From a virus: a stretch of 64,000 nt of DNA. Shown piece after piece: positions 1 to 64,000 of the stretch (the stretch's first letter is position 1; every line of letters begins with the position of its first letter). The notes under the pieces were generated by a model. That model saw only the letters and a program-made list of their open reading frames with translations, was not told the DNA's origin and did no database searches. The translations under genes and the position numbers were made by a program. The stretch is from the IMG/VR virus record IMGVR_UViG_3300045241_000217, positions 32,001 through 96,000 of that record. One strand, 5' to 3'.

Positions 1-1
1 C

Positions 2-214
2 ATGCGCTCTCTCCTCGCTCTCTCTCTCCTCTCGCTCTCCTCTGTCGCTGGCTGCGGCACCGCGGTCGCCGTCCCTCCGACGGACGCGAACATCTGCGTC
101 ACGTTCGGCGATGGCGGGTACACGACCGATGTCGGTCAGCCGTGGGCCGGTCTGCCGCGCGTGGATGGATGCTGGGAGGCGTACATCCCGCCTCCCATCC
201 GCAACGATGATTGA
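2..214 (+). CDS. Small putative lipoprotein
   Basis: Hydrophobic signal peptide with lipobox-like VAGC; stop converges on the fibre gene; start at the window edge. Confidence 0.55.
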   Translation: MRSLLALSLLSLSSVAGCGTAVAVPPTDANICVTFGDGGYTTDVGQPWAGLPRVDGCWEAYIPPPIRNDD

Positions 215-220
215 GCTCGC

Positions 221-2953
221 TCAGGTGTATCCGCCGCCACCGAGGAACGTGTTGAGCGAGTAGACGGCGCCGCCCGCGTCGGGGCCTCCGCCGTTCGGGT
301 ACGTGATGTCCGTGGCGGCACCGCCAGCGCTTCCCCAGCCGCGGCCGCCAACCGCGGCTGTGCGGTGGATGTTGCCCGCGTTGCACACGTTGCCGACGAC
401 GCAGAATCCGGCGGTGTCCATCTTCACGGCGTCCACGACGGCGCCGAAGGTGAAGTTGCAGTTCGTCACGCTCGCCTGCGGGACGGTGGTGAGATCGAAG
501 CCCTGGCCGAGCACATCGCTGTTCACGACGATGCACGCGTTGAACACCACGATCGCTTCGCCACCGTCTGGCATCGCGCAGAAGCCGCCGTTGCGCTTGA
601 AGATGCAGCCGGTGAACGTGCACTCGGTGCCGTAGCGGACGCATCGCGCGTTGTTCGTGCCGCGCGCCCACCCGTGGAACGTGCAGTTGGAGACGTTGAT
701 CTCCTCGCAGTTGTTCTCGCGCAACGCGTACATGCCGGCCGCGAAGGCTGCGAGCGATGTTTCGGTCGCATCCGTCTTATAGCCGGACAGCGTGCAGTCG
801 TTGACCGTGCAGTCGCGGACGGCCTGCAAGAGGATGCAGCGCAGATCGTTGATGCCCGAATCGTTCCAGTTGCCGCAATTGACGCCCGAGATCTTGCCGC
901 GCTGGAGCGTCCCGCTGTCGCCCTTGACCCACAGCCCGTAGCAGAAGCGAGCGGCGACACCGTTGTCGCCACAGCCCTCGATGGTCATCCCGTCCACCTT
1001 GAAGCCCACGGGCACCACGAGCTGGCAGCAACCCGCGTCCACGCTGGTCATGCTGTAGGTCTGCTCGGTGATCTGGATGTCGAACGCGGGGTGCGCGCTC
1101 GAACCGATGATCTGGATTCCCCAGCCCACACCGTTCGCTCCTCCGAAGATGCCGGCGCCCGGTGCGTGCGCGCCGGTAGTGGCGGTGCTCCACGTGCAGC
1201 CCTTCACCCGCCAGCCGCGGGGGGCGTAGTTCGTGTTGTAGACGTAGCCGATGAGTCCGCCCTCGTCGCCGTGCACCGCGCCAGTGACGTTCTCCAGGCA
1301 GAGCTTGCTGGCGGAGGCCGCGTCGATCAGCCCGTGCGAGGTGGCTGACGTGTAGATGGTGGTGCCGCGCGCCTCGAGATCGCAGTCGCGGATCGTGAAG
1401 CCGTTCACCATGTCGGGGGTGACGGCAGTCCCAGCGGTGTCGGCGTGCAACACGATCTGCGCGCTCTTCATCCTCGTGCTCTCGATGAGCCCGAACTCGC
1501 GCACGATAGGGATCGCGGAGCCTGTGCCCGACTCGTAGAACTGCGTGCGGCCGCGGATATCGCAGCCGACGATGCGCACCTTGTTCGCCGTGTTTGAGCT
1601 CAGCATGTAGCCCGCTGCGACGTCGGGGTCCGCGCTGGTCTGCAAGATCTGGCAGTGCTGGGCGCGGATGAAGCCGTTCACGACGAAGCCGTTGCGGCCG
1701 CCGGCCGTGGTGCCGATCCATCCGATGTCGAGGCTGTCGAGTACGAGCCCACCAGCGACGTCGGGCCCGAGCGCGATGGCCGACTCGCCCACGCCGAGCG
1801 CGGCACCGTCGATCGTGATCTTCGGTCGTCCGTTCGATCCAGAGTTCAGTTGCCCGTGCGCGATGCCGGCTCGGATGCGGATCACCAGCGACTTGGCCAC
1901 GCCACTGCCGATCGCCTTCTGCCCACTGATGACGAAGCCGTTCCCGCCGGGATCGCCGTGCACGATGATGTCCACGTTGGTCGGGCGGTTTGCGGCCGCC
2001 ATGCCAGCGAGCAGCGCGAGGCATTGGTCGAGACCCGTAGCGCCGTTGAAGTCGCCGACCGTCGCGACGCCATCGCCGACGGTGTACGTGACAGTGTCCA
2101 CCGTGCGGAGGCTCTTCGTGGTGCCGGCGGTGAGCGCTCCGGCCGGGTCGTAGGGCCGGTACGGGCGCGAGAACCAGTCGTACTGGAGCGTGTCGCTCGG
2201 GCCCTTGAGATCCTGCACCTGGCGCATCAGCGCGCGGAGCGCCGGGTAGATCTCGTTAAGCCCGTTCGCGGCGCGATCGGTCGAGCGCGAGAAGTCGGGG
2301 ACGCCCGTGGCGGTCGTCTGCGCGGCCTTCTGGAAGGGCGCTGCTCCTTCGAGTACGAACGTCCGCGCGTCGGTGATATTGCCAGCCACGATCGTGGCTC
2401 CGCCCCACATGACGCTCGCTAGCGTGATCCACTCGGCGCTCGGTGCGCCTGAGAGGCGAAGCTCGAGCGTGGGGAGCGTGCGTGTGTTGGTGGCCGTCAC
2501 GTCCTCGCTCAGCGTGCCCTCGTCCCAGAACGCGCGGTTGTCGCTCGACCCGTCCACGTACACGAAGCGCATCTGCACCGTGTACGTGCCGGGCGGCTGC
2601 GCCGTGAAGTCGAGCGAGTAGGTGGCGTTGCCCTCGAGCGTCCCGTCCTGCCCGTCACCGCCCATGAGCTGACCGAAGTCGATGCGGCCCAGGTTCTCTG
2701 CGCCGATCGCAAACCCCAGTGGAGCTCCACCGCCCGGGTTGAGGCGCACGCGGATGGTTGCGTCGGGAACGGCCTGCGGCTCGACCTTGAAGCCGCGCAC
2801 GACGTAGTTCGTCCACTGCGCGGCTACCACGGCGTCTGGCCCGAGCAGGAGGCCGCGCACGTGGCGTCGGAAGTCGGACAGCACGAGCTCGGTGAGCTGC
2901 GTCATGTCCGAGAGGTCCACGCGTTCCTCGGCCGAGAAGTGAACCTTTTCCAT
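221..2953 (-). CDS. Tail fibre/receptor-binding protein with C-terminal parallel beta-helix (pectin-lyase-like) region
   Basis: 910 aa after the baseplate genes; SD AAGGAG; repetitive beta-helix-like strands (NCTF, GCTW, DCDL, NVCN). Confidence 0.75.
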   Translation of the reverse strand: MEKVHFSAEERVDLSDMTQLTELVLSDFRRHVRGLLLGPDAVVAAQWTNYVVRGFKVEPQAVPDATIRVRLNPGGGAPLGFAIGAENLGRIDFGQLMGGDGQDGTLEGNATYSLDFTAQPPGTYTVQMRFVYVDGSSDNRAFWDEGTLSEDVTATNTRTLPTLELRLSGAPSAEWITLASVMWGGATIVAGNITDARTFVLEGAAPFQKAAQTTATGVPDFSRSTDRAANGLNEIYPALRALMRQVQDLKGPSDTLQYDWFSRPYRPYDPAGALTAGTTKSLRTVDTVTYTVGDGVATVGDFNGATGLDQCLALLAGMAAANRPTNVDIIVHGDPGGNGFVISGQKAIGSGVAKSLVIRIRAGIAHGQLNSGSNGRPKITIDGAALGVGESAIALGPDVAGGLVLDSLDIGWIGTTAGGRNGFVVNGFIRAQHCQILQTSADPDVAAGYMLSSNTANKVRIVGCDIRGRTQFYESGTGSAIPIVREFGLIESTRMKSAQIVLHADTAGTAVTPDMVNGFTIRDCDLEARGTTIYTSATSHGLIDAASASKLCLENVTGAVHGDEGGLIGYVYNTNYAPRGWRVKGCTWSTATTGAHAPGAGIFGGANGVGWGIQIIGSSAHPAFDIQITEQTYSMTSVDAGCCQLVVPVGFKVDGMTIEGCGDNGVAARFCYGLWVKGDSGTLQRGKISGVNCGNWNDSGINDLRCILLQAVRDCTVNDCTLSGYKTDATETSLAAFAAGMYALRENNCEEINVSNCTFHGWARGTNNARCVRYGTECTFTGCIFKRNGGFCAMPDGGEAIVVFNACIVVNSDVLGQGFDLTTVPQASVTNCNFTFGAVVDAVKMDTAGFCVVGNVCNAGNIHRTAAVGGRGWGSAGGAATDITYPNGGGPDAGGAVYSLNTFLGGGGYT

Positions 2954-2992
2954 CAGCGGTCTCCTTCGATCACGGGGCCGAGAGTAGCGCGC

Positions 2993-4093
2993 TCAGGCCG
3001 AGCGCGTGCTGATCACGACGCGGATGCCAGCCGCTCGGATCTGGTCGAGCAGGCAGCGCGCCGCGCGCCCCGTGTCGCTCAGGTAGGCCCAGCGTCGGTG
3101 CTCGTCGAGCGGCTGAACGACCGTCTCGTCCAGCGCGAGGTAGTGCGCGTGGTGCTGCGTGTAGTCCACGAGGACCGCCGTGCCGATCGCGCCCGGGCTC
3201 GAGCCCAGAGTGATGGTCGAGCCCACGTACGACCCGCCACCAGCGTAGAAGTTCGTGAAGCCCGTTCGGTAGCCCCTGCGCGTCAGCGGCGTGTCGAGCA
3301 CCACGCGCAGTACGCCCACGGGGCTCACGCCCAGCGGCGGGAACGTCGTGACCACGGTCGTCAGGCCGGTCGTCAGTTGCTGCTCTCCGCCGTTGAGCAC
3401 GAAGCGGCCGCGGATGTCGGTCGCGAGCGGGACCACGATCTCCACGTAGACGGTGAAGGGCGTGGTGCTCGTGCGCGTCCAAACGCGGAAGTTGCCGGCG
3501 CCGAGGAGCGCGGTGAGCGCCTGCTTGAACGCGTCGAGCGGCTGCTTGGGCAGGTACGCCACGCCCTTGATGACCGAGCGGAGTTGCTCGTACGTCATGC
3601 CCGGGCAGCGGTGCAGGCCCAGGTTGCGCGCGATGATGTCGAGGTCCGAGCCGATCGCGAAGTTCACGAGGAAGCCGCGACGCAGGAGATCCAGCGCGCT
3701 CGTGTTCCCCGAGATGTCGATCACCAGCGTGCCCGCCGGGTGCGTGGCTGCGACCGTGTTGCTCACGCCGCGCACGAGCGTCGTGAACTGGAACGGGAAG
3801 CGCGAACGCCGAGTCGCGACCGTGATGATCTCGCCGCCCACGAGCAGGCGCGCGTTGCCCGCCTGTGTCGGGTCCACCTCGTGATCCACGTACTCGCCGA
3901 AGCCGATGGTGGATTCGACGAGGATGCCGCTCACGTCGTCCACCGGCAGATCGGCGGTGAGGCGGGTGACGGCACGGCCGCCGATGCGGTCGTCCTCCTT
4001 GAAGATGGCGTCGAAGGCCGCGCGCAGCGGCTTGCCGCGCTTGCTGGCCGTCAGTGCGCCGGGGGGATCCGGCTGGTCTGCTGCGATCGGCAT
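2993..4093 (-). CDS. Baseplate wedge / tail protein I-like
   Basis: A-x-G-x-DLD-x-IARNLGL-x-R motif typical of wedge proteins; start re-called to MPIAADQ (4093), just after the upstream stop. Confidence 0.65.
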   Translation of the reverse strand: MPIAADQPDPPGALTASKRGKPLRAAFDAIFKEDDRIGGRAVTRLTADLPVDDVSGILVESTIGFGEYVDHEVDPTQAGNARLLVGGEIITVATRRSRFPFQFTTLVRGVSNTVAATHPAGTLVIDISGNTSALDLLRRGFLVNFAIGSDLDIIARNLGLHRCPGMTYEQLRSVIKGVAYLPKQPLDAFKQALTALLGAGNFRVWTRTSTTPFTVYVEIVVPLATDIRGRFVLNGGEQQLTTGLTTVVTTFPPLGVSPVGVLRVVLDTPLTRRGYRTGFTNFYAGGGSYVGSTITLGSSPGAIGTAVLVDYTQHHAHYLALDETVVQPLDEHRRWAYLSDTGRAARCLLDQIRAAGIRVVISTRSA

Positions 4094-4097
4094 CGGG

Positions 4098-4589
4098 TCA
4101 GCCCGTCCTGAGCTCGCGCGTGCCGGTCGCCCACTGCGGAGCGAGCTTCGCGCGCGCGCTGACGATCTTGTAGTCGTAGGCGAAGGACCGAGCTGCGATC
4201 GCGTTCTCGAGCACGGAGCTCGTGCCTCCATCGGTGGAGAGACGCACGTGGTACAGGCCGCGCGTGAGGGCCGGCGCTCCGAAGTACACGCGACTGCTCG
4301 TCACGTCGTACCGCGTCTGCGCCACGTAGCCCATGACGGGCTTGCCGTCCTCGTCCACGACCACGATCGGTGTGCCGATGGGTCCGGCGAGGATCTCGAC
4401 GGTCACGCTCACGTCGAAGCCAGAGCCGAGCGCGAGACACACGGTGCCGCCAAGCTCATCCACCACCGCGGGGCCGGTGTTCTCCGCGAGCGGACCAGGA
4501 AACGACTGGATGGCGGCGAGCGCCGGTACCGGGAGTGCCCCGCCCGTGCCCCACGGCGTGAGTCCCCATGGCCCGATGCCCCAGGTCAC
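4098..4589 (-). CDS. Baseplate-associated protein with Ig/IPT-like fold
   Basis: WGxxPWG N-terminus; GGTV-x-x-x-x-GSGF IPT-like pattern; GTGA-coupled to the upstream gene. Confidence 0.55.
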   Translation of the reverse strand: MTWGIGPWGLTPWGTGGALPVPALAAIQSFPGPLAENTGPAVVDELGGTVCLALGSGFDVSVTVEILAGPIGTPIVVVDEDGKPVMGYVAQTRYDVTSSRVYFGAPALTRGLYHVRLSTDGGTSSVLENAIAARSFAYDYKIVSARAKLAPQWATGTRELRTG

Positions 4590-5773
4590 GTCAGATCCAT
4601 CGGATGGCGCAGCACCTCGAGCGAGTCGAGATCGAACGTGGCGGCCGTAGTACCGGCCGTGCCGTAGAAGGCGAATCCGAGCGTGTCGAGCGTGAGCGCG
4701 TTCCAGGCAGAGCCCTGCGCGGTCATGCCGCCATCAGCATCCCAGGCCGCGCGATTCACGCCGCCGCCATTCGGAACCGGTGGGTAGCCGGCTGTAGATG
4801 GTCCGACGCATCGGTGCTGGATGTTCCACTCGACCGGCGCCCCGTTGTGGAACTGTCGAATCTCCGACTCGAAGATGGTTGATGTCTTCGTCGTCGTTGC
4901 CTCGAATACGCCGCCGCTCGGCCCGAACTGCGGTGAGCCGTTGCTCGCGGTCGCCACGCCAGCTGCGACTTGAATCTCGCCGCCGTTGCCGCCGCTGAGC
5001 TTGGCCTGCTGGCTCATGCCGAAGAACGCAGCGCCGATGCCTTTCGCGACGTTGAACGCAGGCCCCATCGAGTACCACTCTGGCTGCGTGCCGGTGAAGC
5101 CGCGAACGCGGAAGCGGAAGATGCAGCGGCGGACGTGTGCGGTGGCCGCGAGCGAGAGGTCGTTGATGAAGATCCATGTCTGAAGCGCGCCGGTGAGCTT
5201 CGTTCCGAACGTCACGCGCAGCACGGGGCCGTCTGCCGCTTGCACCACCGAAAGCGCGGTTGCGCCGCCGCCGATCGCGTCTTTGCCGACGGTGAACTGC
5301 GTCGCGGTAGCCTCGTCCCATCGCCACAGGACCGGACTCGGTCGCGGAGTCGCGACGTACGTCTGAAGCTGACGCAGCGCGTGCTCGACGCTGGTGGCCC
5401 ATCCGCGCGAGCCTCGTTCGCTGGTCTCACCTACGCCCGGGATCTGCCAGTCGTACGGCGTCGCGAAGGCGATGCCGATGAGCTGCTGGTCCTGGTCGTC
5501 GAGGATCGTCGCGCCCGCGTCCGTGTACGTCTGGAGGAGCAGCACGTACGCGCCCGCGACGTCTGGCGTGAGGTGCGGCGTAGCCGACGTCGTGCTCGTG
5601 AGCGCCGCACTCGAGCCGATGGGTCGGTCGAGGAGCGTCCAGCGCCACGCGGCGACGCCCGTGTTGTCGAAGTTCGAGAGCGCGAACACCGTCGCGAGGA
5701 ACGTGGAGTCGCGCTCGACCGTGCCGTGTGTGACGACGGGAACGTGGTCGGTGATCACGATCGAGGCGGTCAT
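4586..5773 (-). CDS. Virion structural protein with N-terminal PKD/Ig-like domain
   Basis: WRWTLLDRPxGS...TPDVAGAYVLLL PKD-like motif; in the baseplate cluster. Confidence 0.6.
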   Translation of the reverse strand: MTASIVITDHVPVVTHGTVERDSTFLATVFALSNFDNTGVAAWRWTLLDRPIGSSAALTSTTSATPHLTPDVAGAYVLLLQTYTDAGATILDDQDQQLIGIAFATPYDWQIPGVGETSERGSRGWATSVEHALRQLQTYVATPRPSPVLWRWDEATATQFTVGKDAIGGGATALSVVQAADGPVLRVTFGTKLTGALQTWIFINDLSLAATAHVRRCIFRFRVRGFTGTQPEWYSMGPAFNVAKGIGAAFFGMSQQAKLSGGNGGEIQVAAGVATASNGSPQFGPSGGVFEATTTKTSTIFESEIRQFHNGAPVEWNIQHRCVGPSTAGYPPVPNGGGVNRAAWDADGGMTAQGSAWNALTLDTLGFAFYGTAGTTAATFDLDSLEVLRHPMDLT

Positions 5774-5795
5774 GGTCCCGAGCGTACCTCGCTTC

Positions 5796-7208
5796 TCAGG
5801 TCAGGTGGATCGAGGCTGCGATGATGCGGGCGACGCCGTTGTCGAGGATGATCTGGTTCGTGGGTGGCGAGGATCCGCTCAAGTCGGTCAGTTTGAAATC
5901 TTCCATTCCGCTCACGTTCATCGCGACCTCGTAGATCTTCGCGACGAGCACGTCGGCGCCGATGTCGAGCGTGTTGATGTAGTCCTGGATCGCGCTGGCG
6001 ACCGCCGCGAGCACGGTCGTAGGGACGAAGCCCTCGAGCACCGAGCACTGCGCGGTGACCGACTGGTACTGCGTCTGCGGCGCAAGGACGCGCGCCTGGA
6101 TGCCGGCCGCGACCACGCCGGGCGTCCGGATCGCGTCGGCCGGGTCGCCATCGAGCACGCGCTGCGTCTCGGCGATTAGCCCAACGTAAAACCTGTAGTT
6201 CGCGCGCGCGGAGTTCGTGGCTGCGAGCCCGGTGGGGTACGACGCGGCCGAGAGTTCGATCTGTCCGTTCCCTGGATTGAGTTCGTAGTCCACGTGCCGA
6301 ACCTGTGTCACGTACCCGGCACCCGTGTTGATCTGGAGCACGAAGCTCCCGTCATCGCGGATCGGGATCTCGCTCACGAACAGATCGCGCTCGCCGCCCA
6401 GCGCCGAGAGCAGGAACGTGTCGGGGGCGCCGATGAACGTCGAGTCGTAGGTCTCGACCGCGCCGGTGCCGTCGTCGATGTAGACCTGGATGATCCCCGT
6501 GGGCAGGGTGCTCTCGACCACGTGCGCGAAGAGTACGCGTTGCCCGTTCGCGAGCATCACGTTGTTGGCGAACGCCTTGATCGCCGTGACGGTGCCGCGC
6601 GAGATCGCCTGCACGAAGGCTTTGATGCGCGCGAGGAAGCCCTGATCGCTCTCGCGGTCGAAGCCAGTCACGACGTCGCTCGGATTCGTGACCGTCGTGA
6701 CGCCCGCGATGCGGGTCACCATCTGGTTGATGGCGCCGGCGATCTGGTTCCCGCGCGCGCCCGCAATGGTGGCCACGACGGGGATCGGTCCGCTCGTCGT
6801 GTTGCCGTTCAGGATCGAGCCGGCGCTCGTCGTGCGGTAGCGGACCTGCCCCTTGCTGTCCGTGGCGCCGACGATGGTGCCGACCGGGATCGGGATGAGA
6901 CCCACGGTCCCAGGGCGCGAGAACACCTCGGTGGTCGTCGCGTACATCGAGGGGTAGCGCTTGATGATCGCGGGGAGCACCTCGGCCGCGCGCTCGTCGA
7001 GATCCGATCCCTGGCACTGGTCGAGCGACTGGAGGGATTTCAGACGTGCCATCTGCACGTACTGCTCGGCGTCCTCGTTCGTGGCCGCCATGAGCAAGTG
7101 GAACACCGCGCCGTTGCGGACGATGCGCACGAGCCGTGAGCGCGCCACCACGCGGGCCAACATCTCCCGGGCGATCTGAACCCTATTGCGCGGTGCGAAG
7201 AGCGCCAC
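5796..7208 (-). CDS. Baseplate J/gp47-like wedge protein
   Basis: G-x-DLD, GARGN, VTNP...GFDRESD-x-x-F-x-x-R, SRGT and C-terminal DYINTLDIGADV motifs. Confidence 0.9.
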   Translation of the reverse strand: MALFAPRNRVQIAREMLARVVARSRLVRIVRNGAVFHLLMAATNEDAEQYVQMARLKSLQSLDQCQGSDLDERAAEVLPAIIKRYPSMYATTTEVFSRPGTVGLIPIPVGTIVGATDSKGQVRYRTTSAGSILNGNTTSGPIPVVATIAGARGNQIAGAINQMVTRIAGVTTVTNPSDVVTGFDRESDQGFLARIKAFVQAISRGTVTAIKAFANNVMLANGQRVLFAHVVESTLPTGIIQVYIDDGTGAVETYDSTFIGAPDTFLLSALGGERDLFVSEIPIRDDGSFVLQINTGAGYVTQVRHVDYELNPGNGQIELSAASYPTGLAATNSARANYRFYVGLIAETQRVLDGDPADAIRTPGVVAAGIQARVLAPQTQYQSVTAQCSVLEGFVPTTVLAAVASAIQDYINTLDIGADVLVAKIYEVAMNVSGMEDFKLTDLSGSSPPTNQIILDNGVARIIAASIHLT

Positions 7209-7211
7209 GGG

Positions 7212-7637
7212 TCAGCCCTCGGCGCCGGCTGCCTGCTGCTCTGGCTCCGCTGCTTGTCGGCGGAGCGTCACGACGAGCATGTCCGAGTCGGTCTCCGCGG
7301 GCGTGACGGTGAGGTCCCACCGGAAGCCGGCGAGCGCGTCGCCCACGCGCTGGTCGATCACGAGCGTAACCTCGTCGCGCGCGAGCCGCCCGTCCTGGTC
7401 GAGCATCTGCGCGCCCGCCGCGTGCATCGTGAGCGTGATGCCCAGGCGCTGCTGGTTCTTGTACGCCTCGGCGAGCTGCTGATAGCTCTCTCCGAGCGCG
7501 AGGTACTTCGCGTACGCCACCTCGAGCAGGTCCACGATCTGCGCGCGGCTCTTGTCCTTGAGCTTCTGGCGCAGGGTGGGCTTCGCGGCCTCCGCTCGTC
7601 CCGTCAGGCGCTCGCTCAACTCGATGATCTTGCCCAC
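7212..7637 (-). CDS. Hypothetical protein
   Basis: GGAGG SD before GTG at 7637; high GC3. Confidence 0.6.
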   Translation of the reverse strand: MGKIIELSERLTGRAEAAKPTLRQKLKDKSRAQIVDLLEVAYAKYLALGESYQQLAEAYKNQQRLGITLTMHAAGAQMLDQDGRLARDEVTLVIDQRVGDALAGFRWDLTVTPAETDSDMLVVTLRRQAAEPEQQAAGAEG

Positions 7638-7666
7638 GGGGCCTCCGGTGTGGTCCCGAGCGTACC

Positions 7667-9451
7667 TCACGCCCCGCTGGACGCGCTACCGAACGGCAGG
7701 ACGAACGGCGCGCCAGCGCGAGAGCCTCCGACGATGGGGGTGATCTCCTGCTGGAGCACGTCCCCATCGAGCACCACGCTCGAGCTCGCGATCCCGGTCA
7801 CTCTCGGGTCGGCCATGAGCGCCTCGCGCAGGGTGAGGCTCGCGAGTAGCACGTGCTGGATCGTGCCCTTCACGCCCACGTTGCGGCGGATGCCGATGTC
7901 CGCGAGCTCTGGGACCATCTCGGTGCCGCGCTCGATGCCCACGGTGATCTCCGTGCCCTGCACGACGTTCTGGATCCCGCCCACGAGCGCGAGGTCGTCG
8001 AGCGTCGAGTTCTCGACGAGATCGAACGTGCCGCTCGCCGCGTAGAGGCGCTGGTCGATCGCGAGATCCACGCCGAAGATCGCTTCGTCAGCCGTCAGGT
8101 AGTCCTGCGGGCCCGCGCCGAGCGCGCCGGTGCCAGTGGCCGGGACGATCAGCGTGTCGCCCACCTTCGCGTAGCCGGGTCCTCCGCCGGGCACGATGTA
8201 CGGCGCCACGAGGCTGTTGAGGATGATCACGGCCTCGACGCTCACGCCGGCGCGGATCGCGATGCTCTCGATGGTGTCGGTCCGTTGCACCGTGACGCTC
8301 GAGAAGCCGCCGCCCGTCGGGATGTCGAGCCCCGCGATCGCGTTGGTCCCGCCCGCGACGTTGCGCACGCGCGAGCCGATGGTCGCGCCACCGGGCCCGG
8401 GTGTGCCCGACGTTCCGCTCTGCGACACGTCGCTCTGCGTGACGCTCCGCTCGCCCGAGAAACGGTCGGCGACCGTGCTCGCCTGCTGGGCGAACAGTTG
8501 CCCGTTCTGCGCGATCTGATCGATGGCCGCGCTGAGACGCCGGAGCGTGCGTGCACCCTCCGTGTCGCCCATGGCCGGCACCGCGGCGCCGAATCCGATC
8601 ATGTCGTCCTCGGCTACGTCGATCGCGTCGGCCACCTGCGTCGCGAGCTGGCCAGGGTACGCGATGGCGGAGGTGGCGCCGCTCACGAAGCCGCCGACCG
8701 CGTTGATCATCTGCGAGGCCTGGATGATCACGGTGCTGATGTTCGCGACCTTGCGCTTGTACGTCGCGAGGTTCGCGGTCACCTCCGCGATCGCCGCACG
8801 CGCGTCGTTGAACGCGCCGACGACGGTGCCGAGCGCGTTGTCGATGCCCGACGCTCGGTCGGTCGAGGTGTCCTGCTGCAACGCGGAGGCGAGCACCTCG
8901 TTCGTCGCGCTCATCGTGATGCGGTACTCGTGATGCGTCCGCGTCTTGGCCGAGTCGCGCGGCGTCTCGAACATCTTGGGGATCACCACGAAGTGGTCGT
9001 CGTCGCGGAGCGCGTGAAAGAGCATGCGCAGGGTCGCGCTGCGGGCCGGGTCCTTCTTGGCTGCCGAGTAGGCGCGGAAGAAGTTCCGCAGATCGTTGAA
9101 GTGCTTCGTCCCGCTCTGCGCGCGCCCGAAGCCCTGCGCTCCACGGAAGCCGGTCGCCGTCTTGTTGCTCATGCCGAACGTGCCGCTCAGCGTGACCTCG
9201 CGGACGATGATCCCGTTCTCCTCGCTGACGACGTTGTTGTCCTCCCCCGGGGTGATCTGCGCTTGGAACGGCTCGCTCAGCGAATACTGGACCGGGTTGA
9301 GCACGAACACGAAGACGGGCGGCAGGCCGTCCGGCGCCTCGCCCGTGCGCGTATCGACCATCTCGAGCACGAAGCCCTGGCGGAACGCCGCGGTGAGCTC
9401 GCTGATGGTCGCGCCCGAGCCGTCGGGACCACGGAGTTGGAAGGGCGGCAC
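7667..9451 (-). CDS. Tail tube initiator-like protein with LysM-like and gp25-like wedge regions
   Basis: N-terminal F-x-LNP...EVTLSGTFG; central VQRTDTIESIA...ILNSL LysM-like segment; C-terminal FGVDL...L-x-ADPRV gp25-like segment. Start may be 9451 or 9466. Confidence 0.65.
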   Translation of the reverse strand: MPPFQLRGPDGSGATISELTAAFRQGFVLEMVDTRTGEAPDGLPPVFVFVLNPVQYSLSEPFQAQITPGEDNNVVSEENGIIVREVTLSGTFGMSNKTATGFRGAQGFGRAQSGTKHFNDLRNFFRAYSAAKKDPARSATLRMLFHALRDDDHFVVIPKMFETPRDSAKTRTHHEYRITMSATNEVLASALQQDTSTDRASGIDNALGTVVGAFNDARAAIAEVTANLATYKRKVANISTVIIQASQMINAVGGFVSGATSAIAYPGQLATQVADAIDVAEDDMIGFGAAVPAMGDTEGARTLRRLSAAIDQIAQNGQLFAQQASTVADRFSGERSVTQSDVSQSGTSGTPGPGGATIGSRVRNVAGGTNAIAGLDIPTGGGFSSVTVQRTDTIESIAIRAGVSVEAVIILNSLVAPYIVPGGGPGYAKVGDTLIVPATGTGALGAGPQDYLTADEAIFGVDLAIDQRLYAASGTFDLVENSTLDDLALVGGIQNVVQGTEITVGIERGTEMVPELADIGIRRNVGVKGTIQHVLLASLTLREALMADPRVTGIASSSVVLDGDVLQQEITPIVGGSRAGAPFVLPFGSASSGA

Positions 9452-9496
9452 GCCCCAGCCTACCACCGGTCCGAGATCTCGGATCCTAAGCGCGTG

Positions 9497-9925
9497 GTCG
9501 GGCTTTAGCCCGACGCCCCCGCGGCGAGCGGACCACGGTCGGTGGGTGGCGTAGAGGGCGGTGAGCTCGTCTCGATCGCAACCAGGGGGCCCCGACCGGC
9601 TCGCGCATCGGTCGGCATCTCGTTCCGTCCTGGGATCCCAAGCTCACGCCAGGGGCAGGTCCATTCGCTGGCGCGTCGTCCGCGCTCCGTGCCCCGCGCC
9701 GAGATCCACCCTCGTGGACGCAGCGCGAGCCGGCTGGAGACCGGGCCCCGCAGAGCCAGGTCGGGCGAGAGCCCTACGATCCCGCAAGGACCGTTCGGCG
9801 AACATGGACCGCATCGACGCATCGACGCAAGGACGAAGTGAGGCGCGGGACCAACGGGGCCTGTTGCGACGGGGTGAAATACGACGGAACGCGAAACGCC
9901 CGGCTCTTGCGGTGCCGGGCGTTCT
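9497..9925 (+). ncRNA. Candidate structured non-coding RNA (unknown family)
   Basis: About 500-nt gap between baseplate genes with nested helices (9576-9594/9855-9869; 9658-9671/9795-9810) and plus-strand GNRA hairpins. Confidence 0.45.
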
Positions 9926-9926
9926 T
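9893..9926. terminator. Possibly bidirectional intrinsic terminator
   Basis: AACGCCCGGC...GCCGGGCGTT 10-bp stem flanked by A/T on both sides. Confidence 0.55.
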
Positions 9927-10013
9927 GCGGTCGTCCGCGTTTCGAGGGGGCTCGTGCGTCCGACCCGATAACCCTGGCCCACGAGGGCCGGAAACACAAG
10001 CCCGTAGCTATGG

Positions 10014-11060
10014 CTACGACTTCTTGGTCTTCGCGAGATCCGAGAGCGCATTGTCGAGCGAGGTCTTGGCCGTCGAGATCGCTTGCTGGAGCGTCTGGTA
10101 GTTGATCAGCGTGAGCGCCGGCTTTGGGAACGGCGCGGCGAGCATCACCGACTGGACGAGTCCGGAGAACGTGTCGATCGCATCGAGCACGGTCTTGAGC
10201 GCGCTCACCTGGTCGTCGCCGAGCGGGATGCGCTGGCCTGCGTTCTTGCCGAGGTCCACGCGGAGCTGGCTCCCTTCCTTGAACACCTGGACGACGTCCT
10301 CGTCGTTGCCCATCGCGATCGTGAGCCGCTGCGTGTCCTTCACGCGAACGCGCACCTGCCCGCTCGAGGCGCTCGCGTCCTCGGTCGCGATGTCGGAGTA
10401 CGCGCCCACCGTGTCGATCAGGAAGTCGCCCTGCTCGTTGATGCGCACCTCGCACCCGTAGTGGTGCGTGTAGAACTCGTCGCGCCGAGGGTTTCCGCGC
10501 GAGTCGTGCTCTCCCTCGCGCCAGCCATCACCCTCGCGAAGGACGCGGTTCGTTCGCTCATGCGAGAGCGCGCCGACGATGACCGGGAAGTTCGGGTTGG
10601 CCTCCATGAAGTCCACGGCCACCATGTCACCGTCCACGTCGCCGAGTGACGTGGACTGGTCGAGCACGGTGCCGCGGCGCGAGATCGTGCCGGTGAGGTT
10701 GAGCGGTGGCGCCTCCGGAGCTCCGCTGGGCGGTGGGTTGCCGCTGGAGGTCACGACGCGGGTGCTCGCGCGCGGCACCCACAGGTCGTGCACGTTGTTC
10801 ACGCCGTGCTGGCGTTGGAGCACGGGCACCGCGTGCAGCATGATCTGCGTGCGCACGAGCAGGACGTCGCACTCGACACACCGCCCGCGCAGGTTGCCGT
10901 CCTCGCCCACGACGCGGCTGTTCACGACCACGGCGCGGAACGGCGCCTCGGTGGGGTTCAGACGCGAGCGGCGCGAGCCACGCGGCCGCGCATCGATCCC
11001 GGACTGCACCACGACGCCCCCGCGCACGGCGGTGGGTCGGTATCGGTCCTGGTCGCTCAT
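10014..11060 (-). CDS. Baseplate central spike (gpV/gp45-like)
   Basis: OB-fold-like GD-x-V-x-V-x-F...P-x-IVG-x-L, then beta-repeat region; between hub and wedge. Confidence 0.7.
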   Translation of the reverse strand: MSDQDRYRPTAVRGGVVVQSGIDARPRGSRRSRLNPTEAPFRAVVVNSRVVGEDGNLRGRCVECDVLLVRTQIMLHAVPVLQRQHGVNNVHDLWVPRASTRVVTSSGNPPPSGAPEAPPLNLTGTISRRGTVLDQSTSLGDVDGDMVAVDFMEANPNFPVIVGALSHERTNRVLREGDGWREGEHDSRGNPRRDEFYTHHYGCEVRINEQGDFLIDTVGAYSDIATEDASASSGQVRVRVKDTQRLTIAMGNDEDVVQVFKEGSQLRVDLGKNAGQRIPLGDDQVSALKTVLDAIDTFSGLVQSVMLAAPFPKPALTLINYQTLQQAISTAKTSLDNALSDLAKTKKS

Positions 11061-13015
11061 GGTCCTGCTCCGGTGAGACCCTCGATCGGATCGGTGTCAT
11101 TCCCCTCGGGGATGTTGATGTCCTGGCCGCGATCGAGGCGACCTTGGTCGAGCATCGGAGCTCCGGGGTCGGTGCTCGTCGCGTTGCCGCTCGGGATCTG
11201 CGAGGAGTCGCCCACCGCCGGGTCCGTGTCGTCGAGCGTGGTCACGGGCGAGTCGGGATCCGGATTGAGCCCGTCGTCGTTCCCGTCGCGCTCCACCTCG
11301 AGCGTACCGCCGCCGGCCACCGTAAAGTCGGCGCCCTCGGTCTCGCCCAGTCGGTCCTGCCGGTGCGTGAAGCCCTCCACCTGCGCCTGCGTGGGAGCGC
11401 AGTACGCGCGTCCCGCCGCGAGGTTGCCGATCAGTTCGTCGGTCGCCGACTGCGTCTCGCCATCCGCAGACGTGCCGGTGATGCAGAGCTCGGCCGCCGT
11501 GCCTGCGCCGGGCCGGTCGTAGGTCGCGTACACCTGCGCGAGGAGGTCCTCGTCGTCGTACTCGCCGCGCGTGACGGTGAGCGTGGTCTTGCCCGAGCCT
11601 GGGAACGCGTACGCGTGGGCCACGTTCTCGACGTAGTAGGTGATGACGCCCTCGGCCCGCCGCTCCTTCACGCGCGAGCCGATGCGGATCTCGGGGAAGA
11701 TGCGGTTCGTTTCCAGCGTGCCGCTGAGCTGCATCGGCGCCGGCGCGTACCAGTCGTGCACCTTCTTGAGCCACGACGCGCAGAGGCGGACGAAGTTGTA
11801 GAGCTCGGTCGAGTCGGCGCTCGCGAGCGGGATGTAGCGCGTGTTGAGCAGGTAGCGACGCACGCCGTGCTTCGCGATCGAGTCGTTGTTCCAGATCGGG
11901 ATGTTGCCCGGGCGCCCGTACTCCACGCCGTCGATCCCCTGCTGGAGGATGTTCGCGACGCCGTAGCCATCGGCGCCCAGTCCCTCGGGCTGGAAGAGCC
12001 AGTAGTTGAAGCGCGTCGCGGCACCACCCTTCGCGATCGCGCGGTGGCGCACGTCTCCGATCTCGAGCGTGTGCGTGGGGAGCGAGTTCCACTTCGAGCG
12101 CGACGTCGAGCGCCGGTCGTCGCTGCGCGTCGGGAACGGTCGCTCGCGCAGGTACACCTTGGGCACCATGTCGCGCAGGACGTTCGCGCCGAGCGCGCGC
12201 GCGCTGAACGCCGTCTGCGGAGCGAGGTCTATCCAGAACTCGTTCATGACGCCGTTGCTGTACTCCTGGAGCGAGTCCCAGAGCTTGCCGCCCGTCTGAT
12301 CGACGGAGAAGAGTTGCGGCGCGAGCGTTCGGCCGTTGACCAGATCGGTCATGTTGTCGATGCCGCGCACTCGCCCGTCGGACCCGAGGAGCTCCTCGTA
12401 GAACGAGCCACCGCCTAGACCGGGCGGGAGCATCCACTGCGCGGCCGCCGCTCCACTGTTGCCAACCCACTCCTCGAGCAGGATGCGGACGAAGTGCGCC
12501 GGGGTGCCGTTGAGGTTGTCCACCCACGCGCGCGTGAGCGCCGACTGCGAGCGCATGCCGTCGTTCGGCTGCCCAAGCAGGTTCACCCACAGTTCGGTCG
12601 TCTCGAGGATCTTGCCGACGTCGCGACCGGTGATCGTGTAGACCTCGACGCGCTTGCCCATCTCGACGCGCTCGGTCGCCTCACTGATCGAATCGATCAT
12701 CCCGCGCACGGTGTCGATCACCTGACCGTCCACCTGCACTTTGATCTTCACCCACACGTCCTCGGGGTCGGACCACAGATCACGGAGCGCGCTGCGAGCA
12801 GCGAGCGTCGGCGTCTTCTTGAACGTCAGCGACCACGTGCCAGACGCGGACCCGAAGCCCTTGTTGCTCGAGAATCCGACCACGGTGCCGAAGTCGCGGT
12901 GACTCTGGACGGGATCGGTGATCGAGAGGCCGTTGCGCGCGTCGGTGAAGAACGCGACGAGGACACGCGTGTGCGTGCTCGCCTCGTACGTGACGCGCGT
13001 TGCCTCGTGCGCCAT
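11057..13015 (-). CDS. Baseplate hub protein
   Basis: Follows TMP; GMIDSI...TITGRDVGK, NEFWIDL, LRERPF and IRIG...YYVENV-x-H...TTLTVTRG hub motifs; acidic tail. Confidence 0.75.
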   Translation of the reverse strand: MAHEATRVTYEASTHTRVLVAFFTDARNGLSITDPVQSHRDFGTVVGFSSNKGFGSASGTWSLTFKKTPTLAARSALRDLWSDPEDVWVKIKVQVDGQVIDTVRGMIDSISEATERVEMGKRVEVYTITGRDVGKILETTELWVNLLGQPNDGMRSQSALTRAWVDNLNGTPAHFVRILLEEWVGNSGAAAAQWMLPPGLGGGSFYEELLGSDGRVRGIDNMTDLVNGRTLAPQLFSVDQTGGKLWDSLQEYSNGVMNEFWIDLAPQTAFSARALGANVLRDMVPKVYLRERPFPTRSDDRRSTSRSKWNSLPTHTLEIGDVRHRAIAKGGAATRFNYWLFQPEGLGADGYGVANILQQGIDGVEYGRPGNIPIWNNDSIAKHGVRRYLLNTRYIPLASADSTELYNFVRLCASWLKKVHDWYAPAPMQLSGTLETNRIFPEIRIGSRVKERRAEGVITYYVENVAHAYAFPGSGKTTLTVTRGEYDDEDLLAQVYATYDRPGAGTAAELCITGTSADGETQSATDELIGNLAAGRAYCAPTQAQVEGFTHRQDRLGETEGADFTVAGGGTLEVERDGNDDGLNPDPDSPVTTLDDTDPAVGDSSQIPSGNATSTDPGAPMLDQGRLDRGQDINIPEGNDTDPIEGLTGAGP

Positions 13016-13020
13016 CGCTG

Positions 13021-14922
13021 TCAGCCGGTCGCCACGCCACCGTCAGCGGCCTCGCCCAGCCGGCCAGCCGCGTCGGCCGCCTGGTGGAGCAGCCGCTGGA
13101 GATCGAGCGCCGCATGCGGGCCGCTCTCGTAGTGCTGCGACGGCGCGTCACCGCTTCGGCGAGCGGCCGCACGGTCCGCTGGCGAGAGCACCGACGTCGG
13201 CGTCTGTCCCTCGCGCGTGCCGTCGGGGAGGCGAGCGCCGAACATCGCGTCAGCCGCCTCATCGGCTGCCGATCGCATGGTGTCGATCGGATGCGCCAAC
13301 GTGCTCAATGGCGTCGCGCCTCCGCCGCCCGCTCCACCGCCCGGGGGCGTGATGCCGAGGAACTGGAACACGCCGTTCATGAGCGTCCCGAGGTTCTCGA
13401 CGAGGTAGGCCGCGACGCGTTCGATCTGCGGGAGCAGAGCGGCCACCTGGTCCATCTCGGTGTTCCGGATCGACTGGTAGCTGCTCGCGAGGCTCTGGCC
13501 CACGCCCGCGCTGCGGTTGCGGTACGCAGCCTCGGCCGAGCCCACTGACGCTGCGCCGCGTGCGCCACGCCCGCGCCTGCTCAGGAAGTCGGAGCCCTCC
13601 TGCGTTCCCACGCCCCCGTGCAACTGCGACGCGTCGCCGCCCTCCAGCGCATCGATGTCGGTCTCGGTCAGTTGCTGGCCGGTGAGTTCGGGCCCGAGCG
13701 ATCGGATGAGCTGTCGGATGGACTCGCGGTTGCCGCCGCCCGCGGTGCGCAGTTGCCGCACGGCGTTCTCCATCACCTGGTCGGGTGTCTCTTGCAGACG
13801 GCGCATCGCGTCCGAGTACGTGACGCCCCGCTGCCCGTAGCCAGCGGCTTGGAGCGCGACGATCGACGAGACGTTCCCGCTCGGCCGGAAGTGCCTGAGG
13901 TTCGACGTCGCGGAGCCCGCGAGGCTCATCGCGCGCTCGCCGCCGAGACCCATGCGCCCGAGCCCCTGCACGAGCTGCTCGATCGACTCCGCCGAGAGAT
14001 CGGCGCCCTCCATGCGCGCGCTGTCGAGCGAGGAACTCAGGGCCTCCACGTACTCTGGGAGGCGAGCCTCTCGCACGCCGGCCACCATGCCGGCGGTGAT
14101 GGCATGCTGGATCAGCCGCGTCGGATTGTCGGCGTGTCCGCCGGACGTTGTCTGCGCGCGCAGGAGCCCCGCTCCGTTGATGCCCGCGCCGAACTGCGCT
14201 TCGAGCAGCGTCCCCTGCGTGCGCGGATCGAGCTCTTCACCCGTCATACCCGCACCCTGCGCGAAGGCACCGTACTGCGTGGCAGCCTGCCCAGCGTCGA
14301 GCCCGTAGCGTCCGTACCGACCGCTCGTGCGACCACCGCTGCCCAACGCGCCGTACGCGGCCGCACGAGCCTGCTCCTGCGCGACGTACTGCTGATAGTG
14401 CTGCCCGGCCGCGCCCATCGCCCCGCCGAGCACGCCGCCTACGACGGGGATGGAGCTCACCGCCGACTGATAGAACCCGCCCTGGCCTAGCTGGCTGAAG
14501 AGCCCGCCCGCCGTGCTGCCGAGCCGCGAGGCCATCGGGTTCCCGCCGCCACCGCCAGCGGGACCGCCGCCGCGGTTGCCGAGCAGCCGGGTCAGATCCC
14601 GGACGGCCGCAGCCATGTCATTGGCGCCCCCGAACGGTGGCCCGCCGCCTCCGCCACGCGGCCCACCCTGTGGCTGGTTGCTGGGCGGGAAGAACGAGCC
14701 TCCGAAGTGCCCGCCGCCTCCACCGCGCCCGCCCATCGTCTGCTCGAGCCGGCCCGCCGCCTTGGTCAGCGCCTCGATGTGGCGAGCGCTGCGTTCGAGC
14801 GAGCGCTCGAACGCCTGGAGCATCTTCTCGTCGAACGCGCGGTGCAAAGTCGCGTCGAGGCCCTTCAGCGCGCGGTCGTCCACGCTGTACTGAAGGGTCG
14901 TCTTGATCTTCTGATCCGTCAT
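13021..14922 (-). CDS. Tape measure protein
   Basis: Ala/Gly-rich helical 633 aa between chaperones and hub. Confidence 0.75.
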   Translation of the reverse strand: MTDQKIKTTLQYSVDDRALKGLDATLHRAFDEKMLQAFERSLERSARHIEALTKAAGRLEQTMGGRGGGGGHFGGSFFPPSNQPQGGPRGGGGGPPFGGANDMAAAVRDLTRLLGNRGGGPAGGGGGNPMASRLGSTAGGLFSQLGQGGFYQSAVSSIPVVGGVLGGAMGAAGQHYQQYVAQEQARAAAYGALGSGGRTSGRYGRYGLDAGQAATQYGAFAQGAGMTGEELDPRTQGTLLEAQFGAGINGAGLLRAQTTSGGHADNPTRLIQHAITAGMVAGVREARLPEYVEALSSSLDSARMEGADLSAESIEQLVQGLGRMGLGGERAMSLAGSATSNLRHFRPSGNVSSIVALQAAGYGQRGVTYSDAMRRLQETPDQVMENAVRQLRTAGGGNRESIRQLIRSLGPELTGQQLTETDIDALEGGDASQLHGGVGTQEGSDFLSRRGRGARGAASVGSAEAAYRNRSAGVGQSLASSYQSIRNTEMDQVAALLPQIERVAAYLVENLGTLMNGVFQFLGITPPGGGAGGGGATPLSTLAHPIDTMRSAADEAADAMFGARLPDGTREGQTPTSVLSPADRAAARRSGDAPSQHYESGPHAALDLQRLLHQAADAAGRLGEAADGGVATG

Positions 14923-15107
14923 CGCGCTCAGAGCGTAGCGCGTTCCTTGCCCGCGCCGTTGCTCGTGCTACCTGTCGATCGTCTGTCCCGCCCCAAGGGG
15001 TTCTACACGGTGCTCCTACACCCGATCGATCCGATGCGCGCATGCCTACGACCCCAAGGTCGCGGGACAGACCTTGCTCGCGTCGGATCGATCAGTTGGA
15101 GGCGCCC

Positions 15108-15734
15108 ATGTTGCGCATCGAAGTCGAGATCGAAGGCCGTACCCCGCTGCTGATGAATCGCATGTCGCCCGAGGCCCTGGAGGGCCTGCGGACGAAAGCG
15201 AAGGCCCCGAAGTCCAAGACCCAAGCGTCGCAGACACCCCGCGAGCAAGCTGAGGCTCACGTCTACAAGCGCACGGACGGCGCGCCGTACTTGCCGGTAG
15301 AGAATCTGCTCTCGTGCCTGATCGCAGCGGGCGTGTTCATCCGACTCGACGGCAAGCGTCAGATGAGCACAGGCAAGAGCACGACAGTGCCTGGACTGTT
15401 CGAGATCGAGGAATCGTGGCTCCCGCTCGTCACGCCATCGGAGAACGGTGCGCGCCCACCGCTCACGTGGGATCCCGACATTCGCCAGGGCCGCAATCCG
15501 AACGGCGGGGAGGCGGTGTGCATCGTGCGGCCGCGCTTCGATCGTTGGGCAGCCTCGCTCACGATCTGCATCGACACCGAGCAGATCGACGAGGCGAAGA
15601 TTCGCGATCTCTTCGACATCGCCGGCAAGCGCATCGGGCTCGGTGACTTCCGCCCGTCGCGCAAGGGTATCTTCGGCAAGTTCAACGTGGCCCGCTGGGA
15701 ACGCCTCGACGCGATCTCTCAAGCCGCGGAGTAG
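15108..15734 (+). CDS. Stand-alone Cas7/RAMP-like RNA-binding protein (candidate effector of the adjacent periodic RNA array)
   Basis: GGAGG SD; RAMP-like N-terminal IEIEG-x-TPLLM strand, YLP-x-ENL-x-x-CL helix, RPRF-x-x-W, and Gly-rich loop G-x-x-IGLGDFRP-x-x-x-G-x-FGKF. Confidence 0.8.
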   Translation: MLRIEVEIEGRTPLLMNRMSPEALEGLRTKAKAPKSKTQASQTPREQAEAHVYKRTDGAPYLPVENLLSCLIAAGVFIRLDGKRQMSTGKSTTVPGLFEIEESWLPLVTPSENGARPPLTWDPDIRQGRNPNGGEAVCIVRPRFDRWAASLTICIDTEQIDEAKIRDLFDIAGKRIGLGDFRPSRKGIFGKFNVARWERLDAISQAAE

Positions 15735-15744
15735 TTTACTCCCG

Positions 15745-15870
15745 GGCTGTGAATGGCTCGGCAGCGCAGCGTTCTGCTCTGTACCGCTTGCCTACGCTCG
15801 GCAGGGTTTCGTGTGGCCTGCGCCGCGGCGCTCCGCATGGTCTGGTGCGGCACTGCAACGCAACGCAAGG
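15745..15870 (+). ncRNA. Periodic tract 1: 25 x (NGY-NN) ending CAAGG
   Basis: 23/25 triplets are NGY; one 1-nt register slip at 15818. Confidence 0.8.
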
Positions 15871-15938
15871 GCCCCGTGATGGGGATGGTTCGCTCCGAGC
15901 ATTGGGCTCGTTGCCGGTTTCGAGGACCGGACGGGGCA
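15871..15938 (+). ncRNA. tRNA-like spacer 1
   Basis: 7-bp GCCCCGT/ACGGGGC stem stacked on CCGGT-TTCGAGG-ACCGG T-arm; degenerate D and anticodon arms. Confidence 0.65.
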
Positions 15939-15950
15939 TCACGGAAGGAG

Positions 15951-16077
15951 TGTGGTGCGAGGTAGCGCGGTGTTCCGCAGCGCAGCGCCGGGTCGGGCGG
16001 GGTCGCGCACCGCTAGGTTCTGTAGCGCTCTGCGACGTGTCGCGGGGTAAGGCGACCCATCGCTCTGCTCTCCAAGG
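15951..16077 (+). ncRNA. Periodic tract 2: 25 x (NGY-NN) ending CAAGG
   Basis: 23/25 triplets NGY in unbroken 5-nt register. Confidence 0.85.
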
Positions 16078-16094
16078 AGCCCTGGTGGCTGGTG

Positions 16095-16140
16095 GCTACG
16101 AGAGTCGGTCTCTCGGCGGGTTCGATGCCCGCTCGTAGCG
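16095..16140 (+). ncRNA. tRNA-like spacer 2 (acceptor stem + T-arm)
   Basis: GCTACGA/TCGTAGC 7-bp stem adjoining GCGGG-TTCGATG-CCCGC. Confidence 0.7.
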
Positions 16141-16143
16141 TCT

Positions 16144-16225
16144 CGCGAGGTCGTGCTGGGCGAGGCGCGGCACTGGGCTGTGCGGTGACGTTCAGCGGTG
16201 CGCGGTACGGTGATGCAATCCAAGG
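16144..16225 (+). ncRNA. Periodic tract 3: 16 x (NGY-NN) ending CAAGG
   Basis: 14/16 triplets NGY; followed by a small GGCC-CTGC-GGCC hairpin. Confidence 0.8.
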
Positions 16226-16241
16226 GGCCCTGCGGCCAACA

Positions 16242-16703
16242 TCACCGATCGCCACGCGGGAGGGATCCGAGCAGAGCGCCGACGCGCTCTGCGCCAGGGC
16301 GAGGCGCTTCTTCCGGCTCGTCCTCGTCGGTCATCGCGAAACGAAGAGGCGGCTTGCTGGGATCGGTCTCGGAAAGCTCGAGGGCGTCCCACTCGGCGTC
16401 GCCCGTGAGGTGCGGTGCGTCGGCGAAGGCTCGCCCCTCCTCCGTGTTGTTCACGCGGAAGCGCCCACCCGACACCGGAGCCGGGAGCGTCTCTCCATCC
16501 ATCGTCACCTGCGCCGGTGCCTCGCGAACATCTCGACGAGGCGTCTGCTGCGGTCGGTTCTTGGACCGCACGCGCTCTAGGGCGTCGAGCCCGTAGACCT
16601 GCTCAAGCGCCTCCCTCATCGTCACCTGCGAGAGTCTCTCGTCGCTTGGAGGGAGGCGGAACCTTTCGGCCCACAGGAGCTTCACCACCTCCAGCGGGGG
16701 CAT
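16242..16703 (-). CDS. Tail assembly chaperone, second (GT-like) ORF, possibly made by frameshift
   Basis: W-x-x-x-F-x-LPPSD-x-R-L motif; overlaps the upstream chaperone in another frame; precedes TMP. Confidence 0.6.
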   Translation of the reverse strand: MPPLEVVKLLWAERFRLPPSDERLSQVTMREALEQVYGLDALERVRSKNRPQQTPRRDVREAPAQVTMDGETLPAPVSGGRFRVNNTEEGRAFADAPHLTGDAEWDALELSETDPSKPPLRFAMTDEDEPEEAPRPGAERVGALLGSLPRGDR

Positions 16704-17157
16704 CGTCCGTTCCTCGAACGCCTTCGCCAGCATCTCCGGTGAGCGCGTCCCCGAAACGAAATCGAGCCTCGTGTTCACGGCACCTCCCGAACAACGAGAA
16801 GTAGGGCGTCATGTCGTACGAATGTTCTCCGTCCGGCGCATACCAGTCGGGCCTCGGGAACTCCTTGGAGAAGCGAATGGCCACGCTGAGGTACGTGAGC
16901 GCCTCGACCTTCCGCCCGCCCAACTGATCGAACGAGGCGCCGTCGGGGAGGATGTTGGCGCGGAGTTGTGTGATGCGCGTCTCTTCCGCGATGCTCGGGA
17001 CCTTGTAGTGGAAGCGGCCCACGTACTTGCGGCCGCGCTCTCCCACGACGTCGAGATCGATCATCTTGATCGGCGACACGTCCTCGTCCGCGTCCGTCTT
17101 TTTCTTCTCGCCCCGCGCTTGGAGCTCGCGCTCCGCATCTTCGATGGTGCTCGCCAT
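16603..17157 (-). CDS. Tail assembly chaperone (G-like)
   Basis: Between tube and TMP; G-x-F-x-x-K-x-PS...P-x-W pattern; GGAG SD. Confidence 0.65.
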   Translation of the reverse strand: MASTIEDAERELQARGEKKKTDADEDVSPIKMIDLDVVGERGRKYVGRFHYKVPSIAEETRITQLRANILPDGASFDQLGGRKVEALTYLSVAIRFSKEFPRPDWYAPDGEHSYDMTPYFSLFGRCREHEARFRFGDALTGDAGEGVRGTDDAPAGGGEAPVGRKVPPPSKRRETLAGDDEGGA

Positions 17158-17266
17158 GCTCGTCTCCCTGTCAGCCCCGTGCCGACGTCAAGGCGTACCA
17201 CGTACTGGCGCCGAGAGCCGAGCGCGCTAAACCATCGACGCGCGCACGAGCGTGCAGGAGGAACGA

Positions 17267-17584
17267 GTGAACGATCTAGAGCGTGTCGCCCGCACGATCG
17301 CCGGGCTCTACAACAACGCGCGGGGCCCTGGCGTCTTCGGTCTCTTCGACACGAAGAAGATGTCGAGCGGTGAGGCGGTGTCGCTCGCGCGCAAGGCGAT
17401 GGCCTCGTCGAACGGGATCTACTTCGACTATCACAACGCGCGCGTGATGAAGGTTCGGGTCCGCGCCGACGGATCCGGGGAGGACGGCGATCTCTACGAT
17501 CGCGACAACGGCCACGGGGCCTACCGTCGCGCGATCGAGCAAGGCCTCGCCGATGCGGCGTACGACTTCACGGGCATCACGTGA
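17267..17584 (+). CDS. Hypothetical phage protein
   Basis: AGGAGG SD before GTG; first gene of a GTGA/ATGA-coupled plus-strand cassette. Confidence 0.7.
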   Translation: MNDLERVARTIAGLYNNARGPGVFGLFDTKKMSSGEAVSLARKAMASSNGIYFDYHNARVMKVRVRADGSGEDGDLYDRDNGHGAYRRAIEQGLADAAYDFTGIT

Positions 17585-17787
17585 GCACCTGGAACGAGCC
17601 GCTCGACGAGCCACCGGAGCCCGACGCGTGGTCGGCGCACTCCGAATCGCAGTCGAACGCGTACGCCGCGACGCACCGCCGCACGCAGTGGGGGTGGCAC
17701 GGCGGAGTGACGCAAGGATGGGGGCGGCGCGCGGCGCGAGCGGGAGGCTTCAAGCGCAAGGCGCGTCGCCGCTTGGTGTCGCGGTGA
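17581..17787 (+). CDS. Hypothetical basic protein
   Basis: GTGA coupling at both ends. Confidence 0.55.
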   Translation: MSTWNEPLDEPPEPDAWSAHSESQSNAYAATHRRTQWGWHGGVTQGWGRRAARAGGFKRKARRRLVSR

Positions 17788-18020
17788 GCCTCGTGCATTA
17801 CGCCCCTGCCGTCTCGCACGGCCAACTCCGCGATGGTCGCCACGTCGTTGTGGCGGTCACCCGATGCCGTCTCGTGGACGCTGCCCACGAGCACTTCAAC
17901 CGCGAGGAGCCCTCGCGCGCGACGTGCGCCGAGTGTCGGCACCACGACGGCTCGCTCGATCCGAACCTGTGGCGCGTGCACGTGACGATCGAGGGGATGC
18001 CCATGGGAGGTGGACGATGA
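17784..18020 (+). CDS. Hypothetical protein (CxxC)
   Basis: GTGA/ATGA coupling. Confidence 0.5.
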   Translation: MSLVHYAPAVSHGQLRDGRHVVVAVTRCRLVDAAHEHFNREEPSRATCAECRHHDGSLDPNLWRVHVTIEGMPMGGGR

Positions 18021-18331
18021 AGGACGACGAGAAGAGCGGGCAGACCGCGATGGACTTCGACGGCGGAACGATCGAGCCCGCGCTCGACGCACCACGCTTG
18101 GGCGCGCTGCTCACTGCGGTGCGGGACCTCATGCACGACGGGCGGTGGCGCACGTTCGCCGAGATCCAGTCCTCGATCGGGATGGGCAGCGAGGGTGGGA
18201 TCAGCGCGCGGCTGCGCGACCTGCGCAAGGAGCGATTCGGGAGCCACACGGTCGAGCGCCGACGTCGGGGCGTGCCGAGCGACGGTCTCTTCGAGTACCG
18301 GCTCAAGCCGCTTCCCGAGACAGCGGGGTGA
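18017..18331 (+). CDS. Putative winged-HTH DNA-binding protein
   Basis: GGAGG SD; DGRWRT-x-AEI...SE-x-x-ISARLRDLRK...EYRL. Confidence 0.65.
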   Translation: MKDDEKSGQTAMDFDGGTIEPALDAPRLGALLTAVRDLMHDGRWRTFAEIQSSIGMGSEGGISARLRDLRKERFGSHTVERRRRGVPSDGLFEYRLKPLPETAG

Positions 18332-18657
18332 GCGGCGAGGCGCTCGCCATCGCTCGCCTCAAGGCGAGGTGCTCCTCGCTCAGCAAGGTCATCGCGGATC
18401 TCACCGCGAAGCTCTCGGTGGCCGAGCGAGCTCTCGCCGAGCGAGACGCACAGCCCGGACTGTCCGTGGACCGCACCGAGTGGGCTCGTCTCGTCGAGGT
18501 GGACCGCATGGCCGAGGAGTACGTCGCGCAGGCCGACAAGCGATGCGAGGTGCTCCGGCGCATCGTACGCACGCGGAACGAGGAGATCGCCTCGCTCAAG
18601 GAGCAGCTACGTGGGGCGGGTGTGGCCGTCGAGCAGGACGGCCCGCTCACCGACTGA
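18328..18657 (+). CDS. Hypothetical coiled-coil protein
   Basis: GTGA coupling; heptad pattern. Confidence 0.6.
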   Translation: MSGEALAIARLKARCSSLSKVIADLTAKLSVAERALAERDAQPGLSVDRTEWARLVEVDRMAEEYVAQADKRCEVLRRIVRTRNEEIASLKEQLRGAGVAVEQDGPLTD

Positions 18658-18660
18658 TCG

Positions 18661-19101
18661 CTAGCTGACTTCGCTCTCGTCCAGGATGGCGATGCAGTTG
18701 AACTCGAGGTCCGTGAGCACGATGCCGCGCGCACCGGTCTGGATCTGGTAGCTCACGCACTTCACCCGCTGGATGGTCGCGAGCAGAATCCCCGTCGTCG
18801 GGTCCTCCACCGTGCCCGTCATCTCACCGCGGGTGAGGATGTCGCGCAGACGCGGGAAGATGACGATGCCGTCCCGGTTCTTCACGCTGTTGCCGATGAC
18901 GCGGCACATCTGCGCGCTGAAGCTCGCGTCGTAGTCGATCGGCACGTTCTCGGCTGCCTCGAACTGGTCGAGGGGCTTCACGGGCGCGTGCTCGATGCGC
19001 TCGCCGTAGTTGCAGTTCATGGCCAGCGCGACCTTCACGCCGTCGAGGGAGAGCCGCGTGCGGGCGCCGGACTGGATCAGATTGCGGAAGGGGTTGGCCA
19101 T
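18661..19101 (-). CDS. Tail tube protein
   Basis: 146 aa beta-rich protein after the sheath; SGAR...L-x-G-x-x-V motif. Confidence 0.85.
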   Translation of the reverse strand: MANPFRNLIQSGARTRLSLDGVKVALAMNCNYGERIEHAPVKPLDQFEAAENVPIDYDASFSAQMCRVIGNSVKNRDGIVIFPRLRDILTRGEMTGTVEDPTTGILLATIQRVKCVSYQIQTGARGIVLTDLEFNCIAILDESEVS

Positions 19102-19116
19102 GGCAGTTCTTCTCTC

Positions 19117-19710
19117 TCAGGCCGCAGCCTTGTCCTGGGCCTTGCGAACACGGGCGTACAGCGTGAAGTAGTTGATCCCCGTCGCGACCGACGCGTCCTT
19201 GATGGATGCGTACGTGACTCCTTCGAGTGTCACGGGGACCTTCGGTTTCCCGGAGCGGCGTTTCTCTGGCGACAGTGCAACACGCGGCTCCTGCCGAAGC
19301 ACCCTGAGTCGGTGGTCGAGTGTGTTGTGATGGATGCCCGTCTCGGCAGACCAGTCCGCGATCGTCATTCGGCGACCGTCGTGCTCAACCCACACATTCC
19401 GCCGCGTGTTTCGTTTGTTCTGGGCCCTGGTGGCCCACCGAACGTTGCCAGGCTCGTAGCCCTTGCTGTTGTCGATGCGGTCGATCTCGTGAAGTGGACT
19501 TGGGCGCTTGCCCACCTCTGCGACGAAGGACGCTGGATCGACGAGCCATCCTTGGTGCACATCGATCCCGCGTCCGCCGTAATCCTTGAAGGAAGGATGG
19601 CTTGCCTGCCGGCAGCGATTGGTGATGTAGCGGAGCACGCGATACTCCACTGTCCGTGAGAGGCCGTGCCTCCGGATCGGTCGGCCAAGCGTGTCGAGTC
19701 GCTCGCTCAC
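19117..19710 (-). CDS. HNH homing endonuclease (YGGRGI type) with C-terminal NUMOD1-like domain
   Basis: HG...RC...YGGRGI...IDRIDN-x-x-GYEPGNVRWAT...N; GTGA-coupled to the sheath stop. Confidence 0.85.
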   Translation of the reverse strand: MSERLDTLGRPIRRHGLSRTVEYRVLRYITNRCRQASHPSFKDYGGRGIDVHQGWLVDPASFVAEVGKRPSPLHEIDRIDNSKGYEPGNVRWATRAQNKRNTRRNVWVEHDGRRMTIADWSAETGIHHNTLDHRLRVLRQEPRVALSPEKRRSGKPKVPVTLEGVTYASIKDASVATGINYFTLYARVRKAQDKAAA

Positions 19711-21974
19711 GCCGCTGCCCGAGCAATGAACAAGTGGGCCGTCACCAAGATGAACGAAATAGGCGTCACGGGTGCCCACTCGACGCTGACCGGGAACGCG
19801 TCGCCGATCTGCTCGATGACCAGCGTCTCGGGGCGGTACGAGAACAGGATGCCGTCGAGCACGAGCTCCTCGAGCACACCGAGCGCGAGGCTCTTGAGCA
19901 CGCCGACGCTGCCACGGATGCCCGCAGTGCCGACCTTGCGCTCCATGCGGCGCCGGAACTCGAAGATCGCCGTGTCGTCGGCGGCGTTCGCGCTCACCTC
20001 GCCGAACACCACGTTGTCGTCCTGCGTGTAGGTGGTGATCGAGCGGATCCAGCGGATGCCGATGCCGTCCACCTTCTCGGCGATCATGAGACCCGCACGG
20101 ATGAGCGAGTCCTGGTCGTTCTCGACGTCCCACGTACTGTCGTTGCGGATGTCGAGCACGTTGATGAGCTTGTGCGTCAGCGGCTCGCCCACCGGAGCGC
20201 CGGCCTGCTGACCCGCCGCGATCGCGTCGAACATGTAGGGCGGGTACCAGGTGGCCTCGCCCGTGAGGGGGTCGAAGCGCTGGCACTCCTGGGCCACGCC
20301 CGAGAGGTGGCGCGTGTTGAGCGCCTGGAGCTGCGTGCGAATGTTCGCCTGCGTCTCACCCGTGCCATCCACCTTGCCGAACGCGACGTAGCCGTTGGCC
20401 TCGCTGCGGCCCTGGCCGGCGCGCCATACGAGGTGCGTGCGGAGGAGCGCCTCGATGGCGGGGTCGCGCGAGAGCACCACGATCTGCGTGACGCGGCGCT
20501 TCTTGAGCAGGTCGAGCGCGGCCTGCCACTGGTTGATCGTGACCACGCCCTCGATGCCGCCCGAGAGGTACACGTCGCTCGCGGTGTTGGCCGGCACGAG
20601 CGAGGCGCCGGCGTGTCGCGCCGCGCGCACCATCGCCGAGCCGTTGTTGAGAGCCTCGATGAAGCGCTCGAGATCGTCGGAGAACGTGGCGGTCGTGAGG
20701 AGCGAGACGGCCGTCGAGTAGTCGAGGGTCGAGACGAGTTCGGTACCGGCATCCACCGCGAGCGCCGTGGCGGTGAAGCCCGCGAGCGCGTTGAGGCGAT
20801 CGACGAGCCGCTGCACGGTCTTGAACGTGGCGGTGGCTGCGCTCACCGCGCGAGCCGCGACGGTGATGGTGCGCGCACCGGCGATGTCGCCCAGGCACAG
20901 CACGCTCAGCGTGCGGAAGTTGTCCGCGCTCACGACGGGCGTGGTGCCGGCCGTCATGTCGAAGCGGTCGCCGATGATCGCGCCGGTCGTGCTGAGTCCG
21001 AACACCGCGACGTCGTTGGCGGCGTTCACGTCGATCGACACGGCGATGGTCGTGTCGGCCACCGGCGAGTTCGTGAGGAGCACCACGCCGCGCGTGAGAA
21101 CCGCGGGGGCGAGCGAGAAGAGCGTCGTGGGGATCACGCTGTCGGTGACCAGCACGGTGCCCACGGCCGCCGCGCTCATCACGGTGCCGAGCACCTTGCT
21201 GAAGGACTGCGTTCCCTGCACGGGCGTGACGCCGTTCAGCACCTTGGTCTCGCTCACGGGGGTCGTGCCCGAGAGCCCGTAGACCGTGACGCTCTGCGTG
21301 GTGTCGCCCGCGTTGCTCGAGACGTAGCGGAGCGCGCCGGGCGCCGGGATGTTGGCGGTGCGCTGAGCCACCAGGCCGGTGGCGGTCTTCGTCGCGTCCA
21401 CGATGAAGGCCGTGCTCGTCACGCGTGCGAGAGCCGTCGTGTAGCCGCCGGTGCTCGGGGTGTAGAGCGCGCTGAACGCGGGGAGCCCGCCCACATCGTC
21501 GAACGTCTCGACGACGTCCTCGAAGGTGATGGTGATGAGCTTGCCGCGGTCGGTGCCGGCAGCGACCGACAGGTTGATCTGCGAGGTGAAGAGCCCGTAG
21601 TCCACGCTCGTGAGATCCACCGAGGGTGCCGCGAGCGCGTCGGCGAGCGTCGCGATGCTCTGCGTGGCCGGGTTCACCTTCACCGGCACGATCATCTGCG
21701 CGCCACCCGGCACGGCCTCGTCGAGAGACGGGTCGAACGCGAAGAGCGAAGCCGTGCGCAGGTCGCCCGAGCGGTACTGCTTCTGCGCCTTCTGCGGGTT
21801 CGAGAGATCGTAGGTCTTGTCCACCGTGAGGGGGACGCCGCCCTCGGCGGTGCCGACGAGCGCCACGATGCCGGTGCTGGAGATGCTCGTGCTCTGGAGC
21901 TGCGAGGCGTCGATGACCGAGTACGCACCGGGGACGACGATGTTGCGGCCGCCGAAGTACACGCTGGAGGGCAT
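19707..21974 (-). CDS. Tail sheath protein
   Basis: N-terminal PG-x-YS...ALVG-x-AEGG; C-terminal G-x-P-x-x-EPLT-x-K and RSITTY motifs; AAGGA SD. Confidence 0.92.
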   Translation of the reverse strand: MPSSVYFGGRNIVVPGAYSVIDASQLQSTSISSTGIVALVGTAEGGVPLTVDKTYDLSNPQKAQKQYRSGDLRTASLFAFDPSLDEAVPGGAQMIVPVKVNPATQSIATLADALAAPSVDLTSVDYGLFTSQINLSVAAGTDRGKLITITFEDVVETFDDVGGLPAFSALYTPSTGGYTTALARVTSTAFIVDATKTATGLVAQRTANIPAPGALRYVSSNAGDTTQSVTVYGLSGTTPVSETKVLNGVTPVQGTQSFSKVLGTVMSAAAVGTVLVTDSVIPTTLFSLAPAVLTRGVVLLTNSPVADTTIAVSIDVNAANDVAVFGLSTTGAIIGDRFDMTAGTTPVVSADNFRTLSVLCLGDIAGARTITVAARAVSAATATFKTVQRLVDRLNALAGFTATALAVDAGTELVSTLDYSTAVSLLTTATFSDDLERFIEALNNGSAMVRAARHAGASLVPANTASDVYLSGGIEGVVTINQWQAALDLLKKRRVTQIVVLSRDPAIEALLRTHLVWRAGQGRSEANGYVAFGKVDGTGETQANIRTQLQALNTRHLSGVAQECQRFDPLTGEATWYPPYMFDAIAAGQQAGAPVGEPLTHKLINVLDIRNDSTWDVENDQDSLIRAGLMIAEKVDGIGIRWIRSITTYTQDDNVVFGEVSANAADDTAIFEFRRRMERKVGTAGIRGSVGVLKSLALGVLEELVLDGILFSYRPETLVIEQIGDAFPVSVEWAPVTPISFILVTAHLFIARAAA

Positions 21975-21999
21975 CGCGATGGTTCCTTCTGGCCCCCAG

Positions 22000-22103
22000 A
22001 AACGAAAAAGGCGCCCCGGCTTTCGCCGAGAGCGCCTCAGTGCCCACGATCGTGAGCGGGCCTACGTGACCAGACTTTGCGCCGTGCGGGGCGGTACGGT
22101 CAA
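22000..22103 (-). promoter_or_regulatory. Promoter plus attenuator-like leader of the tail operon
   Basis: TTGACC-N18-CAAAGT, GGTCAC-G-TAGGCCC, then a GC-GAAA-GC hairpin and TTTTTCGTTT just before the sheath SD; paralogous to 42961-43065. Confidence 0.65.
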
Positions 22104-22115
22104 GCCACGCGCTCG

Positions 22116-22195
22116 CGTGCTACGAATAGGTCGGCCCGCGACGCTATCAACGTCAGCGGGCCGCGCCCCATAGCCTCCTCGAAAGGCTCCGAGAC
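22116..22195 (+). promoter_or_regulatory. Conserved HNH-gene leader, copy 1
   Basis: CGTGCTACGAATAGGTCGGCCCGC + two hairpins + AGACATG. Confidence 0.7.
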
Positions 22196-22732
22196 ATGTC
22201 GAAAGTAGCACGCCGAATCGCGGCGACACACCTTGCCGATCGTCTGTGGGCAAAGGTCGATCGCGACGGTCCGCTTCACCCTCGGCTCGGCACGCGGTGC
22301 TGGCTATGGCGTGGTGGGATTACGCGTGGTCACGGCGGGCGTGGGTATGGACAGGTGCGCGTCCCCAACGAGGGGTCTACTGGACCATCGCGGATGCTCG
22401 CCCATCGGCTCGCTTGGATCTTGACGAACGGCGACCCGCCCACCGACAAGCCCAACGTCCTGCATCGCTGCGACAACCGCGCGTGCTGCAATCCGGACCA
22501 CCTTTTCGTGGGAACGCAGAAGCAAAATATTCACGACGCCGTTGGCAAGAGCAGACACCCGCACGGAGCGACGCACGGCATGGTGCGACTGACGGAGGAA
22601 CTGGTGCGCGCGGTCTTTTCGGCGATCGGAACGGACACGGAGATCGGACTTCGCTTCGGAATCTCCAGGACACACGCAAGCCAGATCCGACTGGGCAAGA
22701 GGTGGCGTCACCTCGGATTGGTGTCGGCCTAA
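22196..22732 (+). CDS. HNH homing endonuclease (HNH_3 type)
   Basis: CWLW...GYG...AHR...VLHRCDNRACCNPDHL...N; C-terminal HTH. Confidence 0.9.
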   Translation: MSKVARRIAATHLADRLWAKVDRDGPLHPRLGTRCWLWRGGITRGHGGRGYGQVRVPNEGSTGPSRMLAHRLAWILTNGDPPTDKPNVLHRCDNRACCNPDHLFVGTQKQNIHDAVGKSRHPHGATHGMVRLTEELVRAVFSAIGTDTEIGLRFGISRTHASQIRLGKRWRHLGLVSA

Positions 22733-23034
22733 GCGTCGAGGCTGCGCGCGATCCGGCGGAGCACGCGTGCGGCGACCCTGCGCGTCGCCATGAGCGCCAG
22801 GCGAGGGAGGCTTGCGTCGGCCGCTTCACGCACCGCGTCTCGCCGCTCCTCCTTGCGAAGCCACGCGGTCTGGTTCGCCACCGGGCAGTGCGAGAGGTGC
22901 AGGCCGATGCCGCCGCACTCCTCGCAGAAGCTGATGGGCGTCGGGTCGTGCGAGACGGGCGGAGGCGGCGGGATGATCCCCAGGGGATCCCCGTCGAGCA
23001 TGTCGAACTCGGAGTCCGTCGGCTCCCCGTTCAT
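22729..23034 (-). CDS. Hypothetical protein (CxxC...HxxxC)
   Basis: ATGA-coupled. Confidence 0.5.
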   Translation of the reverse strand: MNGEPTDSEFDMLDGDPLGIIPPPPPVSHDPTPISFCEECGGIGLHLSHCPVANQTAWLRKEERRDAVREAADASLPRLALMATRRVAARVLRRIARSLDA

Positions 23035-23354
23035 CGCTCGACGAGCATGAAGGCCGCGAGCTCGGCCTTCCATCCCGCGGCGGTGAGCTTGCGCGTCACG
23101 CCCTTGAGCTTCTCGCAGTGCACGAACGCCGCGACCGTGGCCTCCTTGCGGTGGGCGAACGCGCGCTCGACCGTGATCTCCGGCTCGGTGCTGGGGTGCT
23201 CGGTGACCGGCGGTGCGTCGTCCGCTTCGGGCGGAGCGGGGAGCGTGGGCGCCAGGCTCGGGCTCGCAGGCTCGTCGAGCACCGGCGTGCCGATGGTCTC
23301 CGGCTCGGTCGTGTCGGAATCAGTCGTCATCGTCGTTGGTCGCTTGGTCGCCAT
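23031..23354 (-). CDS. Small protein upstream of the sheath
   Basis: Acidic/Pro linker plus C-terminal ..T-x-x-x-W-x-x-x-L-x-x-F motif. Confidence 0.55.
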   Translation of the reverse strand: MATKRPTTMTTDSDTTEPETIGTPVLDEPASPSLAPTLPAPPEADDAPPVTEHPSTEPEITVERAFAHRKEATVAAFVHCEKLKGVTRKLTAAGWKAELAAFMLVER

Positions 23355-24150
23355 GCACCCGAGCATGAACGCCTCCGCGGAGACCGTCCACCACCACGTC
23401 GTCGGAGTAGATGCCGCCCAGGACGAGACGATCGGCCGACCGGTACGTCTGGAGGATCGGCACCGTCTGCATGACCTTGCCGCGCACGGTGAGTTGCCGA
23501 ACGAACGCGAGATCCGGTAGCTGATACTCCGACGGGTTCAGCTCCGCTCCCGAGAACGCGATGTCAGAGATCCCGGAGCGCTCGAGATAGCCGCGGGCGC
23601 CCACGAGGCAGAGCTTCGCGAAGTGGTAGAGGTACAGGCACTGGTCAGGGTTCTCGGCGAGCGTCATCACGCTCCACGTGCAGTCCCAGATCCCGCCCTC
23701 GTAGATCGCATCCTCGCCGCCGGGCGGGCGCTCGCCGTGCTGCGTCTCGTGCACGTACCTGCCGATCGGGGTCTCGCCCTCGCCCTCCTCGGCGAGCGTG
23801 ATCGAGAAGATGGGCCAACTGTTCGCCGTCCTCGGGTACCCCAGGACGACTTTCGGCTGCGTCTCCTGGAAGTCCTTCACCCACGAGTCGCGCTCGCTGG
23901 TGTCGGCGATCGATGGATCGAAGAAGTGCGAGAAGAAGCGAACGCACTCCGACACGTTCGCCTTCGCGCTGAGCCGATCGATCTCCGAGAGCAGCACGGC
24001 GCGGAGCAGTCGCTCGGGGAGCACGATGGCCGTCTTGAGCTCGGCGCTCTGCGGACCGTCCACGAAGCCCTCGAAGCGAGGATCGGTCGCGCCCTCAGTG
24101 CCGCCCAGGTTGCGCTGGAGACGTCTCTTGCGCGAGGGCACGGTCGTCAT
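23320..24150 (-). CDS. Tail terminator/completion (neck) protein
   Basis: VVLGYPR...P-x-F-x-I-x-L-x-x-E motif; synteny; start re-called at ATGA overlap. Confidence 0.65.
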   Translation of the reverse strand: MTTVPSRKRRLQRNLGGTEGATDPRFEGFVDGPQSAELKTAIVLPERLLRAVLLSEIDRLSAKANVSECVRFFSHFFDPSIADTSERDSWVKDFQETQPKVVLGYPRTANSWPIFSITLAEEGEGETPIGRYVHETQHGERPPGGEDAIYEGGIWDCTWSVMTLAENPDQCLYLYHFAKLCLVGARGYLERSGISDIAFSGAELNPSEYQLPDLAFVRQLTVRGKVMQTVPILQTYRSADRLVLGGIYSDDVVVDGLRGGVHARVHGDQATNDDDD

Positions 24151-24656
24151 CGGTAGTCGCCTCGCGAACGGAGGATCGTGTCGCGAGCGAGGCATGAGGC
24201 GCACGTGCGGTCCTTCGGGGTCGCGCACGAGCACGGAGCCATGGCTCTGTTCTTCACACCCTTGAAGTTCATCGTCGCCAGCACGTCATCCGCCGCAGCG
24301 AACGCGAGTGCCTGACACGCGCCGCAGATCGGGAAGCACGAGCCGCCGCATTCCGCGAGAGCCGTCTCACGGTCGCGCATCTGCTGCGGCGAGAGCAGCT
24401 CGGTGCGCGGTGGTCGCGGGTTCTCCATGTCGTGCTTGAGCAGACGCAGCCCGCGCTCGAACGTCTCGGGCGTGAGCGGCGGACTCGACGCGTAGCGGTG
24501 GCCGTCGGTGTGGAGCGTGGTCTCGATCCCGCTGAGGGTGGCGTCCACGCTCTTGCACACGGCCTCGATCTGCCGGTCGCGCTCGTGCGGCGTGTTGCTC
24601 CCCACCAGCAAGAGAGCCCGGCCCGTCTTGGTAACGCGCACGCCCTTGGTCTTCAT
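24147..24656 (-). CDS. Hypothetical Cys-rich protein
   Basis: ATGA coupling at both ends. Confidence 0.5.
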   Translation of the reverse strand: MKTKGVRVTKTGRALLLVGSNTPHERDRQIEAVCKSVDATLSGIETTLHTDGHRYASSPPLTPETFERGLRLLKHDMENPRPPRTELLSPQQMRDRETALAECGGSCFPICGACQALAFAAADDVLATMNFKGVKNRAMAPCSCATPKDRTCASCLARDTILRSRGDYR

Positions 24657-25441
24657 CGCGATCCTCCCTGCGACATCTGGATGAGCTCCATCGCGATCTT
24701 CTCCATCCGCTTCTGCGTCTCTTGCGCGAGGTGTCTCGCTTGGATCCCGGGGTGCTGCCACGCTCGAGCGTCGGAGCGTAGCGAGATCCGGCGGAACGTG
24801 TGATAGCCGCTCGTCTTGAGCCCGCGCGCGGTCGGCTGCGCCTTGCGGATCATGCCCTCGTAGATGGAGGCGGTGTGCCAGTCCTTCACCTTCGTGTTGA
24901 GGATCGCCTTGGCCTCGGCGCCCATCTTCATCCCCGGGTGCAGACGCTGCCCCCACACGGTCGTCCCCAGCCCCGAGCCAGCCACAGCCGCCCCTGGACG
25001 CGTCACGGTGGGAGCCAGGCGCTTGGCGACGTTGGCGATGGCCGTGGGCATGGCGGGGCCCACGTTGCGCCCTCCGGTGCCGGGGGTGCCGTGCCGGAAG
25101 GGGACCGTCACGTACGGGCCGTTCTTGCCGTACTTCACGGCGTTCCCGGTGAGCATCCAGAGGCGCATGTCGCCGCCCGCCCAGCCCTGCTCGACCATGT
25201 TCGGGACACGGCCCTGGAGCGTGATGCTCACCACGCCGTCGCCCGACTCGGGAGGCTGGAGGCCCGCGACGTAGTCTCGCGAGCTGCTCTTGAGCTTCTC
25301 GAGCGCGAGCGAGCGCCAGGTCGCGAAGGCGGCCGCCCCCACCCCGCGGAGCACGCGCTGGCGGTCGGCGCTCTGCGGGAGCGCGGCGAGGAGCCCGGCT
25401 CGCAGCGGGGTGAGGTTCACGCTGATGAGCTTCGCTCCCAC
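24653..25441 (-). CDS. Neck / tail-completion protein
   Basis: PNMVEQG...DM...YVTVPFRHGTPG...Y-x-TFRRIS...W-x-HPG, typical of SPO1-like neck proteins. Confidence 0.75.
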   Translation of the reverse strand: MGAKLISVNLTPLRAGLLAALPQSADRQRVLRGVGAAAFATWRSLALEKLKSSSRDYVAGLQPPESGDGVVSITLQGRVPNMVEQGWAGGDMRLWMLTGNAVKYGKNGPYVTVPFRHGTPGTGGRNVGPAMPTAIANVAKRLAPTVTRPGAAVAGSGLGTTVWGQRLHPGMKMGAEAKAILNTKVKDWHTASIYEGMIRKAQPTARGLKTSGYHTFRRISLRSDARAWQHPGIQARHLAQETQKRMEKIAMELIQMSQGGSR

Positions 25442-25513
25442 CGAGAGAGCCTAGCGCATCGGCGCCCCGCGCTTCATGTTGCGCTCGTTGGCCAGAGCCA
25501 GCAGGAAGATGAG

Positions 25514-26638
25514 ATGACGATGCTGGTGTTGCCTGAGCAGCTACGCGACCTGCCGCTGATCCTGAGCGTGAGCGGCGGGAAGGACTCGACCGCGATGATG
25601 CTCGCGGTGCGCGAGGCCGGTCTCCCGTTCCGAGCGGTGTTCGCTGACACCGGGTGGGAGGCGCCAGAGACGTACGCGTACCTGGATGTGCTGCGAGCGC
25701 ACATCGGACCGATCGATGTTGTTCGAGCGCTCCCACCCGTGGCTCTCGAACTGTGCATGGAGGTGACACAGTTCAGCGACGGTTCGTTGGTGCACTACGT
25801 TCCGCACGTCGAGACGCCGATCGTTCCAGTGTGCTTCGCCGATCTGTTCCACTGCTCTTCTGCGATGGCTGAACGCATCGCAGTGTATGCGCGGTTCGCC
25901 TCGCGGACGCAGCGCTGGTGCACCCGCGAACTGAAGTTGGAACCGCTTCACGCGTACCACCGCTCGCAGTCAGGCCTTCCACCGTGCGCATTGCCTCGAC
26001 CCAAGAAGCGCGATCCCGAAGCGGACGACGAGGATGCCGAGGAAATCGAGCCTGAGATCGACGCGACGCTCGATCACGCGGTGCACACGGTATCCGTGAC
26101 CGGAGTCCGCCGCGACGAGAGCGAGAAGCGCAAGGACGCGAAGGAGATCGAGGACGACGTTGCGTGGGGCGGATGGGCATGGCGTCCGCTGGTTGCGTGG
26201 GCCGTCGCCGACATCATCGGGCTGCACCATCGCCACGACGTGCCGGTCAACGTGCTCTACCAGCGCGGCCATGATCGAGTCGGATGCTACCCGTGCATCA
26301 ACGCGACGAAGTCCGATCTGACCCTCGTCGCACGCCACGCACCTTGGCGCATCGAGCAACTGCGAGCGTTGGAAGCGCGAGCGACCGAGCTGCGACTCAA
26401 GCGCAATGCGGAGTGGGTCCCCACCGCCAAGAGGCCGCTGCGCTACAAGAACCCCAAGGCCACGTTCTTCCAAGGTCGCGATGCTGGTCTGACGGGTGTT
26501 GCGCCGGGGATCGACGAGGTGGTGTCGTGGGCACGAACCTCTCGCGGCGGGCGACAGTTGCCGCTGCTCGTCGAGCCGCCCGACGGAGGTTGTTTCCGGT
26601 GGGGCTTCTGCGATCCACCGAGCAAGGAGACGCCGTGA
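25514..26638 (+). CDS. PAPS-reductase-family PP-loop protein
   Basis: SVSGGKDS PP-loop, DTGWE, RWCT..LK, GVRRDES..R, RVGCYPC. Confidence 0.85.
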   Translation: MTMLVLPEQLRDLPLILSVSGGKDSTAMMLAVREAGLPFRAVFADTGWEAPETYAYLDVLRAHIGPIDVVRALPPVALELCMEVTQFSDGSLVHYVPHVETPIVPVCFADLFHCSSAMAERIAVYARFASRTQRWCTRELKLEPLHAYHRSQSGLPPCALPRPKKRDPEADDEDAEEIEPEIDATLDHAVHTVSVTGVRRDESEKRKDAKEIEDDVAWGGWAWRPLVAWAVADIIGLHHRHDVPVNVLYQRGHDRVGCYPCINATKSDLTLVARHAPWRIEQLRALEARATELRLKRNAEWVPTAKRPLRYKNPKATFFQGRDAGLTGVAPGIDEVVSWARTSRGGRQLPLLVEPPDGGCFRWGFCDPPSKETP

Positions 26639-26745
26639 CGCCCGAGAACGCCATCGGTTACGCGCTTGCCGCTCTCCTCGCGGCGTGTGCTCTGTGCGTG
26701 GCCCTCGGTGCCACCGCCGAGTTCCTCGAACGCATCGCGCAGTAG
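26635..26745 (+). CDS. Small membrane peptide
   Basis: AAGGAG SD, GTGA overlap, single hydrophobic helix. Confidence 0.45.
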   Translation: MTPENAIGYALAALLAACALCVALGATAEFLERIAQ

Positions 26746-26746
26746 C

Positions 26747-27685
26747 TCACCTCTCGGGGAGCTTGGCCGCCACGCCCAGCGGCACCGGTACGAGCGGGTC
26801 GAACGTCGGCGTCATGTTCGTGCCCTCATCGGTGAGCCACATGAGCTTCGCCTTGCTCGACACGGGCAGCGAGATCGATCGCGACTTGATCCCCGCCGGC
26901 GTCTTGCGTCCGCTCATGTCGTCGCGCGTGACGTGCGTCCAGGAGGTCACGAGGTACACGGGATGGAAGTCGTAGTGGACGCTGAGCGAGCTCCCCTCGG
27001 GCACGAACGCGTCGCCGGTGGCCGTCCACTCGATCCAGCCCTCGGGACTGATGGCGAAGTGCGTGCCCTCCTCAAGCACCTCGACGGTGTCCTTGCCGGG
27101 GCAGACGAAGAGCATCTTGGCGACGTGCACGATCCGGAAGCGCGCGCTGTCCACGAGGCGCGCGGCGGGGAGCGTCTGCCGCCGGCCACGTCGGTTTCCC
27201 TTCTTGAGCGTCTCGGTGAAGGGGATCACCGGGTCGATCAGTTCGAGCGAGTCGAGGAAGCCCATGCGGAACTGCGGCTCGACGGTGACCTGCACCTCGC
27301 CGCTCTGCCACAGGCTCATTCGCTCGTAGAGCGTCGTGCGCTTGTCGAACTGCATCATCGTCGCCGAGATCACATGCGGGTCTACGTAGATGAGGCCGCT
27401 GCCACCGCAGTAGGAGCACCCGAGCTTGCTCTGCTCGGTCTCGTCGGTCTGGCGTGGGCAGATCATCGCCTTGCGCCAGATCACGTTCTTGCCGTGCTGG
27501 CGCACGAGCTTGATGAACTCCTCCTCGTGGAAGCTCGCGCGCGTCTTGGTGATCGGGAACTGGTCGCCCTCGGTCGTGAGCTTGCTGCCCACGGTCGGAG
27601 GCACCTCGTTCTGCACCTTGCGCGCGACGTCGAGAGTCGGAGTGGGCGCCTTGATCTTCTTGCGGTCGCCGGGCGGGATGGCCAT
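26747..27685 (-). CDS. Head-closure / head-tail connector protein
   Basis: G-x-x-V-x-W-x-KA-x-x-CP...C-x-x-C-x-G-x-G-x-x-Y motif. Confidence 0.75.
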   Translation of the reverse strand: MAIPPGDRKKIKAPTPTLDVARKVQNEVPPTVGSKLTTEGDQFPITKTRASFHEEEFIKLVRQHGKNVIWRKAMICPRQTDETEQSKLGCSYCGGSGLIYVDPHVISATMMQFDKRTTLYERMSLWQSGEVQVTVEPQFRMGFLDSLELIDPVIPFTETLKKGNRRGRRQTLPAARLVDSARFRIVHVAKMLFVCPGKDTVEVLEEGTHFAISPEGWIEWTATGDAFVPEGSSLSVHYDFHPVYLVTSWTHVTRDDMSGRKTPAGIKSRSISLPVSSKAKLMWLTDEGTNMTPTFDPLVPVPLGVAAKLPER

Positions 27686-27694
27686 GCGGCGAGT

Positions 27695-28222
27695 CTACGC
27701 CGAGAGGGCCGCGGCCGGCTCCTCGCGCCATGTGATGCCGCGCGTGATCTGCGAGACGGTCGGCTGAGAGATCTCGAACTCGTCGGCGAGCTCCATCTGG
27801 GTGGCCCCGTCAGCGTACCGAGCGCGAAGTGTGCGCACGCGTTCCCAGGTCATCACGGCGAGGTGCTGGCGCTCGCCGGTCGCGGTGCGACGGGACGCGA
27901 TGCAGTGCTCCATGTTCTGCTTCTGCGTGCCGGCGACGAGATGGCGCGGGTTGCAGCACGGCCGGTTGTTGCACGTGTGCATCACCAGTTTTCGCGCGGG
28001 GACGCGGCCCTTGAAGATCCGGTACGCCGCCACGTGCGCGCCTACGTTCCGCAGTTCTCCGCCAGACCCATCATCCCAAGCGAAACTACCGTAGCCGCGC
28101 TTGCCACCGTTCAGCGGCTCGACATAGCCACGGAACGGCCAGCACGCCGATGCGCCGCCTGAGCGATCGAGCTTCTCGACGAAGCGAGCGCGGTTCGTTC
28201 GTCTGTCTCGGCGTGCGGGCAT
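27695..28222 (-). CDS. HNH homing endonuclease
   Basis: CWP...GYG...AH...VMHTCNNRPCCNPRHL...N; C-terminal HTH. Confidence 0.9.
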   Translation of the reverse strand: MPARRDRRTNRARFVEKLDRSGGASACWPFRGYVEPLNGGKRGYGSFAWDDGSGGELRNVGAHVAAYRIFKGRVPARKLVMHTCNNRPCCNPRHLVAGTQKQNMEHCIASRRTATGERQHLAVMTWERVRTLRARYADGATQMELADEFEISQPTVSQITRGITWREEPAAALSA

Positions 28223-28249
28223 TTGCGGATACTACAACACGTCCCCCGT

Positions 28250-29356
28250 TCACGCTGCCGTCCCACGGACCCCTTTGAAGTACGCGCGCAGCGACTTGAT
28301 CTTCGCGTGGATCTGATCGCGGTAATCTTTGATTCTCGCGCCGTACCCCGTAAACTCAGGACTGCTCGTCGTATTTACGGATTGGCTGATCCCGTCGAGG
28401 CTCAGGCTCAGGCTCGCGATGCCGGCGCCGCCGAGCATGTCGCCAAAGATGTTGAGCGGGCCCATCGAGGCGCCCATGCCTATCACCTCGATGATGTCGC
28501 GCGGACATTGGCCGCGCCCGAAGCCCGCCGTGTACGTCACGTGGAAGAGTTGCGGCAGCGACTCCATCCCGTAGCCGAGCGCGGGGAGGAAGCTACCGCC
28601 GGCGCCGACGACGAAGTTGCTGATCGTTCCGGCCGTCGCGACGATCTGGAGGTGTCCGTGGGTCTTGTCGAGCCGGAACCACTCAGTCGGGAACGTCACA
28701 ACGGTCTGGCCGCTCGGGTACTGGATCGTGAAGTCGTCCACCGAGATCACGGGGTAGTTGTCGAGTTGGAGGAAGCAGAACTCGTTGTAGTCGTCGCGGT
28801 GGTAGTCGTGGTCCTCGCTGAACTGCGTCGGCAGGATCGCGATGTCCAGATCGGTCTCGAGCCCGCGGATGGCCGCGAGGATGTAGTGCTGGAAGGTCGA
28901 GTCCTTCATCCGCTGGTTCTGATCGTTGGTGAGGTCCACGCCGAAGAAGTAGCGGTCGATCAAGTCCTCTACCGAGAGCAGCCCCCGCAGCGCCAGGCCG
29001 GCACCGACGATGGGCTCGCTCGGCTCGCTGAGCGGGTCCTCGTCGAACTTGGGGTCCGTGTTCATGTAGCGGGTGCGGTAGAGGAAGGCCGCGTCGCCCC
29101 GTCGGTCGATCATCCGGTACGTCTGCTTGTCCGCGGAGAGTGCTGGGCGCTGGTCGGGCGAGGTGATCTCGTGCCAGGTGAGCCCGACGTCGTCCGAGCG
29201 CTCGAGCACGGCGCGGTTGAAGCCCGCCCCGATGACGTCGGCGATGCCGGTGTCCGTGATGTCCACCGTGATCACGGTGCCGATGCGGCCGCTCTCGATG
29301 GCTGGGCTGGTCGCGTTCTCGACGGGGAGGATGAGCTGGTGCCGGTCGTTCGCCAT
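28250..29356 (-). CDS. Head-tail adaptor protein
   Basis: YFFG-x-DL, L-x-x-YPVISV, V-x-YTAGF, GIAS-x-S-x-S-x-DG-x-SQS...YGARI. Confidence 0.8.
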   Translation of the reverse strand: MANDRHQLILPVENATSPAIESGRIGTVITVDITDTGIADVIGAGFNRAVLERSDDVGLTWHEITSPDQRPALSADKQTYRMIDRRGDAAFLYRTRYMNTDPKFDEDPLSEPSEPIVGAGLALRGLLSVEDLIDRYFFGVDLTNDQNQRMKDSTFQHYILAAIRGLETDLDIAILPTQFSEDHDYHRDDYNEFCFLQLDNYPVISVDDFTIQYPSGQTVVTFPTEWFRLDKTHGHLQIVATAGTISNFVVGAGGSFLPALGYGMESLPQLFHVTYTAGFGRGQCPRDIIEVIGMGASMGPLNIFGDMLGGAGIASLSLSLDGISQSVNTTSSPEFTGYGARIKDYRDQIHAKIKSLRAYFKGVRGTAA

Positions 29357-29430
29357 GCCCGAGAGTAGCGCGACCGGGGGCGCGTGATATCCCTGGTGGG
29401 CGACACGAGTCGCAGGAACGGATGGGTTCG

Positions 29431-29613
29431 ATGGACGACTGGTTCGACAAGATCGGAGAAGCCGAGGATCGCGGCAACGACTGGACGGTCAGGTGCCGTG
29501 TCGCGTTCGGCGTGAGCAGCGTCGCTCGTTCCGCCGGCAGGTGGGTCACCGGCAAGGGTCGCTCGTTCGGCGAGGCTCTCGCCAACGCGCACGCAGAAGC
29601 GAGGTCGCGGTGA
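29431..29613 (+). CDS. Hypothetical protein
   Basis: Divergent cassette; GTGA-coupled downstream. Confidence 0.45.
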   Translation: MDDWFDKIGEAEDRGNDWTVRCRVAFGVSSVARSAGRWVTGKGRSFGEALANAHAEARSR

Positions 29614-29954
29614 GCGACACCGTTCACGCGGGCAAGACCTACCGGCGCCTCATGGCGCGCGTCACCGAGGAGGCTCGGGTCCGGATGGAGGACCACGGGC
29701 TGATCCTCGTGACGCTCGGGTTCCAGCACGAGACGGGCTCGCAAGAGATCGCGCCGTGCTTCTCGCCGAAGCGGCAGAACGAGCTCGCGGCCGCGATGCA
29801 CGTATTCCTCCGGCTCCGCGCGTTCCCGAAGGGGTGGACGGGCTACGTGCTCCAAGAGGACGGTCTGATCCGCGGGCTCGAAGCGCTGGAGCTCGACGGC
29901 AGCAAGATCGTGATGCTCCACGACATGATCCTGGAGTGCGAGGCGTTGCCGTGA
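29610..29954 (+). CDS. Hypothetical protein
   Basis: GAGG SD, GTGA coupling, high GC3. Confidence 0.55.
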   Translation: MSDTVHAGKTYRRLMARVTEEARVRMEDHGLILVTLGFQHETGSQEIAPCFSPKRQNELAAAMHVFLRLRAFPKGWTGYVLQEDGLIRGLEALELDGSKIVMLHDMILECEALP

Positions 29955-30295
29955 CGCACCGAGGCCTGCACCACGCACCACCACCCCCCGCGTTCGAGGC
30001 TGCGATGAACTCGGCGCGAGAGTCCGACGCCACCGCAAAGGAGCACCGGATGCTCGCCGAGCGCGCGACGTTCGCCGCATCCATCCGCTCAACGGGCGGC
30101 GAGTGCCAGTGCGACGAGTACGGGATCTTCCGGCTCACGCTCCGCGACGGGCGCGTCTTCCGCCGCATCGGCATGCACGGGTGGGGTGGGATCTTTCGCC
30201 GACCACGACCGCGCGAACCGATGCGTCGGTCTCGGTCAGCGTGGCCGGGCGAAGGTGCGATCCACTCTTGGGATCGATCGCGATCATCCGGAGCA

Positions 30296-30475
30296 TCACG
30301 ACGACACCGCCACAAGGCTCGCGTAGACGAAGACGCCTTCCACGCGCACGAGTTTGGCGGTGCCCTTGCGGATGAGAGCGCGGACGGCGCGCTTCTGTTC
30401 GGGCTCGCCGAAGTTCGCCGCGATCCCCTGATCCGCTGCGCACCGAAGAACCGCCAACACCTGCTTCGTCATCAT
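30296..30475 (-). CDS. Small hypothetical protein (MMTKQVLAVLRC...), not in the ORF track
   Basis: GAGG SD; 59 aa; downstream of the structured RNA. Confidence 0.45.
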   Translation of the reverse strand: MMTKQVLAVLRCAADQGIAANFGEPEQKRAVRALIRKGTAKLVRVEGVFVYASLVAVSS

Positions 30476-30479
30476 CGCC

Positions 30480-30775
30480 TCTCGTCTCCTGCCCGCTCAG
30501 TGCGGACGAGACGATGCTTTGCAGCGTGCATGCCACCCCAGGATCTTGCGGAGATCTGCGAGAGCACGCGACCGATGCTCGACGGTGGTTCACGCGCCAA
30601 CGCGTCGCGCTGATGCCGCGTTCAGGACGACGTGTCGCAGTGGTCCGAGGTGTAGAGAGAGCGAGCGAAGCACCTTTCGGGTCGGGCAACCGTTTCCGGC
30701 TTCTACGTCCATCAGGACCTAGCCCGCTCCATCGCACGCTCTCTGCACCCCTCGGACGAGGTGTTCGGCCGTGAG
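30480..30775 (-). ncRNA. Candidate structured RNA (unknown family)
   Basis: Long imperfect stem 30643-30757 closing a multibranch with GAAA tetraloops; TAGGCT -10 at 30782-30787. Confidence 0.5.
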
Positions 30776-30792
30776 GAGGAGAGCCTAGCCGA

Positions 30793-31368
30793 TCACGCGA
30801 CGTCGGACACGGGGATGAGCGGTAGCTGCGCCTTGCTCACGAGCTTGGCCGCGCGCCGCTCGCGCTTCTCCTGCTCTTCGCGCCGGAGGCGCTCACTGAA
30901 CGATTCCCAGATCCCCAGTGTGGGATCGAAGAACGAACCGCACTCGTGGCGCCGGCACGCACTCTGGAGCATGAGGCGCTCGCATCGCATCGCGTGCACG
31001 TCGAGCTCGCGCTCGGGCGCGACCCTCACCACCGCCACGATGTCTCGCGGGTGCGCCTCGAGGAACCCGCACCACTCCGGGATGTCCCGGATGCCGAGCA
31101 GGCCAGCGGGCGCGAGGTAGTAGCGCTGCTCGCCCATGCCGCTGCTCGGGCTGGCCATCCACGGCTTCTTGCGGTCGGCTCGGAAGTCGGCCCGCGAGAC
31201 CTTGGCCTCGATGACGGTCGAGCGCCCCTCGCGCCAGCCGATGACGTCCGGCTGCTCGCCCGCGTTCGTCACCATCTCGGCGAAGACGAGCCCGCACGGT
31301 CCGCCCTGCTCGTACCGGCGCCTGCGGAGCCACCGCACGCCGAGCTGCACGAGGAGCGCGTGGTTCAC
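30793..31368 (-). CDS. PD-(D/E)xK restriction-like nuclease (MmcB-like)
   Basis: E...EQPDVIGW...VIEAKVSRADF-x-x-D-x-x-K...G-x-x-RYYL. Confidence 0.7.
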   Translation of the reverse strand: MNHALLVQLGVRWLRRRRYEQGGPCGLVFAEMVTNAGEQPDVIGWREGRSTVIEAKVSRADFRADRKKPWMASPSSGMGEQRYYLAPAGLLGIRDIPEWCGFLEAHPRDIVAVVRVAPERELDVHAMRCERLMLQSACRRHECGSFFDPTLGIWESFSERLRREEQEKRERRAAKLVSKAQLPLIPVSDVA

Positions 31369-31817
31369 GGATGAAGATCTCCGCGGGACCACGGGTTGTC
31401 CTCCGTCGAGAACTGCTTGCGACCACGGCCCTTCTTGATCATGTCTCGCGAGTTGTCAGCAGCCGTTCCCGCGAACAGGTGATCCGGGTTGCAGCACGGC
31501 GGGTTGTCGCACTTGTGCAGGACGAAGGGCTTGTCCGCTGGGACGCGGCCATGGACGAGGATCCACGCGAGACGATGCGCCTGCTGCAAGCGTCGGCCGT
31601 CCCAGGCGCGACCGTACTCGTGTCCAACGCGTGGGTCGCGATCGCCGGTCCACAGCCAGCACGGCGTTCCCAGCGTCGAATGGTTCGGCCCGCCCTTGTC
31701 GACCTTCGACCAGAAACGCTCCGCCGTCGTGAGTCTCGACGTCCGGCCGACGCACGGATGACATCTAACTCCCCAGCACGGGGTAGCGCACGAAACGCAC
31801 GGTGACAGCTTCGCCAT
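31365..31817 (-). CDS. HNH homing endonuclease
   Basis: FWSKVDK...CWLWTG...AHR...VLHKCDNPPCCNPDHL...DN. Confidence 0.9.
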   Translation of the reverse strand: MAKLSPCVSCATPCWGVRCHPCVGRTSRLTTAERFWSKVDKGGPNHSTLGTPCWLWTGDRDPRVGHEYGRAWDGRRLQQAHRLAWILVHGRVPADKPFVLHKCDNPPCCNPDHLFAGTAADNSRDMIKKGRGRKQFSTEDNPWSRGDLHP

Positions 31818-32603
31818 CTACGCGACCTGATGCGTTCGGAGTCGTTCCGCGAAATCGGCCAGAACCGGCTCCATCGCGGGCGTGAGAAAGTTGTTCGCCC
31901 AGCCGATCATCGCGTGCACGGGCTCCCCCTCGTTGATGAACTCGGCCAGGTGCGCGGTGAGCTCCCCGGTCGTCTTGCTGCGGAACCCGCCCGCGCCGTC
32001 CTTCGCATACAGCCCGAAGTTCGGGACCTCCACCGCGTGCGATCCGGTGAGCGCGATCTCGCGACCGAACACGCCGATGGACTCGTCGATCGTTTCGTCG
32101 TCCGTGTAGGTCTGACCTCCGACGAAGTCCACGCCGACCTTGAGGAACGCGCGGAGAGGAAACCACGCCGGAACACCGCCGAAGGTGCTGAGCCCCACGC
32201 TCTTCGCTCCGTGCGCGCGCAGGCCGCTCACGATGATGCGCGCCGAGTCGTTCGGGCCGTCCATGTCGTGCGGATCCCGCTTGGGGTTCATCCCGAGCTC
32301 GGGGTCGAGCAGGTGGAGCGCGTCGTCTCCCGCGCACTCGACCATGGCCTGCACGAAGAGCTTCTCGTTCCCGAGCCACGGGTAGCCCCAGAAGTAGGGG
32401 ACAATGCCCACGTCGCGCATGGCCTTCGCGAGCTCGCGGCAGCGCGCTGGGCTGTTCAGGTAGCGCTGGGCGACCGGCGAGTCCTGCCAGACGGCGCCGA
32501 TCGCGGCCCACGAGAGACCGATGCGCTTGAAGCGCTGCGCGAGCGCGGCTGCGGGATCGTTGTTGTGCCGCACGTAGAGCGCGGTTCCCTTGGGGACGCT
32601 CAT
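31818..32603 (-). CDS. Putative endolysin (glycoside-hydrolase TIM-barrel-like)
   Basis: WGY, DPE, GLSTF...FP...F...QTY motifs; at the end of the membrane-gene cluster. Confidence 0.5.
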   Translation of the reverse strand: MSVPKGTALYVRHNNDPAAALAQRFKRIGLSWAAIGAVWQDSPVAQRYLNSPARCRELAKAMRDVGIVPYFWGYPWLGNEKLFVQAMVECAGDDALHLLDPELGMNPKRDPHDMDGPNDSARIIVSGLRAHGAKSVGLSTFGGVPAWFPLRAFLKVGVDFVGGQTYTDDETIDESIGVFGREIALTGSHAVEVPNFGLYAKDGAGGFRSKTTGELTAHLAEFINEGEPVHAMIGWANNFLTPAMEPVLADFAERLRTHQVA

Positions 32604-32827
32604 GCTGCACCTCGCGCTTCCGGGCTCCGCGTGGTCTCGTGGAGCATCGCGTTGTGCCGACGTGTCTGCTCGCACTTGGCTTCCACGAAGCCGCAGTCGC
32701 AGGTGCTGCGTCCTTCCGACCAGAGATGCTTGCAGTGACCTGCATGCCCGCGGTGGAGGGTCGTTTCGAGCTGCTCATCGGTCGCTTGGCGCGCAGCCTC
32801 GACCCTCGCGTGTCGGTCCATGCGCAC
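32600..32827 (-). CDS. Small Cys/His protein
   Basis: H-x-x-x-C...CDCG; ATGA-coupled. Confidence 0.4.
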   Translation of the reverse strand: MRMDRHARVEAARQATDEQLETTLHRGHAGHCKHLWSEGRSTCDCGFVEAKCEQTRRHNAMLHETTRSPEARGAA

Positions 32828-32851
32828 GAATGTAGCCCAGACCGCCGGTTT

Positions 32852-33040
32852 TCACCAAAGACGGGGGTTGAGCGCGTGGCCCTCTCCGAGGAACCCACCG
32901 GCCAACCACAGCACCACGACCACGATGACCACGACGTAGATCACCTTCTTGATCGTCGGATCGATGGCCGGGAACTGCGAGAGCGCCCAGAGCAGCACGC
33001 CCACCACGACGAGCACGAGCAGCAGCGCAAAGAGTGTCAT
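32852..33040 (-). CDS. Two-TM small membrane protein (possible holin)
   Basis: Two hydrophobic helices joined by P-x-IDPTIK. Confidence 0.65.
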   Translation of the reverse strand: MTLFALLLVLVVVGVLLWALSQFPAIDPTIKKVIYVVVIVVVVLWLAGGFLGEGHALNPRLW

Positions 33041-33074
33041 GCGCTCCGAGGGAGCAACGACCGCGCCTCACGAA

Positions 33075-33491
33075 TCACGACGCTTCCGCGTCTCGGTGGG
33101 ACACCCGCGTCTCAGGGGTGTGGCGCGCGCGGCGGATCTTCGTCGGTCCGAGGCAGGAGCGCCGAGTCGAGGTACCCGCCGCGAAGGTTTCTCGCGAGGC
33201 GCTCGGCTCGGCCCTCTGGCAGGTGGACTGCGATGTACGGATGGGCGGTGAGCCCGTCGCGCTCCACCAGCGACGAGACGTAGCGGCGACCCTCGGGGCG
33301 CTCTCGATATCCGCCTCGGGCTGGTACGCACCAGCGCAGACCTGGATCGGAAGGTCGCTCGCGGCGAAGCCCGGCGTCTCGGCCATGAGCCCCGGCTCGG
33401 TGTGCGTGGTCACCCCGTAGATGATCAGCGCGATCACGAGGACGGTGAAGCCGATGATGATGCCGAGGAAGATCTTGCCGGAGGTGCTCAT
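33075..33491 (-). CDS. N-terminal TM protein, possibly frameshifted or fused remnant
   Basis: Coding-like first ~63 codons, then the coding signal appears to switch frame. Confidence 0.4.
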   Translation of the reverse strand: MSTSGKIFLGIIIGFTVLVIALIIYGVTTHTEPGLMAETPGFAASDLPIQVCAGAYQPEADIESAPRVAATSRRWWSATGSPPIRTSQSTCQRAEPSASRETFAAGTSTRRSCLGPTKIRRARHTPETRVSHRDAEAS

Positions 33492-33506
33492 CCGCCGATG
33501 GTGGGC

Positions 33507-34064
33507 CTACCGGAGCGCTCCGGCAATGAGGCCCACGACGGCCCCGCCGAGGACGGCGCCCACGATGGTCCAGAGCAGTGGGCTCTCCCAGAACCCTCGG
33601 TCATTCGCGTGCGCCTGCGACGTCGCGAGCGCGGCACCAAGCTCGGTGGCTCGAGCACGCCAGAGCTCGTCGCGCAGCGAGACCCGCTCCTCGCACGCAG
33701 TGGTACGCGCGTGCTCCTGGTCGAGGCGGAGCGAGAGCGTCTGCGCGTCCATCGCGATGGTGGCGCCGAGTCGGTAGGCCAGGCGCTCGATGGTCTGCCG
33801 CCATGCCACGAGATCGTCGTCGAGGATGAGCATGCCGGCGTGCGGAGCTCGGTCGCCCGCGTCGAGCGCGAGGATCTCGCCCGTGACGGGTAGCTGCACG
33901 TCGGGGACGGTGAGCGGCGCTGGCGCGGTCGCAGGCGTGTCCTGCGCGTGAGCCAGCGAAGCGTGCTCGCACTCGGTGGCCAGGAACGAGAGCAGCACGC
34001 ACCCCGCCACGAGCACGTAGAACCACGGATCGGTGAACGGATCGTTCGCGCGGCCGCGCTTCAT
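33507..34064 (-). CDS. Membrane protein, spanin-like
   Basis: N-terminal TM/signal, coiled coil, C-terminal TM. Confidence 0.55.
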   Translation of the reverse strand: MKRGRANDPFTDPWFYVLVAGCVLLSFLATECEHASLAHAQDTPATAPAPLTVPDVQLPVTGEILALDAGDRAPHAGMLILDDDLVAWRQTIERLAYRLGATIAMDAQTLSLRLDQEHARTTACEERVSLRDELWRARATELGAALATSQAHANDRGFWESPLLWTIVGAVLGGAVVGLIAGALR

Positions 34065-34426
34065 CGGATCCCCGCGTCGGTCTTGAGGACCTCGTTGAAC
34101 GATGAGAGCCATGCGGCCACCGCTCGACGTCCGCCGCGACGAGCCTCGTCGTACTCCGCCTGCTGCTGCTCGTTGAACTGGTCGATCGAACGCTGGTTGC
34201 GCTCCTCGAGCTCGCGGATGGCCTGCTCGTCGGCCTGCACCGCCCCGTCGAGCTGGCCGGCAATGACGGCCTCCCCGGGCCCGGCATCAATCTCCACGCT
34301 GGGCACGACGATCGGCGCACGCGAGGAGCACGAGCGGATCGCGAGGCCCCCGAGCACGGCGCCGAGGATGACGGCCACGACGACGGCGATGACGATGAGC
34401 TTGGTGGTGTCCAGCGGTGTCTTCAC
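34061..34426 (-). CDS. i-spanin-like membrane protein
   Basis: N-terminal TM followed by coiled coil; coupled to neighbours. Confidence 0.55.
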   Translation of the reverse strand: MKTPLDTTKLIVIAVVVAVILGAVLGGLAIRSCSSRAPIVVPSVEIDAGPGEAVIAGQLDGAVQADEQAIRELEERNQRSIDQFNEQQQAEYDEARRGGRRAVAAWLSSFNEVLKTDAGIR

Positions 34427-34926
34427 GGCTTCGTCTCCGGCTCGATCTCGTCGGCGAGAGAGGTCTCCCGGCTCGGGTCCGGATCGGTGGGCCGCTGCTC
34501 GCGAGAGGCTCCGCCTCGGAACGGTCCTCGTGGGGTCGTGTCCGGATCACGCTCCTCGACCGGCGGTGACACGTGCGGCACGCGTGTGACGCGCACGGTC
34601 GCCGTGGCTGTCGTGGTGCCAGTGCTCGGGCTCTTCGAGTCCGGCTCCTTGTTCGCGACCATCGGCCGCATGAATGGCGCGATGAACCCGTGGATCGCCA
34701 TCCCGAGCATCGGAAGCCCGACACCGAGGATCGTGCTCCACGGCAGGCTGAAGAACTTGTCCTGCGTGTGCTCCGGCACGAGCGTCAGGAACCCGATCGG
34801 CAGAGCAGCCGAGCAGACCAGGAACGTGGCGAACAAGAACACCTGCGGCCAGTGCAGCCGCTCGATCCATCCGGCCACCGCGCGCGCCTGCTCCGCCTGA
34901 GCGGCCTGCTTCTCTTCGTCGGTCAC
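34423..34926 (-). CDS. Two-TM membrane protein (holin-like)
   Basis: GGAGG SD; two TMs and a polar tail. Confidence 0.55.
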   Translation of the reverse strand: MTDEEKQAAQAEQARAVAGWIERLHWPQVFLFATFLVCSAALPIGFLTLVPEHTQDKFFSLPWSTILGVGLPMLGMAIHGFIAPFMRPMVANKEPDSKSPSTGTTTATATVRVTRVPHVSPPVEERDPDTTPRGPFRGGASREQRPTDPDPSRETSLADEIEPETKP

Positions 34927-34976
34927 AAGAGCCCTCCCGGAGAAGGCTCAAGGATGCCACGGACGGGCGTGGCGGG

Positions 34977-35543
34977 TCAGCCGGGCTTCTTGATCGTCGG
35001 ATCGGTGGTGCGCCGGTCGAGCTCGGAGACCTTGATGCGCAGCGCGCGCACCTGCTCCGCAGCCGCGGCTGCGTCCTGCGCGGCGAGGGTTGCCTTTCGC
35101 TCGGCCTCCGCGTGCTTGCCCTGCGATTCCCGGTCGCGCTCCTCGCACGCCTTCAGCGAAGCCGCGGTCTCCGCCTGAACGGTTTCCACGACCGTTACGC
35201 GCTCCACCGCCTCACTCGCCATGGCGGTGGCCTTCTGGACCTCTTCCATGCACTCGCCGTGAGCCGCTCGAGCTGCGTCCTCCCCGCGCGTACGGGTGTC
35301 GAGCGTGGTCTGCAACGTCGTGATGAGCTTGCCCATCCCGTCCAGAAGCATCGCTTTCTCGGCGACGGCGGCTGCGACAGCATCCGTCTTGGCCTTGGCC
35401 TCGGCGTCCGAGTCCACCTTCGCGCGCTCAGTCCCGGCCTTCCGGAACTCGACGATGCGCCCCAGGACGACGCCGATCCCACCGCCACCGAGGAGAGTGC
35501 CCACGGCGGTGGTACCCAGCACGACCCAGTCCGTCATGATCAC
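34977..35543 (-). CDS. TM plus coiled-coil protein (lysis cluster)
   Basis: N-terminal GGGG-containing TM and long coiled coil. Confidence 0.6.
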   Translation of the reverse strand: MIMTDWVVLGTTAVGTLLGGGGIGVVLGRIVEFRKAGTERAKVDSDAEAKAKTDAVAAAVAEKAMLLDGMGKLITTLQTTLDTRTRGEDAARAAHGECMEEVQKATAMASEAVERVTVVETVQAETAASLKACEERDRESQGKHAEAERKATLAAQDAAAAAEQVRALRIKVSELDRRTTDPTIKKPG

Positions 35544-35590
35544 GAATCCTTCTCACGCGAGGGTGGGGCGCGCGTGTCGCAGCGTGACGA

Positions 35591-36013
35591 TCAGGACGCA
35601 GCCGGATCGGCGGCGGGATCGGGCGTGGGGTCGCTGCCGACGCGGCGGTAGCTCTGCTCTCCGTTGAGCACCGCCTCGCCCGGCTTCGCCAGTTCGGCGA
35701 GCTTCTCCAAGGCGGCCTTCACCTCGTCCTCGCGACGCTTCTTGCCCACCGCGGAGAGCTTGAGCGTGAACTCGCCCGTCTCCATGTTCTGGTGGATCAC
35801 GTCCCACGCGCCGCGGTCGGTGATCTCCACGGCGATGCGCTCGTTGATCGCCTGAATCACCTGGTTGGACGCCTGCACGTTCTGCTGCGCGAGCGTCACG
35901 CCCTGCTGCGCGGCGATGAACTCGGCGTTCGCCTTGCCGGCGCGAAGCTCGGCCACCTCCATCTTGTGGCGGAGCTCCTCGGGGACCACGATCGTCTTCG
36001 TCTCTTCGCTCAT
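35591..36013 (-). CDS. Hypothetical coiled-coil protein
   Basis: Start re-called to MSEETK; high GC3. Confidence 0.6.
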   Translation of the reverse strand: MSEETKTIVVPEELRHKMEVAELRAGKANAEFIAAQQGVTLAQQNVQASNQVIQAINERIAVEITDRGAWDVIHQNMETGEFTLKLSAVGKKRREDEVKAALEKLAELAKPGEAVLNGEQSYRRVGSDPTPDPAADPAAS

Positions 36014-36057
36014 CTTCCGGGCCTTCCTGATTGCGAGTCTGCGGGGGGAACTGCGGG

Positions 36058-36390
36058 TCACTTCTTGACGGGCGCGGCTTCTTCGGCCTGCGCCGCCTCG
36101 GCCACAACGGCGACCTCGGCCGCCTTCGCGTCGGCGTTCGCCTTCTCGCTCGCCGCCACCGCACGAGCGCGCACGAGCGCCAGCGTGGCCTCGCGCTCGA
36201 CCGGAGCGAGTGTCGCCACGTCCTTGCCCGCGATGGCGTCGGCCGCTGCCTTCTCATCGAGCTTGTCGAGGAGCCGGAAACACGCGTCCGCGCGATCGAG
36301 CGCCGCGAGGCACTCGTCGAGCGTGTCGCCTGCCGGGATGGTGTCGCGTGCGGCGGAGCGGAGAGCTTGGGACTGTTCGAGCAGGGTCAT
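36058..36390 (-). CDS. Hypothetical Ala-rich protein
   Basis: GAGGTG SD; follows the fibre gene. Confidence 0.6.
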   Translation of the reverse strand: MTLLEQSQALRSAARDTIPAGDTLDECLAALDRADACFRLLDKLDEKAAADAIAGKDVATLAPVEREATLALVRARAVAASEKANADAKAAEVAVVAEAAQAEEAAPVKK

Positions 36391-36393
36391 TGG

Positions 36394-38655
36394 TCACACC
36401 TCGCGCCAGAAGGCGCTCGTGGGGTCGTAGATCAGATTCATCACACCGTTGGTCGCGATCACCGTGGCCGCGCCAGTCTTGGTCTGGATGCGGTTCGCCG
36501 CTGCGCTGCCCGCGTCCTGGTTCTGCACCGTGAGCGTGCCCGCGCCGTTCCCGAGGTTGATGATCGTGAGACGGCGCGCGAGAGAAGTAGTCGGGGCGAG
36601 GATTCCGCGAAGCGAGGTCGCTGTCGCGTCTGGCGTCGCGCGCGCGAAACTGTAATGTGCGAAGCCTGCATAGTCGTCCACGTTGCCGTTTGCGAGCGCA
36701 GCGGGAGAAACGACGGCGGTGCCAAAACCGCCCTTATTGGTGACGGCAAATACTTGCGTGGTACCAGCCGCGCCGGCCTTGCAGTTGATCAAAAGCTGTA
36801 CGCCGGAACCAAGCCCCGTCTCGGTCGTAGCCAGATCGAGAAGCGTGAACGCGGCAGTGGCGGTCTGATTGACGGTCGCGGCGATGCTCGTGTGGATCTG
36901 TGCAGTGGCCCCGCCAGTGAAGCTGTTGTTATTGATCAGGCTCAGGCTTGGGGTAGCCGACTGCGAGATCTGTCCGAATAGCGTCAGGCCAAGCGTGTTG
37001 GTCAAGTTCCCGATCTGAGGACCAGGCCCAAATCGCACGCCAAGAGTTCCGTTGTGCGATGTGGCGATCGTCCCTGTCGCCGACTTGTAGATTCCAGTCG
37101 TCGGCTGATCGATGAATGCGAACGCATTTACGACTGTGCCGCCCTGCGCGAGCACCGTGCCTGCACTCGTAATCGCTGCGACGCTTGTGCCAGTCGTCTG
37201 AAAATCGACGAAGAGACCTCCACCCGACCCGAAGACAGGAGCGCCGGTCTGGCCTGTGGTGAGCGCCTGGTTGATGATCAGCGAGGTGAACGATGCGGTC
37301 GAGGTCTGGTTGACCGGCGACACGATGAGAACTGAGCGCTGATTAACTCCCGTCGAAGCCGTGAACGCTGCTCCGTTCGTGATGAAGAACGGACCACCCG
37401 CGTTGGCTGCATACGCTCCACTGATCGAGAACTGCCCGTTCGCTACCAGGCTTTCGATTCGCGTGTTGGTTTGGTTGAACCCGAGCGAAGGGCCAGTCGC
37501 GTTCAGTGTGAAGATGTCGACACCGCCTTGCGCCATGCGCATGACGCCCGCAGCCTGACGATACCAACCGAGCCCGGTCTCAGCGGCGAAGGAGTGACCT
37601 GGAACGGTGATCGTTCCGGTGCTGAGCACCGCGCCTGCGCTCGTGATCGCCGCTACCTGCGTAGTGCCCGCTGCGCCCGCAAGCCCATTGAAAAGTAGCT
37701 GCGCTCCCGAGCCAGCGGCCGTAACTACCTGCGAGACCTGAAGGCTGGTGAACGCCGCGGTGCCAGTCTGATTGAGCGTGTGCGAGATCGTGACGCCGAC
37801 CTGCGAGACACCCGCTCCACCCGTGCGCGTCGAGTCGGTGATCGCGAGGTTCGCGCCCGTGCCCGAGGTCTGCACAGCGAGCGCGAGACCGAGCACGCCG
37901 CCAGTCGCGATGTTGTACTGGTCTGCACCAGGCGAGTACGAACCTGTGTTGAGGTCGCCGACGAACGTGGACGACGGCGTGCCGACCGCACCGAGCGGAG
38001 CCACGTACGGGAGCGTGCTCGTGATCGCTGCGGTGTCGATCGTCAGCCGGTCCGTGCTGTTCGTCGAGAGCGCGATGGTGTGCGCGACTCCCGTCGCGTG
38101 CAGGCCTGCGTTCGCGAGCGGTGAGAATGCGGGGAGCGCTGCGGTGCCGGCGGGCGCGAGGAGCGCACCGACCACCGAGAGGACCACGAGCGAGTCCTTG
38201 ATGAGCTTGCCGGTGATGCCGGAGAACACCGCGAGCGCGTTGTCGGTGGACGACGCGGGCCCCACGACGTTGCCGCTGCCGAACGTGGTCCACGTGATCG
38301 CCGTGACGCCGATCGTCGGGTTGATCGCCGTCTGTCGCCACGTAGTGCCGGCGCTGGTGCCAGCCTCGATCGAGATCGTGGCGTTGTTGAGCTCGGCGCT
38401 GACGTCGGCGTCGGGCGCGCGAGTCGCGGGGGCCGCTGCGCCGTTGTAGACGTAGATCCCGTTCTCGGCCGGAGCCGTCTGACCACCGGCCACGAAGCGC
38501 TGGCCCACGACCATCGCCACGCCGTCGAGGTTCGCCCCCGGTGCTGCGAGGTTGATGTTCGTGGCGGTGAAGACGCGGGCGTCGGCCTTCCAGTTCAGCG
38601 AGTCGAGCAAGTCGGACGCGCCGCCCGCGACGAGGAACCTACTCGGGAGCGGCAT
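36394..38655 (-). CDS. Head fibre/decoration protein
   Basis: N-terminal WK...AT..NI.L...DGV...QT...ENGIY fibre-anchor motif; GPASSTDNA-x-x-x-F-x-G-x-TGKLIK module; three internal repeats. Confidence 0.75.
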   Translation of the reverse strand: MPLPSRFLVAGGASDLLDSLNWKADARVFTATNINLAAPGANLDGVAMVVGQRFVAGGQTAPAENGIYVYNGAAAPATRAPDADVSAELNNATISIEAGTSAGTTWRQTAINPTIGVTAITWTTFGSGNVVGPASSTDNALAVFSGITGKLIKDSLVVLSVVGALLAPAGTAALPAFSPLANAGLHATGVAHTIALSTNSTDRLTIDTAAITSTLPYVAPLGAVGTPSSTFVGDLNTGSYSPGADQYNIATGGVLGLALAVQTSGTGANLAITDSTRTGGAGVSQVGVTISHTLNQTGTAAFTSLQVSQVVTAAGSGAQLLFNGLAGAAGTTQVAAITSAGAVLSTGTITVPGHSFAAETGLGWYRQAAGVMRMAQGGVDIFTLNATGPSLGFNQTNTRIESLVANGQFSISGAYAANAGGPFFITNGAAFTASTGVNQRSVLIVSPVNQTSTASFTSLIINQALTTGQTGAPVFGSGGGLFVDFQTTGTSVAAITSAGTVLAQGGTVVNAFAFIDQPTTGIYKSATGTIATSHNGTLGVRFGPGPQIGNLTNTLGLTLFGQISQSATPSLSLINNNSFTGGATAQIHTSIAATVNQTATAAFTLLDLATTETGLGSGVQLLINCKAGAAGTTQVFAVTNKGGFGTAVVSPAALANGNVDDYAGFAHYSFARATPDATATSLRGILAPTTSLARRLTIINLGNGAGTLTVQNQDAGSAAANRIQTKTGAATVIATNGVMNLIYDPTSAFWREV

Positions 38656-38658
38656 GAC

Positions 38659-39012
38659 TCACACCTTCGCCTGCCGCGAGAGCGGCGTGAGGATGAGGCG
38701 CACGGTGGCCGCCTCGGAGATCCCCGAGATCTGGTCGTTGAAGCCCGGTCGCACGTTCAGTTCGAGCGCGACCACCCCGCCAGCGCCCATGGGCGTGCAG
38801 GGGACGTCGGCCACGGCTGCGACGGGCGCTGCCTGCGAGAACGGCGCGGTGCGCACCCAGACGCGGTTCGTGAGGTCTCCCACGAGCTGCGCGAGCCAGC
38901 GCCCGGGCGGGAGCTTGTCGCTGGAGGCCGTCACGGGCGTGAGCGTGACCTTCCGGCTGAGACCGAGGTCCCCACCGAAGAAGTCCAGAGAGTCATCGGG
39001 GCGTGCACCCAT
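38659..39012 (-). CDS. Virion structural protein (putative)
   Basis: AGGAGGT SD; beta-rich; adjacent to the fibre gene. Confidence 0.55.
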   Translation of the reverse strand: MGARPDDSLDFFGGDLGLSRKVTLTPVTASSDKLPPGRWLAQLVGDLTNRVWVRTAPFSQAAPVAAVADVPCTPMGAGGVVALELNVRPGFNDQISGISEAATVRLILTPLSRQAKV

Positions 39013-39088
39013 CGCTACCTCCTGCGTGTCTCACTCGGGAGCCGAGGGGGCCACGCGGTCGCGATGGGAACACCCTCGGCGGGTTCGT

Positions 39089-39691
39089 CTACTCGGTCTT
39101 GGGCGGGTCGGTGGCCGGCGGAGCGTCCGCGGGGGCCAGGAGCGCCTTGTGGAGCGCGTCCTTCATCTCGCGGAGCAGCATGCCCTCCGCGAGGGTCGTG
39201 ACCTTGTGGAGCTCCGCGAAGGCCAGCGCGTCCTTCTTGGTCATGAGCTCGTCGATCTCCACACCGAGACCGCCCTCGCCAGCGGTCGGAGCGCTGGGGG
39301 CAGGCGCCTTCGCCTCGAGCGTGGTTGCCGTCTCGTCGAGCAGGTCGGCGTCAGCCGTCCGACCCTCCTCGCGAGCCTTGGTGGCGTAGTTGCGAGCGTA
39401 GCGCGCGGCGTACGCGGGATCGGCGTGCGCCAGCATCTCGCCGACCATCTTGCGGGTCGCCGCCGACGTCCCTGGGGCCACGACGGGCTCCGGGACCACG
39501 GGGGCGACCGCACCGATGGCGAGAGGCTCGCGCCATCCCGGAGTCGCGAGGAACCACTGTCCATCGCGATCCGGGACGTCGGCGCAGCCCTGGGCGTCCA
39601 GCACCACGCTCTCGAGCTTCCCCGTCTCGGGGTCGCGCTTGAACGGGAGTGCGAGCGTCATGCCCGCGTAGCCTGGGTGCTGGACGCGCAT
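39089..39691 (-). CDS. Hypothetical protein following MCP
   Basis: Coupled to MCP; C-terminal small helical (Rho-N-like) domain. Confidence 0.6.
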   Translation of the reverse strand: MRVQHPGYAGMTLALPFKRDPETGKLESVVLDAQGCADVPDRDGQWFLATPGWREPLAIGAVAPVVPEPVVAPGTSAATRKMVGEMLAHADPAYAARYARNYATKAREEGRTADADLLDETATTLEAKAPAPSAPTAGEGGLGVEIDELMTKKDALAFAELHKVTTLAEGMLLREMKDALHKALLAPADAPPATDPPKTE

Positions 39692-39693
39692 GG

Positions 39694-41118
39694 TCAGCTA
39701 CCGAACGTCAGGCTGGCCGGCGCGCGACCGATGTTCTTCACGATGACGTTCTTCGTCGGCGTGTACATCTTGATCGCCCCGTAGATGACCTGCGCCCAGC
39801 GGATGCTGGTGTCGATCGCCGCGAGCGGGATGCGCGTCATCGGAAGCAACTGGCTCCACGAGAACGAGCGCGTGTTCTGCATGAGCACGAAGCCCTGGGA
39901 CGTGCCCGGGATGTCCGCGTTCAGGTCCGTGAAGACCTGCGTGGCGCCCGTGCGCGGGATCTTCGTCATCAGCTTGCACGTCGTCGCGTCGCCGCCGGCC
40001 GTCGAACGATAGATCTCGTAGTAGGTGGTGTTCTGGCCACCGTCCGCGATCGTCATCGTGATGCCGTCGCCAGCCGCCGCCATCGCGACACCCGCCGTGG
40101 TGATCGGCGTGCTGCGACCGTTCTTGTTGCCCGCCACGATCTTGTAGATGTAGGTGGCGATGTCCGCCGCGACCCACAGCGAGCCGGCCGTCGCGCCCGC
40201 GTCGGCGGGAGCCACGGTGTTCGTGGGCGGCAGCGGCCGCTTGTCCGCGCGACCGAGGCCCGCCGCGACGGGAGCGCCACCCGGCGTGAGGAACACGTGG
40301 TCGTGCAGGTTGATCTTGCCGTGCTGGCCCTGGAACGCCGTGATGGTCGTGCCGAGGATGCCCGGCGCCGGCGCGTACGCGAAGCGCTGGCGGTCGTACA
40401 CCTGCTTGGCGAGGTCCGCGTACGGTCCGGTCCCGAAGTACGCATCGGTGGCCTGGCCGAAGTTGTCGCGGATCTGGAGCAGCATGTCGTTGAGGTTCTC
40501 CTCCGTGAGGATGCCTCCACGAAGGTCCACGACGTTGTTCGGAGCGCCCGCGAGGATGAGTGCGAAGAGGCCGTCGAACTGCGCGGGGATCAGCGACTTG
40601 TCGCCGAAGAAGATGGCGCGCTCGAGCTGACGCAGGAGGTCCATCGTCTTCGCCATCGTCTCGAGCGCGATGACGTTGCCGTGCGCTGCGCGAATGGTGT
40701 TCGCGACGTGCGTCACGCGGCCGGTCACGCCCAGATACTTGATCTGGACGCTCACGCGCTCGTACGTGGTGTCCTGCGAGTCGGGCAGGTCACCCTCGTC
40801 GAAGAAGCCCTGGTCGTACTGACGCGAGCCGCCCTCGTCGTACGACAGGATACGGTTGAATTCCTCCACCGTATTCGACGCCGGCACCTTGGGGATGCTC
40901 TTGAACATCTTGATCTCATCCATCTCGTACGTGAGATTTTTGAGAGTCGCCTCCAACGACTGGACGCGGAGCGGGAACCCCTGCCCGGGCGAGGTGCCGG
41001 GGTTGGTGGTGTCGTTGCCCGCGAAGAGGGCCTTCTGGAGGTCAGCCGTCTGACCGGGATCGACGAGGCCGCCGTCCTGCGAGCCGTAGTCCTGACTGGA
41101 AACGTGTGCGCCGAGCAT
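39694..41118 (-). CDS. Major capsid protein
   Basis: LQKAL-x-AG...LRVQSLE-x-TL, STVEEF-like, F-x-x-EG-x-LP...Y-x-R...KYLG, LE...F-x-GD...FDGL; SPO1/Twort-type MCP with an Ig-like insert; AAGGAG SD. Confidence 0.93.
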   Translation of the reverse strand: MLGAHVSSQDYGSQDGGLVDPGQTADLQKALFAGNDTTNPGTSPGQGFPLRVQSLEATLKNLTYEMDEIKMFKSIPKVPASNTVEEFNRILSYDEGGSRQYDQGFFDEGDLPDSQDTTYERVSVQIKYLGVTGRVTHVANTIRAAHGNVIALETMAKTMDLLRQLERAIFFGDKSLIPAQFDGLFALILAGAPNNVVDLRGGILTEENLNDMLLQIRDNFGQATDAYFGTGPYADLAKQVYDRQRFAYAPAPGILGTTITAFQGQHGKINLHDHVFLTPGGAPVAAGLGRADKRPLPPTNTVAPADAGATAGSLWVAADIATYIYKIVAGNKNGRSTPITTAGVAMAAAGDGITMTIADGGQNTTYYEIYRSTAGGDATTCKLMTKIPRTGATQVFTDLNADIPGTSQGFVLMQNTRSFSWSQLLPMTRIPLAAIDTSIRWAQVIYGAIKMYTPTKNVIVKNIGRAPASLTFGS

Positions 41119-41162
41119 GGGGATTCTCCTTCTTGTCTTTCAGGGGTTCCGGTCAGCCCGGG

Positions 41163-42176
41163 TCAGCGATAGTTGAGCGCGGTCTCGCGCTCGGCGGGGT
41201 TGGCCGCGAGGAAGCCGAGCACGTGAGCCACGTGCGACTTGGTGAGCTGGCCGCCGCCCTCGACGAACGAGGAGATCTCGCTCGCGCTCTGGCCACCGAT
41301 CTGGCCCCACCGCGTGTCGCTCTTCTCGAGCCCGCAGTAGGACAGCACGCGGACGGCCTGCGCCGCCGAGAGCTTCGGCTCGCCGCTGCCGTCGCCGCTC
41401 TTCGCGAGCGGGTTGCCCGCGCCGCGACCGAGGTTCTGCTGGCCCTTGGCCGGGAGCGGCGTGCGCTCGACGATGCCGAGGCGACGGCCGAGCTCCTGGT
41501 TCACGGCAACGACGCTCTTGACGAGCTTGCCGACCTCCATGAGCGCCTTGGCCATCGAGATCTGGACCTGCGCGTCGCGCGCAGCCTTCTCGTTCATCGA
41601 CTTGCTGAGCTGCGAGCGCGTGGCCCGACCGCTCTTCGCGAGCCCGTCGATCTGCTCGCTCACGCTGGCGACGAGCTCTTCGAGGAACGGTGCGACGTTC
41701 ATCGCCTTCGCGAGCGTCTCGTTGCCGCGGAACGCGTCGAGGCTCTTGTCCACCTTGCCGCCGCCCTCGCCGCCCGTCGCGCGCACGCGCGGGTTCGGCT
41801 GGATGCCGCCCTCGGTGGACGCGGGCTTGCCGAACTTGCCGAACGGCTGACCGGCCGGCTGTCCGCCGCCCGCGTCGTCATCGTCGTCATCGTCGTCGCC
41901 CTCCATCTTCGCCATGAAGGCGGCGATGGCGTCGGCGGGAACGCCCGAGGCGATCATCGAGTCGCGCATCTTCCCGATCATCATCGAGTCGAGCACGCCC
42001 GCGTCACCTTCACCGGCGAGGCTGCCCTCGACGTGCCCGCGCTCGTCGGTGTGGCCCGTCGTGTCCACGCCCTCGAGCGCCTTCACGATGTCGGCACCCT
42101 CCGAGATCTTGAGGAGCTCGGCGAGCGAACTGTCGATGCCCTCGAGCGTGGTCGTCTCTTCCTGCTGCGTACCCAT
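41163..42176 (-). CDS. Capsid scaffold protein
   Basis: Between protease and MCP; acidic/helical with many x-x-K-[SA] motifs; GAGGAG SD at the re-called start MGTQQEE. Confidence 0.75.
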   Translation of the reverse strand: MGTQQEETTTLEGIDSSLAELLKISEGADIVKALEGVDTTGHTDERGHVEGSLAGEGDAGVLDSMMIGKMRDSMIASGVPADAIAAFMAKMEGDDDDDDDDAGGGQPAGQPFGKFGKPASTEGGIQPNPRVRATGGEGGGKVDKSLDAFRGNETLAKAMNVAPFLEELVASVSEQIDGLAKSGRATRSQLSKSMNEKAARDAQVQISMAKALMEVGKLVKSVVAVNQELGRRLGIVERTPLPAKGQQNLGRGAGNPLAKSGDGSGEPKLSAAQAVRVLSYCGLEKSDTRWGQIGGQSASEISSFVEGGGQLTKSHVAHVLGFLAANPAERETALNYR

Positions 42177-42193
42177 GGCGGCTCCTCTTCGGT

Positions 42194-42940
42194 TCACGCG
42201 GCTCGCGCCGGGTGGTGCTTGACTGCGTACCCGGCGATCCGGGCGACGATGCTCTTGGAGAGGTGTGGCGCGCGCTTCGCGATCAACGCGGCGGCCTCGC
42301 TCTTCGTGATCGGCTTCTTGCGCTTCTTGACCAGCGGCTCGGGGCGCGAGGCGTTCACGCCCTCCAGCCCGACCGTGCTCAGCACCGCGGCGTTGCCGGG
42401 CGCGGTGGTCGTGGGCGAGTCGTTGCCGACCGCGAGGCTCTTCGCGAGCATCGTCAGCGACGTGTGATCGTTCACGGGACAGCGCGTGACGGCGACCTCG
42501 CGTACGACGGCCTTGCTGATTTTTCGGTGGTCGTTCGCGTCGCGCTCGACGACCGTGCCCTCGACCGAGTATCCGAGCGTCCGCGGAGCACCGGAGCGCT
42601 TGAGCGCCTGGGCGAGGGACCAGATCTCGTCGGCGGGCGGGTGGCCCTTGAGCAGGAACCCCTCGACGTACCAGCCCTTGCTCCCGTCGGGACGCGAGCG
42701 GAGCTCGCACGTCTCTGGGTAGCCGACCGCCTTGCCGGTCTCCTTCAGGTGGTTGTCGTTGAAGAAGCCGCCCTTGAGGAACGGCTGGAAGTCCATGCCC
42801 TCCTGGATCAAGCGCTCGTGCTGCTTGTCGAGGTGGTCGGTGGAGACGAAGCCTCCGATGCGACGCTCACGGCCAGGGGCTGCGTCCGCCTTCTCGAAGA
42901 CGTCCGCGTCCCACTGAATCTTGAAGAGGCGCTCGTTCAC
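42194..42940 (-). CDS. Prohead protease
   Basis: R-x-IGG-x-x-ST...D...E, G-x-FN-x-NH, VG-x-P, LGYSVEG and VAVT-x-x-PVN motifs. Confidence 0.9.
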   Translation of the reverse strand: MNERLFKIQWDADVFEKADAAPGRERRIGGFVSTDHLDKQHERLIQEGMDFQPFLKGGFFNDNHLKETGKAVGYPETCELRSRPDGSKGWYVEGFLLKGHPPADEIWSLAQALKRSGAPRTLGYSVEGTVVERDANDHRKISKAVVREVAVTRCPVNDHTSLTMLAKSLAVGNDSPTTTAPGNAAVLSTVGLEGVNASRPEPLVKKRKKPITKSEAAALIAKRAPHLSKSIVARIAGYAVKHHPARAA

Positions 42941-42960
42941 GTTCGTTCATCGAGACCCAC

Positions 42961-43065
42961 AAACGAAAGCGGCGACTCCAGCTTTCGCCAGAATCGCCGC
43001 TCGTGTCGCTCTGCGCGACGGGGCCTAGTGACCGGATGTTGCGCTGCGATCCGGTGATTCGTCAA
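42961..43065 (-). promoter_or_regulatory. Promoter plus attenuator-like leader of the head operon
   Basis: TTGACG-N18-CAACAT, GGTCACTAGGCCC, GC-GAAA-GC hairpin, TTTCGTTT. Confidence 0.65.
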
Positions 43066-43072
43066 GCGTCGC

Positions 43073-43309
43073 TCAGGAACCGTCTTCCCGCTTCTCCGTC
43101 CGGCGACTCGGTTCGCCCTTCTGCAACGCTACTCCGCGCTCCTGCGTGAGCGGCAAGATGATGCCTCCACCACACCGCGCGCAGACCATTTCCACATCGC
43201 CCTGACGATGTAGAACGAGCATCGACGTCTTCGCCTTGAGCTTCCCTTCGTCAGCACGGAAGACCACAGATCCGCATCCGTGTGGGCAAGCGTTCTCCGG
43301 CGCGCTCAT
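43073..43309 (-). CDS. Small zinc-ribbon protein (Com-like regulator candidate)
   Basis: CPHGC...CARC; directly upstream of the head-operon leader; also carries an LQKG motif. Confidence 0.55.
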   Translation of the reverse strand: MSAPENACPHGCGSVVFRADEGKLKAKTSMLVLHRQGDVEMVCARCGGGIILPLTQERGVALQKGEPSRRTEKREDGS

Positions 43310-43323
43310 CCGGCAACCGTCGC

Positions 43324-43404
43324 CGTGCTAGAAATAGGTCGGCTCGCGAACGCCTGAGAACGTCGCGAGCCGCGCCTCGAAACCTCCTCGAAAGGTTCCA
43401 AGAC
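43324..43404 (+). promoter_or_regulatory. Conserved HNH-gene leader, copy 2
   Basis: CGTGCTAGAAATAGGTCGGCTCGC + two hairpins + AGACATG. Confidence 0.7.
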
Positions 43405-43824
43405 ATGACAGCGATAGCACGTGCGAAGACCGGCCCGAAGCCTCGTCCGCTCGCTGAGCGTTTCTGGGCGAAGGTGGATCGGCGTGGACCCGACGAGTGC
43501 TGGCTGTGGACCGGCGGCTTCACCGAGTTTGGCTACGGTCGTATCGGTGCCGGAGGCAACACGGGGGCGATTCTCCGCGCGCATCGCGTTGCATGGATCC
43601 TGGTCTTCGCGGCGACCGGCTCTAGCGAAGACATCGCCGCACGCAACGGAACCTCGGCGGCACACGTGTGCAGCATCAAACGCGGAGAATCCTGGCAACA
43701 CCTTGGACTGCTTCGCGAAGGCCCGCCGGGTCGCACTACCCGTAACCCACGCCGACGTTTTGATCGCGAACATGCTCTTGCGCTTCGGAGCGCTGGTGGC
43801 AGTTGGGCTAGTGTCGGTCGTTAG
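43405..43824 (+). pseudogene. HNH endonuclease with in-frame deletion of the catalytic HNH core
   Basis: AHRVAWIL joined directly to VFAATG (HTH part); the H-x-CDN...CCNP-x-HL segment present in paralog 22196 is absent. Confidence 0.75.
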
Positions 43825-43904
43825 TTGGGTGTGTCTGGGACGGCCATTCGCCTGGCGCTCGTGGATGCGGCGCGCCAACGGTCCCGTCGTCAATAGAACG
43901 GCGC

Positions 43905-44468
43905 TCATCCGAGCCTCTTGCTGCGCTTGGTGTGCTGCTCTTCGATGTGCGCCGCGTTGCGCGCGTGTGACTCGGCGTACTCGACCGACGCGCCCTTGAG
44001 CACCGCGCTCGTGAGGTGCGCCACGTACGTCGCCGAGATCCTACCCGTGCGCGCGCGGATGCGGAGCGTGTCGAGAGCCTCTCGGAGCTCCTTCGTGCGT
44101 GTCTCGACGTCGTGCTTGCGAGCATCCCGCTTCGCGGCCGTCACGCGCGCGCGGAGCGCCTCGTGCTCCTTGCGCATGTTCTCGATCTCGCCGTGGAGCT
44201 GCTCGTACTGCTCTGTCGCCTGACGCAGGAACTCGGGCGCCTCGATCAAGACGCTCAGGGTCGCGTACGGATCGAGCGAGGCTCCGCAGTCGTGGCACTC
44301 GAGCACCCGCGCACGCTCGTCGAGCAGCGAGTGCCGGTGCTCACATCGCGTCCGTGCTCGAGCGCGGCGCACGGTCCGAAGATCGGTGACGTTCGTGATC
44401 CTCGTCGGCAGCGGCGCGACGCTGCGAGGATCGATGCGGTCGTTCGGGTCCAGCGGCTCGTCGCTCAC
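43905..44468 (-). CDS. Zinc-ribbon plus coiled-coil protein
   Basis: CEH...ECHDCG; GTGA-coupled start. Confidence 0.6.
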   Translation of the reverse strand: MSDEPLDPNDRIDPRSVAPLPTRITNVTDLRTVRRARARTRCEHRHSLLDERARVLECHDCGASLDPYATLSVLIEAPEFLRQATEQYEQLHGEIENMRKEHEALRARVTAAKRDARKHDVETRTKELREALDTLRIRARTGRISATYVAHLTSAVLKGASVEYAESHARNAAHIEEQHTKRSKRLG

Positions 44469-44956
44469 GGGAGAGCCTTGCGGACCGGTCGGTCCTTCTT
44501 GCCCTTCGACTCGAGCCAGCGCTTGAAGCGCGCGACGCTCCACTCGACGATCGAGCCGAGGAGCTTCGGCCCATGCTCGTCGTAGTTCTGGAGGTACACC
44601 TCGCGCGCCTCGGCCTCTGTCAGCGCGCCCAAGATCACCTTGTGCTCATCGAAGCGGCGACCGTCTTTGCGTTGCCGCTGATTGATCACGAACACCTTGT
44701 CCGAGTCGAGGTGCGGTCCGACGAACACGTCCACCGAGTCACCGTCGGCTCCCTTGGTGCCGGGGAGGAATCCGTACGGGTGCTTCATCGTCTGTTTGCC
44801 GCGATGCCCTGTCTTCGGGTCATGCCAGTGGCGATTCGATCCAGCCGGGTTCTCGATGTGCGCGTGGACGTCGTGGATCACGAACTTCTGCTTCACGGGC
44901 CCGTCGGCCTTCGCGAGCAACTCCTCGTGAGCCTCTTCGATGGACAGGATGCGCAC
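44465..44956 (-). CDS. Phage inorganic pyrophosphatase-like (InPase) protein
   Basis: IENP-x-GS-x-R...M-x-x-x-YG-x-x-x-GT-x-GADGD-x-VDVF-x-GP...VINQ...FDEHK. Confidence 0.85.
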   Translation of the reverse strand: MRILSIEEAHEELLAKADGPVKQKFVIHDVHAHIENPAGSNRHWHDPKTGHRGKQTMKHPYGFLPGTKGADGDSVDVFVGPHLDSDKVFVINQRQRKDGRRFDEHKVILGALTEAEAREVYLQNYDEHGPKLLGSIVEWSVARFKRWLESKGKKDRPVRKALP

Positions 44957-44959
44957 GCG

Positions 44960-45157
44960 CTACTTCTTCGTGGGCGGGGCGTCGTCGGCGGGCATGCTCG
45001 TCTGGAACAGGTCGGGCATCTTCGGCTCCGCCGTCTTCACCGCTGGCGGTGCGAACGCACATGCCACGAGCGCCGCGTTGTCGTTGGTCGAGCAGAAGCA
45101 CTTGGTGCACTGCATCGCCCCGTAGTCCCATCGGTGGCTGGAATCGACCGTCCGCAT
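44960..45157 (-). CDS. Small zinc-finger protein
   Basis: H-x-W...CTKC...C; leaderless -10 upstream. Confidence 0.45.
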   Translation of the reverse strand: MRTVDSSHRWDYGAMQCTKCFCSTNDNAALVACAFAPPAVKTAEPKMPDLFQTSMPADDAPPTKK

Positions 45158-45167
45158 GCCAAGGACT

Positions 45168-46868
45168 CTACCCGTTATCGGGTGAGAGCGTGTCGGGGTC
45201 CGGCTGATCGAGGATCCCATCGTAGCCGCGGTGCACGAACGTGAACTGCCGGGGGAACGAGAGCATCAGGCGCGGCCGCTCGAACATGTACATGCGCGTG
45301 ACCTCCGCTGCGTTCTCGATGGGTGCGCGGTCCGCGTAGTCCGAGCACCACCCCTCGCGCTTGGAGATCTCCCACAGCCGATCGTGCCAGGCCCGCACCT
45401 CGCTCGCTGAGCCGAGCTTGCGCATCAGGTAGACATTCGGCGCGTGGCCGAGCTCGTGGCGCAGCACGCGAGGCAGGCGCTCGATGGGCAGCGTCTGCGA
45501 GAGCCGGATCTCGTTGCCCGTCCAGTACGCGAAGTCGTGATCGTCGAGAGGGTTCTGCGCTCGCGGGTGGTCTGTCGTGATCAGCGTCACGCCCACGTCG
45601 CGGCGGAAGAGCGCGGGCGGTGCCTCCTTGCAGATCTGCGCGACCACGGAGTGCATGCGCGGGTCGGCGATGCGGATGGTGAGCGAGTCGCCCGCGATCG
45701 CGTCGTGCGTCATGTGCGGGCGGACGTCCTCGGCCTTCTCGAGCAGGTCGAGCACGTACGGCATCACGTGCCCCGCGCTCTCGCTCTTCCCGATCAGCGA
45801 CTCGGGCACCATGTGGCCCTCGGCGTTGAAGCCCCAGCCGTCGGGGACCTCCACGGTCGTGCAAAAACACCAAGGATGCGTGGGCCCCAGAACCGGCTTC
45901 CACTGCGCCGCTCGTCGTCCGACGTTCGTACCGTTCGCGGCGAGTTCATGGAGCGTGAAGATTCGCGGCGGGCTTCCATGGCCAGCCGTTCGGTAGAACT
46001 CGACGCACCGCTCACACGCGCTCGGTTGCGTGAGACGTGCAACGCGGATGTCTTTCGGATTACGTCCCTCGCTGAGCGCGCGCGCCGTCCCCTCCTCCAT
46101 CGCTGACTGCATCTCGGTCGCAGCCAGGCGATGCATGTCGCGCCCCCAGTCTTGCGTCTCGTGCGCGAGCGTGGAGGCGAGCTTGCGCCACTCGGCTTTC
46201 CGATCGATCGCCGACTCCAGTTCACGCTGCACGCTTCCGATGTACCGCTTGCGGGCCTCGGCATCCGCGTCGAGCACGCTTACCCCGATGTCGTGGGCCA
46301 GCCGCTCGCCGATCCCTCGGATGTACTGACCGGCTTGGGTGCGTGCGGCCTGCATCGCGTGCTCGTCCACGCGCGTCGTCGGGAGCTTGTCCTCGTCCAC
46401 GTAGCGCACGAAGCGCTCGAGGGATGCGTCATCGAGCACGGTCCGCTCGCGCGGATCCTCGCGCTGCATCTCCCCGCTGCGCTTGCCGAGCAGGTACGCG
46501 AGATCCACGACGCGCATGCTCTGCTTCGCGCCAAGAGGCACGAGGCCGGCGCGCTGGAGTCGCTTCAGATCCGCGACGGGCACTGCGTCGTTGCCGAGAG
46601 CGGTCACCGCGAAGGCCAGGTGGTGCTCCCGCACGATCGTCTTGATGGCTTCGAGCTGCTCTGGCGTGAGGAGCGAGAACTTCCGTGGCCCGTCGTCCTC
46701 GGCCTTGGTGAGGCGGGTGCCCGGGACGATCTTGGTGCTCACGTAGCGGAGGAGATCCTCCCAGAGACGGGAGACCGATCGCTGGTAGGAGCGCTCGACG
46801 CGGGCGAGGAGCTCGCGCATCGCTCGCTGCGGGATGCGCTCTTCGGTCTCGTCGTGGGTACCGCTCAC
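45168..46868 (-). CDS. MuF/SPP1-gp7-like head morphogenesis protein fused to a C-terminal zincin metallopeptidase
   Basis: W-x-RD-x-x-RLAATE, AC-x-x-C, GP-x-HPWC-x-C; C-terminal RHELGH...S-x-YA...E-x-x-AE. Confidence 0.8.
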   Translation of the reverse strand: MSGTHDETEERIPQRAMRELLARVERSYQRSVSRLWEDLLRYVSTKIVPGTRLTKAEDDGPRKFSLLTPEQLEAIKTIVREHHLAFAVTALGNDAVPVADLKRLQRAGLVPLGAKQSMRVVDLAYLLGKRSGEMQREDPRERTVLDDASLERFVRYVDEDKLPTTRVDEHAMQAARTQAGQYIRGIGERLAHDIGVSVLDADAEARKRYIGSVQRELESAIDRKAEWRKLASTLAHETQDWGRDMHRLAATEMQSAMEEGTARALSEGRNPKDIRVARLTQPSACERCVEFYRTAGHGSPPRIFTLHELAANGTNVGRRAAQWKPVLGPTHPWCFCTTVEVPDGWGFNAEGHMVPESLIGKSESAGHVMPYVLDLLEKAEDVRPHMTHDAIAGDSLTIRIADPRMHSVVAQICKEAPPALFRRDVGVTLITTDHPRAQNPLDDHDFAYWTGNEIRLSQTLPIERLPRVLRHELGHAPNVYLMRKLGSASEVRAWHDRLWEISKREGWCSDYADRAPIENAAEVTRMYMFERPRLMLSFPRQFTFVHRGYDGILDQPDPDTLSPDNG

Positions 46869-46945
46869 CGCCGGAGTGTGCGCGAAGGCCTCCGGCGTGT
46901 CATGTCTTCGACGCGGCGCGGAGCCGCAGGAACAGGAGCAAGGCG

Positions 46946-47596
46946 ATGACGGTGGTTCTCCTCTCGGGCGGCCAGGACTCGACGACGTGTCTCTTCTGGG
47001 CGAAGCGGCACCTCGGTGGCGCGAAGCCTCCGATCGCGCTCTTCGTGCACTACGGACAGCGCCACGCGCGCGAGTACGAGTCGGCGCGCGTGATCGCAGG
47101 ACTTGCGGAGACGCCGTTCTACGAGGCGCGCGTGGAGTTCCCGACCGCGTCGAGCCTCACGCGCGACGAACCGATCACGACGCGCGCGGACGGGCTGCCC
47201 TCGACGTTCGTCGCGGGCCGCAACGGTGTGCTCCTCTGGCTCGCTGGCGGGCTCGCGAAGGAACACGGGCATGCGTCGATCGTCATCGGCTGCTCGAGCG
47301 TGGACTTCTCGGGCTACCCGGACTGCCGTCCGAAGTACCTCTATCACGAGCGTGACGCGCTTGAACGCGGGCTCGACACGCCGGACTTCCAAGTCCACGC
47401 GCCGCTCATCGATCGCAGCAAGGCGCAGACGGTGAAGATGGCGCGCGAGCTGGGCGAGACGTGTTGGACCGCGCTCGGCATGTCGTGGACCTGCTACCTC
47501 GGCGGAGAACGGCCGTGCGGTACGTGCCCGGCGTGCATGCTCCGCGCGAAGGGCTTCGCGGATGCCGGAGAGGAGGATCCGGCATGCACCCCGTGA
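46946..47596 (+). CDS. queC: 7-cyano-7-deazaguanine synthase
   Basis: LLSGGQDSTTC, YGQRH..E, TFV-x-GRN, YPDCR, SWTCY...CG-x-C-x-AC-x-LR. Confidence 0.95.
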   Translation: MTVVLLSGGQDSTTCLFWAKRHLGGAKPPIALFVHYGQRHAREYESARVIAGLAETPFYEARVEFPTASSLTRDEPITTRADGLPSTFVAGRNGVLLWLAGGLAKEHGHASIVIGCSSVDFSGYPDCRPKYLYHERDALERGLDTPDFQVHAPLIDRSKAQTVKMARELGETCWTALGMSWTCYLGGERPCGTCPACMLRAKGFADAGEEDPACTP

Positions 47597-47991
47597 CCGT
47601 CTCCATCGCTCGCGTCTACACCGCCGAGTGCTCGCACGTTCTGCCGAACGTCCCGAAGGGTCACAAGTGCGGCCGCGTGCACGGACACTCCTACGCGTTC
47701 GAGATCGAGTTGAGCGGCCGCGTGGACACCACGCTCGGGTGGCTCGTGGACTTCGCCCACCTAGACGAAGTCGCGAAAACGATGATCGTCAGCAAGCTAG
47801 ACCATCACCACCTGAACGACGTGGAGGGCCTGGCGAATCCCACGAGCGAGGTGCTCGCGTTCTGGATCTGGAAGCGCCTCTCGGTTTACGGGTGGCCCAC
47901 CGGCGTCTCACTCTCGCGTGTGACCGTCAGGGAGACGAAGCGCTCGTCGGCCACCATCCGAGGGGACGTACCAGATCGCGACGGACGGTGA
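47584..47991 (+). CDS. queD: 6-carboxytetrahydropterin synthase
   Basis: H-x-LP...HKCGRVHGHSY, DF, LDHH-x-LN, NPTSE, V-x-ET; GAGGAG SD. Confidence 0.93.
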   Translation: MHPVTVSIARVYTAECSHVLPNVPKGHKCGRVHGHSYAFEIELSGRVDTTLGWLVDFAHLDEVAKTMIVSKLDHHHLNDVEGLANPTSEVLAFWIWKRLSVYGWPTGVSLSRVTVRETKRSSATIRGDVPDRDGR

Positions 47992-48767
47992 CGTTCCGCT
48001 TCTACCTCGGCACGCACATGCCGAACTGGATGGCCGACGAGCGCTTCGCCGACGTGCCGCTCTTCGTCTCGCGTCGGCGTCTTGAGGAACGCAAGACGCT
48101 CCCGCGCGCGGTCGGCGACTGGGCACTCGACTCGGGGGGGTTCACCGAGCTCTCGCTGAACGGTGCGTGGCTGCTCTCGCCGAAGGCGTACGTGGCCTTC
48201 GTGCGGCGTGCTCGCGACGAGATCGGTCGTCTCTCGTGGGCCGCTCCGCAAGACTGGATGTGCGAGCCGGTGATCCTGGAGAAGACGGGGCGCACGGTCG
48301 AGCAGCACGTCGCGCTCACAGTGCAGAACCTGCTCGACCTGCGCGCGCTCGATCCGAGCCTGCCCATCGCACCCGTCGTACAGGGCTGGACGTACGCGGA
48401 CTACATGCGGTGCGTCGAGGCCTACGACCGCGCCGGCATCGATCTCTCGCGCGAGCCCGTCGTGGGCGTGGGGACCATGTGCAGACGCCAGGAGACGCAC
48501 GAGGCGGAGCGCGTCCTACGCGCGTTGCGCCGCATGGACATCCGCCTACACGCGTTCGGCGCGAAGACCGTGGGCCTACAGCGCTACCACGACGCGCTCG
48601 CGTCCTCGGACTCGATGTCGTGGTCGTACCGAGCACGACGCGCCGACCCGTTGCTCGGGTGCAGCCATGCGTCGTGCTCGAACTGCCCGCTCTTCGCCCT
48701 ACGCTGGCGCGAGAACGTGCTGCGACGGATGGAGCAGCCGCACCAGTTGGATCTCGTCGGGACCTAG
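47988..48767 (+). CDS. TGT-like base-exchange enzyme (DpdA-like), putative DNA 7-deazaguanine insertase
   Basis: ALDSGGF, QDWMCEP, PVVQG, VGVG, LHAFG-x-K, SSDSMSW; GTGA-coupled to queD. Confidence 0.75.
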   Translation: MTFRFYLGTHMPNWMADERFADVPLFVSRRRLEERKTLPRAVGDWALDSGGFTELSLNGAWLLSPKAYVAFVRRARDEIGRLSWAAPQDWMCEPVILEKTGRTVEQHVALTVQNLLDLRALDPSLPIAPVVQGWTYADYMRCVEAYDRAGIDLSREPVVGVGTMCRRQETHEAERVLRALRRMDIRLHAFGAKTVGLQRYHDALASSDSMSWSYRARRADPLLGCSHASCSNCPLFALRWRENVLRRMEQPHQLDLVGT

Positions 48768-48808
48768 CAGGTGGGCGGAGGCGTGGTCACCACGTCGCCC
48801 GCTACCGC
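48764..48808 (-). pseudogene. Orphan duplicate of the last 14 codons of gene 49428-50219
   Basis: Encodes AVAGDVVTTPPPTC* versus AVCGDVVTTPPPSC*, with different synonymous codons. Confidence 0.8.
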
Positions 48809-48882
48809 GTGCTACGAATAGTTCGGCCCGCATCGTGTGATGGCGACGCGGACCGATGCCCAACCTGATCAGAGGTCGAGAC
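48808..48882 (+). promoter_or_regulatory. Conserved HNH-gene leader, copy 3
   Basis: CGTGCTACGAATAGTTCGGCCCGC + hairpins + GAGACATG. Confidence 0.65.
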
Positions 48883-49476
48883 ATGGCGAAGCTAGCACGT
48901 GCGATCGATGGTCGCGTCGCAGCCAACATGGCGCGCACGCGTCCGCTCGCTGAGCGGTTCAATGAGAAGGTGGATCGCGGCGGCGGTCCCGACGCCTGCT
49001 GGTTGTGGACTGCGCACCGGCACCAAGGCTACGGGGTGATCAAGGTTCTGGGACGACTGCGCAAGGCGCACCACGTCGCGTGGGAACTGCACCACGATCA
49101 GCCTCTGCCGGCGCTGATGTATCCGCGCTCCAACACCGTCGTCAGGCACTCGTGCGACAACCCTCCGTGCTGCAATCCGGCGCACCTGCATCGGTCCACG
49201 CAAGTCGCGAACATCCGCGACATGAACCGCAAGGGTCGGCGCCGAGGAGGGCCTCAGCCACCGCGCAATCGCTTCGGAGAGGCGAACCCGTTCTGCCGAG
49301 TCTCCGACGCCAACGTCACACTCATCCGACACTCGGCGGAGTGCGCCCGCGTCCTTGCGGAGCGCTACGGTCTGAGCCGCAGTCACGTCTACAAGATCAA
49401 GTGGGGCCTCGCGCGAACCGGTCCACCTCAGCAAGAGGGTGGCGGGGTCGTCACGACATCCCCGCAGACCGCATAG
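48883..49476 (+). CDS. HNH homing endonuclease
   Basis: CWLWT...GYG...AH...VRHSCDNPPCCNPAHL...N. Confidence 0.88.
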   Translation: MAKLARAIDGRVAANMARTRPLAERFNEKVDRGGGPDACWLWTAHRHQGYGVIKVLGRLRKAHHVAWELHHDQPLPALMYPRSNTVVRHSCDNPPCCNPAHLHRSTQVANIRDMNRKGRRRGGPQPPRNRFGEANPFCRVSDANVTLIRHSAECARVLAERYGLSRSHVYKIKWGLARTGPPQQEGGGVVTTSPQTA

Positions 49477-50219
49477 ACGACCTCGATTGTGTTGTCCGGA
49501 TCGAGGTTGTCGATCGTGAGCGCCGACGTCGCCATCGTGGCGAACACGAAGGCCCGCACGCTCGCCGCTTCATCGCTCGCGCTGGTGCTCGCCGGCAGGA
49601 GCGAGGTGAGCGGGGTCTGGCCCGGGGTGCTGTTCGTGCCAGACACGACGCCCACGCTCAGGCCGAGCGCGGTGAGCACCGAGCCGGTCGTGGTGTTGAG
49701 CACCTCCACGGACGACGTGCTGCCAGACGTCGGCGAGATCAGTCGGAGCTGGTTGCTCCCGTTGTTGCGCGCGATCGTCCACGGCACCGTCCCCTGAAGG
49801 ATCGGGATGAGCACGCCCACGCTGTTGATGCGACCCGTGACCTGCACGAGGCTCTGATCGCCGATCAGGAACGGCACCGTCACCACCGTGCCGTCGATCT
49901 TGAGATCCAGGTGCTCACCGCCAGCGAAGCCCGTCGGGTAGCTGCCGCCGACGCCGTCCTTGTGCGCCACCGTCGCGGCCGCTCCGCCGGGGTTCAGCCG
50001 GAACGCGCCACTGGCCTTCACGTACACGAGGCGCGCTTGGGACACGGCGCCGAAGGGCAGGCTCACGCCGCTCGCGCCAGCGTCGATCGTGAGCGTGCCG
50101 CTCTCCGCGTGGTCGAGCGTGTCGAGCAACTGCGTGAAGTCCTCGTCGAACGTGAGGAGCGAGAGACTGTTGTCCCGCCCGAGCTGCAAGATGATCTCGA
50201 CGTTGCTGCGGATGCCCAT
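49428..50219 (-). CDS. Virion structural protein (putative)
   Basis: Beta-rich, directly after the portal; L-x-L-x-S-x-T-x-G-x-x-SSV...ALGL motif. Confidence 0.6.
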   Translation of the reverse strand: MGIRSNVEIILQLGRDNSLSLLTFDEDFTQLLDTLDHAESGTLTIDAGASGVSLPFGAVSQARLVYVKASGAFRLNPGGAAATVAHKDGVGGSYPTGFAGGEHLDLKIDGTVVTVPFLIGDQSLVQVTGRINSVGVLIPILQGTVPWTIARNNGSNQLRLISPTSGSTSSVEVLNTTTGSVLTALGLSVGVVSGTNSTPGQTPLTSLLPASTSASDEAASVRAFVFATMATSALTIDNLDPDNTIEVVYAVCGDVVTTPPPSC

Positions 50220-50237
50220 GGTGTGTTCCCTCGCGGC

Positions 50238-52229
50238 TCAGGAGAGCCAGTGATCGATGCGGCCGAGACGGTGGTTCGTGAGGCTCTTGCCGAACGGCGG
50301 AGCGCCAGGCTTCTTGGGTGGCCCGCCGAAGGGCGTGGGCTTCTTCTTCGCGGCCGCGCCGGCGCCGAAGAAGTTCTTGGAGCCGGGTGGAGCTCCACCG
50401 GGTTCCGGCTGCTCACCGGCATCGGGCTGTTCTTCGTCGGTTGGCGGAGTGTTCTCGTCGTCGCCCTCGTCCTCGTCGCCGGACTCGCCCTCACCATCAT
50501 CGTCACCCTGGCCGTGGCCGGCGCCGAAGAGATCGTCGTACGTGTTCTCGCCCTGTCCCTCGCCCGGGGGCTGGTTCGGATCACCAGGCGGTGCGCCGGG
50601 GGTGCCGGGCATCCCGCCCGCGGCCTGCTGCGCCGCTGCGTCGGCTGCCGCTTGCTGGGCCTGCGCCCACTGGATCCAGTTCGAGTCGAGGATGACGTCG
50701 CCGAGCTTGCCCTCCAGCGGCGGGAGATCCTCCTCGGCGCGCGCCTCGTTCACGGTCATCGTGCTCTTCACGCGAGCCTGACGGCCCTCGCGCTCTTCCT
50801 TCTCGCTCTCGGCGTCGTAGCCGCCCCACACGAACTCGAAGTCCGGGTTGAGCCCCTGGATGATGTGGCGGTTGAAGTAGTCCGCCGAGTGATCGAGGAG
50901 CGGGAGCAGGCCCTTGTCCTTGCTCTCCTTCACTTCCTCTTCGTTCGGTCGTGACTGCCCCATCGAGGACGTCTGGCCGCTGTTGCCGAAGATGAAGTTG
51001 ATCTCCGTCGGGTCCACGCCGTAGAGCGCGGTGGTCAGCTTGCACAGCCAGTCCATCCAGGCTCCGAACTCCATGTCCTTGTTGCCCATCTGCATGGGCA
51101 CCCACTGGAGATCCTCGGAGTTGACGATCGGCGTCTTCCACGCGTTCGCGTTGCCGGCGACCATCGTGTACCACATGCGGCGGAACGCTCGGAGCTGACG
51201 GTCTGGGATCGCGCCCTTGATGTTGATCAGGCCCTTGATGCTCGCGCCGTTGCGGAAGTAGTTCGAGTTGTGCTGGAAGCCCCACAGCCACGCGGTGACG
51301 AGCGAGACCATCTGCTCGAGCGGTGAGAGCCCGAAGCCGTTCACGCGAATGTCGCTGCGCGGGTTCATCACGCCCCACGCGAGCTCGTCGCTGGAGAACT
51401 CGGCGATCACCGTCTGCTCGTAGACCTGGACGTACGCGATGCGCGAGCGAAGCTCCTCTGGATCCATGTGCTCGATGTCCGACACCGCCGGTCGGATCGT
51501 CTCGCTCGGCAGCATCACGAAGCGCGACGGCTTGCCGCCTCGATCGCGGATGAGCTCCACCGCGGCCTGGTCGTACGTGAGCGTGTCGCGCACGAACTTC
51601 TTGCACAGCGTGCGGAACGAGTCGCGATCGCGCGGGAACTCGCTGGGCAAGAGCGCGCCCGTCGTCTCCAAGTAGCGCTCGATGGCCTCGGCCTCGCGCT
51701 GCTCGACGGGGCTCATGCCCTTCTTCGACTTCTGACGATCCCGGTGCGCGATCTTGAAGCCACGGTCGAACTTCGTCTTCTGCGGCGTGCAGAAGGACGC
51801 GACCTGGTTGATCCGCAGGTTGATGATCGCCCCCACCACGGGGTTCGTGATGCTCATCGTGCGCAGCGTGTCGTACGTCAGTGCCGAGGGGCGGTTGCGC
51901 CAGCCGCCCCAGTCCACCGCCGAGTAGGGGTCGTGGAACATTGCGCGCGGCTTGTCGGTCGTGGGCTCGACGATCTGTAGCGGGGCTTGTCCGGCGAGCT
52001 GCATCCCCGTGCCTGGTTGCTGCTGACCCTGCTGCGGCGGAGGGAAGCCGCCGCGCTGCGGCTCGCGCATGCCGCGCCGCTCGAGCAACGCGTTCATGTC
52101 CTGCTCGGACACGTCGTCGTCGGGCCCGGGACCGTCCTCGTCGTCGGCGGAGTCGTCCTCCTCGTCGTCGAGCCCCGGTGGCCGCCCGGCCTTGATCAGC
52201 CGGGCCCGTAGTTCTTCGCGCCAGCCCAT
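50238..52229 (-). CDS. Portal protein
   Basis: AII-x-x-R-x-x-QV, D-x-LTYDQ, NPRSD...G-x-G-x-SPLE, YF-x-x-G...G-x-I, WKTP, DME...E-x-SKDKGL-x-PLL. Confidence 0.93.
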   Translation of the reverse strand: MGWREELRARLIKAGRPPGLDDEEDDSADDEDGPGPDDDVSEQDMNALLERRGMREPQRGGFPPPQQGQQQPGTGMQLAGQAPLQIVEPTTDKPRAMFHDPYSAVDWGGWRNRPSALTYDTLRTMSITNPVVGAIINLRINQVASFCTPQKTKFDRGFKIAHRDRQKSKKGMSPVEQREAEAIERYLETTGALLPSEFPRDRDSFRTLCKKFVRDTLTYDQAAVELIRDRGGKPSRFVMLPSETIRPAVSDIEHMDPEELRSRIAYVQVYEQTVIAEFSSDELAWGVMNPRSDIRVNGFGLSPLEQMVSLVTAWLWGFQHNSNYFRNGASIKGLINIKGAIPDRQLRAFRRMWYTMVAGNANAWKTPIVNSEDLQWVPMQMGNKDMEFGAWMDWLCKLTTALYGVDPTEINFIFGNSGQTSSMGQSRPNEEEVKESKDKGLLPLLDHSADYFNRHIIQGLNPDFEFVWGGYDAESEKEEREGRQARVKSTMTVNEARAEEDLPPLEGKLGDVILDSNWIQWAQAQQAAADAAAQQAAGGMPGTPGAPPGDPNQPPGEGQGENTYDDLFGAGHGQGDDDGEGESGDEDEGDDENTPPTDEEQPDAGEQPEPGGAPPGSKNFFGAGAAAKKKPTPFGGPPKKPGAPPFGKSLTNHRLGRIDHWLS

Positions 52230-52235
52230 CGGGGA

Positions 52236-55022
52236 TCAGCCGGGAGCGTTGCAGGTGCAGGGCAGCATGCCGTGGTTGAGCATCTGCGCCTTGTGGATGT
52301 CGCGCCCGTCGTGGATGGGACACGATCCGATCGGCGCCCGGTCCGGCACTCCCGAGAGGCCCTCGCCCCACTGCGCGTGCGCCGCGCGTCGGTGAGCGGC
52401 CGCGAGGAGCTCGTGCGGGTCCTGCGCGTCCTCGCTCTTCACCATGTCGCCCGCGGGCTGCTCGACGGGTCCGCGGACCGTGAGGCCCGGGACGGCGAAG
52501 ATGTCGTGCGCGAGGAACGGCGTGGTTGGGTGCGAATAGGCGAAGCCCTCTCGCGCGAGCAGGCCAGCGCCCATCGCGCCCAGGCCGTCGTCGGTGAAGT
52601 CGCTGTCGGCGCGGGGCTTGTAGTACCCCTTCTCCACCAGGAGCTTCTCGACCGTCACGGTGGTGACCGAGAACTTCTTGCACGCGCGGAGCAGGTTCCC
52701 GTTGTAGGGGATCATCTCGACGAGCGCGTGCATCACACTCTGCGCCATCGTCTTCACCTGGTCGTGAGCGTCGAGCTTGCTGTGCTGGACCTCGGTGGAC
52801 TCCGCCTCGTACGCCTGCTCGATGAAGCCGCAGAGGTAGTCGTAGAGGAGATCGTCGGGCACCGCGTGAGTCGAGCCCTCGGTGGGAAGCCGGTAGGCGT
52901 ACAGACCCTTCTTGAGGGGGCGGCCGGCGGTGTCGGTGATCGTCTCGATGTGCATGCTCTTGTCGATGTCCACGTCTACTGCCTTCTGCCGATGTTTCGC
53001 GGCGTCTTCGCGGTGGGCCTTCGCGCTCGGGCCGTTGCCGATCTTCTCGTGGGCCTTCGCCGCGAACTCGTGCGTCTGCGCTGCGTAGCGATGACCGCCC
53101 GGGGTCTTCTTCGCGTTGGCCACGTCGTCGCCGGCGTACGCAGCCTCGCTCCAGTGCCCAGCGGACATCTCGTGATCGCCGTGCTTCGCGTGGAAGTTGG
53201 CCGCCGCCTTGTGGGCGGAGTGCTTCTCGTCGGGCGTGCTCGCCGCTTCGATCCGCGGACCGATCTCGCGGAACTCGGCGTTCTTCCGCGCGGTGACTTC
53301 CGCGGGATGGAGCGGAGCGGAGCCGCCCGGATACGAGGAGGCCTTGATGTTGGCGCTCGCGTGCGACTGCGCGTCGCGAGCGCCGTCGCCGGCCGCTTCA
53401 GCGTGCGCCGCGTGGAGAGCCTTGGCGGTGACCGGCTCACCGTCGGCGTGCATCTGGTCGGCGGTCGCACGCACGGCCGCGATGTCCGCTGGATGCGTGA
53501 GGCCGAGTTTCTTCGCCGCGAGTGCGACCGCTTGCTCGTGACCGTCCCCAGTGACGGACCTCGACTCCATCGAGTGTTCCGTTGCGCGGACCCCGTGCTG
53601 CTTCGCCTCCCCCTCGTGAAAGCGCTTCGCGTCCTCGGAGCGCGCAGCGGCCGCACGCTCGCTGTGCATGTTCGCCGCTCCACGGTGCGCATCCATCGCG
53701 AGCCGATGCTGGTTCGGATCGCGGCTCTCGTCGGCGCGCTTCGAGAACACCTCGGCGTGCTTGCTGGCCCCCATGGTGTTCGCGTAGCTGGGGGGCTTCG
53801 GCTTCTTGGCCTTGATCGCCGCCGTCTCTGCATTGAGACGCGCCGTGTGTGCCTTCGTTCGCTCCTTCGCGGAGCTCGCCTCGCGCGACTTGGCGCTCGG
53901 GTCGGATGCGGCGTCTTGCAGCGCGTCCTTGTGCATCGCGTGCACGTGCTCGTCGTTCCCCCACCCGGGGTTCTGGTGCATGTGGACACCGCCGCCGGCG
54001 TGCGCGTACGCCTTGCCGTGCTCGGTCTCCATCGTCCCCTGCTCGTTGCCACGGACGGCGACCGTGTGGTGCTCGCCGGTCTTCGGGTGCGCGTACACGT
54101 AGTCGAAGCCGTGCCCATTCGCCTTCTTGCTGAGGTACTTGTGACCCGCGCTCTTCGCGAACGGCTCGAGGCTCTTCACCAGCGCGTCGAGATCCGAGAG
54201 CGCGTCGTGGCTCTTCACGGCCTCGCTCGCTCGCGCCTCGACTGCTCGGGGCCGACTAGCGAGCGGAGCTCCCTGCGGCGCGGCGGGTGCCACGGGCTTG
54301 CTCACCGGCTTGGCTGCTCGCGGCCGCGCGACGGGGGCATCTTCACCGTCGTCGGCAGCGGGTGCGGAGAGGGACGCGATCGTGCGTTCCGCGTCCTCCA
54401 TCATCGCCGCCATCGAGGCCTCGAAGTCGATCCAGCCACCGGCGCCGCCGCCGCGCTGGCTCATCTTCGCCGCCTGCCCTGGCTTGGGGGCCTCCACCTC
54501 GTGCGCGGTCTCGGTGATGGGCTTCACCGGCTCGGGCTCGTCGTCCGCGTTGGGGCGTCCGAAGTCCCCGCCGTAGAACGCTGCGAGCTGGTTCGCGAAC
54601 GGCAGAGCGCGCGTCATCTTGCCGAAGGGCTGGCCCGCGGGCTGGGCGTTCGAGCGGCCCTGCGGCACGCTCGCGGCGTTGCTGCCCTCGAACGGGTCGT
54701 CTCCCTGGATCCCCGGCTCGTACGGGCGCCCGGTGCCGTCGCCGGTGCCATCGGGCTGGCGGTCGTCGTACTTGCCGTGCATCGGCGTGGCTGCCGAGCG
54801 GCCGCCGAAGTGCGCGTCGGCGGGGTTGTCGCGGTCCGCCCACTCGGCCTTCGCGAGGAACTCGTCCTTCACGATCGCGTGCCCGAAGTGCGCCTCGAAG
54901 TCGATGAACTTCCCGCTCTTGGGATCGCCGACGAAGTTCGAGGGCGAGAAGTTTCCGGGGGGCAGCGCCACGCCGCGAGGGCCACGGGGCGTGATGATGT
55001 TGGGATCGCGGGGGGCGTTCAT
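52236..55022 (-). CDS. Large putative internal head protein (His/Ala-rich helical repeats)
   Basis: 928 aa adjacent to the portal; several x-x-K-[SA] motifs; GHKY...Y-x-Y module. Confidence 0.65.
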   Translation of the reverse strand: MNAPRDPNIITPRGPRGVALPPGNFSPSNFVGDPKSGKFIDFEAHFGHAIVKDEFLAKAEWADRDNPADAHFGGRSAATPMHGKYDDRQPDGTGDGTGRPYEPGIQGDDPFEGSNAASVPQGRSNAQPAGQPFGKMTRALPFANQLAAFYGGDFGRPNADDEPEPVKPITETAHEVEAPKPGQAAKMSQRGGGAGGWIDFEASMAAMMEDAERTIASLSAPAADDGEDAPVARPRAAKPVSKPVAPAAPQGAPLASRPRAVEARASEAVKSHDALSDLDALVKSLEPFAKSAGHKYLSKKANGHGFDYVYAHPKTGEHHTVAVRGNEQGTMETEHGKAYAHAGGGVHMHQNPGWGNDEHVHAMHKDALQDAASDPSAKSREASSAKERTKAHTARLNAETAAIKAKKPKPPSYANTMGASKHAEVFSKRADESRDPNQHRLAMDAHRGAANMHSERAAAARSEDAKRFHEGEAKQHGVRATEHSMESRSVTGDGHEQAVALAAKKLGLTHPADIAAVRATADQMHADGEPVTAKALHAAHAEAAGDGARDAQSHASANIKASSYPGGSAPLHPAEVTARKNAEFREIGPRIEAASTPDEKHSAHKAAANFHAKHGDHEMSAGHWSEAAYAGDDVANAKKTPGGHRYAAQTHEFAAKAHEKIGNGPSAKAHREDAAKHRQKAVDVDIDKSMHIETITDTAGRPLKKGLYAYRLPTEGSTHAVPDDLLYDYLCGFIEQAYEAESTEVQHSKLDAHDQVKTMAQSVMHALVEMIPYNGNLLRACKKFSVTTVTVEKLLVEKGYYKPRADSDFTDDGLGAMGAGLLAREGFAYSHPTTPFLAHDIFAVPGLTVRGPVEQPAGDMVKSEDAQDPHELLAAAHRRAAHAQWGEGLSGVPDRAPIGSCPIHDGRDIHKAQMLNHGMLPCTCNAPG

Positions 55023-55169
55023 GCGCTCGACCTCTTCGCGCCGACTGTAACGCGTCAGGGAGAAGAGCGCGACCGATGCGCTTGGGCTACCACTCCAGCG
55101 CGCGTCGCCGAAAGGCGAGACCGTGCCGCAACGCGCGGCGGCTTAGGCCCGATCACCGGGAGGGCCCGG

Positions 55170-55418
55170 TTAGGAGAGTACGGCCCAGAGCCCCGCGCAC
55201 ACCACGCTGACGGCGAGCGCGAAGGCCACGGCCACGAGGTGCACGTCGGCCGCCGTCCCGTGGCGATGCTCGCGGTTGTACCAGCGAACACGTGAGATCC
55301 ACTCCTGCGTCGCCAGCCGTTGCCGAAGCTTCCGTCGCGTCCCTTTGCGCGTCCTGCCGAGGATGACTCGACGCTGGTACGGGAGCAGGAAGATGATGCG
55401 CGACCGGCCCTCGATCAT
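55170..55418 (-). CDS. Small membrane protein
   Basis: TGATG coupling; C-terminal hydrophobic helix. Confidence 0.45.
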   Translation of the reverse strand: MIEGRSRIIFLLPYQRRVILGRTRKGTRRKLRQRLATQEWISRVRWYNREHRHGTAADVHLVAVAFALAVSVVCAGLWAVLS

Positions 55419-58400
55419 CAGCCGAACATGCTCCGCTGCTGCGTGTCCTCTCCGCCCTTGAGCGCTGCGGTGATCGTCGCGCGCAGCACGTCGCCCGGGC
55501 TCTTGCTCTCGCCGAACATGCTCGACTGCCCCTCGGGGTTCTGGCCCGCACGCTTCACGTAGTCACGCCACACTGCCGCCTGCTGCTGCGGGCCCGGCTT
55601 GCGGATGAGGAGCTCCAGGAGCGCCGTGGCGCTCTCGTTGCCGGCCACGGGGTGACGGTCCCCGAACAGGTCGTCGAAGTAGTTGAAGAGCCGCTTGAAC
55701 TGCGCGTCGGGCATCTTCGGATCCATGGCTCCGATCGCTCCGCTCTCCACCCGGTTCTGGAGGCTGTTGTAGGCCGAGAGCGCCACCGCGAGATCGCTGC
55801 CCACGTCGTAGCCGGCGCCGTAGGCCTTGGCCTGCACCATGTACGGCACGCTGCTCGCGATGTTGCCGACGAGCTTGGGGCCCGTGTTGCTCAGGATGTC
55901 CGCGTCTCCGACGAGGCGACCGACGAGGATGCGCTCGACGAGCACGCGCCCGTCCTCGTTCAGGAGCTTGGTGCCCTTCTTGAGGTACTGGCTGCTGTTC
56001 CGCTGATCGATGATGCCGTTGCGCATGAGCGCGTTCACGAAGCGCTCGCTCCGCGGACTGCCCAGGAAGTTGGCGAGCGTCTCGTCGCCCTGCATGTCGT
56101 TGCCGAGAGAGCCCAGCGTCTGATCGTCGAGCTTGCGGCCGAGCGCGACCTGCATCGTGCGTGGGTCCATCGCCTGCGTGAACGACTCGTTGAGTTGACG
56201 CACGAGCAGCCGCTGCGCATCCGCCGAGCGGTCCTCGGGATCGATCTCGCGCACGAGCACCGGGCGCTCGAGGGCGCCGACGTCCTCGGGGCGGAAGCCG
56301 AACTCGTGCGCGTGCTCGGCCAGGTACGTCGCGAGCGCGCGACCCTTCTCCTCGTGCTTCTCGTACGCGACCTGCATGGACATCGTGCGCGAGTTGCCGC
56401 CCAGCGCGATCACACCGTCGCCGTGCGACATGACGACCGGCGGTCCGTTCACCGCGTCGGGGTTGGTGTTCGCGACGAAGGCCGGGTTGAGCGCCTGCGC
56501 GTTGCGCACGACCTTGCCCTGTTCGGCCTGGTCTCGGTGGTACGCGCGTTCCTGGATGTTCTCCGGGTAGTCCTCGCGCTTGCGGAAGCTCTTGAGCGGA
56601 TCGTGGCTCGCGATGATCTCGCCAGCCTCCATGAGCCGGTAGCGCGCGCGCACGGCCTTCGGCTGCCCGTTGTCGCCCGCGACGTACACGTGCGTCTCGC
56701 CGCCGATTCGCTTCGGCTCCGGGGACGGGATGACGCTCGCCACCTCGACCATCGCGTCCCGCGCTTGCTCGGCCACGCGATCGCGCAGGCCGGGAAACGC
56801 CGTGGTGAGCATGTTGAGCTGCTGGATGGCCGTGCTTGAGAGCGCGGTGGCCAGCGCCTCGGCCGAGAACGACTCGTTGCCGCCGCCGCGAGCCTTCGCG
56901 AGGAGCGCCGAGAGTGCCGCGAGCTCGCGCTCCGCGTTGCGTGCGATGGTCGCGACGCGCGCCGAGAAGTCGTCTTCGGCGGAGCCCGAGCGCCGCATCT
57001 CGACGACGGTGCCGACGTGCGCGGCCGTGACGTGCTGCCCGCCCGCGACGTTCTCGGCTGCCGCCACGATCTCGTGGAACGAGCGCTGGTCGGTGCGCTT
57101 CGTGAGCACGCTGCCCACGACGGCCGCGCGCGCCTCGGGCTCCCAGCCGCGCCGCTCAAGCGCGTGCGCGAGGATCTCCTTGGCGCGCCACGGGTTCACG
57201 CCGGCGCGGTTGAACGCCTTCTGGAGCTTCGCGTAGACGGCCGGCACTCGCTTCTGGAGTGCCTCGAAGCGCTCTTCGTCCGTGTCGCCCGGGAGATCGT
57301 GGAGCATCTCGATCGGCACGTGCTTGAGCACGGCGTTCACGCTCTGCTCGGCGCGCTTCTCCGCCCACGCGTGGAACTTCTCGCCGTACGTGCCGGCCAG
57401 CATCGAGGCCCACTCGTCGGGCTTCACGCTCTTGCGCTCTCCGTTGATCTCCATGTGGATCACGCCGTCGCTGCCGACGTCGAGCACGTGCACGGTGCGC
57501 TCGTGATCGAGCTTCACCTCTTCGCCGGACGTCGCGTCTCGCGCGATCGAGCTCTCTCGGTAGAAGTACCTCCACGGGCGCTTCGGGTTCCCGGTGGGCA
57601 CGCGGCGGATGTACTTGTGGCCGCCGGCTGCCTTGTAGAGCGCCTCCATGCTCTTCTGGAGGCTGTCCTCGTCGAGCGGGATGTAGAAGAGCGACTTGCT
57701 GACGCTTGGGTCCTTGAACGCGAACCGCGTCGGCTCCTCCTCCTCTTCGTCGTCCTCCTCTTCGTCGTCGGATCCGTCGTCGGGCGTGCCCACCTCGTCG
57801 TCATCTTCGCCATCGGCGCCGTCGCCGAGCTCCTGGTCATCCATCTCGACCGGGCGAGCGGGGATGCCGCGCTCTCGCTGCGTGCGATCGGTGGCGCCGT
57901 CCACCTCGACCTGCGCTCGATCGTCGAGCAGTCGCGGGCGCGGTCGCAGCGTCTGCGGCGCGAGCAGGTCGTTGTCTCGGTCGGCCGATCGCGGCACACG
58001 CCCCGCGTCGGTCTGCGCGTTCACGGGCGAGCCGTCTTTCGATCCGCCGTGCGTCGCGGCCTCGCTGCCAGCCTTGTAGCGATCGAGCACCTGGTCGGCC
58101 GTAAGCATCGGCTCGCGATCACCAGGCGTCGCCTCCTCGCCCATGATCGAGGGTCGCAGCGTCGGCACGTAGTAGAGCGTCGGGTCCAGCGGGATGGCCA
58201 CCGTGCCACCGAGGAACCCGAAGTTCCCGCTCGCGCGATCGGCGTCGGCCTTGCGTCGGTTCGCCAGCGCCTCGGCCTCGCGCTGCCGGTTCTCGTCGTC
58301 GGGTGGCTGGCGGAAGATCGACTGGTAGTCCGGCATGGGCGGCGTGCTCGTGACGGGTGCGGCTCCGCCCGTTGGGCCCGCTGCGCCCACGGGTCCGCTC

Positions 58401-61400
58401 GAGCCCTTCACGAGATCGCTGAGGAGGATCACCGGGATCGGTGAGGAGGCGAGCGCGCGCTCGAGCGCTGCCTGCATCGGCTTGCCCTTCTTCCGCTTCC
58501 CGGGCGCGACGGTGCCGGCCTGCCGCTGCTCGGGAGTGGCCTGCGGCGCAGGTGCCTGCGGTGGTCCGCCTTCGAGGTTGCCGCGCGCCACCTCTCGCGC
58601 GTGCCACAGGTCTCCATCGCGGCTCGCCTGCTGCTCGGTCGCGTCGCGCTTGGCCTTCGCGGTGTTGAGCTCGCGCTCGAAGTTCCCACGCTGCTGCACG
58701 TCCTGTTGCCTGCGCTGCGCCGCCTGGTCGAGCGCCGGCTCCTGCGCGTGCACGTCGGCGAGCGCCTGCTCGGTCTCGCTCTGCGGAGCTCCGGGGGAGG
58801 GTGCGGCGCCCGGTGCTTGGTCGGCCGCTCCGAGCTTCGCGAGCGCGGCCGCGTTCGCCTGCTTCACCGCTGCGGCCTTCGGATCGTGCCCGAATCGAGC
58901 GTTGAACGCGTCGGCGTTGCCGAGCCCGAGCGCGTCCACCTCGCCCTCGTTGTCCGCCTGCGGCGCTTGTCCGTTAGTGGCGGGCGGTGCTTGGAGATCG
59001 AGCGGGCCCGGAGCGTTGGGGTCGGTCGCCACGCTCGCGTCCTGCTGTCCCGGTGCGGTCGGCCCTGTGCTCGGTCCGGGTGCGGCGCCAGCCTGCATGG
59101 CCTGCGCGCGCTGCGCGGCTGCCGGGTCGGCCTGCCCACCGAGCGCTCCGCTGACCTGCCCGAGCGCGTCCTTCGCTCCCTGCACGGCCTGACCGTGCTC
59201 GGCGCCCGCCTCGGCCATCTTCCGCTTCTGCGTCTTCTCGTGCGCCTCGAGCAGCCCACCCATCTCTTCGCCGAGGATCGATTGCGGCGCAGCCGCCTGG
59301 TTGAACGCGCGACCGAAGGCCTTGAGACCCTCGTGGATCTTGTGATCGCCCGCGGGGCTCTGCTGTCCGGCCTGGCGGAGCTTCATCCCCGTGACGACCA
59401 CGTTGAGCGCGGCTTCGAGTTGCGCCGCGAGCTCGGGGCTCTGCGCGCGGACGGCGTCCACGATCTTCTTGCCCGCTGCGCCGATGGCGTCGGCGTCGGG
59501 CAGCTCCTTGCCGCCCCCGCCTGCCTTCGGAGGCTGCCCGCCGGGGCCGGGCGGGTTCGCGGCGGGCGGCGGCTCCGCGCCGGGTGGCGTGATCGTGGGC
59601 GGGCCTGCCTGCGCGGGGGGCGGCGTCTGGCCAGGCTGCGCAACGGGCTTCGCGTCGGGGCCGTTGCCGTGCGCGTTCGTGCTCCCGTCGGCGTAGGTGT
59701 AGATGAACCCGCCCTTGCCGTCGGGCTTGCGGGTCTTCCACAGGTGCCCGGGCTTCTCGGCGCCCTTCTGGCCGAAGGCCTTCGCGAACTCGGTCCTGCC
59801 CGGCTCATGTCGCGCGACGCCGCTGCGACGGTCGGCCGCTCGCTTCTCGTGCTGCTCTTGCTTCTTGTCGTGCATCACCGCTGCGTGACGGAGGCCCACG
59901 TAGTGCTGGTGGTTCGCCGCGTTCTCGTGAGCCCGTGCAGCAGCGTCGTGGTCCTCGGGGGAGTCCGAGGCGAACGCGCGCGACGTCGCTTCGTACGCTG
60001 CGTCGCCAGCCTTGCGGGCTGCGCGGTGCTCCTTCGGGCTGCGCCACGGCTGCGTGTGGGCAGCGTCGGCGTACTTGCCGCCGTTGGGCCCGATGAACGG
60101 ACCGGGCGCGGCCGCCTTGGTGAGCGAGAGCGGGATGACGAACGACATGGGCATGGCCTTCTCGATTCCTTCGCGCACCGCTGCGTCTCGCACCGCGGTC
60201 AGCTTTCGCACCTGAGACTCCAGTCGCGCGGCATCGTGCTTCAACCGAAGTTCGGCCGACGCTTCCGCTCGACCGTACCCGTGCTCCGCGAGCATCGCCT
60301 GCTTCCACTGGAAGGTGACGTCGCGCACCGCTTCTGGACGTCGTGACCCGCTGATCTCGCTGTCTGCCTGTTGCCACGCGCGACCCGGACCCATCGCGAG
60401 CCACTTCTGACCTCGCGCGATGTTCGCTCGCGCCCACAGTTCGTCGGGAGCAGTGATCTCCGTGATGGGCGGTGGCGTGAGTACGTCCACGATCTCGTAC
60501 GCCCGCTCGCGCTTCGCTTCGAGCGCTGCCTGCTCTTGCCGCGTCGTCGCCAGTTCGTGCGTGGCCTTGCCGAGCGCCTTGGCTGCGCGCTCGAGCGTGC
60601 CGATGCGGCTCGCGGCCTCGGGGTCCTGCTTCTTCGCGCACCCGGTGCCCATGACGTGGTGAGAGCCGTCGGTGAGCTCGACGGTCGCGTGCACCTCGTG
60701 CTCCTTGCCGCACCGCTTGCAGACGCTCGACACGCCGCTGCCTGGGATCGGTCGGCTGTACTCCCGACCCATCGTGCCCTCGACCAGTTCACGCTCACGT
60801 GTGTCCTTGATCTCGACGATGCGCCGGATCTTTAGGTGCGCGTTCTCTGCGCTCCACGCGCGCGTGTGCTGGGCATCCGCCCACTTCCCACCCTTCGGTC
60901 CGATGAAGGGTCCACCCGACTTGAGCAGCCCAGCGGGGATCACGAACGTCATCGAGCGCAGGAGCGATTGCTGCTCACCCGGCTTCCGGTACGAGAGCAG
61001 CGAGAGCTGACTCGCTCGCGGCTTCTGCTCGCCGCCAGATCCACCGGCACCCTTCGGCTGGTGCGAGTCGGGGACGGGCAGGCCCATCGCGCGCACCTTG
61101 CCCACGTCGAGCGCATGCTTGCCGTTCGCGTTGCACGTGCGGCAGACACCGCTCGTCACGTGCTCCTCGCCGCCGAACATGTGCGCCTGTCGGCGGATGA
61201 TGTGCCCCAGGCCCTTGCACGACGGGCAGTTCGCGGGCGTGATCTTCCCGTGCTTGGCCGGGTCGTAGGCCACGGTGTGCTGCGCGTCCGCCCAGAGCCC
61301 TCCCTTGGGGCCGATGAACGGACCGGCGCCCATGCGGCCGACCATCTGCTCGACGAGATCATCGAGGCGCTGGCCGGTGTAGCCCTGGCGGGTGAGCGAG

Positions 61401-61750
61401 GAGCGCAGCGAGCGGCGACGGTTGGTCTCTTCGGCGCTCATTCGTCCGACGGCATCATCAGCGGCTTGCCCGCCCCACCCCTTCGCCTCAAGCGCATTGC
61501 TTGCGCGTCGCTTCTCGTCCGCGCTCATCCGCGCGTGCATGGGGACGTCGAGCATCCGGTTGAGCTCGATGTAGTAGTTCGGGCGCTCGGCGAGGTGCCC
61601 GGCATCCATGCGCTGGCGCTCCGCATCGCTCATCTTGCCCACGTGCTCGGGGAGGCGAGCGCCCTTCGGTGTCGCGGCCGCGAACTCGCGCGCGACTTCC
61701 GGTTCCTTCGCGAACAAGTACCTGCGCTGAGCTTCGGAGCGGAAGGGCAT
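55418..61750 (-). CDS. Giant polyvalent head-associated protein (~2110 aa) with C-terminal ddrB-like ParB domain
   Basis: Start MPFRSEAQRR; RYRL-x-E...ASHD...YP...Q-x-R-x-Y...A-x-NGPPVV...GGNSRTM; repeated short modules. Confidence 0.8.
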   Translation of the reverse strand: MPFRSEAQRRYLFAKEPEVAREFAAATPKGARLPEHVGKMSDAERQRMDAGHLAERPNYYIELNRMLDVPMHARMSADEKRRASNALEAKGWGGQAADDAVGRMSAEETNRRRSLRSSLTRQGYTGQRLDDLVEQMVGRMGAGPFIGPKGGLWADAQHTVAYDPAKHGKITPANCPSCKGLGHIIRRQAHMFGGEEHVTSGVCRTCNANGKHALDVGKVRAMGLPVPDSHQPKGAGGSGGEQKPRASQLSLLSYRKPGEQQSLLRSMTFVIPAGLLKSGGPFIGPKGGKWADAQHTRAWSAENAHLKIRRIVEIKDTRERELVEGTMGREYSRPIPGSGVSSVCKRCGKEHEVHATVELTDGSHHVMGTGCAKKQDPEAASRIGTLERAAKALGKATHELATTRQEQAALEAKRERAYEIVDVLTPPPITEITAPDELWARANIARGQKWLAMGPGRAWQQADSEISGSRRPEAVRDVTFQWKQAMLAEHGYGRAEASAELRLKHDAARLESQVRKLTAVRDAAVREGIEKAMPMSFVIPLSLTKAAAPGPFIGPNGGKYADAAHTQPWRSPKEHRAARKAGDAAYEATSRAFASDSPEDHDAAARAHENAANHQHYVGLRHAAVMHDKKQEQHEKRAADRRSGVARHEPGRTEFAKAFGQKGAEKPGHLWKTRKPDGKGGFIYTYADGSTNAHGNGPDAKPVAQPGQTPPPAQAGPPTITPPGAEPPPAANPPGPGGQPPKAGGGGKELPDADAIGAAGKKIVDAVRAQSPELAAQLEAALNVVVTGMKLRQAGQQSPAGDHKIHEGLKAFGRAFNQAAAPQSILGEEMGGLLEAHEKTQKRKMAEAGAEHGQAVQGAKDALGQVSGALGGQADPAAAQRAQAMQAGAAPGPSTGPTAPGQQDASVATDPNAPGPLDLQAPPATNGQAPQADNEGEVDALGLGNADAFNARFGHDPKAAAVKQANAAALAKLGAADQAPGAAPSPGAPQSETEQALADVHAQEPALDQAAQRRQQDVQQRGNFERELNTAKAKRDATEQQASRDGDLWHAREVARGNLEGGPPQAPAPQATPEQRQAGTVAPGKRKKGKPMQAALERALASSPIPVILLSDLVKGSSGPVGAAGPTGGAAPVTSTPPMPDYQSIFRQPPDDENRQREAEALANRRKADADRASGNFGFLGGTVAIPLDPTLYYVPTLRPSIMGEEATPGDREPMLTADQVLDRYKAGSEAATHGGSKDGSPVNAQTDAGRVPRSADRDNDLLAPQTLRPRPRLLDDRAQVEVDGATDRTQRERGIPARPVEMDDQELGDGADGEDDDEVGTPDDGSDDEEEDDEEEEEPTRFAFKDPSVSKSLFYIPLDEDSLQKSMEALYKAAGGHKYIRRVPTGNPKRPWRYFYRESSIARDATSGEEVKLDHERTVHVLDVGSDGVIHMEINGERKSVKPDEWASMLAGTYGEKFHAWAEKRAEQSVNAVLKHVPIEMLHDLPGDTDEERFEALQKRVPAVYAKLQKAFNRAGVNPWRAKEILAHALERRGWEPEARAAVVGSVLTKRTDQRSFHEIVAAAENVAGGQHVTAAHVGTVVEMRRSGSAEDDFSARVATIARNAERELAALSALLAKARGGGNESFSAEALATALSSTAIQQLNMLTTAFPGLRDRVAEQARDAMVEVASVIPSPEPKRIGGETHVYVAGDNGQPKAVRARYRLMEAGEIIASHDPLKSFRKREDYPENIQERAYHRDQAEQGKVVRNAQALNPAFVANTNPDAVNGPPVVMSHGDGVIALGGNSRTMSMQVAYEKHEEKGRALATYLAEHAHEFGFRPEDVGALERPVLVREIDPEDRSADAQRLLVRQLNESFTQAMDPRTMQVALGRKLDDQTLGSLGNDMQGDETLANFLGSPRSERFVNALMRNGIIDQRNSSQYLKKGTKLLNEDGRVLVERILVGRLVGDADILSNTGPKLVGNIASSVPYMVQAKAYGAGYDVGSDLAVALSAYNSLQNRVESGAIGAMDPKMPDAQFKRLFNYFDDLFGDRHPVAGNESATALLELLIRKPGPQQQAAVWRDYVKRAGQNPEGQSSMFGESKSPGDVLRATITAALKGGEDTQQRSMFG

Positions 61751-61782
61751 CGCCCGAGTGTGCCCCACGCTGGGCGAACGCG

Positions 61783-62085
61783 TCAGCCCTCCCTCTCGCC
61801 GCCACCGTCGCCGGTCAGCGTGGGAGGCCCCTGCGGACCGCTCGTCATGCTCTGCATCGCGTCGAGGGCTGCTTGCGCGTGGTCGCGTGCGCTGACCGCG
61901 TGCTGCGCGGCGAGCCCGATCGCGGGGAGCGTGCTCGACGAGATCTTCGCTGCTCGTCGGTACTCCCTCGCGTGCTCTCTCCACGCGGCGCGAGCTGCTC
62001 TCCACTCGTCGTGCGTGAGCGGTGGTAGCTCATGCTCGGCGAAGAACAGATCAAGCACGGTGGTCGCTGGTGTCGCGTGGCTCAC
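61783..62085 (-). CDS. Hypothetical protein
   Basis: GTGA-coupled start MSHATPA. Confidence 0.45.
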   Translation of the reverse strand: MSHATPATTVLDLFFAEHELPPLTHDEWRAARAAWREHAREYRRAAKISSSTLPAIGLAAQHAVSARDHAQAALDAMQSMTSGPQGPPTLTGDGGGEREG

Positions 62086-62261
62086 GCGTTCACCACCTGC
62101 CACCACTGGCAGATCGCGGACGGCGGTCGGTCTTTCGGCGGTGGCTGCTTGCACCGCACGCACTGCCCCTTGAGCACGCGACCCAAGCACTCGATCGAGA
62201 CGCAGGTGCGACCGACGTGGAAGCGAGGCGCTGGCGGGAGCGCGTGGGGTTGGTGGCTCAC
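62082..62261 (-). CDS. Small Cys-rich protein
   Basis: GTGA coupling at both ends. Confidence 0.4.
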   Translation of the reverse strand: MSHQPHALPPAPRFHVGRTCVSIECLGRVLKGQCVRCKQPPPKDRPPSAICQWWQVVNA

Positions 62262-64000
62262 GCGGGTACCTCGATCTCGAGTCGGTCTACCAGGTGGCGA
62301 AACTGAGGGGCGATGAGCGGGATGCCCATCATGCGGAGAGCCTTGTGGAGCATGGTGGAGGTGCGGAACGCATCGAAGATCGCATCGAAGTGCGGGGCGA
62401 GCGCGTCCACTTCGCTGTCCGTCGGCCAGAGGTGGAGCGCCGAGTGCGGGGCGTCGTCGGGTGCCCGTTTCCGCACCGCGACGAGGTACGTGTTCTCTCG
62501 CCCACGCTTCTCGAGCGTGCGTTGCACGTAGCGCTCGAAACAACGTGCGAACACCTCGTGGCCGCTGTGCCAGTAGGTGGCTTCCTTGTGATCCATCAGC
62601 CCGTGCTTCTGGAGCAGGTCGGTGGTCGAGCGTAGCCGCGTGCGGAACGCGTCCATCTCGCTCGACCCACGCAGCGCCGCGAACGACTTGGTGACCGGAT
62701 CGTCCTTCGGGTAGCTCGTGCTCGCGAAGCCGTGCGTGCCGCCTCCCTGCGCGACCTTGGCCACCACGTTGTCGAAGAAGTGGCCCCACTCGTGCGCGAG
62801 GCTGCCGGCGCCCTTCGCGCGCGTGAGATTGATCGCCAACTGCCCCGGCTCGTAATGAGCGAGAGCGCCTCCGCGACCGCGCGCGCCGATCGCGACTGCG
62901 AGCCGACCGTTGAACGACGCCATCGAAGCGGGCAGCCCGAGCACGTCGGTGAGATCGGCGAACGAGTCCACGAGGCTCTTGAGGTGATGTTCGCGCTCAT
63001 CGTCCGTGACGCTCTTGCCCCACTGCACGCCGCGCATCGCGTACTTGCCGCCGCTGCTCTTGTCGAGCTCGTCGAGCGCCTGCTTGGTGGTGCGGAAGTC
63101 TGACGCCGGCCCGCGACGCACCATCTTGTCGGTGTCGTAGACGGTCGAGAGATCGATCTTCTTTCCGCCCTTGCCCTCACCCTTGGTTCCGAAGGCGACG
63201 TTCATGCTCTTGCCCTCCACCAAGAGCTTCGCGTGATCGCCCATGCGAGTGACGCCCGCCTCGAGTGAGCCGTACTTGTCGCGGATGCGCTTGGCGAAAT
63301 CGTTCGCCTGGCCCATCGCGCTCGTCTTGCTGTTGCGGACCAGCGTGTTGTGCACATCGATCAGAGCCTTGGTCGCCGCGCTGCGGTTGCCCCACCGCGT
63401 CATCGACTCTTGGTACGCGCTCTTGATGAGTCCGACGAGTTGCTTGTGATCGACGCCGTCCTCCGCGCCACGCTGGACGATGTCCTTCGCCTTGTTCCAA
63501 GCCCAGTAGTAGCCCTCGCGCTGCTTGCGCTCGTGCTCTTCCTTCGTCGGCTGCGGGCCCTTGGATGGTTCGTATTCAAAACCGTGCGCCCCGTAGTGAC
63601 CCCCACCCGACGCGAAGCGGTCGCCGTCGTAGTGGCTGCCTGGCGGGAGGAACGGGATCTCCGGCTTCGGCGGGAACTTGTTGAGAGCGAGGTAGCCCAT
63701 GACGGCCGCCAACGCGGTCGCGGCGCTCGGGTTCTTCTGGAGTGTCTCGACGAGGTGCAGCGGCTCCTGACGTTGGAGGAAGTCGCGGGTGAACATCTCT
63801 GGGGCGTCTTTCGACGAGAGCGCTTCATGGAGGCTCTTCCACACCGCTGCCGCGTGACGAGCGCTGCCCATCACATCCTCGCCGCGCTGCTCGACACGAG
63901 ACGCTCTGTCGTTGATGTAGGCGCCATTCTCCTCGGCGGCCTTTGTCTCCTTCGCAGCCTGCTCGCGTGGTGTCTCCGGTGGCCCGTGTTTCGCGGCATG
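62258..64000 (-). CDS. Polyvalent protein with LPD1 zincin domain (5'-truncated by the window edge)
   Basis: RGVQWG, L-x-x-A-x-GARG...AHYEP...INLT...GAGSLAHEWGH-x-x-D, YW...E-x-FAR-x-FE; frame stays open to 64000. Confidence 0.85.
   Translation of the reverse strand, partial: HAAKHGPPETPREQAAKETKAAEENGAYINDRASRVEQRGEDVMGSARHAAAVWKSLHEALSSKDAPEMFTRDFLQRQEPLHLVETLQKNPSAATALAAVMGYLALNKFPPKPEIPFLPPGSHYDGDRFASGGGHYGAHGFEYEPSKGPQPTKEEHERKQREGYYWAWNKAKDIVQRGAEDGVDHKQLVGLIKSAYQESMTRWGNRSAATKALIDVHNTLVRNSKTSAMGQANDFAKRIRDKYGSLEAGVTRMGDHAKLLVEGKSMNVAFGTKGEGKGGKKIDLSTVYDTDKMVRRGPASDFRTTKQALDELDKSSGGKYAMRGVQWGKSVTDDEREHHLKSLVDSFADLTDVLGLPASMASFNGRLAVAIGARGRGGALAHYEPGQLAINLTRAKGAGSLAHEWGHFFDNVVAKVAQGGGTHGFASTSYPKDDPVTKSFAALRGSSEMDAFRTRLRSTTDLLQKHGLMDHKEATYWHSGHEVFARCFERYVQRTLEKRGRENTYLVAVRKRAPDDAPHSALHLWPTDSEVDALAPHFDAIFDAFRTSTMLHKALRMMGIPLIAPQFRHLVDRLEIEVPA

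What the first reader, a model, noticed from the sequence alone, without database searches (positions are those of the whole stretch)
15108..16237. Stand-alone Cas7/RAMP-like gene plus an array of NGY-NN 5-nt periodic RNAs: candidate phage RNA-guided system with a non-contiguous code
Seen: a 208-aa plus-strand ORF with RAMP/Cas7-like motifs, including a terminal Gly-rich loop, inserted antisense between the tail chaperones and the tape measure gene. No other cas genes or CRISPR repeats are in the window. Ten nt after its stop begin three tracts (15745-15870, 15951-16077, 16144-16225) of 25, 25 and 16 pentamers. In 60 of 66 units the first triplet is N-G-Y while the last two bases vary freely, and all three tracts end in CAAGG. 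Established: Cas7 proteins polymerise along guide RNA with a fixed nucleotide step and flip out periodic bases. Inference: each subunit binds an NGY triplet and displays the NN, so the concatenated NNs specify a gapped target, plausibly in competing phages or host defence genes. From memory this resembles recently reported viral 'VIPR' systems with GGY/NN repeats (unverified recollection). Here the first position is relaxed to mostly G/C/T and the tracts are long.
Basis: partly seen in the sequence, partly recalled or inferred. Interest (0 to 1): 0.97.

Follow-up and report, generated by a model that had tools for sequence, protein, structure and literature searches.

The report
Phage VIPR locus with tRNA-like spacers
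A 109-kb soil phage carries a genuine example of the VIPR RNA-guided DNA-silencing systems first described in 2026 (a lone Cas7-like protein plus pentamer-repeat guide RNAs); the class is already known, and the only unusual features here are its position inside the tail genes and tRNA-shaped spacers between the guides.

Summary
ORF 15108-15734 (+) encodes a 208-aa RAMP protein. Ten nt after its stop lie three NGY-NN pentamer tracts, the only such tracts in the 109-kb phage genome.

VIPR is described in three 2026 bioRxiv preprints, and a fourth recovers VIPR arrays. This protein is a Vipr homolog:
- A family profile hits the solved SUSP1 Vipr (PDB 36pp) at E 5.6e-8; hhalign gives 97% probability.
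- The AF2 model matches Csm3/Cmr4 (Z 10.8).
- The G2/Y3 contact residues are conserved.

Of 86 distinct homolog loci, 79 carry such tracts beside the gene. The relaxed first position (YNNNG) and non-canonical units are already in print. This is therefore a new member of a known kind, not a new system. This scan has also noted VIPR-like loci in over 300 other genomes.

Local findings:
- No vap gene lies nearby.
- The cassette is a 1.3-kb antisense insertion between the tail chaperone and tape-measure genes, and three related phages lack it.
- Two inter-guide spacers are tRNA-like (7-bp acceptor stem plus T-arm). They may be RNase P/Z processing signals, which is unproven and not seen in relatives.

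No targets were found under the 1-nt skip rule in the phage's own genome, in three related genomes, or by IMG/VR seed scans.

The parts
14923..15107 (+). Leader / intergenic region upstream of vipr. It contains a 31-nt-arm imperfect hairpin (15012-15042 / 15075-15105) whose 3' arm covers the GGAGG ribosome-binding site.
   Evidence: Inverted repeat I1. Fold dG -56.5 kcal/mol, z -5.3, 0 of 200 shuffles as stable. No sigma-70-like promoter was called.
15108..15734 (+). vipr gene: a 208-aa single-RRM RAMP protein with a thumb hairpin (~122-144, invariant NPNGGE tip) and a G-loop (GLGDFRP, 177-183).
   Evidence: PHROG 4652, E 3.6e-22. SUSP1 Vipr PDB 36pp: E 0.0028 with the single sequence, 5.6e-8 with the profile. 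hhalign 97.2%, E 3e-11 over 179 columns. AF2 pLDDT 85. Foldseek and VIA top hits are all Cas7-type RAMPs, Z up to 10.8.
15745..15814 (+). vrRNA tract 1a: 14 NGY-NN units, followed by a 4-nt register break (GGCC, 15815-15818).
   Evidence: The break could be a junction of two directly abutting ('staggered') vrRNAs or a 1-nt deletion; this is unresolved.
15819..15870 (+). vrRNA tract 1b: 10 NGY-NN units plus terminal GG. It ends in CAAGG.
15871..15937 (+). tRNA-like element 1. It has a 7-bp acceptor-like stem, a D-arm-like hairpin with GG in the loop, a short anticodon-like arm (5-nt loop), and a T-arm (5 bp, loop TTCGAGG). It starts directly after the CAAGG of tract 1b.
   Evidence: Strict motif scan. 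MFE cloverleaf -32.3 kcal/mol, z -1.75. Not called by ARAGORN. Only sub-threshold Rfam hits.
15951..16077 (+). vrRNA tract 2: 25 NGY-NN units plus GG. It ends in CAAGG. An internal GTAAGG at units 20-21 may mark a vrRNA boundary.
16078..16139 (+). Spacer 2: a small hairpin (16078-16090), then mini tRNA-like element 2 (16095-16139). The element has a 7-bp acceptor-like stem, a 3-bp hairpin, and a T-arm (5 bp, loop TTCGATG).
   Evidence: Strict motif scan. Fold -24.3 kcal/mol, z -2.8. The best plus-strand Rfam hits are tRNA-like families far below threshold: mascRNA 18.5 bits, tRNA-Sec 14.6-16.3 bits.
16144..16225 (+). vrRNA tract 3: 16 NGY-NN units plus GG. It ends in CAAGG. Two further in-register NGY units from 16134 overlap the 3' strand of tRNA-like element 2.
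16226..16300 (+). 3' structured end of the cassette: a closing 6-bp stem (GCCCUG/CAGGGC) around a 9-bp GC hairpin (16270-16292). It is a possible transcript end. It overlaps the non-conserved last ~31 codons of the minus-strand chaperone ORF.
   Evidence: Fold -36.7 kcal/mol, z -2.0. The chaperone alignment to relatives stops at residue ~147 of 178.

Best explanation
This is a VIPR (Viral Interference Programmable Repeat) system: a vipr gene followed on the same strand by an array of three to five vrRNAs.

Shown here:
- The protein is a homolog of the solved SUSP1 Vipr.
- It has the RAMP fold and keeps the residues that hold G2 and Y3 of each repeat.
- The repeats are statistically unmistakable and are a conserved companion of this protein family.
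- The cassette is an accessory insertion in the tail module of a complete 109-kb phage.

Inferred from the published mechanism:
- vipr and the array are transcribed as one plus-strand RNA. Only 10 nt separate the stop codon from the first unit.
- The RNA is cut into vrRNAs that end in ...CAAGG.
- One Vipr protomer binds each pentamer. It buries N-G-Y and displays the NN dinucleotides.
- The filament binds double-stranded DNA in which each NN is followed by one skipped base.
- With no nuclease or helicase partner gene at the locus, binding most likely silences transcription of a competitor element (satellite, prophage or rival phage) or of a host gene.

More speculative: the two tRNA-shaped spacers recruit host RNase P and RNase Z to release the guides. 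They would take the place of the hammerhead ribozymes or structured tails used by other VIPR arrays.
For: Homology and fold:
- Profile against PDB 36pp 'SUSP1 Vipr protein': E 5.6e-8.
- hhalign against a 95%-identical SUSP1-clade Vipr: 97.2% probability, E 3e-11, full length.
- AF2 model pLDDT 85. Its best structural matches are Cmr4, Csm3, type VII and type IV Cas7 (Foldseek E ~1e-5; VIA Z 10.8, with 22 chains at Z>=8, nearly all CRISPR RAMPs).

Contact residues, mapped from the cryo-EM paper through the alignment:
- R138->R141, D177->D180, W178->F181, R179->R182, E71->E65.
- R141, F181 and R182 are invariant in all 64 relatives tabulated; D180 is D in 63 of 64, E in one.

Repeats:
- P = 3.6e-36, and unique in the genome.
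- 79 of 86 distinct homolog loci have a tract within 1.5 kb.
- Tract density is 0.87/kb near the gene and 0.036/kb further away. Only 1 tract occurs in 1.02 Mb of unrelated viral DNA.
- The tract finder recovers the published-type vrRNAs beside a SUSP1-clade vipr.
- 42% of relatives' tracts end in AAGG, against a 4.6% background.

Context:
- Complete virus record with terminal repeats and a single vipr copy.
- No CRISPR-like array.
- No self-target, as the paper also reports for its systems.
- Three related phages have the chaperone and tape-measure genes adjacent, and no vipr.

Published mechanism.
Against: - There is no expression or binding data for this locus. The only sequencing run holding it is the source soil metagenome (DNA).
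[quoted passage not shown] - The G1-contacting His17 of SUSP1 Vipr is Asn here, and position 1 of the repeat is only 37% G. The exact read-out, and possibly the skip rule, could therefore differ from the type II system on which the rule was established.
- Tract 1 has a register break.
- The tails are not an invariant pseudoknot as in SUSP1.
- tRNA-like spacers were found in none of 86 related loci. They score far below Rfam thresholds.
Confidence: 0.88

Rival explanations
1. It is a decaying or inactive VIPR remnant. The gene is intact, but the array has drifted (register break, relaxed position 1, heterogeneous tails) and no longer guides anything.
For: - A 4-nt unit sits at 15815-15818, and several units are not NGY.
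- No target was found.
- The three tails differ.
Against: - The ORF is intact, with invariant family residues.
- 59 of 65 units keep G2-Y3.
- All tracts keep the family-typical CAAGG end.
- Relaxed position 1 is normal across this clade: G1 ranges from 0 to 100% between loci with the same contact residues.
- The paper itself notes frequent internal degeneracy of vrRNAs.
Confidence: 0.05
2. It is a VIPR-like RNP that acts on RNA rather than DNA (transcript binding or cleavage). The closest structural relatives are type III Cas7 proteins (Csm3/Cmr4).
For: The top fold matches are RNA-targeting Csm3/Cmr4 and type VII Cas7.
Against: - The only experimentally characterised Viprs bind dsDNA and silence from either strand.
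- Sequence homology is to Vipr, not to Csm3.
- Whether the Csm3 catalytic Asp is present was not examined. No such residue is described for Vipr.
Confidence: 0.04
3. The periodic tracts are not guides at all. They could be DNA-level protein-binding arrays or structural DNA, with the RAMP protein having another role, for example a Cas7 decoy acting as an anti-CRISPR.
For: There is no transcript evidence for this locus. A lone Cas7 mimic could in principle interfere with Cascade or Csm assembly.
Against: - Strand-specific placement beside and in the same orientation as the gene is seen in 79 of 86 relatives.
- Homologous systems have been shown by sRNA-seq, pull-down and cryo-EM to be RNA-protein filaments.
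- The conserved residues are the RNA-contacting ones.
Confidence: 0.02

Closest known systems
VIPR type II system of Escherichia phage SUSP1 (Vipr + vap1 + GGY/NN vrRNAs; bioRxiv 10.64898/2026.04.26.720920, .720927, 10.64898/2026.10.15.759431; PDB 36pp)
   Same: - A ~20-kDa single-RRM RAMP with thumb and G-loop.
- Conserved G2/Y3 contact residues.
- Same-strand arrays of pentamer repeats with two variable positions.
- Phage-encoded, with no CRISPR array and no self-target.
   Different: - Only remote sequence similarity (25% identity over 179 hhalign columns).
- His17 is replaced by Asn, and repeat position 1 is relaxed (NGY rather than GGY).
- Tracts of 10-25 units, against 9-16.
- No vap gene.
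- The tail is a short CAAGG plus variable structures rather than an invariant ~40-nt pseudoknot.
- The cassette is inserted antisense in the tail module.
VIPR arrays with non-canonical units and ribozyme-interspersed or staggered architectures (YNNNG/NNNGG/NNNNG repeats; hammerhead arrays in types I and V; fig. S17-S19 of 10.64898/2026.04.26.720920; WGT/NN and similar units in 10.64898/2026.10.21.760802)
   Same: - N-G-Y-N-N is the YNNNG unit in another phase.
- Guides are separated by self-contained structured RNA modules.
- A vap-less layout is what I infer for type I, because six vap genes are described for seven types.
   Different: - The spacers here are not hammerheads (no Rfam ribozyme hit at E<=10). 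They are tRNA-shaped.
- The type could not be assigned because the paper's tree and tables are not held.
Class 1 CRISPR backbone subunits (Cas7: Csm3, Cmr4, Csf2, type VII Cas7)
   Same: - RRM core, thumb hairpin and glycine-rich loop.
- Polymerisation along a guide with periodic base flipping (fold).
   Different: - No CRISPR repeats, no other cas genes and no adaptation module.
- A 5-nt rather than 6-nt step.
- Three guide bases are hidden per step, and one target base is skipped.
tRNA-punctuated RNA processing (MALAT1 mascRNA, mitochondrial tRNA punctuation, synthetic polycistronic tRNA-gRNA arrays)
   Same: An acceptor-stem/T-arm module sits between functional RNAs, where RNase P and RNase Z cuts would release them. 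The best plus-strand Rfam hit for spacer 2 is mascRNA.
   Different: - The resemblance is structural only, and scores are far below family thresholds.
- No cleavage data exist.
- The feature is not conserved in related VIPR loci.

Membership tests
VIPR system | Vipr protein: a small single-RRM RAMP with thumb and glycine-rich loop | tested here: met
   AF2 model with pLDDT 85 shows beta1-alpha1-(hairpin 122-144)-beta-alpha2-G-loop-beta4. Top Foldseek and VIA matches are Cas7-type RAMPs, E ~1e-5 and Z 10.8.
VIPR system | Sequence homology to an experimentally characterised Vipr | tested here: met
   PDB 36pp SUSP1 Vipr: phmmer E 0.0028, family profile E 5.6e-8. hhalign 97.2% probability, E 3e-11, against a protein 95% identical to 36pp.
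VIPR system | Residues that hold the fixed triplet (SUSP1 H17, D177 for G1; R138, W178 for G2; R179, E71, M72 for Y3) | tested here: met
   R141, D180, F181 (aromatic in place of W), R182 and E65 are aligned. R141, F181 and R182 are invariant among the 64 relatives tabulated; D180 is D in 63, E in one. H17 is N17 and M72 is N66, consistent with a relaxed position 1.
VIPR system | Tandem pentanucleotide repeats (GGY/NN or a related consensus) next to vipr on the same strand | tested here: met
   59 of 65 units are N-G-Y-N-N. They start 10 nt after the stop codon. P = 3.6e-36, and they are unique in the genome. The unit equals the published YNNNG variant.
VIPR system | The protein-repeat association is conserved across homologs | tested here: met
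   79 of 86 distinct loci have a tract within 1.5 kb. Tracts are 24-fold enriched near the gene. Only 1 tract occurs in 1.02 Mb of control viral DNA.
VIPR system | No CRISPR array or cas operon | tested here: met
   No CRISPR-like repeats in the window or the 109-kb genome. There is one RAMP gene copy. The neighbours are tail genes. Other cas families were not scanned genome-wide.
VIPR system | Accessory vap gene beside vipr (typical, but not universal) | tested here: not met
   No same-strand ORF with support lies within the cassette, and both flanking genes are minus-strand tail genes. An HNH gene 3.4 kb away lies on the minus strand, separated by several tail-module ORFs. Six vap genes for seven types implies that one vap-less type exists.
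VIPR system | Conserved structured 3' tail after the repeat tract | tested here: inconclusive
   All three tracts share CAAGG followed by a G/A then GCCCYG and a possible 4-bp hairpin. The longer tails differ, and no pseudoknot was identified. AAGG ends are enriched in relatives.
VIPR system | vrRNAs are expressed and co-purify with Vipr | not testable with these tools
   Only the source DNA run holds the sequence.
VIPR system | Targets obey the 1-nt skip (NNx) rule | tested here: inconclusive
   No match above shuffled guides in the phage's own genome, in three related genomes, or in 113 IMG/VR loci from the four 8-unit seed scans; two 9-unit seed scans found no match at all. Seed sensitivity is limited and the host is unknown.
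CRISPR-Cas class 1 effector (Cas7) | Encoded with a CRISPR array and other cas genes | tested here: not met
Hammerhead-interspersed VIPR array | Hammerhead ribozyme between vrRNAs | tested here: not met
   An Rfam scan of 14800-16400 at E<=10 lists no ribozyme.
tRNA (for the two spacers) | Passes tRNA covariance or ARAGORN models | tested here: not met
   ARAGORN finds 0 genes in the window. tRNA-Sec scores 14.6-16.3 bits against a cut-off of 47, and RF00005 is not listed. The spacers share only the acceptor-stem/T-arm geometry.

The most novel reading that the evidence does not exclude
The two spacers (15871-15937 and 16095-16139) are tRNA mimics that make host RNase P and RNase Z cut the primary transcript into individual vrRNAs. 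RNase P would generate the ...CAAGG 3' end. This would be a natural equivalent of synthetic tRNA-gRNA arrays and a third processing solution for VIPR arrays, beside structured tails and hammerheads. It was acquired by this phage lineage only.
Probability: 0.4. Interest if true: 0.6.

Novelty: new member of a known kind. Interest (0 to 1): 0.38.

Why it matters
The locus adds one well-delimited, vap-less VIPR cassette from a complete high-GC soil myovirus to a class whose biology is known from only a few enterobacterial and Pseudomonas examples.

Comparison with three relatives shows the cassette is a mobile, self-contained module. It has been dropped into an essential late operon in antisense orientation.

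If the tRNA-like spacers really are processing signals, they would show how a one-protein system without a Cas6-like nuclease matures multi-guide transcripts by borrowing host tRNA enzymes. That would be directly useful for multiplexing engineered VIPR guides.

The class itself, its code and its non-canonical repeat variants are already published.

Tried and rejected
- Single-sequence AF2 gave pLDDT 33 and was unusable. It was replaced by the alignment-based model.
- Pfam gave no hit.
- The Rfam scan of the locus gave only sub-threshold chance-level hits, with no hammerhead or other ribozyme.
- ARAGORN found no tRNA in the window.
- No sigma-70 promoter and no convincing terminator were called.
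The 92%- and 89%-identical homologs (P0001, P0002) could therefore not be inspected for conserved spacers.
- The look-up of sequencing runs listed no RNA holder, only the probable source DNA run.
- The paper's supplementary tables are not held, so the VIPR type and prior inclusion of this locus could not be checked.
- Target search under the NNx rule:
  - The phage's own genome gave best matches of 54-70%, the same as shuffles.
  - Two 9-unit IMG/VR seeds gave 0 hits.
  - Four 8-unit seeds gave 11, 49, 30 and 23 hits. None extended beyond chance.
  - 25 loci around the capsid gene of related phages gave nothing.
  - Three whole related genomes gave nothing.
- No upstream vrRNA was found in 14923-15107, although CAAGG occurs there twice (inspection).
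- A relaxed tRNA-like motif scan near tracts in 86 related loci gave 0 hits.
- The HNH gene at 19117-19700 was considered as a vap. It was rejected because it lies on the minus strand 3.4 kb from vipr, separated by several tail-module ORFs, and looks like a separate insertion.

Full report
**Observation.** The plus-strand ORF runs from ATG 15108 to TAG 15732-15734 (208 aa), with GGAGG 5 nt upstream. Ten nt after the stop begins a 480-nt non-coding stretch with strong 5-nt periodicity. Lag-5 identity is 0.41, against about 0.27 in the flanking DNA.

Read as pentamers, the units are N-G-Y-N-N. Tract 1 is two registers: 14 units at 15745-15814, a 4-nt break, then 10 units at 15819-15868. Tract 2 has 25 units from 15951. 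Tract 3 has 16 units from 16144. In all, 59 of 65 units fit, and each tract ends in CAAGG.

With a GY frequency of 0.193, the chance of 60 of 66 fitting is 3.6e-36. Shuffled windows reach tract scores of 5-9, against the observed 10, 10, 21 and 14. No comparable tract exists elsewhere on either strand of the 109-kb genome.

**The protein.** Pfam has nothing. PHROG 4652 ('unknown function') matches at E 3.6e-22. More than 560 homologs exist in metagenomes, and 331 in IMG/VR.

- The PDB sequence library holds 'SUSP1 Vipr protein' (36pp). The single sequence hits it at E 0.0028, and a 36-sequence family profile hits it at E 5.6e-8.
- hhalign of the profile against the Vipr of phage ESCO56 gives 97.2% probability and E 3e-11 over 179 columns. 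That protein is about 95% identical to 36pp with the same numbering.
- An alignment-based AF2 model (pLDDT 85) shows an RRM core, a beta-hairpin thumb and a glycine-rich loop.
- Its best structural neighbours are Cmr4, Csm3, type VII and type IV Cas7 (Foldseek E ~1e-5; VIA Z 10.8, with 22 chains at Z>=8, nearly all CRISPR RAMPs).

**Literature.** Four preprints are relevant.

- bioRxiv 10.64898/2026.04.26.720920 describes Vipr plus vrRNAs made of GGY/NN repeats. It establishes DNA recognition with one skipped base per unit, transcriptional silencing, anti-satellite and anti-prophage targets, and seven types. It also reports alternative NNNGG/YNNNG/NNNNG repeats, and staggered and hammerhead-interspersed arrays.
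- 10.64898/2026.04.26.720927 gives the filament structures and the contact residues.
- 10.64898/2026.10.15.759431 shows SUSP1 needs VIPR against a satellite, and describes solo vrRNAs.
- 10.64898/2026.10.21.760802 recovers 99 VIPR-like clusters, including non-canonical units.

None of the main texts mentions tRNA-like spacers.

**Mapping the mechanism onto this protein.** Through the hhalign alignment, SUSP1 R138, D177, W178, R179 and E71 correspond to R141, D180, F181, R182 and E65. R141, F181 and R182 are invariant in the 64 relatives examined; D180 is D in 63 and E in one. His17, which contacts G1, is Asn17 here and in nearly all relatives.

Repeat position 1 is only 37% G here. It ranges from 0 to 100% G among relatives that share the same contact residues. 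A relaxed first position is therefore a property of this clade, and it corresponds to the published YNNNG unit.

**Conservation of the association.** In 86 distinct homolog loci, 79 have at least one tract scoring 8 or more within 1.5 kb, on the gene's strand. Density is 0.87 per kb near the gene and 0.036 per kb further away. Only one tract occurs in 1.02 Mb of unrelated viral loci. The same finder recovers the known vrRNAs around a SUSP1-clade vipr. Tracts in relatives often end in AAGG (42%, against a 4.6% background).

**Context.** The window lies in a complete IMG/VR virus record: 109,170 bp, a 127-nt terminal repeat, CheckV 100% complete, from soil. No tyrosine integrase was found.

Identified genes include the major head protein, portal, sheath, baseplate, QueC and a 2195-aa ORF whose neighbouring gene carries a large-polyvalent-protein LPD1 domain.

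In three related phages (capsid protein 66-73% identical), the overlapping chaperone ORF pair and the tape-measure gene are about 17-55 nt apart, and those phages have no vipr. Here 1,319 nt separate the same genes. The cassette is thus an accessory antisense insertion. It has no vap gene.

**Spacers.** I ran a strict motif scan requiring a 7/7 acceptor stem, a 5-bp T-stem, a TTCRANN loop, and the T-arm abutting the 3' acceptor strand. It finds three sites in 218 kb (both strands of the genome). Two of them are exactly the two inter-tract spacers on the plus strand.

The background in 1.7 Mb of other viral DNA is about 6e-6 per position. By my estimate, two chance hits in about 150 nt have a probability near 1e-6 or lower.

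Element 1 folds as a cloverleaf with a shortened anticodon arm and begins directly after CAAGG. Element 2 is a 45-nt mini-helix. ARAGORN and Rfam do not accept either as a tRNA. No related locus has such elements near its tracts. RNase P/Z processing is therefore a plausible inference, not a result.

**Targets.** Under the NNx rule, no guide matches the phage's own genome better than shuffled guides do. This agrees with the paper's lack of self-targets. IMG/VR seed scans and three whole related genomes also gave nothing above chance. The host is unknown, so prophage, satellite or host targets could not be searched.

**Verdict.** This is a genuine VIPR locus and a new member of a published class. 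This scan has already noted VIPR-like loci in over 300 other genomes. The antisense insertion in the tail operon and the tRNA-shaped spacers are the points worth a bench test.

Noticed in passing
window 19117-19700 (-): An HNH endonuclease (PHROG 3377, E 3e-43) sits between the sheath gene and the next tail gene. In three related phages these two genes are about 27 nt apart, so this looks like a separate homing-endonuclease insertion.
   Followed up: partly
window 15012-15105: A very stable imperfect hairpin (31-nt arms, dG -56.5 kcal/mol, z -5.3) lies in the vipr leader and buries the ribosome-binding site. It also lies about 90 nt upstream of the minus-strand tape-measure start, so it could regulate either gene.
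   Followed up: partly
window 16242-17157 (-): Two overlapping ORFs in different frames (16603-17157 and 16242-16778) are both conserved in relatives and lie directly upstream of the tape-measure gene. This is the usual layout of a frameshifted tail-assembly chaperone pair. The last ~31 codons of the second ORF are not conserved and run into the inserted cassette.
   Followed up: partly
L002, L007, L008, L010-L014 versus other relatives: The residue aligned with SUSP1 Met72 (the Y3 pocket) is Met in loci whose repeats prefer U at position 3. It is Asn in most loci that prefer C. This may be protein-RNA co-variation, but the Met loci may form a single clade.
   Followed up: partly
L054 5887-5957: ARAGORN calls a tRNA-like gene with an abnormal anticodon loop 44 nt upstream of a vipr homolog. 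It is the only other tRNA-like element seen next to a VIPR gene in 95 loci.
   Followed up: partly
L011 5840-6220: A related VIPR array separates its vrRNAs with a near-identical ~28-nt hairpin-forming spacer repeated three times. This is an invariant tail, unlike the heterogeneous spacers in the window.
   Followed up: no
window 43374-43441 (-): This is the third and only other match in the genome to the strict acceptor-stem/T-arm motif. It was not examined further.
   Followed up: no
window 46946-47596 (+): A QueC homolog (Pfam E 5e-53) suggests the phage makes 7-deazaguanine-modified DNA.
   Followed up: no
window 15815-15818 and 16046-16055: Two features may mark junctions of directly abutting ('staggered') vrRNAs rather than errors: a 4-nt unit inside tract 1, and an internal GTAAGG inside tract 2. 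If so, the array would hold five guides.
   Followed up: no
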